Shown: positions 1 to 54,467 of the stretch, piece by piece
Position numbering within the stretch: position 1 is the first letter of the stretch
Layout of the letters: the number at the start of each line of letters is the position of its first letter
Assembly (NCBI GenBank): GCA_026026165.1
Contig: JAPEUD010000074.1
Location: 62,001-116,467, forward strand
Length of the DNA: 54,467 bases
Reading direction: 5' to 3'
Origin: Sarea resinae
Taxonomy: Eukaryota
Made by a program: the position numbers and the translations under genes
Notes under the pieces: model-generated
Databases searched by the model: none
Told to the model about the DNA's origin: nothing
The model's input: only the letters and a program-made list of their open reading frames with translations

Positions 1-116
1 TCACATTCGTTGGTTGGCTCTCCAAATGCTCCAATATAGCTTTAATTCGTGATCTTCAGCTATATACCGTAAATACACAATGCAAAGCCATCCATCCCCA
101 TCCCCATTTGACCAGC

Positions 117-879
117 TTAACGGTATGACTTTTGGTATCTGGCGCGAGCTCCCGGACCACCTGCAAAAACTTTTGTTAGAGACTGCTTCTTCATGTAATC
201 TTCCAAAGATGTCGTTCTCACCAAACTTCTTCGGTTCGCAGCGACGGTTATCAGCAACTAATAGCGTTCGGTCGTATTGGACGAGGGCTTGCTTCAGTTG
301 GTTCTTGGAGTGTTCGTCAATGAACTTCTGGTAGTATGCGACGATGGACTTGGCGATGGCTTGTCGGATGGCGTAAACCTGCGAGGTATGACCACCTCCA
401 GAGACACGGACGCGGATGTCGACCATGGAAAATTTGTCCAGACCGAGGATGAGAAGAGGTTCGTAGACCTGCAAAAGTTGAGTCACCGGTCAGACACCGT
501 ATGAAGCGCGGAAGAAGAGCTCCGCAAAAGAAAAACGCGGGATGAGCGCTGCTTGAATTATGGCTGTCGTACCTTGAATCGGAGGATCTCAGGCTGAGTG
601 AGAGCAAGGGGCTTGCCGTTGACCTTGACCAGACCTTTACCCGCCTGTAAACCATGATATTAGCATTCGCTGAGGATATATTGAGCCTTATCGCCCGTCT
701 GGATCCGTACCTTGCAGTGAGCGACGGCCGTAGCTATTGATGAACATCCATTAGCATCCCAGTCACAGCAAACACGGCCTCGCATTCGATTAGGCCAAGC
801 AGCGCCCGGCTGAGTCCGTAGGAGTCGGCTTACCGGTCTTCTTCTTGCCGAAGCATTGGACACTCTGCGTAGAAGCCAT
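117..879 (-). CDS. RPS16: 40S ribosomal protein S16 (uS9), 5 exons
   Basis: Spliced read [33 protein letters not shown]...[20 protein letters not shown]...[25 protein letters not shown] introns. Confidence 0.96.
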
Positions 880-1227
880 GGTGGATGAAATGGCCTGCGG
901 CGAGCGGTCGTTCGTTGAGAAATCGTCAAGTGTCGTGGTGATGGTCGTCGTCGCGGGCGTCTTCAATCTTCCCTTTTCGCCAATTTCGATGTGCGCACTC
1001 GGTTGTCAGATTCGCTTATAATCTGCGCTAAGGGTTAAACCTCACTCAGCTAGGTAATTTAGCCGACTACCTTATCAATCGATCGCAGAGCCTCAGCTAA
1101 GAAATCTACTATGTACGAAGTACATACCGAGGCACCTCTCCTACCTCGTTTCTCAAGCTCAAAGCCCTTTCCGATATGGTAAAGTCGTGGGGTACCACCT
1201 GCTCAAGTGATAGTCTGCGTCTTCGCT

Positions 1228-2280
1228 ATGCTCCTCGCCTTTGGCTCAAATGGCGCTGGACAGCTAGGATTGGGCCATCGAGATGATACATCATTTCCCA
1301 CTCCCAGTACTCTGGCGTCCGTTGAGGATGCGGGACCGCCAACTATAATAGCGGCTGGAGGGAATCATACATTAGTCCTTTTTCCGTCCGGCGCGCTGTT
1401 CGCCACTGGGGATAATGGCAATGGAAGGGTTGGCATCAGTCCCTCCGATCACTGCTTAACATCGTTCACAAGAGTTCAATTTCAGGATTTGGATGGAAAT
1501 GTTGTCAATCGATTCAAGCTATGCTCCGCCACATGGGAATCATCTACCTTCGTCACCTCAGATGATATAGTTTACACTTGTGGCTCAGGCTCCAAGGGAG
1601 AGTTGGGCCAAGGAGAAGGGATCATCCACTCTCCGGGTCCGCGTCCCCTCATTGGCTTTCCCCCCGCGGGGACCGAAATCGTAGACCTAGCTGCGTGCAT
1701 GGGCCATACTGTTGCGGTGCTTACGAACGGGGACGTATACGGCTGGGGAAATGGCCGTAAAGGCCAGCTTGGCTGCCCCAACGTGATTGTTTGGACTCCC
1801 CGACCCATATATGGCTTACAGTTCAAGGCCATGAAGGTGGCATGCGGACGAGAGTTCACTTTCATGGTAGGCAAGCCCGAAGACGGCCTATATGCTATTC
1901 TTGGTGCGGATAAATGGGGCGTGAAATCTGCCGCTCCCACGACAGTATCGGGTTGGAAGGATATAGGCGCCAGCTGGGGCAGCATCTTCATGCTCTCGGC
2001 GTCTGGTACACTAACTTCGTGGGGAAGGGATGATCATGGCCAACGGGCTCCGAAAGGCCTACCAAAGTTGCATCAAATAGCGGTTGGTAGCGAGCATATC
2101 CTCGCACTCAGTCATGATGGAAGGCTTCTGGCTTGGGGCTGGGGCGAGCATGGTAATTGTGGGCCCGGATTTTCCGATGCCGCAGACCTAAAACTCCCTT
2201 GGAATCTGATTACGATTTCTGAACGCAACGCAATTTTTATTGGCGCAGGCTGTGCAACAAGTTGGATATGGGCAAGCTGA
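1228..2280 (+). CDS. ATS1: RCC1-repeat protein, Ats1/Kti13 (alpha-tubulin suppressor)-like
   Basis: MLLAFGSNGAGQLGLG start; repeated RCC1 motifs (GGNHT, GWGNGRKGQLG, GSEHILAL, AWGWGEHGNCG, GAGCATSW); single exon. Confidence 0.8.
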   Translation: MLLAFGSNGAGQLGLGHRDDTSFPTPSTLASVEDAGPPTIIAAGGNHTLVLFPSGALFATGDNGNGRVGISPSDHCLTSFTRVQFQDLDGNVVNRFKLCSATWESSTFVTSDDIVYTCGSGSKGELGQGEGIIHSPGPRPLIGFPPAGTEIVDLAACMGHTVAVLTNGDVYGWGNGRKGQLGCPNVIVWTPRPIYGLQFKAMKVACGREFTFMVGKPEDGLYAILGADKWGVKSAAPTTVSGWKDIGASWGSIFMLSASGTLTSWGRDDHGQRAPKGLPKLHQIAVGSEHILALSHDGRLLAWGWGEHGNCGPGFSDAADLKLPWNLITISERNAIFIGAGCATSWIWAS

Positions 2281-2647
2281 GTAAGGGGAGTTGTCGGCAC
2301 TGTCTCTAAGTATCATACATACCGATGCACTTATGGATGAACTTGGATGCTCTATGTCGTTGCTCAAACTTCACACCATTTTCAGACTATACCAAGCCGA
2401 ATATTGGGATCTTCACTTCCACAAGCACATCATGCATCAGGTCGCCATCGAAGTAATGCTCGAGTGGGTAGTCTTCAGCAGCGTGTCTTATGAGCGTTTT
2501 AAAGGTCGAAGCAAGCGACCTTGCCGGAGTAGAATTTGGCCAGTTCATTGCGTGGCTTCTTATCAATGGTATGCCACGACCGTAGGTCTGCAGCAGATGA
2601 CATAGGATATGCTTGGAGATCGCTTGATCGCCCTTTACATTGCCAGC

Positions 2648-4330
2648 CTAGTCGTCGAACAAACCACGAATCTATATCTAGTAAGTACCTGTCAGGATGG
2701 TATTGAGATGTCAACTTACCTCTGAAACCTGCTGCGTAGGCGCAATTCGCATTTCGGCATCTTGTTCATCAGATGTTTCTCTTCGGGCTCTCGGTTGCGT
2801 CTGGGTATCCTGAAAACTTCTTTCATGCCTCCTCGTTGCATCCTGGATTTATATGTAAGCCAGATGTTGTCTGATTGCAAGCCTATCCTTACATTATCTG
2901 CACTCGCATCCCAGCCAATAACATCTTCATTCTCAACGTCATAGCGAGTGTCGTCCCACCTGTTATCGTCATCATCTTCGGAAAGGAAAAGGCTTTCGGG
3001 ATCGAGGCTTGGTTTAGGGGGTGGAGGTGAGGGTCCTGGTAGTCTGCTGTGTGCAGTCCCATTCGTGAAATTTCGAGATTCCGGCAAAGGCGGGGGAGGC
3101 ATGTTACATGAGCTTCGCATATTTCCCTGGTCATGTAGAGAGCCTCGGGCTTGCCTTGTGGCAGATCTAGTGGAGGTCCCTCTTGCGACTGTTGGGCCGG
3201 ATACAGCAGGACCGCCTCGAGGGTCGACAGCTGTCATCAGCGTGAACTCGCATAGTATACCTTCGCCGCTGTAGACGAATTGGAGAGGCCGGCCAGCCTG
3301 AGAGTAAAGAGCTGATACATCAGCCCTTAGGGTATCAGCATGGGTGACGACTGCTTTAAAATCTTTGACACTGATAACGACGTGCAACTTTTCCTCAACT
3401 GAGAATTCCGAAAATTCCAAGACGTCAATGGCTACTGATGTGTGCAATGGCTGTTTCAGGATCTCTTAGGGTGCATGATTAGCCCTCTGAGTATGATCCG
3501 CACAGAAGGGGGAGAGCAGGCTGTACCTTTTCCGTCCATTATCTTCTCCGTGTAACTGGTAAATGTCACTCGCCCGTCGTCAGAATAGATATCTAATTGT
3601 TCGGTCTTCGGCCCAAAATGCTCAATGAATTCTCTGAGCAGTCTGGAATGAATCTTCCACCGGTTCATGGCCGACTCTCTGTTGAACAAAGCATGCATAG
3701 TCTCGATTGCTTCATATGTCAGTTTATAAGTCTTAATAACCCCTAGGTAATGAAGTTTCTTAGCCTTGCGGATAGTTACAGTGCCGAACAATGAGTCTGG
3801 AGGCACGAACCGTGTCTACATATCATCTTTACGATGAGTCGACAATCAGCTCTCTCGGGCCGATCCTGTAGGCTAATTTCGCATTTTTCGACAGCAGTTT
3901 CTCTTTCTTTTGCGTCGCCCACTCGTGCCTTGAATAGAGAAAGTAGCGCCTAGACCCGCTTCGATCAGAGATGGCCAAGAACTTCAGATTCGACTGACCT
4001 TGTTGTATATCTGACAAGTGAAACGGCCCCCTTCCACTCCATTGCTTTGCCGACTGCTTGATAGAGAAGGGGAGAAATGATATTGAGATATAAACTTCAC
4101 AGTGTCCAAAGAGAACGAAGCGTATGCAGACTTGGTGGAATTCAAGGCTGTCAACACCAGCTATTCCGTACAAACACATCAGTACACGAACGCATCGCTC
4201 GAGAGCTGACACCAACTTTATTTCGACGAGCCTCAATTGAAACCGACTCGCTGAATTTCCCCAGGCAAATAATTGCATCGTGAAGACGAAGGATCGCCTC
4301 AGGCGTGAGAGTGAAACTCAAGACAGTCAT
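2648..4330 (-). CDS. rad9: 9-1-1 checkpoint clamp subunit Rad9 (S. pombe-type), multi-exon
   Basis: MTVLSFTLTPEAILRLHDAIICLGKFSESVSIEA; LTALNSTKSAYASF; CRHGVIKTYKLTY; KDFKAVVTHAD; YSQAGRPLQF; acidic tail ending IAPTQ...IRGLFDD*. Confidence 0.9.
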
Positions 4331-4617
4331 CGTTCAAATCGATGCTTCTCGATACAGGTATCACCATAGCCTTTTCATACATCTGAATTTGATCCATTGC
4401 AGGAAGACGTGTTCTTTCGCGCGTTGTCGCGTATAAGTAGCTACCTACCTACCTACCGTAGGTAGCTACAGCTTCATACCTAGCTTCGTAGACTCCGTCT
4501 GTATACGTGCCTCCCTTGTACTTACTTATTATTGCTCAGGGCAAGATCAACGTCGCAGCAAGCATCAGTTATTTAGGAGTCTTCAAGCCTCTGGGATTGA
4601 CCTTTTGAGCCTCCATA

Positions 4618-6596
4618 ATGGCTGTGGATATTCCAGATGATATATTCCATCTCGTTTGCGGGGCATTGTGGCAAGAGCGTGACTTCAACACTTTGTTTAA
4701 TTGTGCCCAGTCGAGTAGACGACTTGCACCCCCAGCACTAGCAAACCTCTACCGGTGAGAACCCCATCTCCAGGAGAAGGTCCTCTTTTCTTCGGTAGCT
4801 TTGTTTTGACCCGAATGAAGAATGCACAATGTAGCATCCATTACGTCGGCAGGCGGTGATGAAGGCAGGTACAATGTTGACCCCTCCGGAAGGAAATGGG
4901 CCCTGCTATGGCGATCGATCATACTTTCGACCATGGACAAGACTTTATTCCCTTATTGTCGATACATGAGGGCCCTGGATTTACGTGACTTGGCCTATTT
5001 CTTCGAGGATGATAAATGCCGTGGAAAAGCTCATAGGTATGCTCTTCGCTCTACATCTTACATGCTGACCATATCTAGGGACTTTTTCGCGGGAGATCTT
5101 GCACGTTTCTACATGGAAAAGGACACTCCAAAAAAGCCCAAAGGAAGATCCAAAAACTTTCGTCGGCTCGATGTTGCTTCTGTGGTAGACTCCATTGGTG
5201 AATGTTAGAGCTATCCCTTTGGCACTCGTTCGGAGTTCATATCTCACAAGTTCCGTGTAGTTGTGACCCAACACACGCCAATGTTAGAAGAGCTGTCTGG
5301 GCACAGTAAATATCCCGCAGGTCTCACTATCTCCGTTCTTAGCTGATTGCTTTCAGTATTGCCGGGCTCTCTTCCTCGCTGGGCATCAAGGCTCCCTCGC
5401 CTACGGTCACTGGTGCTGTGGGCGGGAGCAGCTTTGGTGGAAGGCACTGAAGATTCGATACATGCGTATTGTCCATCTTTCAATGCAGTCACCATCTATG
5501 AATGGTAGGTACAGCCTGACTCTAAGCTCTACATCTACGCTAGAAATGCTCCAATTAATCTTTCATAGGGTTGAGGAAGGAGTTGATGATAGACTTGCAA
5601 CATTCCTCAATGGCCTTCGCCCTCAAACTTTGGAATACTTTGAGACCATTAGCCTTATTGACATAGGGCCACAGTCCTTTCTTGCATTCAGCTCTCATCA
5701 CAAATCATTGAAGGAGCTGAATTTATCAAGTCTAGCGAACGAGGCAGTCTTGGCTCTGCCAATGCTAAAGGGTTGTAGTTCGATCGAGACGCTGACTCTC
5801 GAGGATCGCTTCGGTACTGTGGATCTTGAAGCTACTCATAATGAAGTATTCCTTGAGGTCATTGCTTGGCTCCGGACCTGCAGCAATCTCATGGATCTGA
5901 CCATCAGGGATTTCGTGAATGGCCCGGCCATTGTGACCCCTTTGCTGCTTGAAAACAATACACACCTGCAAAGCTTGGATGTGGAGGGATACTCTATGCG
6001 AGACAATCGGGACTTCCATCAAGCTCTAGGTCAGCAAACGTCACTCGAGAGCGTCATTCTCAAAGGTGACGGCGAAGACGTATTTCGGGATGATTTGGAT
6101 GCTCTAGTAGACTCCCTATCAAGACTAAGCAATCTTCGAACTCTGCGACTACTTGAGCTGTGTGATTATTTCAAGGATGAGCACATTTGCAAGCTCGCGC
6201 AGCACTTGAGCTGTTTAGAGGAATTATGGACCGGGGGCTTAGAAATCACTGACGCCATTTGGAGAGACGTTGGCCGTCTCCGGAATTTGCGAAACCTCAC
6301 ATTCAGTGCCATGACTAGCTTCACTATGGATAGTCTACTCGACTTCATATCTTACCTGGGTCCTGGCAATACCGGCTTCGTCCTATCCGTTGAGAGTGCT
6401 TCGCCCGAGAGTAAGCTTACTGAAGATGAAATGGCTATCATTTCAGAGACGATCAGTGCCAAGGTGAAGGGGGAATTTATTTACGTTCTGTATAGAGGTA
6501 GAAGAGCTCTCCAGATGTCTATACTTTCTTTGGTATCAACAGCTAAAATTGCCCACAGATCCTGACGTCTCGGAGTTTGAGGGGGAATCGGATTGA
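4618..6596 (+). CDS. F-box-like N-terminus / RNI-like leucine-rich-repeat protein, multi-exon
   Basis: MAVDIPDDIFHLVC...TLFNCA N-terminus; LxxLxL repeats in the long 3' exon; last exon DPDVSEFEGESD*. Confidence 0.7.
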
Positions 6597-6753
6597 ACGT
6601 GTTGATTGGCCGTTATGAATTTTCACGCGACTTGTTGATCGCTCAGTCAATCCTTTGAAAGACATGCTTGTCTCGGAATAATGGTTCAACTGAGATAGGA
6701 ACAGTACTGAAAGTGCCAAATTACCTGTGTAGAATGTCGACTGATAAAGTCTT

Positions 6754-6775
6754 CCTCATGAGGTCCTCATGAGGT
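6754..6775. repeat. Tandem duplication of palindrome-containing 11-mer CCTCATGAGGT
   Basis: cctcatgaggt cctcatgaggt, read directly. Confidence 0.85.
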
Positions 6776-6954
6776 CGAAAAGGCGCGTAACTTGTAAATC
6801 AGGTCCTCCGAGTAATGTTCGTATTCGCTTGAATGACCCAATATACTATGTAGTTTCAAGCGAGTTCGCCATATATTCCTCGTCATAAAACATGAACAAC
6901 CAAGCTGGAGGATCCCGAAGCGCACAGGAAATGTTAGATTGATGACCGTGTAGG

Positions 6955-9115
6955 ATGGACGGCAAACGCATCCTCGTAATAGCTGGCTCTGATAGTTCTG
7001 GTGGCGCGTAAGTGTCAACGTGATCTGCTCGAATGGCATTCGGATGCTGATCACTCTTTTCAAGTGGTCTAGAAGCAGACCAGAAAGTGATCGCCGCACA
7101 TGGTTGTTATGCAATGACTGCGACCACGGCGTTAACCGCCCAAAATACGCAGGGGGTCTTTGGTATACACCATACGCCTCCTGATTTTGTCAACAAACAA
7201 ATTGATGCGTGTATTGAAGATGTTGGGGTGGATGTGGTCAAAACGGGTATGCGGTGTTGACAATCTTCTCTATTAGGTCCATCTTGCTTTCATTACATTT
7301 TTGCTTACCCTCGTCAATTCAAGGTATGCTTGCTTCTGCCGAGACTATTGAGGTAGTAGCCAGTGCTCTGGAGAGGCACGCGGTATCTTTGTCGGTCATT
7401 GATCCTGTAGGAATACTCTCCAACTCTGTAGAGCATGGTCCTGATGGCAGTAGGTCATGGTATCCACAAGCGGGACACAACTTCTTCCAAAAGATGCTGT
7501 TCGGAGCCTCCGCGAACGTGTTTTACCTCTGGCGACCGTTCTCACGCCAAACATCCCTGAAGCAATGCTACTTCTCCAGGACGCGGGAAGAGGCAAAGAG
7601 GATCCCAAGACCATGGACGATGTACTCAATATAGCCAAAGCTATACAGTCCCTTGGGCCAAAGTATGTCTTGCTAAAGGGAGGGCATTTGCCATTTACTC
7701 GAGATGGACGCGTTTCCAAACACGATGCTGAGAGAAATACTGTAATTGACATTCTTTACGGCGAAGGCCACACGACAATATTCGAAAATCCCTATCTGGC
7801 ATCTAAAAATACGCATGGGACGGGTTGCAGTCTTGCCTGTGAGCACCAGCCTAAAGCCCTTATTTGAAGGAAAGGATTTAACTTTGATGATGTAGCTGCC
7901 ATTGCATCAAATTTAGCTCTCGGACTAGGCCCTGTGAGAGCCGGTCGTGCTGCCTGCCGATATGTTGCAGCAGGTATCAGAACTAGCACAGACCTTGGGA
8001 AGGGTCATGGCCCGATAAATCATTTCCACTCTCTATATTCTCTACCCTTCACTCCGTGAGTATATTTCGTGTCTTAAAGCGCTGGTGGGAACTAATATGC
8101 CGGCAGTGGGCATTTCGTTGAATATTTGCTGGATCATCCAGATGTGGAAGAGCCTTGGCGACAGCATACTGAGCATGAATTCGTCAATCGTCTGGCTGAT
8201 GGTAGTCTTCCCCTGGAGTCATTCAAATACTATCTAATCCAGGATTATCTATACCTGGTCCGTGGTCATCTTCCCGCTTCTTAATACCGAAATAGTAATC
8301 GGAAAAGCAGGTTCAATTTGCACGGGCCAATGCACTTGCAGCATACAAGGGGAAGAATATGAAGGATATAACAATGGTGGGCATCTCCGATCTGTTCTCT
8401 ATATGCTAGTAGGAGCTTAAGTAACGAAAAGATAACCTCAGTCTTCTCAAATAGTCATGCATATTGACCGAGAAATGGCATTGCATGTAGACTATTGTAA
8501 AGAATTCGGCATCTCAAAACAGGAGCTTGAGAACCATGAAGAGAACCAAGGTGAGACCAGAGGTCTGTTTGCAATATCTGAAGCTCAATTTTGACATTTC
8601 GACAGCCTGTACCGCGTACACAAGGTGATTTCCTAGCTACTTTGGCTTTCGAACCTTAGCTGATGCAATTCCGATCAGATACATGCTGGATGTTGGACAG
8701 TCTGAGGATTGGTTGGCTCTCCAAGTCGCGTTGGCGCCATGTCTAATTGGCTACGCTGTTATTGCCAAACGTTTGCACGAGGACCCGTTGACCGTCAGGG
8801 AAGGGAATATTTACTGGAAGTGGATTGAAAATTACGTTGCGGAGGATTATACTCAAGCTGTTGAAGTTGGATCAGGTAAGTTCAATCTGTAGTGATCGAT
8901 ACTATCAGGCCATACCTAATCATTGTAGAATTGCTTGAACACTACGCCGTAAAGCAGTCTCCCAGCCGGATAGAGGAGCTTGTCAAGATCTTTATTCATG
9001 CTACGCGGGTATGATCCCATCTATATATCTACGCTGCCCTCCTAGCCCGATGCTAACTTTCTGGTACGAATAGATGGAAGCCGGCTTCTGGGATATGGGA
9101 TATGGAGAGAAATGA
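6955..9115 (+). CDS. THI20: Hydroxymethylpyrimidine(-phosphate) kinase fused to TenA/thiaminase II domain (Thi20/21-like), about 11 introns
   Basis: RILVIAGSDSSGGAGLEADQK; TALTAQNT; VKTGML; LTPNIPEA; LLKGGH; NTHGTGCSLA; GHGPINHFH; FKYYLIQDYLYL; LAPCLIGY; EAGFWDM. Confidence 0.9.
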
Positions 9116-9889
9116 AATCTCGACAAACATAGAGAAGAAATATTTACCACCCAGAGTCTTTTAAGACAGCTGCTTGATAAGAGAAATGAATTGTTATCCC
9201 TTCGGCATAAGGTGATATTTGGTAAATGTAACTTCAGTATTGATTGATGTTGCCACGGCCTGCAAAAGAAGACGGCAAATTATATTGTTCAATCAGCAAT
9301 CATTGTAGACAAATTGTAAAGCTCTAGAAAGCCTTGGATTAGAATAATATCTTTGACTAAGTACCATAAACATTTCTCTACTAAAGGCAATGAAGATTTC
9401 CTACCATGAGCGAGATAGGTGAGGACTTTCTAGGGGTAGTAGCTGACTAGTCCATAGAAATTTGCTAGGGGTTGAGATTTACGTCTGAAGTGGAGCCTTG
9501 CAGTTGGAAAGTTTTACCTTCTTCTTTTTCTGCTTCTCAGAGGTACCTTAGGTACCTCATGATGGTTGATTGGCTTATCTTAGCACCCAGGACCGAGATA
9601 TATGATTGGCTCGCTTGACCATGTTACCTAACATCTTTGTGAAATTTCAACCGTAGTCGCCTCCTGCTGCCTTTGATCTCAACATCACTTCCATAGACTT
9701 CACTTCTTTCATAAGTTCACCTCAACCTTCATTCTCTTCCACTCGCACTCTTGCCCGACAGCTCTCAACCTCCTCTCTTTGTGTGCGGCAGACGATCTTT
9801 ATTCAAGTCCATCACTTGTTTATCTTCTCATCGAGGCACGCATCGTTCTATTTCGCGACAATCTCATCACTTCTCTAAAAATCTAAAAC

Positions 9890-12472
<2,583 letters not shown>

Positions 12473-14430
12473 ATCAGTCTACCCCTCGTACGGCTCAATC
12501 CTTAGAAATTCTCTTGCTTCAGTTGCTCGGATTCGTCACGTAAGACTTTTACTGGACGTCTTTTCCTAAGTTGCCATTTCTTATGTTCTCTTCTCGGTTT
12601 GGGTCCCTCCCAGCGTTGCTCAACTATTTGAACGATCCATGCTAGGATGACATCGAGGTTGGAGTGGCGCTGTGGTTGTTTTCGACTCTTATTCCGGATG
12701 GTCAGCTGTTTTATTTACTTCATCATAGATGCCTTCCTAGGACTATAGATCTTCGAAATAATGCATTACTAAAATTGCTCAACGAATTCTATCCCATTTC
12801 ATGATACATGTCCAATCAGGATAGATATGTGGCACAACGGGTCGCATCCGGCTGCGGCATAATGCTCTCAGCGCTGTCAAGCTGAAGCTGACAATGGATA
12901 AGAAACGTGGAAAGGATCCATTTTGTGGCTGCATCAAAGCCGCCATCTATTCAGCCAGACCGCCTTTTGCATACGACGTCGGATGCTTCTTTCCAACGTT
13001 ACATTTAGCTGTCAATGGAAGTGCCGTAGAGTACATGTTCTTTTCAGCCACAAACCCTTCTTCGACTCGGCAATCTTCGGGCTCGCGGTGAGGATGGAGT
13101 AGTAGCACTGAAATGTAGGTACCTTAAGGTAGGCTGTGATCCTATACTTTTCTCCGTACCGCTTGCTCCGTGCTAAACAGGTACCCTACCTACCTTACCT
13201 ACCTCATAGTACCTATCTTACCTTAGGTACCTTACCTAACCAGGTACCTTAGCAGAGTACGAAGTACATACCTTACGCAGTACTCCGGTAGTATCAGCTT
13301 GGCTGGGCTGACTCGGGGTTCGCTCGGATAATCTTGCCGGGTCACTTCAGGCATGACGGCTCCCTCATGCGCGCTCAAGGGGTGCCCTGTAGAGTACAAA
13401 TCATTACGTCCTGACTACTCCGTCCTCGTCGCGTCTTGACTGTTTCAGGGCGGTAAATGCCTCGACCGAAAATAACCATGATTGCAATCCAGCTGCTGCA
13501 AGGAGACCAAAGCGAAAATGTACAGAGAGTCTGAGTACTATGGGGTACTCCATAGTAGTGGGTGAGTCGGCCGACGAAGCATCAGATGGCAGATGGCTGG
13601 TTGGAGCAGATGCAGATCCTTGACTAGAGAAGCAATGCGTAGCGACAGGATGCTGATCGTCATCAAGAATGATGAGGGTCCAAAGCGCGCAAGCGTCATG
13701 CTAGGCTACCGTTCTCCCCATCTCCATTCCCCCTCCTCCCCGTTTTTAACGACGTCAAAGGGGGGAGGAGAATAATCGAACGGGCCATGATGATTAACGA
13801 TGGGGAAAAGATGCGAGAAGATGAGAAAAACCTTAATTACAGACAAGCAAGCAGGGGCCTGAATGCATGGTCATGGTCTGTAGGGGACGCATTGCTGTTT
13901 GCGGCAAAGCCGATGGCTAGATACGGGTAATTGGCCGAACGCGCCGCGTGTTTAGGGAGCTCGCTCTAATGCTTTAGGCTGGAAAAAGTTGGGCTTCCAT
14001 GAGGATTCTCTGCTACTAACCCTGCACCTGAAGATCTTTGCTGCTCACGTACGACGAATGCATCTGCATGGCGGAAACCGCCTCCTCTCTTACCCTCTTT
14101 CTGCGAGTCTCTAACCTATTTCTACTCTTTGGTCTTCATTATTCGGTCATAACTCCAACCTCTCCTCATCTCAAGGACCGCCATGCTACTCCAAACCCTT
14201 CTAAAGCAAACAGCGGGATTCCCTGTCCCACTGATTGCGTTCCTAGACTGGTAATAAAGCGGAGAGCGCTCGGAGCGAGGAAATGATTCCGCCATCACAT
14301 GATCAGGAGCAGGCAGACCAGGGCAGACAACGATCTGGGAAATAGAGTAATGTCAAGGGAACATAATAATGTATCTAGCGGCAATTATGAGATGATGCAT
14401 ACCTGAGATTAATGCTGGTCCAACAAAGGC

Positions 14431-14457
14431 TGCCTGCCTGCCTGCCTGCCTGCCTGC
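14431..14457. repeat. (TGCC)n microsatellite
   Basis: tgcctgcctgcc..., read directly. Confidence 0.9.
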
Positions 14458-15159
14458 ATGCATGCAGCATTTAGGCCGACATGTCCGGACCCGTTCAACC
14501 ACCACAGCAATACTCCAACACGGACGAGGAAGTCGAGGGATGTCATCCACGTACGAAGTACGAGGTACAGTACCTCGGTACCTTCAGTATGTATGATGCA
14601 TCAAGGGGACCTCCACAACCTGGTTTGACCGCCGACCTTAGGGTTCCCATTAATGTCCAGGAAAAAGCCTGGGCAGTACGTATTGGGTCGGTCCCTACCA
14701 GTACGCCTGTCTTCCTACACAGTTCCTACCTTAGTAGGAAAATGGACCATGGAGTAAGGTTACAAGTAGGCATCGTCAAGCAGCCTAGCCACCGTTGTTG
14801 CTTACCTTAGTCCCCTTTCCCGTCTTTCGCCTCACGCAGACGCCCGACTGTCTGTCCCAAGATCAAGATCAGCTAGATAGGGCAGAACCGTGGACTTGGT
14901 ATCTCGAACGTCGCTAACAGCGCCACGAGGTAAGACCTTGTCACTTTGTCGTAGTCTGGAGATGGCGGATGCAACTAAGGTAGGGACGGTGTGCGATGGA
15001 CGGTTATGGCCTCAGGACGACCGGATTGCAGACGGTACGAAGTATAAACGAATCAGATAGCGATGGCAATAATGCTTCGTCAACATTGATATCAGTATCA
15101 ATTCAGGTCCACGACACACACAGTTATAAGTAGCGCCGAGGAGTAGCATCAGCTGTACA

Positions 15160-15181
15160 TATCATCATCATCATCATCATC
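15160..15181. repeat. (ATC)n microsatellite
   Basis: atcatcatcatc..., read directly. Confidence 0.9.
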
Positions 15182-18100
15182 ACCACCTTCTTCATCTCCA
15201 TCATCTCCATCATCACTACTTCGGAGTACTCCATGTCTCCAGGAGCAACGGATGCTAGCGTAGCACTTCGCATTCATCATTAATTATGCGGATTGACTCG
15301 GATTGCCTCCTTTGTCAGGAGGAAGCGATTTGCCAACGGGGTTTCGCTCAGGTGCCCGCAGAAAAAGTCGGAAAGTCATACGACGATCCGCTCTCCGAAC
15401 GAACCCTCGTTGTTCTCGATAGAAAGCCCCGCCACCGATTTAATCTCGCCTCGCATCTGCGACACCGCCTTCTGCGGCCTGCCCTCCGCCCGTAATTACG
15501 TATTAGGAGTACGGAATATGAGATTTCTCACAAAACGCTCCGTGACATCTCGGAAAAGGCCTCGGGCTGAGATGATGGGGGTGATGGGGCTGAATCATCT
15601 GCGATATCAGCACGAATCATCAGCACCGAGGGAGATGGGATACCTGCTCCAATCACTGGGCGGCCCAGATGCAAGAAGACTCAAGGACAGTTCAGGACAC
15701 GGACGCGAGCATGCTTGAGCGTCGTTTGGTTGCTTTGAGCATGCCTCATCTCGAGGAAGACTTCTTGTCTACTCTCATCATCGGTGGGTGGCGGCTGGGG
15801 TGTCTGACGAAAAAGACACCAATCACCGGTCGAGTTGGTGTGCCTTCAGCAAGATCTTGCAAGAGCGCCGAAACAATCATGCAGGGAAGAGAAAATGGTA
15901 AGACCCCATTCGTAACCCCGCCCGGATTGAGGAAATCAGATTCCCGCTCGTCATATTTTCATGATGTATTTGTTTTCTTTCTTTTGTTACCGGAGCCTGT
16001 CGGGCTGTCCTCTCTGCCAGTCAGCTTCTTCTGTCGTGACCCGTCTGTCCTGCCGGCCACTCTCTAAACGGATATGGACCACCCAGACGCGACAGTGGCA
16101 GATGCGCTCGTGCCGTCACGGCAGGAGTCTATACGGCACGGCAGGGTAATTCGGGACACATGGATCCATCATGGATGTTACTATCCTATTATTGTCACGG
16201 GCTGGTCACCATAGAATAAACATCTTCTTTTCTGATCATGATCACTTTTCTTGTGCCTGGGTCGCTCCCATCTCGTCTTGAATCGTCAACGGATCAACGT
16301 CTGTCCATGTCTCGTCTAGACAGGCAAGGCTACATTGAGGCTGTTTGTTGTCTTGTCTTGCCCATGCCCATCTGCCGGCACACACCCATGCAGGACGTGT
16401 CCAGGACATTGGATAGATCCATGTACCCTCAAGGAGTGGAGGTATCCATGAATGGGTCCAATATCGAACCAATATTGAGCTGCGACTCCAGTCTGTGACT
16501 CGGTGACCTGTGCGTGCAGCAAGCTTGCATTCTCGCCCTCTGGACCTCTGCACCTGTGGAACCCCGTGCTTTGCGCCACGCCTGTCTCTTGTTTGAAGAG
16601 CGAGCCCAAATCCCACCTTCCCTGCCATTCCCTGCCATCCGTAGAACTCGACTGCAGGGCATGTCAGACGTACGTACGAGGTGGTACTCATCGTAACTAT
16701 GCATACCAAGTGACCGTCATCGGTCGGCATCAGATAATGATAATTATCACTCATCGACAAACTATTCCCTTCCGCCACAGCTGACCGTCCATTCACTGCT
16801 CCCCCCCCGCTCGCGTGGGTTCGGTCTGAAGCCATTCCTTCCCTTCATTTACCGTTGCTGGTGGATTTCCCTTCCCGGGACCGGTCTCAGATCTTAGTCG
16901 ATTAAATTTCCCGGCGTCGTCGATGGTCTACCCTGGCCGCTCTACTACTGCTACCTCCACTGCCTGCCTGCCTATTGACCTACCTGAACTCGAATAATAT
17001 CTACGTCCGTCGATGCTTAGCTGCACAGGCTTGTCTTTTTCAGCCTCACCGCAGGTCCTCAGATTCAACAAGCGGCGGAAGCTTGGCTCGTCGAGGAATA
17101 ATAGACATTCCACCCCAATCACCGCAATCACCCCAGACGAAGAATCGTTAGACGCGGAGTCTCTCCGAGGGCGAGTCTTCTTCCAGGTTGGTTCTTGGGT
17201 CGACGCTAGGTGCTACTTACATAGGTAGCGACCTTACCCTCCTTGAAGGAAAAGGATTTCAAGGTTGGAGATCAGACCGCGAGATCCACGCTAGACCGCG
17301 TCCTCGACCAACCGACGCCATACTCGACTCGTCGTCGCCAGGCCGTCCAGGTCAGAAGAGAACAACGGTCGCGCTAGACGGCGTCACGGGTTGGATCACA
17401 AGCGCTCAGCAGAGCCTTACAGCTTCTTGTAAATCTCGACGAGAGAGGAAGAGGAGCACTACGGGAGAATAAGTGGGAGGCGATCCTGCTCACGCGTCTG
17501 GAGTCCGTCTCGTCTCGCAGAAGGCAAGGGAAAGGGGTTGTAGGAACAAAGAAGGCAAAAGGGCTCGCTCGTCCCTGGAACTACGAGTACTTCTGTGCCT
17601 TGCTCTGACGAAAGAGTGCAGGACAGCTTGCACCAGGTCGAGGTCGGGTTGCAGGTCACAGGTCACGCAAATTATTCACAGGAAACTGTGACTGGTTGGG
17701 GGGAGAATAAATCGTCCTGTCTGAAAATCTGAGTCGTGTTGTCTCCACCGCGAGGCTCCACCCACCCGCTCACGTCAGCGAATCAAAGCTTCACCTTGTC
17801 GGCTTGCGATTCCTCTCCAGTGTCCGCAGTGCACGTTCCTGACTCTGCACTATTGCACACCGTCCTCGACGCGTCTAGTGAACGACTCAGCAGTTGGCTA
17901 TACATCTGATTCACTCCGCATTTCCTCACCTAGACTCCATCACCTCAGCTCTCTTACTTCATCAATTTCCACAGCCGAGGGCGGGTCAGATATCGCCGCC
18001 GAGCTCCGCCCACCACCATCCGACACACACCAACAAGTGGACACGACAACAAGCCATCACCACACGTCCCATTTTGCCTTTTGTTCCGGCCGTTACGGTG

Positions 18101-19052
18101 TCTTTGGCCACTTTGCGCCTCGACTCATTCTTCTGCTCTCAGGCCTCTCCCTCTTTACGCCGCTCCACCTGTTTCTCGTACTCAGTGGGAACAATCCTGA
18201 ACTGATCGATAAAATCGAATCGCAATCTCAATCTGATCCCATCACCACCTCGAATTATTCAATTCTATATTCAAGAGCCAGGCCATCCCAAAACCAATCT
18301 CGGTCTGTGCCACTTTAGGGTTTAGCCACCTTTATCGCTCGAAAGGTCATAGCTCTTCTCTAAACCCTTTCCGGTGGCCGCTATCCGTGAGCCCGGTTCA
18401 TCTCGAAGACTTCCGACTTTCCACTTCCCTACAACAAATCCCCCTTCGTCACGTTGAGCTCTTTCAGTCATCAAAGTTTCTCACTCACGCACCTCTCGCT
18501 CCCAGCCGACTACTACTAAACACGCTACATCCCCACTACTTTCACCCTACCTTGCACTACTACTTCCACACTACCATACGTTTCCTCTACATACTGTAGG
18601 GTAGGCCCAAACCCGTCGTCTCGTTACCCGCAACCTTGGGTCCAAGCCACCTATTACCGCATAACGCATACCCGCATACCTGGCAGGCACACCCCACCGA
18701 AGCGAAAAAAATACCGAACCACATCCGCCCTAAAGCCCTTACCCTGCGTCTCCTAAACCTAAGAGATCTCCTACTACGTACGAGGGGGACCCGAACCTTC
18801 TGCACACCATCCAACCCATACCTTACCATATCGCCAATCTAAAGTAGTTCGCCGCCGCTCAAGTGCAGCAGACTGCCTTGTCAACTCGTGTCAACTCGTT
18901 CATCTTGTCACGACGGAACCTCACGCTAGGTGCAACCCGTCGCATCGCCTTCAACTTGGACGCGTCGCTGTTATTCCATTGTCCTCGAGTCGAAATTGTG
19001 TCGAAGGCTAAGACTTTGCAAATATATTCTATCAAAGCTTCATAGCAGTATT

Positions 19053-20760
19053 ATGTCCACGGCCTACTCGGCTCAGTCAACACCATCAGCGAACGGCTAT
19101 TCGTCGAGCGCGAATCTGTCGGCGTACGTGAACGGCTCTCAGCAGCCTATGGACAGAGGAGCCTCCGAATACTCGCAGTCAGGTTTGCATTCGCCTTATT
19201 CGGGATTAAACAAAATCAAGTCTGAAGGTCCATCGGCAGATCAAGCATCTGCTGCGCAGTATCCGCAAGGGCAAGAAATACGGTCCTCGACCTTTTCCTC
19301 GTCGGGCACGCCGAGCTCTGAATACGGCGTCCACCCGTCCTCTGCTCGCTCTGGCACTTTTCCAGAATATCTGAGAGGCCAGCAGTACGACGCGACGCGT
19401 TATCACCCTCCTAGCAATCAGAGCGGCAGCACTGGAGGTATGGTCCAAGCAACAAGTCCGTCCATGCCCTTGGCAGATGGGCCACAAAGTGACCATCGAA
19501 ACGCGCATCTTATAAAGTCTGACCCGGATATCCCTCTAGATCCTTCGATAGCGGCCTCGAGTCCTACCTACCCTCCTCCTACACAGTACTCCCCATACCC
19601 GCCCCAACACGACATGTCCCAGTATCCCGGGCATCCAGGTGCTCCTCAAATGTATGCGCGGCCGGAGTGGGGTTCACAGTATGCAGCGCATAGTCACGGC
19701 TTGCCAGGGCCTTATGGTGGGCATCCCTCACCTGCAACAACTGTGTCTTCTGCCTCTCCGGCAGCAACAGCTGGAGGACCGCGTCCTGGACAGGTGAGTC
19801 CCTTTCTTGTGCTGTATTTCACATCCTGACCAGAGACAGTCACATCCCCTTTCCCAAGTCTATTCGTTTGTGCCTATCCCAGGTTCGCAGCAGCACAAGC
19901 GTCCCCGCCGTCGATATGAAGAGATTGAGAGGATGTACAAATGCGGATGGAATGGCTGTGAAAAGGCTTATGGTACATTGAATCATCTGAATGCACACGT
20001 CACGATGCAATCGCACGGTCAGAAACGGACACCCGAAGGTGAGTTCTTCGACAACTTAAAATTCTGGCTTAGAGATTGGATATTCTACTTTCCCAGCACA
20101 AATTGCAATGCCCAATCGCGACTGCATTATAGTAACCCATGCTGTGGACACTTTCGATATCTTAGCATGCAAACACATTGCATTCACATGTCTTCATTTA
20201 TACGGCCTTAATGCATTAAATTTCGGGTTGTTTGGATTGTCGTGTGTGCTCCGTGCACTTTTTTGCGAATGACGCTTGGTCTCCAGAACTCGGCTTTAGG
20301 AGTTGATCCACTGACTGAATGGGTGCTCGCAGAATTCAAGGAGATCCGGAAGGAGTGGAAAGCCCGTAAGAAGGAGGAGGAGAACCAACGGAAGGCGGAA
20401 GAGGAGAGGCAACGAGCAGCTGCCCAGGCCAACCAGGTTGACGGCCAGAACGCTCCTGAGTCTGCTCAGACAACACCGAACACATCGTACCCGCCGGGCG
20501 TTCGTCCCCAGTTACCGCCTATCGGATATGCACCTGCTGGTGGTCAAGTGTCAGGACAGTATGCAGCGCCAGGTGGACAGATTGATCAAATGCATCAGTA
20601 CGGCAATAGCCAGCTGTATTCCAATTACCCCCAGTCGCCGTACGGCCAGGGCAACCAGGTCTATCAGCCACGTAAGGCTTCCTCCGCTTGAGAAAAGGAA
20701 GATGCGAATGCTAATCATAGGCTAGATCCAGACGTACCGTCGACGAACTATCAACAATAG
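19053..20760 (+). CDS. con7: C2H2 zinc-finger transcription factor, Con7/Vta2-like
   Basis: QVYSFVPIPGSQQHKRPRRRYEEIERMYKCGWNGCEKAYGTLNHLNAHVTMQSHGQKRTPE|EFKEIRKEWKARKKEEE; introns 19794-19839, 20039-20332 and about 20672-20725. Confidence 0.88.
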
Positions 20761-23229
20761 TCTGGGAGACCTGCGGTTCTAGCCGACCTCAGCCTAAATC
20801 AAAACTATCCCCTTCGAGCTCCCGTTACTAGGAACAATGGAAACTAATGGTCTTTACCTGAACATACGTGGAGGATCTGCATCTGCTCGGCGGTGGTCTG
20901 TTTTGTTTGGTGTTCCGTGGGAAAAAAAAGACCCGATGACGGGACGATTTGACGATTGCTTTTCTTTCTCGGATTGTCGTTGTACTCCTATCCGCTGTTC
21001 TCCTAGAAGCATGGACAATCAGAGTGGCTTCTCAGCGGCCAAGGATTTTTTGATCTACAAGATGGCAAATTTTTTTTATCGTCCTACTCTTTTCCTTGCT
21101 TTTTTCTAGTACATGCATACATGGGGGGAGCTGTCTTCACGGACTTCATCTTCTTGCTAATAACTTGTCCATGGCCATCTCGGCCTGGCACGGCCACTGT
21201 ACCATTATTTTCTGTCTTTCGTTTGGGTGGACTCTTGATTCTCGCCTCTGCCCGTGTGATGAGAGTGAGAGAGGAGTGGGCCGCTGAGGACATAGTACCT
21301 ACGCTCCGACCCGTCAGCAAGGCTCCAACCTGTCTTGTTTGACAGCTAGGATGTTACAGGTCTATGCCAGCCGTTTTCGGTCGCCGTGCGTGCTTCGTCA
21401 TTGCGCTCCGTTCGCATCGATATCTGGATTTTGTTATACGTTTTGCGCGATGGAAGGAAAGAAAGTTTCCTCTCTGTCGCGCCCTTGTACATAGGAATTG
21501 TGTGCCTCTGCCTCGTGAACATGTGCCTCAAATATTGGTGATTTTGGTGAAATGAGACCGGAAAATCTAGTAAGCTTGTAATTGCTTCCAGAGAAGGCCT
21601 CGTATCATTGTTCCATTGCGCCTTCAAAATCGATCTTCAGTCATTGTTCAAATGTGATTTGCGAATTTTCGACGGTTTTCAGAAGGGACTAGATGTAAAA
21701 TAATATTTATTGACTGTACAATTAGATATGCTATAATTTTAGCTTTAAGGGGTCAACTCTGGCATGAGTAATATCGACCAATAACCATCGACCAGATTCT
21801 AGGGACGGTAGGGCTGAAAATCAGAATCCGGACAATATTCTTGCGTTCGTAGCTAATGATTCTAGGATCCTTCGGTCGGTCCCGTCGCGGCGTCACCAGT
21901 CCGACTTACCTTATTCAAGGTTCCATTGCTTCCCTTGTCGCTTCTTTTTAGTGCGATCATGGCTTCTTTAGAGGGGACCCGACAGCCCGTCAAGCACTTC
22001 GTCTGGCGGCGTTGATGGGCATCAGAAAAGGGAGAAGGATCTTCCGTTACACAAGACTACTGTAAGAACAAGATAGTTACCGGTCCCTCCTGCGCCGAAC
22101 CAACAACGACCCCGGGCCCTTCTGCGCCGACTACGAAGTACAACAACCCGGCTCCCACATCCACGTTTCCCGTGGGATTTAGGGCCGGGAAAAGGGGTGC
22201 TACTGTAATATGCTTGCTTAGACCCAGGAAGCATGAAAGTTTGGCTTAGGCTTGTGTTACGGGACCAAGGTAAACCTGACAGACACGTTTCTTAGGGGTC
22301 CTCTGGGATGACGGACTGAGGCTAGGAAGTGGCCGAGCATGCAGGTGCGTCGCACAACTGGCTAGACATGAGTGTGTAAGGTAGGAAGGCTTCGCGAAAG
22401 GGATGCTCCATGGTGCAAGTGACTGTGCCCGGAGATTTTGATAACGATGCCCCGCGAAAAGATACACGACCAATCTATACTCTACTGTGAGGTGTTGGTC
22501 GAGGGGCTTCCCTTTGGACCCGCTAGAAAGAACAGTACTACGTAGTAGTGGGTAGTTTGCAGGATCGAAGGAAACGTGGAAGATCTATGAGGTAGGGTTT
22601 AAGGTCGGGAGGGCGCCGGCGCCGGCCGGGCTGATAGTTGATAGCGGACTTGGGATCCTGATACTAATTTGATATTACACCTGTCTAAGGCCGGGTAGGG
22701 CACGTTAGGCGTAGGATGATAGCCTGAAGCTTGGTCGGTATCGTTACTTCCCTTTACCTTGGTTACCTTGGCACAGAGAAGGACGTAGTCACGGCTGAGT
22801 TCGCGAACTCGAGATCGAGTTGGCGTTGGTACTGGTGTGGGCGCTTGTTTTGGTGCTGGTGCTTGAGTGTTTTGGAGTTAGAGGGACGCTATCATATGGA
22901 TGGGATGTGAATGATAAGGTAAGCAAGTCGAGATAAGGTGAATCTTGCCAACGATCAAGCTGGTAGAGAGTATTTGATTTGGAATATTATCTTTTGATGT
23001 GAATGATCTGGGAATCAAATGACTACTGTGTAGAAATTGGAGCTCTCTTCAGATTGACTTCAACAATTCCATACTGCTGCGTGGGTTCCTCCCCAGCGAG
23101 CCTGTACAAAAATCAGTCACGTGACCTCCAAAATTTGAAGTCCGCTGTGGACACAGATGGCCAAAGGCATCCCGTTGACAAACACAAATCTGACTGTCCA
23201 GCCGGATCAGCATTTCGATTCCTTTTTCA

Positions 23230-25365
23230 ATGCTTGACTGTCACGTCTGCGTGCAGAGATGCATTCGTGCAGTCCTTGCGCCGCGGGGAACCTCGTCACC
23301 GGCGTTACTTCAGCACACATATCGACCTCTACCCGCCAGCCTACAGAAATATCCGCCATGGAGACAACACCGAGGACTGGCAACGACAGGAAGAGGAGCC
23401 ACAGCCATAGCTGAAGATACTGAAGACGTCCCGAGAAGAAGAAAGACATACTCGCGAGACCGTGGTGCAAGCCCAACGCCACAAGAGAATATCAAGGACC
23501 CGCAGCGGAAAGATACGAAGGGCGGGCATCTGAGTCGCCGAAATCTTGAGGAGTCTCTGAAATACTTGAAGGACCCTTTGAAGCTAGCAGATCATGTGCG
23601 TTTTGCTATACGGGATGGGAAGGTTGAGCAGGCGACGGAGCTTGTTCGAGCGGCGAGCAAAGAGATGGCGTGTACCGTCAGTTGGAATCATCTTATTGCC
23701 CAGGAGATGGGCAGAGGAGGAATTAATGCTGCCTTGAAGTTGTATAATGAGGTATAATTCTCGCGATATCCAAGACTCTAGGAATAAGGCTAACCTTTGC
23801 TACAGATGAAAAAGCGCGGTCAGACGCCTGATGCTTATACGTTCACGCTATTATTGCGCGGCCTGGCAATGTGGATTGAATACCCCTCAGCTCTTTCAAA
23901 GGCGTTATCAATATACTATTCCATGTTCGCTCCTCAATCTTCCGTCAAACCGTCCCTGATCCATACGAATGCCGTTCTGAAAGTTTGCGCTCGAGGAAAC
24001 GACATGGATTCTGTTTGGGCCATCTCGGCCAAGCTGCCTGAGGGCGGGCCTGGCAGTCCAGATAGCATAACTTGGACGACGATATTGGATTGCATCCGAG
24101 AAAATGCAATCACGGGGAAAATCAGCGATGCGAGTGCGGAGGACAGTGCGCGTCTCAGAGAGAAGGCCATCATGGATGGAAGAAGGATTTGGGACGATAT
24201 TCTGGGTCGATGGCGAAAGGGCAATTTGTGGATTGATGAGAGGCTAGTGTGTAGTATGGGTCAGCTGCTACTCATCGGCCGTCGCCCAAAAGACTGGGAC
24301 GATGTGCTTTCGCTCGTCGAACAAACGATGAACATACCCCGGTTGGTACCGCGTCTTGGGACGAGTGCAAGACCTCAGATCCCAGTGCCTCAGCAGGAGA
24401 TCTTCTCGCCGGCAGATCAGGAAGGCGTGAGTCTACTGACACATGAGCACTCAACCTCAGCCTCAGCCTCAGCCTCCGCCCAAGACGGAGAGGAAGATAA
24501 TCAATTCGCCCCTGTCAAACCCACCCACCGGCCCAAACATCCCGGCCAAAAGTCAGCTTCTCAATCACTGACTTACGCGGTCCCGGGCCACCGAACTTTG
24601 ACCACAATCCTCACCGCAGCCAACAAAATGCGCTCCAAACAAATCGGCCAAGCCTACTGGGATCTTCTCACGGACCGTACCACCCATGGCCTTAGACCCG
24701 ATTCCCCTAACGTCCACGCCTACCTACGCCTTCTCCGTATCTCCCGCTCCAGCGCAGATTCTCTAACCGTCCTCAATGATATCGCAGCTGATCCGGCCAC
24801 CGCGCATCTGCTGGCCGGTAAATCATTCAATCTCGCCATGAGCGCTTGCGTGCGCGACAAGAATAATCCCAATGTTTTCGAGACCGCCACCAGCATCCTG
24901 AATCTGATGTATGAGAAGTTTCCCACAGACCCGGACCTCGCAGCGCTAGTTTCCTATCTCGATCTTGCCGTCTCCTCGGACAATCCCAAGATCATTCAAG
25001 AGGCTCTGCGTCGTCTGTCTCTCGAAGTCGTGAACGTGAAGAGCAGACTTGCGTACGGCCGCGACGTTAGCATGTGGCGCAAGGGCAGGCATATTGATGA
25101 TTTGAGTAAGGCGAAAGCGGAGCAGCTTTCGGGGGAGCTGGTGCGGAAAATGGTGGGGGCGATGGATCGGCTGATGAATAGAGGCGAGATCAGGAGGGAG
25201 GAGTATGGGCGCTTGACGCGGGAACGGGGCAAGCTTGCTGCGTTCATTACGAGGTACGGGGGCGGGGTTGATCGAGAGAGAGCTGAGAAGGCCGTGTTGA
25301 AGAAGAAGATAGGAAGGTTTGGGGGAGAGGTACATGGGAAGACGGATGATGTGGTAAGAGAGTAA
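23230..25365 (+). CDS. Pentatricopeptide-repeat-like, probably mitochondrial protein (intron 23752-23805)
   Basis: Arg-rich presequence-like N-terminus; PPR-like units VSWNHLI...ALKLYNEMKKRGQTPDAYTFTLLLRGLA, IHTNAVLKVCAR, PDSITWTTILD. Confidence 0.8.
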
Positions 25366-25740
25366 GTGAGTGGAATTATCAGATGTTGATCATAGTGATA
25401 AATATGGGCTGTGTTGCCCTTGTATTTATATTATTCTTCTCGTGTCTACTGAGATGGTAACTGATATATACCTGAATTCATGGACCTCTATGCTATCTTT
25501 GCTTTCGCGTATGTTGTACAGCGAAATGAAATTTTCACGGCGAGTCTCCTTTTCTTGAATCTGCCGACTTCCATACCAGTCAGAAACCAAGAGCAGAGGA
25601 AGTACGCTATGTTGCACCCGCTCCTTTCTATCCAAAAAAGAGCAATTATCTCCTATATTGACCCATACAATTCCATATCCGATCTCTCGACTCCCGGTCA
25701 GCACGCACTCCGGCCTCACCCACAGCTTCAAATGCCTAAC

Positions 25741-26540
25741 TCAAGCCTTGACATCAAAACTCGTCCCACACCCACAACTGCTCGTTGCAAGGGGATTATC
25801 CACGATCTTGAATTGGCTTCCAATAAGCTCCATTGTATAATCAACTTTACTGCCCTTCAGCAGTTCCAGGCTCGGCTCGTCCATGACCACGCGCGCCCCG
25901 GTGCCATCCTCGGCTTCGAAGACAGTATCGTCGGTAGGGGAGACGGCCGAGGGCGGTGAGAGCGACATCAGATATTGGAAGCCGTGGCAGCCACCAGATT
26001 CGACTGTGATGCGCAGAAGAGGGGGCTCGGGTTCGGTGGCGGCGATTTCTGCGAGACGCTGGTGGGCGGATTAGCTTTTACTCTCTCTCGTGAGCTGGAA
26101 TCGGATTTGGTGAGAGAGGAGAGGTTCTCGCTTCTCAAGATAGAGGATGGACTTACGTGTGAGGCGCGCGGGGTGATGCTGACGGTCATTTCATTGCCTT
26201 CTTCATCGGTGCGCGGGTTCTGTAATGCACCCAAGAGGCGCGGCGTAGAGGCTGACGCGGAGAAGAGCCTTCGATGTGAGGATGGACGGAGGAGACATGT
26301 CCTCGCATTGCTACGGACGAGCTTATGGGGTTGAGCAGCAGTGAAGATGTGGTCGTAGGAGGGGAGAAGGAAGTCGGGCGGTGGCGTGGTTGTTGGTAGC
26401 TGTGATGGTTGGCGGTGGATTGATGATGTCCCGGTCGTGATCGTCCGCACGGGACGAGATATGTGGAAGCACACTCGAGATGGAGCACACGTTCGAGAGA
26501 CTCTGAGAGTCTTGGTGGCCATTTCCATTGAGGACCTCAT
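25741..26540 (-). CDS. ISA2: Mitochondrial A-type Fe-S cluster assembly protein Isa2 (one intron, about 26060-26155)
   Basis: LRITVESGGCHGFQYLM, SKVDYTMELIGSQF, SSCGCGTSFD; start ATG ambiguous (26540 or a nearby downstream ATG). Confidence 0.92.
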
Positions 26541-27070
26541 GTGTTCATGAGGATGTGATTGCGGGGTGTGGTGATCAACACTTGAATAAGCTCAAGGGTC
26601 TGACTCGTGGGGCCGGTAGGTTATAGACACGTGAAGAGTAGAGGTAGAGTAGAGATATAGGGAAAGTCCTTCATCGCTTCAACGGAATAGATCGCCGAAG
26701 CCAAAGGTTCATGATGGATGCTGGATGATGGATGATGGTTGATGGCTGACTATGATGATTGATAATTGACGATGATGTCCAAAGGCGGTGAGATGATTGG
26801 CTGGCACTAAGGGAACTACGGTACAGGAGGAGATCTGGACCTTCAGATGACGCCGCTTTTCGCCGGCCAAAAAGAGTGGCCGAGACTCCTGTGCTGCGCC
26901 TGTGGAAACGGAGTCTGCTCGTAGACATAGCACAGAAAAGTCGCAGAAGGAAGCAGCATACGCGCTGACAACGTCTGTTACATTTCAAAGCCTCTTAGTT
27001 GCTGCTTCTATCCCTAGAAGCCATCTTCTCTTGTTGGGCGGACTGCCGCCACCCGAGGCTCGCCTTGACC

Positions 27071-28791
27071 ATGCATACGCACCATCTCAACAGCGGCGCA
27101 TCACCGCTCGTCGAAGATGACCCTCACAGCTTCAGCAAAGACTACGCAGAGAAGCTAGATGCGGCCGACCCATTAACTCGTCTTCGAGAAGAATTCCTCA
27201 TCCCCTCCAAAGCAGACCTATTGAGCCAGAGGCTGCCTACCTCAGGTAGATAGACCCCCTCAGTACAGTGCGGGGCATTCCCCTTGCAACCCAAATTGAA
27301 GCGGATGGTTAACGGGTATAGCACTCAAAGAAAGGAAAGCCGATTCCGAACCATGCGTCTACCTTTGCGGCAACTCCTTAGGCCTCCAGCCTCGCCGAAC
27401 GTCCGAACGTCTGAAGACCCATCTCGAGACCTGGGCCACCAAAGGCGCATATGGTCATTTCAAGCAAATCGAAGACTCGCCACTTCCACCATGGGTCGAT
27501 ATCGATGATGCTGCCGCGGAGAAGATAGCCAGTGTTGTTGGTGCGTCACCGAGTGAGGTCGCCGTCATGGAGACATTGACTGCCAACTTGCATCTCCTGA
27601 TGGCGAGCTTCTACCAACCTACCAAGGAGAGACATAAGATTATTCTGGAGGGCAAGGCATTTCCCAGTGATCATGTGCGTTTTTGTCCCGTTCATAATAG
27701 CTCGTCCTGTCCTTCTGACTACTGCGCAGTATGCCATCGAATCCCAGATTCGCCACCACAATCTCAGCCCCTCAACCTCCATGATCCAAGTCACCCCTGA
27801 CCCCACATCTAGTAACCCTTGCTTACCCACGTCCCGAATCCTCTCCATCATAGACGAGCACGCCTCCAGCACCTCCTTGATCCTCTTTCCCGGAATTCAA
27901 TTCTACACCGGCCAACTTTTCGACATCCCGACCATCACCGCCCACGCCCACGCCAAAGGTATCCTAGTAGGTTGGGACCTCGCCCATGCTGTGGGGAACG
28001 TAGAGCTCCACCTGCATGACTGGGACGTGGATTTCGCCGTCTGGTGTAATTACAAGTATATGAATAGTGGCCCAGGGGCTATTGGAGGACTGTACGTGCA
28101 TGAGAGACACGGTCGTGTTGACACGAACGATCAGACGGGACTGGAATATCGGCCTCGTCTCTCCGGCTGGTGGGGCGGGGACAAAGCCGCGCGATTCAGG
28201 ATGGATAACAGTACGCTTACTCCCCGAACCGTTCAGGGGGTCTCCCTTGACGCTTTTTGTCCCCTTCACTCAGAACATCAACACTAACGGAACCTCGATC
28301 CAGAATTCGTCCCCATACCGGGCGCCGCCGGCTACCAGCTCTCCAACCCCAGCACACTCGACCTAACAGCCGTTCTTGCCTCGCTGGAAATTTTCAACTC
28401 GACCTCCATGTCCGCCCTCCGCGCCCGCTCCATCCGTCTGACCAACCACCTCGAGGCTCTACTCCTGCACTTACTCTCCGCCCTCCCGCCCCCATCATCC
28501 GCGTCTCCGCCGCCGTCGTCGTCCTCGTCGAACGAAACACCGCCCCCCCTCTTCTCGATCATCACACCTCCCTCCCCCGAAGAAAGGGGAGCACAGCTCT
28601 CGATCCGACTCGCGAACCCGGCGCACTTATCAATCATCCTGGCCCATCTGGAACGAGAGGGCGTGGTCGTCGACGAGCGCAAGCCGGACGTCATCCGCGT
28701 GGCGCCCGCACCGCTGTATAATTCTTTCGTGGACGTCTGGGAATTCGTGAGGATACTGGGAGAGGCGTGTCGAATGGTCTTGCAGGGGTAG
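27071..28791 (+). CDS. BNA5: Kynureninase (PLP-dependent), multi-exon
   Basis: [80 protein letters not shown]. Confidence 0.95.
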
Positions 28792-29104
28792 ACTAGGGGT
28801 GACCTCGGTAGGAAGAGCATGACGGCGGTGGCGGGGGGGTCGAGGGGGAGGGAATGGGGGAGGGGAAGGTGAGGATGGGTATAGATCCGTTCTCAGCTAC
28901 ATAAGGTGCTATACTATATCATACTCTGTCCGGCCTTCTTCCTACCTATCTTTCGTCTTCTGCCTCTTCGTTAAGGGTACCTAGACCATCCAATACAAAA
29001 AAACGACGCCCAGCTCCGCGATGGCAATACACGTCCCATCGAGCACTTCACCACCCCCCCCCCTCCCCCCACCAAAACATCCATCCCCCTTCCCATCCCC
29101 TCCT

Positions 29105-29140
29105 CATACATACATACATACATACATCCATACATACATC
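29105..29140. repeat. (CATA)n microsatellite, imperfect
   Basis: catacatacatac..., read directly. Confidence 0.85.
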
Positions 29141-29359
29141 TATTTATACATACAGAACCCACACGACTCAACCATCCACCCATCCACCTAGAGAGCTCAT
29201 AATCCATCCGATCCACAGAATATCCACGGGACATCCACAGATATTCACGGGACCATCATGGCAGGCAGTAGCATGATGGGAATGATTTCCGCGAGTCCTG
29301 AAAGAAAAAATACCTCCCTTAGACACTTATCTGGGTGGGTGGTGGCACGGGCAGACGGC

Positions 29360-29385
29360 CGAGGTCGAGGTCGAGGTCGAGGTCG
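29360..29385. repeat. (CGAGGT)4 hexamer repeat
   Basis: cgaggtcgaggtcgaggtcgaggtcg, read directly. Confidence 0.85.
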
Positions 29386-30651
29386 GGCCGGATTCATGGC
29401 GCTTGAAACTTTTTCTTCTAGAGCCCCGCGAGAGAGAGAGAAAGAGAGGAGAATGTAGGTGCGGGCAATGTGCGTGATAGGGCTGCTGTACGAGTAGAGT
29501 TGCTATCTACAGTAAAGAGAAAGGTGAGGTGAGGGGCCCGTTCGGCGTAGTGAGGCCGAAAGGCCGGAAGACAAAGGACTGGCGCACGCGGCTCCTGACT
29601 TATGAGACGTTCGACGGAGTTTGTGTACTTCTTCACTTTTTCGTCCAACGTCTACAGCTCCATCTCGTTCGGCCGAGGCAAGTTGATTCCGTTTCAAGGT
29701 AGTATCCATATCATTTCTCGCGCGTGAATGGTATATTGTCAGAAACGACGACGACCTGTGTACCTAGGTACGTATATGCAATGCAAGAAAAAGAAAAGAA
29801 CAAGGAAGAAACCCCCCCACCCCCCGCCCGACTCCAACCATCCATCCAATCCATCCAAACCAATTATGCCGCTAAAAATACCGACACGATTCTTCGTTCG
29901 GTCTCGTGGTCCCCGAACTCGAGACCACCACTGGGTTGTCACAGACTGCCAAGCTCGGATTTTATTTGGCGGATCTGGATTTGGCCATATCGAGATGGAC
30001 AAGCAAAGGAGAACGTGAAAAGGCGAATAGGAAGATGTGATATAGAAGAGAAATGAGTAGCGAGGGAAGAATTCGAGGAGATTGGAGCAGAGTGGTGAGG
30101 ATAAGGAGGGGGTGACCGGTCGACTTAGAAGACGCTGGCTTGGGATGCAGAGATTGAGCTTCCTTGCCATGCTTCAGATCCCCACTTTTGGTGAAAAGGA
30201 GGCTAGTACGTAAACGGGTACGTACACATGAAAGTGTATGAAATGTAGAGATCAATCAAAGGGGCCACTTGATTCGAGACAGAGGAGGCGATGGATGATG
30301 TCTCGCTCATAATGGAGGGGGGCAGACTCTAAGTCCGCTTTTTTGAAAGGGTCAGTATTATTTTGAGCTTTGTGAGGTTTGCGGGTGCATCCGGAAATGG
30401 GATGAGTAACTAGTCGCTTGACGTATGGCGAGAATGATGGATTCAAAGATAAGGAAGGCTAGCTGCCAGAAAGACTTTGACTAACAGGTTGCCCGAATTT
30501 GCTGCGAAGGCGCTCTGGTATGTTGGCCCTCTCATCGTGAGCGTTGCCCGCTGAATTGGCGAAAAGGAGTAATGCTGCAATTGAATCATCGCTCCTGTTG
30601 CATCATGACGCTGAAGAGTACAGAAGCAACCAAGCCAAACGCCGCAAATAG

Positions 30652-32448
30652 TCAGAGCAGCGTGCACGGATTGCCAGCATACCTGATCAAAGAGCAGATG
30701 ATGTTAGTACGGCTGAGCTGACTTCACCTCGATGAGACGGAAGAGGACACTAACCATCGCTGAGCCTCAATCCGTCGTACCCAGCGCGCCGTAATCTTCA
30801 CGCGTTCCCTTACGCTTCGAGTCGGCAGCAGCTCGTACTTCTCCTCGTCGGAGATAGGCAACACGCTGGCAAACCAATAAGGAAAGAGCGCGGGGTCATT
30901 AGGGGGGTGGCCATATGCTTCAGGCACGTGCTGATGCAACCAGGGCGCGGCATTGTTTTGCATCTTGGTGACGAAAGCGAGGCAGATATTAAGCAGCTCG
31001 CGCGTTGGAAGCCGATCCAGCTGCGCTAGAAGGTCTGTCTCGTCCGGGACAGGCTCACTCGATGTCTCAGCCGCTTCGAGCCTCTCCTCTTCAGCTAGAG
31101 ATATGTCGTCCACTCGCTCGATTTGCCCTACGGTGTATCCGTCCAACATATCCCAATTCTTGACACGGAAACGCGATACCCCCACGGTCTCTATCAAGCT
31201 GCGGCCATCCGCCAGCATTTGCAGGTTGACAATATGAAGCAGGGTCCCATATTGTCTGAAACTAGGGGTTCTCATCCCCTCTGGAGTTTCACCGGAGGGA
31301 TTGTACATGACCATACCAAATTTTCGATCTCTGCTTTCGATGGCGCGGCGAATCATGAGGCGGTACCTTGGCTCGAAGACATGCAGGAACGTAGGCATCG
31401 TTGGAAAGGAAAGCGTGCAGACGAAAAGAGGCGTGTCGATTCCGTCAGAAGGACTTTGTTCATCAATAGCAAGTGCCTCTTCCCGTGCCGCCACATGATC
31501 TGGACAGATGCTGCTGAGAATAGTCGCTAACCTCTTGTTACTCGGCTCTTGTTCGAGTGATGCAGGAATAGCCAACGTCCTCCGACAGATGGGACATATT
31601 TTTGAATGATCCAGCACCCGTGCTAGACATTTTCGACAAAAAGTATGACCACAGGATGTTGTAAGGGGATCGATCATTAGAGCATAGCAGACTTGGCAAT
31701 CAAGTTCACCCCGGGCCGCTTCTTTCAAGTGCTCCAGAACAGCAATGTCAAGGTGCTGAAAATCGTCCCCCTTTTCTGACACGACCTGGTACGAGACTTC
31801 AGATCCGTATTGTAGCTCTCCCATCTCGGCAAGCGTATAGGTCGCAATGAGCCGCCCACCGTGCAGGACTTGAGAACGTGGCGATTTTCTAATCAAAGAT
31901 TCATCCATATCCCACGAATGATGTACTTTTTCTTCAAGCAATGTCGGCGTATCAGTGGTAAGCTCGCGATATCGTTTTATCTCTGCCCCGAGCACGTCAA
32001 TGAGCTTGCTCAAAGTAACATCCAGGCTGCAATCGGCCATAGAATGCTCCTTCCCGCAAGTCGTGAACGGGCAGACGAAGCCTTGCTGTCGAAGTGGTGT
32101 GTTCGGATAGGATATATTTTCGCGGACATACGTCTCTGGCAGACATGCCCGGCACAAAGAGTTGCCGCATGGCAGGGTCGTCGGAGTCCTCAGCGGATAT
32201 GAGCAGTGTGGGCACTGTGCCAGTCGAATGACAGCCCTAGCATCGTGATGGGCGTCCAAAGCTCGGCGATCCCCAACGAACGGGACGGCTTCGCTGTTAC
32301 TCATGGAAACAGTCGACTCCGTGGCCAAGTCGTTGAACTGCCCTGCACCGTCCGTTGCGGCGGGTAGAGGCACCCTTTTCGGTTGTAAGAAGTTCATCCA
32401 GTGCAGTATTCGCGCTTGGCCGCTCGCATCTGTAGTCGAAGAGACCAT
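30652..32448 (-). CDS. Two-RING-finger + LON N-terminal (substrate-binding) domain protein, CrgA/LONRF-like; terminal intron 30683-30754; ends WYAGNPCTLL*
   Basis: CPHC...PCGNSLCRAC and CQVC...CGHTFCRKC...CPIC RINGs; PTFLHVFEPRYRLM LON domain; GTTAGT donor, CTAAC branch, CAG acceptor. Confidence 0.88.
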
Positions 32449-34853
32449 CTAATGGTGGTTTGGAGAAGAATCCGATATATGTGTGGTGTGCTTTGTCGAA
32501 AACCTGATAGTGTGTAGACCTCGGGAAGTCTGTCGTTGAATGGGACAAAGATTGTTGACCAGATATAGAAGGTATTACGTTATTCCAATTTCAGCTGGCA
32601 AAATGTCCAGATGGAGCTTCGTAGAATAATGATGTTATGCTATATCCATGAATCGGGCTCTTCGCGCATACAGTGCGGATTCGGACTTGTCTCCATCAAA
32701 AGGCGCCACTGAGGCGGAGGAGGGGCTGATTTGCCGGTGTAGCAAGGCAAAGGAAGATAGGGAGGACGAAAGCCACCGCAGGGCTCTGGGTGCTCTGGGC
32801 GTAGATGGAACGATCAACGACGACAAGACTCGTGCTCCGACTTCCCTTGGATAGACGAACGTACAGTACAGTACCGGGGAGCTAGCCAGCTAGCTACTAT
32901 GGCTGGGCAAGTAGAAGGTGAGGCGAGACGAGGTAGGTGCTCTCGCACGAGTCGAGAAGATCAGAGTAATGGCGATGGAGTAATAATGCAATTGATGTAG
33001 TGGTAATAGGGAATGGTAGTGGTGGTGTAAATGGTGGGGTCGTCATCAAGCGGGACCGCTACAGACAGAGCTGATTATGCGATTATGCCCTGCCCTTATG
33101 CCTCAGGGCAAGTCCCAAGAGGTGTTGAGTGGCATCGAGAGAGAGTGACAGGAATAATGCGGAGTGCATATGTACCATGGAGTCCTCTTTTCCTCTCCAT
33201 CTGCCAGCCAGTCCCGTTGGGCAGGATACTGCTGCCTGGTGATTCCTCGGGCTTCCAGGCGGACGATGATTGTTGATACCTGGGGCCATTCGCAGTTCGC
33301 CCGCAGAGAAGCGGTAAATGTCTATGAAGTACTACGTAGTACCTCAGGTACTCGGGAGTACTGCGTACTCGCTGTACTGCGGTGCGAATCGATGTCGTCG
33401 TTCATCTGGACGCCATGTCAGACGCGTCAATCAGTCGCCCGGAGAGGACAAGCTCGCTCGCTTGATCCGACCAGCTCGATGTCTGATTGGCTCGCTTCCA
33501 TGTCGATCCGTCTCTGCATCATGAATGAACGTGAGCATCGAAGTCTCCCAACGCCATCGACGATCGCCATCAGCCTTCGACCATCGACCATCAATCGACC
33601 ATCAGCCATCAGCCATCAGCCCTCGTCGTCAGGGCGCCCTTGGCCATGAGGACGAGCAGCCTCCAACGGAGGGTTCCAGCTCCTACCAGCTACCGGGTTG
33701 CTGCTTTCGGACGGTACTCGTATTCATCCATTGATGCCCCGTGAGCACTCACAGCGCATGGTAGGAAGCATCTACTGTACAGAACGAAGGAGTCTAGGAA
33801 GGATCCAGATGAGCAGATGGGCACATGGGCATTGACGATGACTACCTTACCTCGTCAAAGATCGCAAAGGTTGATTGATGGTGGAGATAACTCTATTTGC
33901 GGTGCCTCGAGTACCTCGTACCTGTTAGGTTCCATGCAATGTGAAGGGGAAAATGGAGTACTCGGAGTATGCGAACACTTCGTACTTCCCACAATGGCCA
34001 CCAGAGCACCTCAATAATCATGTCCCAGGAACAACAACTCTAACTCCTCTGACAACCCCCAAGGTTGGTCTAGACTGCCGAGGAACGGACTGTGCTGTGG
34101 GAGGTGATGATGCATGCATTCCATTAGCGTGCGTCCCGAGGCCGGCTATTCCTTATCTGATCGGCAACAGTGCACGACTCCCCGAAACCCTTGTCCCCTT
34201 CTGAAGACCATGATGAGGAAGCGACGTTATGCCTAATACAAGATATGCTGCGACATCCATCTCCCCTCTCGCCGCTCAAGCACTCGGCCTGACGAGGCTT
34301 GCAGGCGTCATGGATTGCCTTTGGTCTCGTGCTTCAGCTATGACCGATCGAAGCTTGAGCAAGCACTTCGTGAGACTTATCTCTCCGAGTCATGCCTCAT
34401 GTACCTGAGAGACAATGTCCGGAAAAAGAAATACCCTACCGTGAAGATATATGGTTATGCCGGTAGATACACTTCGAGGTTTTAATGCCGTAGAGAGAAA
34501 GGATTGCTGGACTTTGAGGGTCGATAAGATCTCAAATATATGATTTATCAGACAAGCTACCTCTGCTAAATCTCACTATCCAAGACATCACTATCGCAGT
34601 TGTTCCCTCCAACCCATGGCCTATACTGTCGAATATGGATGCGTAAGCATTTCTCCTAGCGTAGCCCCGAACGCCTTGACCAATGCTTGCCCCCTTTCTG
34701 CGATAACACCCCATGAAAATGTAAATCGGAAGATCTCGAACACATATAGCTGAGCTTGTAAATCATGCAATGGGGCTATCTCTTTACGAATAGAAGCAAC
34801 ACCTCAAGGCTTCGATAAAGGGGAATAGCACAATGACCGGTGGCCGTTGAACT

Positions 34854-37800
34854 TTAAGGGGGCGTGCCGTTAGGGGACACATCCTGCTCTTCGTATCCTG
34901 ACGACTCATCTTCTTCGAGCACAATCTGCCGTAAGACGCCTTTGTCGAACAGGTCGATGACAAATCGACGAACTAGGAGCCGGAAATGATGGCTTTCGAG
35001 AACGGTCATGACCTTGTGGAAGAGATGAGGTTGTTGAAAATATTCTGGCTTCTTGACTTTGATACTATAATAGAATAAGCTTGCAAATCTAGCCACATCA
35101 GGATTTGTGTCGCTTACTTGTGCAAGTCCGTCGCGGCTCTTTTTGATAATACAGTGTTTCCTAAATCAACCACTAACCCGAGGATACGAGCGTTCATCGG
35201 ATCCTCATCAGTGACGGCCGCTTTCAAGCGATTGAATGCTAACTCGTTGACTGCGTCATTTGGTGTATTGTACCATGGCTGGATCTTCAACGTGAGTTAG
35301 CTAAGTGAGACTGACGGCAAAAGGATATCACTTACGGAGAACAGCTTTTGGAGATCCAAAGGCATGCAAAACCCAAGAGACTCTCCCATTGAATTCGTGG
35401 TCCCATCCCAGCCATACTCAGCTAGAATTTCAAGACCGTGCAAACTCCGTGATATAAGACCCAAAGTGAAAAAAGCCGTCCCTCGCATGGTCATAATCTC
35501 CGAGTTCTCTGCGATTCTGACCACCCATTTGACCACGTCGGTCTCTTCGAGAAAGGGAGCCCCTAGCTCCATGGAACCGACATTGCCGACGGCCCATAAG
35601 CATCCCTTCACTTTGAGGATCGTCTCTGGGTCGTCATTCTCTAGGCCCAGATCACGAATGGTCGAGACAAACTCGTTGAAGTGTCCTTTCTTCCTAAGCA
35701 GCTTGCAGCCCTCAGTCGTTCGAGTCAACTCCCTGTAAAAGTGTGGGGGGACGAGGCCATAGTCTTGATGTTCGGAGATATCATCTGAGCTTGTTTGGGG
35801 GCGTTCCGCTGGATCCATGAAAGCTTGCGCCAACGATGCTTCGACCAGCGTCACATATGAATCATTTCGTCCCTTAGAGTGTAAGTATGTTTTGAGCCTA
35901 ATAATGCGAAAGTAAAAGCACTTTCTTACCAGGAACCAGTCGTCCATCTCTTGCATTATGTAGTCCAGACCGTCAAGATAATGATACCCTACCGACGTCG
36001 AGAGGAAGCTGCATAGGTCAGCGAATAATCCAAAACAATAGCATCATTTGACTTACCGCAGGAGCAATGGAGCACCTATCTCACCAAGATGGTCTAAAGC
36101 CGGGCGACATTTAACCACAAACTCGAGGCAGTGTTTCCGATTGCAAGCCTCCTCAAGGATTTTTACGGCAACCCCACAGACTTCCACGTCAGGATCGTAC
36201 AGCTGCGTCACAAGAAGCCGAATTGCCCATTCAGCGTTTTCTGTTCCCGTAGTGGGAGATTTCGAAGAAGTGATATTGCCTGTAGCGTATTTCCGCAACA
36301 GTTTTGTCGAATAATTCCGGATTTCCTGAAGCACAACGTGAGCGATGCAAGCCTTAAGAAGAAATCGAAGACCAACCTTAGAGCATGTGGTCAAAGCTTT
36401 TGACAGGATTACACGAAGATGACTGTCCCTAAAGGATGTCAGACGTTTATTTTCGAAGCGAACGACGTGACTTACAGAGTAAAATCCATATTGATCAATA
36501 ATGTCCTAATCAGATCATCTCGGTCTGGTAATTCAATGATGTGATAGAACATATTGATGATATGCCATCTCTCCATCATCTGGAGCCCTTTGGGATCGCT
36601 GCTTAGCGTGCCCAAAAGAGCAAAGTATCCGCCCGACATTGTTTCTAGCAACCGACTCGGCGAAAACAAGGGTGAGGCCGAGGTTAAACCACTGGTCTGC
36701 AGATGATTAGCAAACCCAAATATTGCTAAATTGTCGGCCATTGGCGACCAAGGCGACGGCGACTTCAATTTCAAATTCGAGTTATTATCAGAGGATGTCT
36801 TACCCTGTCTAGTTGAGCGAGACATTCGGCAATTTGCCTCAGGAGCTTATTTTCAGCAATGTATTTGACTCCGTCCGGGTTCTTCAGCAAGGTTCGCAGG
36901 AGAGAGCATCCAACTCGGACGTAGCGCTGGTTTGGTTTCGTGTTCTTGGCGTTCGCAAATCGAAATTTGAAAGGCCGGTAAAATCCAAACAGGCGTTTTA
37001 CAAATTTCGAGGCTTTGATAGCTTCATCTAGACGTTTAGGATTAAGCAATGGCCCTTCGATGATACTTTCTATAAGATCCCACTTCCACTTCGTATAATT
37101 GACGGTATTTAGAACATGAGTTTCGAGTAGAAGACTCCGAAATGAGCCCTCATCAATCTGGATGCCGAGGCCTGATTTAGTTTGTTCGTTCTGCCGGGCT
37201 GAGACTGGCTGTTCCTCGCCATCAACGATGGCAGTGACAGCTGGTATCTCCACGGCCGGACCCGATCGATACAACGTGCGGTTCACGCTATCGACTTGGT
37301 AAACGGTACTCGTCGCAACAAAGCGGCTTGGTGCGCCAAAGCTTGAACCCAAGGAAAACAATTCTGGGAGTGCTTGGAGGTTGGCACTCCAGGTAGCAGG
37401 CAATAAGCGATTTGCCAACTTGAGGACCTCGCCGAGGAGTAGGGTCGTCTTCCTTTTCAAGGTAGGATCTGGGGAGTCCTCCAAGACGTGAGTCAGGGCT
37501 TCGACAAGGCCTGCCTTGAAAAAGACAGCAAGGATAAGGGCTGTAAAATGTTCAACGAGATTCATCTTGCTGCCCTCCTCTTCTGGGAGGGGTATTGACA
37601 AGGTTGGGTTGAGGTCAGGTTTAAGATTGGCAACCCTTCCGTAGGTAGTCAATCGTCTCCCTGCTAGGAATGAGGACGACCAGGAGGGCGGTTTGATGCG
37701 TAAGATATCAAAGAGGAGATCCAGAAGGACGCTTCTCAACTGGGGTGCAGGAAAGTATAGGGCTGAGAGTAGGGACTTGATTGGAATGAAATCGGTCATA

Positions 37801-39224
37801 GACAGTGTCATGATGCCCGGCCATGTCTTCAACATCACAGCTATGACCTTCGCGTTGGTCCTCAGACGAGCTTCATGGCTATATATGGCTAAAGGGTCGG
37901 TGAAGACTGAGAATACAGCTTCGAGCTCATGTCCAGATCGAAAAATTGCTCGTCGACTTGGGAGATCCAGGAGATATAGAAATGCGGTCACTAAGGATTC
38001 AGAAGCTTGGTAATTGCCTTCTGCAAGGGTGTCGGCCAAGGGGCCAATTCCTCCGGCGGATACTAACAGCGGTGGATTTCGTGTCAGTATTTCTGCAAGC
38101 GTCAGGAGGCATATATTCCTCAAACGATCCTCCGGGTTTTCTGCCACAGCCACAATGGTTCGCACAACGGCGCAAGATAGCTCGTAAACGCCGTCTTCAA
38201 CGTCTAAGAGGGCGCGAACCAATTTCAAAGCTTGCTCTCTTTCCACGCTTGCCTTTCCCTCTTTCACAAGGGACAATATGACCAAATAATCAGTCTGTAA
38301 CTCCCGAATGATTTGTACAGATCGCCGATCGGTTATTGCATATCGTGTCAACCTGTATCCGGCTGCAACAACTTCCCTGCTGTCGCTCAAGAGCATGGTC
38401 TGGATTCGTAGGCCAAAAACAGACCAAGCCAAATCGTACTTCAAGTAAGGATGACGTTTGAAAAGCTCAACTAAACTGTTGGATCGTTCAACATAGTAAT
38501 CTGGAGGTAGGCCCTCTGCTTCTAACGCCTGAAGAATCTCAGATAACACATAAGTGGGTGATTCCGTCTCCAAATCTAAACCTAGAGGATTCGTTGCTGA
38601 ATCCGGGACATCCCTAGAGGCGGGTAGAATAGCGTTACCCCGGAGAGGGCTTGAGAGCCTCCGAGGTGGACTACTTGGCACTTTCGACCGTTGAATTTCC
38701 TCCTTGAGTTTATCTTTCAGTTGCGCAATCTTGCGATTCGACGAAGTGAGCTCGCTCTCGACTTTCAACCTTTGGTCTTTGGTTTGCTTTGGGTTTTTGG
38801 CATGCAGAGCTTCCAGTAGATTCTCGGATCCTATTTTTATTTTTGTTTCCTTATCAATCTCGTCTCGAAATACAGCCTGTCTGCGCACCGTCTTTGATGA
38901 CTCGTCGTCCTCCTTGAAGTCCATTCCAGACACTGCTGAAATATCAGACCGAGGGAAACCGCCTCTGGGATTCGACGTAATCTTGAGCGCCGAGCTGAAG
39001 CTGCCAGGGGCTGGGGCAGAAGGCGCGGTAGAGGCCCCTTTGAAAGCCAAGCCCATGCTGGCGTTGGACATGGACCGGCCCTCGATTGCAGGCCTCGAAG
39101 GCGGCCATAGCCCATCTCGATCATATTCTCCACTTCCCTTCGTATTCGACATTGAGCGGGCTTGAGAGAATGAAGTCTTTCGGGCCGACGCCGCGGGGGA
39201 GTCGGATACGCTTGGAGGCCCCAT
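34854..39224 (-). CDS. TORC2 subunit RICTOR/Avo3/Ste20 (pianissimo-like), multi-exon
   Basis: HR1-like IDKETKIKIGSENLL; RICTOR_N-type EREQALKL, SSSFLAGRRLTTYGR; LVTQLYDPDVEVC; KGCLWAVGNVGS; RGTAFFTLGLIS. Confidence 0.9.
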
Positions 39225-40452
39225 GGGAGTCCATCTACCGTGTTGTGCTCAACCTCCAGAGTAGAGCGGTAGTATTAGGATCATACGGTCGAAGCATTGG
39301 CGTGGTCCCAGCGCGGTGCTAGAGCACGAATGGTGGTCGTGAATATTTAGGCCAGAAGAGAGTTGGCGGGCAGATGTGCTGACAAGTATAGGTAGAGATT
39401 GATGCTTGTACAGGAACGAGACGCGATATCGTCGTATTTGACAGGTGGATTCATGCGGTCTTCACAGAAGATCTAGGCCGTCGGGCTAATGGCTCATGAT
39501 GGTTTGGAAAGAATGGAGGCAAACGTCCAGAGTCGATGCTGGTGGTGATAATATGAGATGGTAGCCCTTGGTAGGCTGAACGGGCCGTGTCGTGCAGTTC
39601 CCTTGTAGGTAGCCTTAGCCTTGGCTTGAGTGTTCAAACGACGGGACTGGGGACGTGGGGTGAAGCGACTTGGAGGTTTGGTTGGAACGTCACGCGAATG
39701 AAATGTCACCACTCTTGCTGTACGATGTGACTACGGAGTACACCGAGTACGAAGTACATTGATCCAATAGTAGGTACATAAGGTATCGTACAGGGTGCAT
39801 ACGATCTTCAGCCCTTTCCCTGTCTCTGACCGAAGGGTCCCCAGCAAGGTAAAATGTCCTAGAAGATGACAAGAGTTGTCCCTTGAGCAGTCTTCGACTC
39901 GGCCAATATTGGCTGCGTTTATAAGACGAGCGTCTATGTACGATGGCAAGCAGTAGTATTATTCTCCCGTGGATCTATAAATAGACGTGCGCGGTCCAGT
40001 ATGTATCAGACAATCCCAAGCTGAACCTGCTTCTTACGAGACAAGCCTGAGAGATCATCTACAGTTTTACGCAGGCTGACCCTTGAAAGCTGGATAGCAA
40101 GTTGAAACCGTCTACAGTGAACAGCGACTGGCTATGGCAACCTTATTGCCTACATTGAGAACTTGCGTAAGATCTGAGCCTGGAATGAAGCACAAATTTC
40201 AAGAGCATTCACCACATCCGCAGCCTCAATTGAGATAATGGGAGGACTCCCATTGATTGCCTGACTCGTAGAGCAATTGTCACTGGCGACAGTCGATCCT
40301 GAATTTTGGTCATCAAGTAAATGGCTCTCTCGGGTTAATACAGAAGCTTCTCGATTGAGTATCAATCCTACCATTCAGGATTGGCATTTACTCCTCTAGT
40401 CAGACAGATATACAAGAAGGAAAATGGCTCGAATGCAAAAGATATCCAGTTC

Positions 40453-41077
40453 CTACATCGACTTCGCCTTAATGAATTCCGCCTTCACCTCCGGTAGCTC
40501 CGCAATCTTCGTCTCCCCAGCAAACTTGACCACGTTCTCCTTATAGGGATGCGCTAGACCCTCGAATGCTGCATAGGCCTGTCAGAATTGATTCTTTCCC
40601 GCCATATGGCCACAGAATGCTGAACCACGCGGAGCCTCATACCTTTCAATCGCGCCAGCCTCTTGTCCCTTAATCTGTTTTTCGGTAGCATCCCGCTGAC
40701 AGCCTTTCTCAAAACCTCAGCTCCACCCCATTTTGCAAACATATTGTCCATTGTAATCTCCTTCAGGGCTCCTGGTCGCGTCGAGTGTCGGTAGTACTTC
40801 TTCTGAAAGCGCTTCTTCCCAGTCGTATGCAGGTCATGGCATCCCACGGCCACGACATAGTCGCCACAGTCTGTCGAAGGATCCCATATTGGCTTGTGCT
40901 TGCCCATCAGAGCGATGGCTATTTGGGAGGCTATCCGGCCCAGAGACCGAGAGTCACTGCCGACATCAATCAGATGCCATGTGCGACTGTAGGCCAATCG
41001 TGTCTATTGTATCATTCAGCCAAATTCCTCAACACATGTCAAGAAAGCAAACACACCCTCCCCACGGTTTGCGACAT
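40453..41077 (-). CDS. MRPL23: Mitochondrial ribosomal protein uL13m, 3 exons
   Basis: MSQTVGR|TRLAYSRTWH; LGRIAS; LMGKHKPIWDPSTDCGDYVV; RKAVSGMLPKNRLR; AFEGLAHPY. Confidence 0.93.
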
Positions 41078-41415
41078 GCCCGCAAGTCGTCTCTCCGATA
41101 GCCTGTTGAAGGAGTCTGTGATAATCGATTGATGGAGTTTGAGATCTCGCAAACCCTCGGCGTATTCAAAGCGTGAACTTTCTCTCCACGGGGGTTCGCT
41201 CGCTAACCAGGATTGATTGCTGACTAATACAAGTCGTGATTCGGCAAGCTTCGATTTCAAAGCCTACCCCACATCCAGCATCATAAACATGGACTCAAGA
41301 TTTGTTGCGACGGAGTCAAAATCCCCTCATCTAATGATTCATTGGGATCCAGATTAAATTACTTGCGGGGCTTGTACATCAGTAGAGGTCTTTTCACTAG
41401 CATCCTGAAAACAAC

Positions 41416-42377
41416 ATGACCGTCACTCCATTCCAGGTTACAATTCACTCCACATTTACCAAGAGGCCGCACTAACAACTCATCCAGACTGTTTTTGCGG
41501 TGCCTTTGAGCTGTCAGGGCTGCATCAAAGAAGTGACTACCTCATTGCATAACCTTAGCGGTAATATTCCCAAACAGCTCCCTTTATTCAACCTACATAC
41601 GGGCTAACGATGCTGTCAAGGCATCAACAAAGTCGACGCGGATCTGAATCAACAAATCATTGCTGTAGAAGGCACAGGTCCGTAGATAGCCAGTCCGCTC
41701 GTGAATCTTTATGCTGATCTCTCGATCTAGCCCCACCATCTGCCATAGTTGCAGCAATACAAGAAATTGGAAGAGATGCCATACTGAGAGGTAGTGGCAC
41801 TACCAATGGTAAAGTTCAGACTCGGTCACTCACTCCTGTAAGAGCATCATAAACTAAGAGTCAAAAAGGCGCGGCGGTTTGCATACTTGAAACCCACTCT
41901 TCGGCGGTCCAAGACCATGTCCGTGGCTTGGCGCGCATGGTTCAAGTTTCCCCAACACTTACTGTCGTGGACCTGACGATCAAAGGACTATCTCCCGGGA
42001 AATACTATGCCACAGTTCGTGAGACCGGAGATATATCTCATGGGGCACGCTCTGCAGGAGGAGTCTGGGATGCCTTGCAGGCAAAAGCCGAGGGCGAACG
42101 GCCAGTGAAGGGCATATTTGGAACGTTAGAAGTCGGATCAAATGGAAGGGGCAGCGTCTTTTTGGATAGACCAATCCAAGTCTGGGAGATGATAGGCCGC
42201 AGTATGGTCATATCCAAAGAGCGCGACGGGCCTTTCAAGAAGGAGGATCCGAACACACTGGTTGGGGTTATAGCTCGAAGTGCTGGTGTATGGGATAATG
42301 ACAAGACAGTATGCTCGTGCTCGGGGATGACAGTCTGGGAGGAACGTAAGGAACAGGTAGGCAAAGGCATGATGTGA
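41416..42377 (+). CDS. CCS1: Copper chaperone for Sod1 (Lys7/Ccs1), multi-exon
   Basis: MTVTPFQ|TVFAVPLSCQGC HMA domain; GRDAILRGSG; AAVCILE; GVIARSAGVWDNDKTVCSCSG. Confidence 0.93.
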
Positions 42378-43869
42378 GCATTTGGTCCGATCAATCATGC
42401 ATAGTCCGTCAGCGTTGGCCATAGAGCCTGAATAGTGAAAGACGTTAGTCAACAACCAGCAAAGGGCGGGCACAACATAGAATAGAAGCATTTCGTCGCA
42501 AGCGAGAGATCTCAAGCTTGGACGAAGCACGTTGGATCCCTTTCACGCCGATGGCCCACGAAGTGCAGTGAACTATATCTTATGTCGCACTGAAGAAGTG
42601 GTGTCCTGTGTCTACGTAGTACCTGCTACATAGCATACCGGGCCGGGACGGTCAGTCAGGTGACGTTGTTTGAGGAATTGATGAGATTCATGCGCTGAAT
42701 GCGGTCGATGCGTTCCATGCGCTCCAGCCCGTAAGGTACCATCCACGTTTTGATCCTAGATAGGACGGTCGGCGAGACGGCCACCCAGATCCATCCATCC
42801 ATATCATCATCCATCCATAGATGGGACCCGTGGACGGTTCGGCAGTCCAAGCGAAGTCATTCTGCATAAATCTGCGCCGGACTCTCCTCCTATGCAAAGT
42901 ACAAGGGGCTTCCGATCCAGAATACTACTCTACCGTGCACGGAGTACTACTACGATGAGTACTCGTATCCCATGCTTCGGCTTCGGCTTCGTACGAACGA
43001 CGAATGCCCTCTTCTGGAAGCCTTTACGAGGTCCAGGGTGCATGATTTAGGGTGGTGACGGATGAGAGATACATGCATGGCGGATTGAATTAGCATCGTT
43101 GATTGCTGCACATGAGTGACTCTCTACGCGCCCGGCATGCAGCAAGGGGCCAACAGGGCACGACCGATCAAATGGCCACCCCTGCGGTCTTCATCGCACA
43201 TCCTCTCGAGTATTAGTCCAAGTATCGGCCGTACAAACGACTGGGCGTGCAACGATGATAAGGTGATGGCTTGACGCCCAGACAAAGCCATCAAGGTCGA
43301 GCCGCTCCTTATTTGCAGTGCGATTGGATTTGCAGCGGGCGGGAAAGCTGCAGAATCCATCCATACATATAGTCCGCGTGGGCAACTTGTCCGCACGCTT
43401 CATGAATAGAACCCCACTCGATTCCGGCTTCTCCTGACCAACGCCACCGCCATTGTCTTTCCTCCTCTACTTACTTCCTCATGTCCATGCATTGCCTTTC
43501 CATTCCAACTGCATTTTTGATTTGGATTGTATGAAGCACTCATAGAAATGCATGTTGTGCAGCGATTGATCTCTTCACCCTCGTCATTTCTGCCTTCGCA
43601 TTAAGCGCCGGCCAGCGCCACCTCTCCACATCCTCGCCACGTCGCTGCAGGAGCTAAATCCTGGGCTGGGTCGGCCAGGCGGTTCGAACCCGGTTGACTT
43701 CACCAGTGCTCCTAGGACGGCATTGACCGGGTTCCATCAACCCAATTCCGCGATTCGAATTCGAGATATTGAGTGCATTCCCGGCTTCGGGAAATCGCTC
43801 TACGGATAGCATACGTGGATATAGTCAAACCTCGCTCACAGTTTTCCATTGTTGGGGGAAATCATGGCC

Positions 43870-45782
43870 ATGTCACTGAAGCAGGCGAGTCACGACTTTA
43901 CTCCTTGAACCATGGCGTGGACTCGGCAACTAATACATTTCCCGTATAGGAGATTGAGACTTGGGTCGACGCGATAGCCCTCTATGACAACAACGAATTT
44001 GAGGAGTCCTTGAGATCCTTTGGGTCCATCGCCGACACTTCCAAGATAATATTCAATTGCGGTGTTATCCATGCGACGCTCGGACAACATGGGATAGCAG
44101 TCAGTCTCTTTGGGGATCTCTATGTGGCATTCTGGCTGACGGATTTTTCGAGGTCGAATGTTATCAACGCGCGATAGCATTAGACCAATATTTAGCCGTG
44201 GCTTATTTCCAACAGGGCGTCTCGAATTTTCTCATTGGTGATTTTGAAGAAGCGCTGGCGAACTTCAACGATGCCTTGCTATATCTCCGGGGAAATAATT
44301 TTATCGACTATCAGCAATTAGGGCTGAATTTCAAATTGTATTCGTGCGAAGTCCTGTTCAACCGGGGACTGTGTTACATATATCTCCAGCAGAAAGAGGC
44401 GGGGTTGCATGATTTTTCCTTCGCGGTCAGGGAGAAAGTCGTCGAAGATCACAATGTCATTGACGATGCCATCAGGGAAGAAGCAGAGGTGATTCACCCT
44501 AGGGAAGAGAATGTCGATTGCTGCTGACTGCTCCAGGGCTACACTGTATTTTCAATACCGGTTGGGGTCATCTTCAGGCCAAATAATGCCAAAGTCAGGA
44601 ATCTGAAGACGAAGGACTACCTGGGCAAAGCTCGCCTGATTGCGTCACTGGATCGATCGAACACCCACACGGGATTTTCAGGTTCGGAAAAGAGAGCAGG
44701 AGCCCGGGACCGGAGCGTAGACGATCGACCGCCGGACACGATCTCTTTCGCTGCCAGCCATATGGTCAAGTCGGAGCTGCGAAGTCGAGCGAGGCAACAA
44801 TCAGCACCGCCAATGGATAGGACTGTGTTACCACCAACACCGCCGCCGGAGTCGGAGAAGCCAGGCTACCAATTGGGGTCTACTCCGGAGAGAAACAGTT
44901 CTCCAGCAGTGACTCAGCGCTCCTCGCCTGTCCGCGGCCCTCCTCCAGTGAGGCCCGAGAGGCTGGACGTACAGACCCAGGAGCAGCCCCGACTTGGGAC
45001 TATCAGGACAGCTTCAGAACCGCGTGGTCCTTCGAGGACTTACTCGGACCGCCGCCAGCAAGACCTCACGATTCGGACGCGAAAGGAGACTCCACTTCGA
45101 CAGTTGGTGGAATCGGGTGGCGAGCAAGAAAACGACGAGTCTCCTTCGGAACTGCATGAGATCTATCATCAACCGCAGCCTAGGTTATCCATTGCACAGC
45201 GAAGAGCTCGGTCACGAAGCAATCTACGACCGCGGTCCATCGAGGAGGAGAGTGCCAGTGAAACCCAATCAAGCTCCTCCCCCGACGATGATCGCTTTGA
45301 AATGCTACCACCGCTCACTCAAACCAGAGCCCGTGGACCAAGTCGGGCTGCGTCGCGCAAACCTGAGATTCGAAGGGTAAGCCGAGCTTCGCACTTCTAT
45401 TCCCAGTCTTAGGGGAAAATATTTTTTACTAAAAACGAGCCGTGATGGTACAGATCCGAGTCAAAGTCCACGCGGCAGACACACGCTATATTATGATCGC
45501 GCCCGTATGTGAATTTGCCGAGTTCGTCGGATTAATCCAGCAAAAATTCGAATTGGGCCCGCAGCAACACTTCAAATGTCTGATTAATGATGAGGGAGAT
45601 ATGATCACCATGAGCGATCAGGATGATCTGGATATGGCGATTGCGAATTCGGTGTCTGAAGCCCGGAACCAACGAGACTCGATGGGAAAGATGGGGAAAA
45701 TGGAGGTAAGCTGTGAAATAATTCATTCACTCCTTGGATGTCCCCTGACTGGTTTATATAGATCTGGGCCCAATTGTATTAA
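43870..45782 (+). CDS. noxR: NADPH oxidase regulator NoxR (p67phox-like TPR + PB1), 6 exons
   Basis: MSLKQ|EIETWV; TSKIIFNCGVIHATLG; DQYLAVAYFQQGVSNFL; KNLKT-like RNLKTKDYLGKARL; PB1 IRVKVHA...DEGDMITMSDQDDLDMAI. Confidence 0.92.
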
Positions 45783-46512
45783 AGCATAGATGGGCTACAG
45801 AACCTTCTCCATCAGCATAATGGCGTTTTGTGGAGTTGGAGAGCAAGGATCTGTCTGCTTGATTTTTTTTTTTTCCTTTGAGCGCTTCCGTTCTAAGGTC
45901 GATTTTTACGATGATATCCCTTTCCTATTGCATAGGAGCTCCAGGAAAGAGAGCAATTTACATGGTAATCACTGCATATACAACCTTTGCAAGAATAATT
46001 TCTTTCGCATTCAAGAGTCAATAAATTAGAGGATCACTACTTAGTACGATGTTATCCGTCCACTTGTTCGTCTAGCAATTGCGATGTGCGCCAGACGAGG
46101 GCCCTTGACCGCGATACAGCCGTCTCCTAGACCTCTCCATAGAGCGCGGCTTTGTTCTATCTCACACCCTCATACTTGTCCTATAACAGATTGCCATTCA
46201 AGAACCTTTGCTCCGATGGGCTTGCTTACAGCTCCTACACCCCTCTTATAACTTCCTTTCCCTATGCCCCGCCCCACTCCGCTTCTTTCTCATCTTTGGT
46301 GTTCCTCCCCTTTCCTGCTCCTCTTTCTCCCCAAATTGCTCACCTCTCGATCACAATTCATCGCTGACCAAACTTGCACTCAACGCATCACAGATATTGC
46401 GGATGAGCTGGATCCTAGGCGCAAGAGGACCTGATGACTTCCGTCCCCAATGACGCGATCTCTCTATCGACACGGCACCGATTCCAGACGGGGGCTCCTC
46501 CACACCTATCTA

Positions 46513-46540
46513 GGGGGGGGGGGGGGGGGGGGGGGGGGGG
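46513..46540. repeat. G28 homopolymer
   Basis: 28 consecutive G. Confidence 0.95.
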
Positions 46541-49144
46541 TGGGTTTTCTCAACTCTGTTACATGCTCTTTCAACCGCATAAGATGCTCTCTCACTTTAG
46601 AATTTGAGGCCCATTCGGAGCCCGAAGAATGTGGGCTTGTATAGCTCCTACTTGCTTACCTAGACGGAAAACTCGGGACGGAATATACGCAGCGTGAGTG
46701 TTTTGGTACGAACATGCCATGCACTCGTTGCAGGAGACGGGGTAAAAAGTCAATGGGCTAGATAGGGGATGATACTATGGAGGTCTTATAGACTACTTTT
46801 ACTGTTACTTGTGAAGGGTCAGTATCGATCGAGATGAGATTAGGATCCAGAAGATAAAGAATTCAAGCTAAATATAGGGAAACTAGGTAGGCAGGTAGGC
46901 ACCCTCTCCAAGGCTCGGTCGGTTGTTTGACTTTCATAACAGCAAGTCGTTCGAGCAGTCAACTGGTGAGCTCAGCGGAGCCAAGCTGGGCCAAGCTGTG
47001 TTAGGTCACTACGTCGCAAGTGCTCCCTCGAGGTGGTACAGACTCAGGCTATTTATTCCTCGACTCGCTTTCGCTACCTTTTCTGTATGTAGCGTACTTC
47101 AATCTCAAACCCTCTAGGCTTTCTTCACCGATTTTCAAGATCTTGTGGCATTTTCCCTTTTGGAATGTTTCAGGATCCTTGGCAGGCAGCCCTGGAGGGC
47201 TCTTCAGTCCCTGGTTCACGCTCTCTAGCTGGTATTCAAGGCTTGCGCAAATTCGTCTGCGTAGAAAAAGGAAAGACCTCAGATGCGTGCTATCATCAGG
47301 TTCTTCCTATCTAGCTTATACCGCAATTGCACGTTGCCTTGCCTCGTTCTTCTCTTTCAATCCATCAATGCCCGCCATCCTAGCCTTTACACATCCTAAT
47401 CCCTCACACCCATCATAGAGGTACTCGTAAAGCAAAAAGACTTTTCCTTCTAGAACAAGAAACAAGACTAGCTAGGCAAAGAGAGAGATTTCCCTTACGA
47501 TGTTTCCAGAAGCGATTCTTCGAGAACAATTTGCCTGCTAGTTATTCTCTCACACGCGGCTGCAGAGTCCCACGGGAGCTAGATTAGGCCGGCTTGCTTA
47601 CCCTAGTGCGACGGTTCCTGACCGCCACAGCGACGGATGGCGTCCGCACCGGACTCGACCACATGTGGCTAATGTAGATATGGATACGAAGTACGCGAGA
47701 AAAGTTCGGACTCTCCAGTCCTCCGAACCGGTCCCGAGTTCTTTGCGCGCCGGCCAAGGGGAGAGTGAGTGAGGGAGTGTTGGACAGTACTTTCGTACCG
47801 ATCCTCCGTACTTTGATGATGGGACTCGTGAATCGTCCAACGCGCGTTCCTGAGGCTGGGAAAGGAATATCAGTACATGGTACTCTCAACTCGCTCTGTT
47901 ACGCCCGGGTCCCAACCGCCCACGAAGGTCCCAACCTCAGATCTGGATCGCAAGAGATGTTTCCGTTTCGGGGGAGTTTTGGGGCTGGCCTCGATGCACT
48001 CGAATGGCAACGGGGGCCCCGTCCAGAAGACAAGACAGGTACTACAGTACACGCGTAAAGGTCTAGATCTGCTACGTCTTCGGATACGATCCATTCAGAG
48101 ACCAACGGAGTCGATCGAAACATAAGTACTCGGAGTACGGTAAGAGCGGTGGGGAGGATGGCGATGGATGGCGATAGAAGAGACGGGGCCATCAGCGATG
48201 GACGGCCACACAGGCGATCTTTGTGGCCGATCTGATCTGATCGGCCGAGAGTCGCCCGCAACGCCGCCCCCGCGAGAATGAGGTACTGGACCCAATGCCG
48301 TTCGGATCGCGGACGCAGATTGAAGGGAGGGGCATCATTGAGGACTGTGAATGCGGATGGAGCACCGACGGTCACACGCACCGCAAATTATTGGAAGAGC
48401 ACCGGCTCCGGACTGCCGTGGCCCATTCGCCAGCTTGATCCCGAAACATACAATGAGTTTTGAACCGCCTGGATCCGTCTTGATATCGAAGCGACGAGAC
48501 TACTCCGAGTGCAAGATATTATTGACATATCTCGGAACCGCCAGTAAATTCCCTATTCACATCTCTGCTTCATGTATGTCCTCAGATATTCAAAGCACAC
48601 ATGGGACTCTATAGTCCCAGACATTATCATCGAAGACTACTGTAAACCAGAGTGACCATTGCCAACAAGATCCCACCATCGCCCTCCAGCCGGAGATCAA
48701 CAAAGCACATACGGCCGCGCCCGTCTCCTTTCCTTGCCCCTCCGATATCACAAGCACATCACAGGAACCGCCCGCATCGTCCGCCCGAGCAAGGAAGAGA
48801 GCGATATCGCCGACACGCTCACATGCCCCTCCTTAGCCCTGCGCTTCTCTTCTCTTCCCTTCCCATTCCTTCCCTGCACCCCCTCCCTTTCATTATCTGA
48901 TCGCCCATGACCTGGAGGCCACGACCCCTCGGCAACGGATGGAGTCGGAGCCGAAAGGCGGTGAGCAATGGATGTCGAAACTGGCACCACTCTTCCGTAC
49001 TCCGTAGGAGAGGGAGTGCCCCGAGTACACCAGCGCCCGGAATCATGTACGAAGTACGAAGTTACTTCGAGTTGGTACCTCCAGGCTCTCGGCCCGTGCA
49101 TGGTAATAGTAGTACTCCTACGTGTGTGGCATGCGGGCGGTGAG

Positions 49145-49192
49145 CATGCAACAATGTCCATGCAACAATGTCCATGCAACAATGTCCATGCA
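49145..49192. repeat. 14-bp tandem repeat CATGCAACAATGTC x3.4
   Basis: read directly. Confidence 0.9.
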
Positions 49193-50064
49193 TGTGTCGC
49201 ATGCCCTGCTCTGATGTGCTGTGCTCTGCTCTGCCCTTGCCCAGACCTTGGTCATTCGAGCTTTTCTGACCCGATTAGCTAAGCTACTCATCATCTCTAC
49301 TCCGTAGTACTGCGGCAATAGAAACGCAGGAAAGGGACCGAACGGAATCCACAGCAGGAAAAGTGAGCATCGAAGAGCGAAACGCGAAAAGGCAGAGCAG
49401 GATAGGGAAGGGCAGGGAAGGACATGGATCGATTACACGTTCGTTTATTGCCGCAAGGCCCGCAACTGTTGGCCGGCCTCGCCGCACCTTACTGTACCGA
49501 GTTAAGCGGGCGGCCGCGCACATGCAACCGAGCCACGTCTAGACCCCGAATCATTACTTGATCGAGGAAATCGAGCACGCAGATGATGAATCATGATCGC
49601 GAAGACGGCAAGTGCATATTGATAAAAATTTTATTGATGTTTTTGGAGAGGTTTTTGTATCTATTATGTGGGTAGAGATGTGTGTTTGTGTCTGAGAGAC
49701 TAAGTGCATGACGATGATGATGTTTCGGTCTCGAACCTCTTGAACCAGATTCAACAAAGCTGGGAGGGAGAGCCACATGATTGATCCCATCTCGTTTCCT
49801 CTTCTGGGATCCTCCTCTTACTTTCCCACGCAAGTCGCTCCAATTACTAAAGTGAATATAGGAGTGGGAAAAAAGCCTTCCAAAGCGCCTGAAACAGAAA
49901 GGTGGAATATTATTGAGCCATCAGACCCAAGAAACGCCGGTAGATGCAAGTGATAATGATGAATCGCTCGTAGTCGCTAAATGATATATGGCAATTGTAT
50001 CTCGCTCTCGTAAGACGTCGCTCGTTCGGTCGTGAAGGAATAAATATGTTGCTGCACGACGTGA

Positions 50065-50907
50065 CTAGTACGCGCTCACCAGCTGCTGTGGATTCGTTCT
50101 TTCTGGTATTAAACCTTGCGAATACGACTGCGACGTCGAGAGCGAGGTGTTCGAGGAGACTGCTTGAGCGGAGACATTGTCGTAGAAGGAGGTCGTGGCT
50201 ATTTGCTGTCTCTGCTTCTCCGAGAATGGTGGTAGAGAAGGTTGGGGAGGAGATGGAGGCATCGAGTCGTCATCGGAATCTTCGTCTGAATCATGAAGAA
50301 GTTCTGGTGGTTGACTTGAGGACGAGGTGCGGGTCAAGGCCAACTCTCCGAATTGATCTTCATCATCTTCGTATTCCTCGTCGGAATCGATCTCAACCTC
50401 GGTGACGGTCGGCGATGGGAAAGCCTTTTGTTGAGGTACGGCAGTGGCGAGATATAATTGGTCGTCCATGTCTTCGTCCGATTCGCTGTCGGACATATCT
50501 GACGAGTCGGCATCGGCAGCATCCCAATCCTCCTCGGGCTCTTCGACGATGGTGTCTGCCCAGCGAATGTGCTTTGCTTGTTCGGTCGCCTTATTGGCAC
50601 CCTGGACGGTTTGGTCGAGCCACCGCTCTTGCTCCTCCTCGACATCGGCAAGCTCAAGCACGAGAGTGTCGAGCAGGTTTGCGTGGCCAACAAGTAATCG
50701 GAGGTTGTGGTCTGCCCGAGAAGCTTCCTGGGACAGCTTGCCTCTAGCCGTGTTGGCGAGGAAGTATGTCTGCGAAACGCTCATCTTGGATCTGGGTGAG
50801 GTCTCGGACGACTCGATTGAGGGTGAAGAGGGTTCAGATGATTGTTGTGAGAGGGGAGATGATCGTCGAGGTTGGTAGGACATTTTGTAGTTTTGACTCT
50901 CTGGCAT
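50065..50907 (-). CDS. Ecm13-like conserved acidic protein; probable 5'UTR intron 50918-51031
   Basis: MSVSQTYFLANTARGKLSQEASRADHNLRLLVGHANLLDTL motif followed by D/E-rich disordered tail; the ORF-track ATG at 50931 lies inside a GTGAGT...CTGAC...TAG intron. Confidence 0.7.
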   Translation of the reverse strand: MPESQNYKMSYQPRRSSPLSQQSSEPSSPSIESSETSPRSKMSVSQTYFLANTARGKLSQEASRADHNLRLLVGHANLLDTLVLELADVEEEQERWLDQTVQGANKATEQAKHIRWADTIVEEPEEDWDAADADSSDMSDSESDEDMDDQLYLATAVPQQKAFPSPTVTEVEIDSDEEYEDDEDQFGELALTRTSSSSQPPELLHDSDEDSDDDSMPPSPPQPSLPPFSEKQRQQIATTSFYDNVSAQAVSSNTSLSTSQSYSQGLIPERTNPQQLVSAY

Positions 50908-53900
50908 TGATATGGTTCTATGAGGAAACATGAGTCAGTGCCTGATATGTAAGGGAAATATATTGGGAGCGATGCGTAGGAGGGCCAGGGAAGCGAATCC
51001 CGAGCAGCCGGCTAGATCGATGATGACTCACCAGAAAGGGTATGGTCGATGCGAAATCGCCAACTGTGCGAGTAAGGCAAAGGTTTCTTGTATCTCTGTA
51101 CCTCGCAGGGCAGGGCAGGGCCGTATCCGATGTGTACTTTGTAGACGGATAGGGTATCGGAGCGTGACGATGGTCTGAAGATGCAAGAGGATGGTGATTC
51201 TTCTCGTTTCTTTTCGTTTTTGTTGGTTGTTGGCGAAGGGTACTGAAGGATGTCTGGAGCTGTTGTTGGTGAGGTGCGAAGCTGATGATTCTGATGTCGG
51301 TCCAGGGTGGGGAGCGTGATGGTTCTTTAATAATTCGGAAATGTTGAATGCTGACGACGGCTCTCGGCGTTGAGACGGACGTAGGCAGTGGTGCCTCGTA
51401 CCTAGCGTCCAAGGTTATTTGCAACACGAAACCGCGCACGCACGTCTCACCGCGCACGCACGCACGCAACTCGGCCGACCAGGACTGAAGGCGGATAACT
51501 AAGCTGCCGGATTAGCGATCGATGGGGGGAATCGCTTCCCAGTCGGGGGAAGACATAACCCCGAGTCGAGGGTACGTACCGCACCCTACCGTTGATTATC
51601 GATCAGGTCTGATCAACTCGATCAAATCGATCAAATCATCCACCGCCATCGCTTCGCTTAGCTTGTCGTGCTTATGCCGTAGGGCGTTCGTGGTGATCTC
51701 CGGCTGACCTTGGGCCTAACGCATTCGGATATGAGTCGTGGGATCGCCGACTCGCTTGGCCGACTCACCGCTGGAGGTAAGGAGTACTCCGTACCTGTGC
51801 CCATTCAGCTGCCCATCTCGGTACCTGCGACTATTCCGCAGTACTAATGCGATTCGCCGGTCCCTGTTCGGGCGAGAAGTCTACTGTGACTAACCTGGGG
51901 CTACCTGACGGTAGACCACCAACACTGAGCTTTTTTGTCTTTTTCGCTCGTCCTTTGCCCTCATGAGGTACCTTTGGTGCCCCAATGGTCGAGTGCGGTA
52001 CGGAGTTTGATCGGCTTAGACCGATCGGACTTTGTGTTACCCCCTGCGACCGGACTTGGGCCTCGAGTCGGTACGAACGACGCCGTACCCTCGAATCATC
52101 GCAATCGTGCCCTTTCTAAGGAATTTAGAGTCGAAGTCAATTCTCATTGCTCGCGCGTGGATTACTCTTCTCTTCAGCCCTGCATTCCGAAACAGTCACG
52201 ACCCATTTCTAATCGGAGCGGTGACTACGCCTAATGTCCGGACCCCAGCCATGTGCTCTGCCCGTGCGGCCGGTCCGCTTGACAGCCAGTCCCGGTCTGC
52301 GGATGGTGATGCCGGCGCGTGCACTGTCCTACTGATCATGGTAGAAAAGAGCGACACATATGCAGAGCGCAACTCCAGCTCGCCCAGGGCGACGCTCGAA
52401 TGTGAAACGAATCGCCGACCGAGTCTTAGGACTCCAGTGCATCAATCAGGATGCTAGTAGACATAATGCATACCTATGAAGGAAGCGCAGCTCCAGCTTC
52501 TTCCTTACGTGTAAGTCGTCGTCGTCAGCTCTCTGGACGGCTTGGCTGCAGACAACAAAGATGTTGGCAGAACGAGGCGCAGTGCCAGCTTTCGCTTCAT
52601 CCAGTAAACAGCTCACGAGAATATGCTTATAACCGCGGCGGTCCAATAATGCGCATCTATCAAGTGCAGACCATTCCTCTCGTCGACGGAAATAATAGCG
52701 ACCGCCGTGCTCTGGGGTTGGTTGGGTGACATAAGCAATAATGCGGGGTGTGTCTATCGCAGGGCATGTATGCCAATCTGAGTGACTCCGCACCAGAATC
52801 ACCTACCTTACCTACTCATCACCGACGATTACTCACCGCGAATGATGGAAGCCATCACCGGGCGTTGCAGCTACTCGCCCAACTCGGGACATGATTAGAG
52901 GAAACTTTGCAACGGCTCTCAAGATGCCGCCTTAGACCGTAGGACGCAAGAACGGTCGATTGCTTCGTTCTCTGGAAAGTCAATTCCCTCCTAGATGATT
53001 CCGCCGGCCCAAGTTTGGGCCGAGAGCCTCACAGAAGCTCAAGTGAGGGGACGGCCACGGATGGTCGGATGAAAGTCGCATCTTACCTCCGACTGCCTGC
53101 CGTGTGCCAAGTGCACAGAGCGAAAGACGCGAAAGACGGCTGGATGACGATTACTCGATTACTCACACGCGAACCGTGGGACGGAAGCCCCTAGCGATTG
53201 GCCGCTTACTCATCCGACATTGCCGATTGCCTGTGCTCTCCAGGCTCCCATTGCCACTTGTTCAACTGCGAGGATAGAGATCCGATCATAATCCCCGACC
53301 TCCGACATCCCTCTTCACGCCTTCTGGCCCTCCATTCTAGCCACCGAATATGTCTACGTGCGCCCTATCAGAAAACTCAATAAGTCAGGGTTGACGATGG
53401 TAGACAGAGGAGTAGATAGCTGCCTCGTCTACCTACTAAGAAAGACTACAAGAACCAACCTGTTCTGATCTGGTCGTAAAATCTCACTCATTCCTACTAC
53501 ATCTCTGAATCACAGCTTGATCACCTTAGTGATTACTCAGGACTTGATTACATACGCCCGTGCTCCAGAGTCATGACCGTGAGAGTCATGACCGACCCAT
53601 CCCCACAACCCCCCCCCCCCCCAAAATCCCTTCCCCCACATCCCACTCCTCGCTTCGCCTCGACTCGTCGACTCGAGCACCCACCCCAACCCCGGATCTT
53701 CCGGCCCCACCATCTAGACTCCACACGGGACTCCAGCAATGTGGATCTCTTCCAACCTACCGGACCTCATCCAAATACAAATCGACGATAGATAGATATC
53801 CAGACTGCACTCATACTCGTACTCGAACAACTGTCAAGCAGAGCAGAGCAGAGGCTATTCGGTCTCTTTCCGATTCGATAGCACCTACCTATTGACCGGG

Positions 53901-54445
53901 ATATCTGTGCTGGCGACCTCAGTTCTACTCTACTCTACTCTAGCTGCGTAGGCCTCGATAATCCTAGCCTGGCCCAGCCAGCCCTACGAATGATCCGGGG
54001 TTGGGGGAATCAGTCCATGTCATCGTTTCTCTCCTTTGCTCGAGGGCCGTTTCGATGGAAGCTCTACAGCTGGACCTGCCTGAATCCCCTGTCTACCTAC
54101 CAAGCAATCGGCTCAGAAACAGCTCCCCTTGAACCCTCTCCATAGCCCTCTCATCTCCAGACCGAACACTCAGGCGTATATCTCTGCATCAATCCGTTTC
54201 TCGTACCTCAACTACGTGGTATCCCATACCATACAATCAATATATATCTCAAGCAGCTGCCTGACTCATCGAGCTCCCACCCAAATCCCAAGTCCCAATC
54301 GCGTCCCCCTCGCCCCCTCCCCTTAACCGCCAACTGCCTGACCCCACCAAGCCCTTGTTCCAGTATCTGAGAGTGAGTGATGGATGCCAACCCAAGCGCG
54401 ACGTATTCGTATGGGCCTTGCCTACTGGAGTACCAGCGTATCATG

Positions 54446-54467
54446 CCCCCCCCCCCCCCCCCCCCCC
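54446..54467. repeat. Terminal C22 homopolymer (possible contig end)
   Basis: window ends inside a poly-C run. Confidence 0.85.

Follow-up and report, generated by a model that had tools for sequence, protein, structure and literature searches.

To our knowledge, conserved functional readthrough in fungi has so far mainly been known for peroxisomal signals on metabolic enzymes. Animal LONRF1-3 are ubiquitin ligases that combine a RING with a LON N-terminal domain, and we know of no CaaX box or membrane tail in them. [quoted passage not shown] The RING and LON architecture is also that of two carotenogenesis regulators, Mucor circinelloides CrgA and Fusarium CarS (PMC5715946, in the text available).

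We analysed a window of 54,467 nucleotides from Sarea resinae, whose minus strand carries a gene with an unusual 3′ end. By its domain content, the gene product is a CrgA/LONRF-type RING and LON-domain protein and a putative E3 ubiquitin ligase. We consider it likely, on comparative evidence, that programmed readthrough of a UGA-CU stop replaces this protein's prenyl anchor with a transmembrane anchor. The features of the locus are as follows.

30755..32448, minus strand: exon 1, from the ATG at 32448 to the TG that opens the terminal Trp codon
30683..30754, minus strand: terminal intron, 72 nt, phase 2 (GTTAGT ... TACTAAC ... CAG)
30655..30682, minus strand: last micro-exon up to the stop, with the Trp completion, YAGNP and the CaaX box CTLL
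30652..30654, minus strand: first stop, TGA, the proposed leaky stop (from translation of the spliced end)
30649..30651, minus strand: CTA, positions +4 to +6, both readthrough context and first extension codon, Leu (from the UGA-CU motif)
30589..30651, minus strand: 21-codon in-frame extension, the proposed transmembrane tail anchor (from hydropathy)
30586..30588, minus strand: second stop, TGA, followed by TTC and so not in a leaky context (from the sequence)

The gene and its predicted spliced 3′ end

The original prediction described a CrgA-like RING/LON protein, and Pfam bears this identity out with a LON substrate-binding domain (LON_substr_bdg, PF02190, 3.2e-33, residues 340-558) and a RING finger (zf-C3HC4_2, PF13923, 1.9e-13, residues 251-288). 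The RING domain alone suggests E3 ligase activity. A Cys-rich block nearer the N-terminus (residues ~79-131) is RING-like by inspection, and its Cys columns are invariant in the homologue alignment; the N-terminus of exon 1 is non-hydrophobic by eye. At E<=0.001, a database search returned 2028 homologues. Among the homologues is F. fujikuroi CarS (L0TM93), and one Penicillium relative carries the NCBI name 'putative ATP-dependent protease (CrgA)'.

The terminal intron begins with GTTAGT at 30754, contains a perfect TACTAAC branch site at 30709-30703, ends with CAG at 30683 and splits the Trp codon after TG. A GT donor at the same phase-2 position is present in the intron-containing orthologue loci. 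Five contigs of mRNA-like length lack the intron (L025, L034, L036, L066 and L068); we assume that they are transcripts, with no poly(A) seen. Four of these, L025, L034, L036 and L068, run uninterrupted from the Trp through a short linker and the CaaX box into TGA-CT, and L066 reads Trp-linker-CLVL and then TGA TGA. An annotated Xylona protein ends in WYSGTCTVL. One metatranscriptome run had 6% of sampled words in common with the window, and its coverage of the gene consists only of a 216-nt contig (31028-31243) and a 35-nt fragment, with the intron, the stop and the extension outside them.

Translating the window confirmed the predicted spliced end, WYAGNP-CTLL-TGA-CTA followed by an open frame: positions 30681-30586 of the minus strand read YAGNPCTLL*LFAAFGLVASVLFSVMMQQER*. 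The alternative end proposed for intron retention also came out exactly as written, with exon 1 running on into the unspliced intron (ORF 30724..32448, minus strand) and ending in ...AQRWLVSSSVSSR*; the third, soluble form of the protein that this end would yield is hypothetical. The CaaX codons occupy 30666-30655 and place the Cys four residues from the C-terminus. A CaaX box with X = Leu directs geranylgeranylation, and the window protein would therefore be expected to be prenylated. Database models commonly stop at the Trp before the micro-exon (246 of 360 examined; 94/120, 73/120 and 79/120) and consequently miss the CaaX box too. In annotation, the extension is either ignored or called as a separate small gene.

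In the window, the TGA stop is followed by C and T, as in the readthrough motif. The extension consists of 17 uncharged, mostly hydrophobic residues and then QQER, and its first 17 residues have a mean Kyte-Doolittle hydropathy of 2.33. It therefore presents a single hydrophobic segment near the C-terminus, as a tail anchor does, judged by hydropathy. No RNA structure was found 3′ of the stop (z -0.29; 76 of 200 shuffles fold equally well). Across the window, 113 of 2008 TGA triplets are followed by CT (5.6%), and one of the 34 ORFs of at least 150 codons ends in TGA-CT.

Stop context and extension among orthologues

The window alone could be a product of chance; the arrangement goes beyond chance because it is conserved in orthologues. 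The comparison set contained 81 sequences, the window and 80 metagenome orthologue loci, of which 79 could be evaluated. Exon-1 ends were found by tblastn, and the last exon by searching for Cys-x-x-x-stop. Four loci (L039, L047, L061 and L067) were located with the motif TTATGACTAGCC itself and are therefore circular for the context count, but not for their long open frames. We defined an extension as at least 11 open codons with a mean hydropathy of at least 1.2, thresholds that were set after seeing the data.

An open, hydrophobic, in-frame stretch follows the stop in 65 of the 79 sequences, and all 65 have C-T at +4/+5 (64 after TGA and one after TAA), counts that, like the Fisher tests below, come from sequences sharing descent and carry no phylogenetic correction (only a quick tree was used). 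The 14 sequences without an extension use TAA (5), TAG (2) or TGA (7), and only one has C-T. When identical ends are merged, TGA is found in 45 of 46 distinct ends with an extension (one has TAA) versus 7 of 14 without. All 46 have C at +4 and T at +5, so that T-G-A-C-T is intact in 45. Position +6 is A in 24, C in 20, T in 2 and G in none; of the 46 ends, 25 have G at +7 and 27 have A at -1. Among 60 distinct orthologue ends, 56 have the CaaX Cys at -4, and X is Leu in 37 of the 43 extension-bearing ends that keep this Cys. The extension of locus L044 is just 11 codons long, and L059 lies at the borderline.

Leu directly after the stop is encoded by CTN in all 46 ends and never by TTR, versus 17 CTN and 23 TTR for Leu before the stop (Fisher, 1.9e-10) and 110 CTN and 35 TTR in a second set of neighbouring Leu codons (p 3.6e-5). 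CTG is never used for the post-stop Leu (0/46), versus 28 of 110 neighbouring CTN codons. These counts indicate that the post-stop Leu codon is under nucleotide-level constraint beyond its amino acid. At a threshold of at least 50% identity, the 46 distinct extensions fall into 18 clusters, and the context is the same throughout.

The extensions themselves bear a protein-coding signature. Among 42 distinct extensions, the mean hydropathy of frame 0 is 2.04, versus -0.37 and -0.57 in the other two frames, neither of which reaches the hydropathy threshold in any of the 42; the same threshold was reached by 9 of 117 downstream control windows drawn from orthologue 3′ regions. The second codon position of the extension is T in 52%, C in 32% and A in 5%, and the third position is flat. 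In 18 related pairs, differences at codon positions 1, 2 and 3 number 67, 20 and 72, and the changed codons comprise 55 synonymous and 75 non-synonymous cases. When 12 Pleosporales-like loci are compared, the first ~50 nt of the extension show a nucleotide identity of 0.60-0.64 and a sole gap of 3 nt, and the preceding coding sequence has an identity of 0.68-0.85; past ~50 nt, identity is 0.2-0.3 and the gaps are ragged. A gene antisense to the extension was considered and rejected, as it leaves TGA-CT unexplained. The three antisense frames are open across the extension in 11, 38 and 13 of 46 cases, and the mostly open one is accounted for by the scarcity of A at the second position of sense codons.

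The stop type, the +4/+5 context, the frame and the hydrophobicity are thus conserved in distant orthologues, with substitutions of a coding type: the sequence anatomy is that of an in-frame, conserved extension with a protein-coding signature. The original prediction had asked whether orthologues keep CaaX-TGA-CTA, a hydrophobic extension and synonymous-biased change. They do, with refinements: the kept core is TGA and CT, after which the next base varies, only frame 0 is hydrophobic, and the substitutions spare codon position 2. In the 38 short extensions, the hydrophobic segment has a median of 17 residues and the tail a median of 7; the tail has zero net charge in 16 of 38, and no consistent charge or sorting motif was found in these 38 tails. 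Because tail charge is inconsistent, the target membrane is not predictable from it.

Several lineages depart from this layout in ways that the original prediction had not envisaged: a long extension with two segments, a lost Cys with the leaky stop kept, and a kept CaaX with the extension lost. In eight loci of one subclade, the extension is 76-145 residues long, contains two hydrophobic segments and carries a common motif, and this long form looks like a conserved domain. Relatives in the Eurotiales have it as well. Over 125 aligned codons, L061 and L067 have 27 identical, 35 synonymous and 63 non-synonymous codons, and their differences at codon positions 1, 2 and 3 number 50, 35 and 82. 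When 1.84 billion representatives were searched with a profile of the long extension, 31 relatives came up at E<=0.001, all of them stand-alone ORF calls of 65-164 aa. Pfam returned nothing above threshold for the eight long extensions (best E 0.0036, Fuseless, in one member). One relative, P0374, reads SLNSVLRLAVPLLIFCIIPLAF where L061 reads SLHSVL*LAVPLLVFCIIPLAL, with Arg at the position of the stop; it is a single 164-aa ORF on a 1216-nt contig without context. Neither the 360 database homologues nor the 31 profile matches include a fused, stop-less, full-length form. Three loci without the CaaX cysteine still carry TGA-CTA and the extension, and Sordariomycete-like loci have the CaaX box without the extension. 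In Penicillium brevicompactum records, the post-stop ORF is annotated as a separate 143-aa 'Transmembrane protein'.

The proposed anchor exchange and its alternatives

Under the proposed mechanism, normal termination at UGA would expose the C-terminal CaaX box CTLL and yield a lipid-anchored peripheral membrane protein. Termination at the UGA-CU(A) context is poor in fungi, and some of the translating ribosomes would accept a near-cognate tRNA at UGA and go on for 21 codons. Readthrough would make the CaaX box internal, and prenylation would therefore be impossible. The new C-terminus, ~17-22 uncharged residues and a 4-residue tail, could then act as a transmembrane segment of the tail-anchor type. 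Consequently, one mRNA would give rise to two forms of the ligase, one held by a prenyl anchor and the other integral to the membrane. Because most of the related fungi examined keep the layout, one gene probably encodes two differently anchored proteins. Readthrough and its frequency, insertion of the extension into a membrane and the choice of that membrane, prenylation of the CaaX box and activity as a ligase are all inferred.

Readthrough could also occur with another outcome, in which the hydrophobic extension is a degron that serves orphan-tail-anchor disposal or the tuning of ligase levels and not anchoring. In C. elegans and human cells, SGTA-BAG6 captures hydrophobic C-terminal extensions that derive from 3′ UTRs, and their degradation proceeds via RNF126 (PMC10364623, in its available text); as animal hydrophobic readthrough extensions are degraded there as failed tail anchors, a hydrophobic extension is not automatically an anchored one, and the short extensions' lack of a consistent tail charge or sorting motif fits such a fate. 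However, clean-up leaves the retention of UGA-CU in 65 of 65 sequences unexplained, and lineages without an extension use any stop. As described in the accessible part of PMC10364623, the hydrophobicity of degrons is ascribed to U-rich UTRs and appears in all three frames, whereas here it appears only in frame 0. The long form, with its two segments, 76-145 residues and common motif, resembles a conserved domain, three lineages keep the extension though their CaaX Cys is gone, and in one relative a sense codon takes the place of the stop. We therefore regard a degron as improbable. It is less probable again that the post-stop ORF is a small membrane protein with its own initiation or transcription. 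The 'Transmembrane protein' annotation in P. brevicompactum is of that kind, as are all 31 profile matches, but stand-alone calls arise because gene callers cannot cross a stop. The ORF is always in frame with the upstream stop, and its hydrophobic segment begins at the first post-stop codon. There is no conserved ATG (in the window's 21 codons, ATG occurs only at codons 16-17), the start Met of the called ORFs lies inside the first hydrophobic segment, and the invariant TGA-CT is left unexplained.

Alternative splicing that removes or bypasses the stop would reach the extension without readthrough. Freitag et al. are said to have reported in 2012 that cryptic targeting signals are added in fungi through alternative splicing as well as through readthrough, and an intron does lie immediately upstream in the same gene. 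However, no GT...AG pair surrounds the stop, use of the AG in CTAG as acceptor would throw the extension out of frame, the four intron-less contigs with TGA-CT keep it contiguous with the CaaX box, and the conserved positions are those of the readthrough motif; we find this route very unlikely. The least credible reading is chance, an ordinary stop whose 3′ UTR happens to be open and hydrophobic. Within the window it has some appeal, with CT after 5.6% of TGA triplets and ~8% of control windows being as hydrophobic, yet the arrangement recurs in 65 of 79 orthologues and 18 diverged clusters with frame-specific, coding-type conservation. On balance, the comparative evidence supports the predicted exchange of the CaaX box for a hydrophobic helix by readthrough.

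A broader evolutionary reading has, in our judgement, about an even chance of being correct. An old recoding switch, common to several classes of filamentous ascomycetes, would produce a geranylgeranylated peripheral ligase and a readthrough-derived integral-membrane ligase, anchored by one helix or by a two-segment hairpin, and the two would act at different membranes. Individual lineages would later have settled this duality by losing the Cys and even turning the stop into Arg (membrane only), by losing the extension (prenyl only, in most Sordariomycetes) or by losing both (Fusarium CarS). Termination at UGA-C can respond to physiology, and the ratio of the two anchors could therefore be regulated.

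Comparison with known systems

No prior description of a CaaX-to-transmembrane exchange by readthrough was found in the literature searched. The CaaX box as such has a precedent, as an isoprenylation site is already reported for Mucor CrgA (PMC5715946, as far as its available text goes). No description of readthrough or a membrane tail in CrgA or CarS was found in the literature searched. If the exchange is real, the short signal known from fungi would extend to a lipid-for-transmembrane anchor exchange on a regulatory ubiquitin ligase. It also provides a testable hypothesis on where CrgA-type regulators act, a role in carotenoid control being only putative here, and the natural variants (extension only, CaaX only, neither) are ready-made comparisons.

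The window protein shares with CrgA and CarS the architecture of RING fingers and a LON domain, and its predicted prenylation site has a counterpart in the C-terminal isoprenylation site of Mucor CrgA (available text of PMC5715946). CarS differs in having no CaaX box (same source, and its C-terminus inspected), and the Sordariomycete clade differs in having no extension. The Arabidopsis cases likewise concern predicted helices added by readthrough, but they are plant genes with helices conserved only within Brassicaceae and with other stop contexts (TAG in MUB6), and the accessible sections of PMC9293766 do not discuss a CaaX-for-helix exchange. The extensions handled by BAG6 are likewise hydrophobic, tail-anchor-like C-termini from 3′ UTRs; in the available part of PMC10364623 they arise incidentally from U-rich UTRs, show hydrophobicity in every frame and are cleared by quality control, whereas the window's extension is hydrophobic in one frame only, is conserved and goes together with a leaky stop that is itself conserved. 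Peroxisomal readthrough in fungi is the closest parallel (PMC4207609 and PMC4359377, in the parts available). It too relies on UGA-CU helped by A and then G, UAA and UAG being weaker; the signal is active in fungi without requiring an RNA structure, is kept in orthologues and gives two locations per gene. There, the extension ends in a PTS1 tripeptide that sends a soluble enzyme to peroxisomes. Here, the extension would be a transmembrane segment that also buries the CaaX box, so that one anchor of a putative E3 ligase would be exchanged for another.

Gene end and orthologue sampling

32448, minus strand: start of an ORF encoding a LON substrate-binding domain (PF02190, 3.2e-33) and a RING finger (PF13923, 1.9e-13)
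30754-30683, minus strand: 72-nt terminal intron (GTTAGT, perfect TACTAAC branch site, CAG), following the Trp codon at the ORF end

Past the intron acceptor, the minus strand translates as YAGNPCTLL*LFAAFGLVASVLFSVMMQQER*. The last exon thus holds a CaaX box, CTLL, then TGA, CTA and 21 open codons; we call the in-frame codons after the first stop the extension. Its first 17 residues are uncharged and mostly hydrophobic, with a mean Kyte-Doolittle hydropathy of 2.33. Retranslation reproduced all coordinates and readings of the original prediction, including the unspliced reading ...AQRWLVSSSVSSR*. No RNA structure was found downstream of the stop (z = -0.29), and the single RNA run located has no coverage of this gene end. 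From the window alone, the arrangement is not beyond chance: CT follows 113 of 2008 TGA triplets, one of the 34 ORFs of at least 150 codons ends in TGA-CT, and comparable hydrophobicity occurs in 9 of 117 control windows from orthologue 3′ regions. Some accidental cases are expected in any genome, and the question therefore needed settling by comparison.

A protein search returned 2028 homologues, the closest from lichen-forming and related ascomycetes (72% identity at most). Scanning metagenome contigs with an alignment of homologues (A1) matched 584 stretches, 449 of which encode a relative; the best 80 of these 449 were taken with their flanks (L-numbered loci). The end of exon 1 was placed by tblastn, gene models without an intron and models pairing the phase-2 donor with each AG within the next 330 nt were tried, and only those ending in Cys-x-x-x-stop were retained; four loci were placed by hand from the motif around the stop. 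In two loci (L030 and L073) the contig stops too early, leaving 79 evaluable of 81 sequences (the 80 loci plus the window). An extension was scored, by thresholds set post hoc, when at least 11 in-frame codons precede the next stop and mean hydropathy over the first 17 is at least 1.2.

The donor of the terminal intron occupies the same phase-2 position across intron-containing loci. Five intron-less contigs of 2.4-2.9 kb look like assembled transcripts, with no poly(A) in them. In four (L025, L034, L036 and L068), Trp, linker, CaaX, TGA-CT and extension are contiguous, with 392-744 nt beyond the stop; in L066, the fifth, Trp and linker lead to CLVL and TGA TGA, without an extension.

Stop context and coding pattern

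A hydrophobic extension, whose conservation among orthologues the original prediction named as a check, is present in 65 of 79 evaluable sequences. Sixty-one of these combine the CaaX cysteine with TGA and CT, three (L039, L061 and L067) have TGA-CTA without the cysteine, and one (L056) has TAA-CTA. The 14 extension-less sequences stop at TAA (5), TAG (2) or TGA (7), and CT follows the stop in only one, the borderline L059. Deduplication left 60 distinct ends, of which 46 have an extension and 14 lack one. The 46 share T, G (45/46), A, C, T at positions +1 to +5; +6 is A in 24, C in 20, T in 2 and G in none, G stands at +7 in 25, and A at -1 in 27. Of the CaaX-TGA-CTA pattern put up for checking in the original prediction, the TGA-CT core is kept in 45 of 46, with mostly A or C at +6. 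The 14 extension-less ends have no positional preference around the stop. The 46 extensions form 18 clusters (at least 50% identity over the first 15 residues), the window's being a singleton.

In Ustilago and HeLa cells, UGA followed by CU suffices for efficient readthrough, A and then G at the next positions help, UAA and UAG perform less well, and for fungi selenocysteine is ruled out, according to Stiebler et al. (PMC4207609). The positions conserved around the orthologue stops are those of the motif in that paper, and the claim that UGA-CUA is a leaky context in fungi matches its UGA-CU(A). Among the 46 extension-bearing ends, TTA encodes 23 of the 40 Leu residues that precede the stop, versus 10 of 145 within extensions; A at -1, or TTA before the stop, may contribute to leakiness from upstream.

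The residue after the stop is Leu in all 46 ends, encoded by CTN 46 times and TTR never, versus 17 and 23 for Leu before the stop (Fisher 1.9e-10) and 110 and 35 within extensions (3.6e-5), and CTG accounts for 0 of 46 versus 28 of 110 within extensions (2e-5); these p-values make the case look stronger than it is because related sequences are counted as independent, but the direction is unambiguous.

For a set of 42 distinct extensions, hydropathy averaged 2.04 in frame 0 and -0.37 and -0.57 in the other two frames, where 0 of 42 reached 1.2; windows farther downstream reached it in 7, 2 and 0 of 39. U-richness is reported (PMC10364623) to make 3′ UTR translations hydrophobic in all frames; since only frame 0 is hydrophobic here, a U-rich 3′ UTR does not fit as the source. 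Codon position 2 within extensions is T, C and A at 0.52, 0.32 and 0.05, and position 3 is nearly even. The substitution pattern, a check named in the original prediction, spares position 2: across 18 extension pairs of 70-99% identity, differences at positions 1, 2 and 3 number 67, 20 and 72, with 55 changed codons synonymous and 75 non-synonymous. Identity across 12 Pleosporales-like loci runs at 0.68-0.85 ahead of the stop and at 0.60-0.64 over ~50 nt from the start of the extension, where one gap of 3 nt is the only one, and drops to 0.2-0.3 beyond, with gaps irregular in length. Codon 12 of the L044 extension is TAA where the near-identical L045 and L051 have TAC (Tyr), giving an 11-residue extension; either allelic variation or an assembly error could explain this.

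Distribution and long extensions

By representative searches, the extension-bearing 'CSIL' clade is Pleosporales (Parastagonospora, Alternaria, Bipolaris and others), where a C-x-x-x tail closes 39 of 120 listed models, as CSIL or CNIL in 37. Those searches place the main clade without an extension in Sordariomycetes (Coniochaeta, Colletotrichum, Verticillium, Metarhizium, Fusarium). Past the terminal intron, models from Verticillium (P0357) and Metarhizium (P0324) finish with CRIL and CSIL; Fusarium fujikuroi CarS lacks a CaaX box, as a review also states (PMC5715946), and so do the CarS-type Fusarium proteins P0346 and P0351. Judged from these ends, CaaX loss seems specific to a Sordariomycete subgroup. 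A maximum-likelihood tree from a quick search, rooted at the midpoint, has extension-bearing sequences on either side of its root, and the extension-less state requires at least four changes, two forced by well-supported branches. Every loss of the extension is accompanied by loss of TGA-CT, except in L059.

Among 360 listed gene models (P0002-P0361), 246 run no further than the Trp that precedes the terminal intron (94, 73 and 79 of 120), the 94 being those of the 120 closest homologues listed that end exactly there. Such models miss the CaaX micro-exon because TG/GTAAGT reads TGG TAA when unspliced, and the early stop looks like a systematic annotation error. Only Xylona, among the 120 closest models listed, runs on, to WYSGTCTVL.

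Eight loci carry extensions of 76-145 residues, with a second hydrophobic segment, a shared motif before it and basic residues after it. Over 125 aligned codons, L061 and L067 share 27 identical, 35 synonymous and 63 non-synonymous codons (differences 50/35/82 by position). Searched against 1.84 billion representatives, a profile of the eight matched 31 proteins at E ≤ 0.001, each called as an ORF of its own, 65-164 residues long. One cluster has three Penicillium brevicompactum members (P0369, P0395 and P0396) with a 143-aa 'Transmembrane protein' annotation, and one P. brevicompactum record in it is annotated 'putative ATP-dependent protease (CrgA)'; gene predictors therefore detect coding potential past the stop, yet cannot cross it. 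P0374 (164 aa), a single record on a contig of 1216 nt, has SLNSVLRLAVPLLIFCIIPLAF at the place of SLHSVL*LAVPLLVFCIIPLAL in L061, with Arg instead of the stop and residues matching L061 and L067 on both sides. It may be a natural stop-less relative, a lead rather than proof.

The three loci with a replaced CaaX cysteine (L039, L061 and L067, ending RMVL, HSVL and FAVL) keep TTA-TGA-CTA-GCC and a long extension; A, T, V or I occupies X in a different clade (L028, L031, L035, L042 and L014). Decay of the prenyl signal seems to go with a strong extension. L046 has an 18-residue extension versus 102 residues in its sister L047, and a second-segment remnant in frame +1 (11.6 bits) points to recent truncation by frameshift. 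A small ORF starting SKSFWQLAFLIFESIILAIR (window 30358-30480, minus strand) lies in the frame of the window's extension, three further stops away. Its match to the second hydrophobic segment of the long extensions is weak (10.4 bits, E 0.008 among 234 sequences); this ORF may be what is left, after decay, of a longer ancestral extension. Given these traces in the window and L046, short tail anchors may be truncated long forms.

Probable exchange of membrane anchors

These comparisons make it probable that readthrough replaces the prenyl anchor with a transmembrane anchor. Most ribosomes would stop at UGA, yielding a protein that ends in CaaX, and a minority would place a near-cognate amino acid there (Trp, Cys or Arg, from yeast work) and add the hydrophobic tail. 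A CaaX box is functional only at the C-terminus; consequently, the extended form would not be prenylated, and its transmembrane segment would hold it instead. The share extended, the receiving membrane and the activity of both forms are what we infer.

The extension could instead act as a degron, which we regard as unlikely. Separate translation of the post-stop ORF has a slim probability, splicing around the stop a slimmer one, and chance is barely credible. None of these accounts for the joint gain, retention and loss of the leaky context together with a frame-specific hydrophobic ORF.

The original prediction knew of no description of such a switch, and the full-text literature, with most subscription journals outside it, likewise yielded none, either for readthrough in crgA or LONRF or among the papers listed on readthrough with CaaX prenylation, with tail anchors or with transmembrane C-terminal extensions in fungi. 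The mechanism class, the family and the CaaX box of CrgA are already known; what appears new is the combination, a putative class-spanning, conserved readthrough that would swap a prenyl for a transmembrane anchor.
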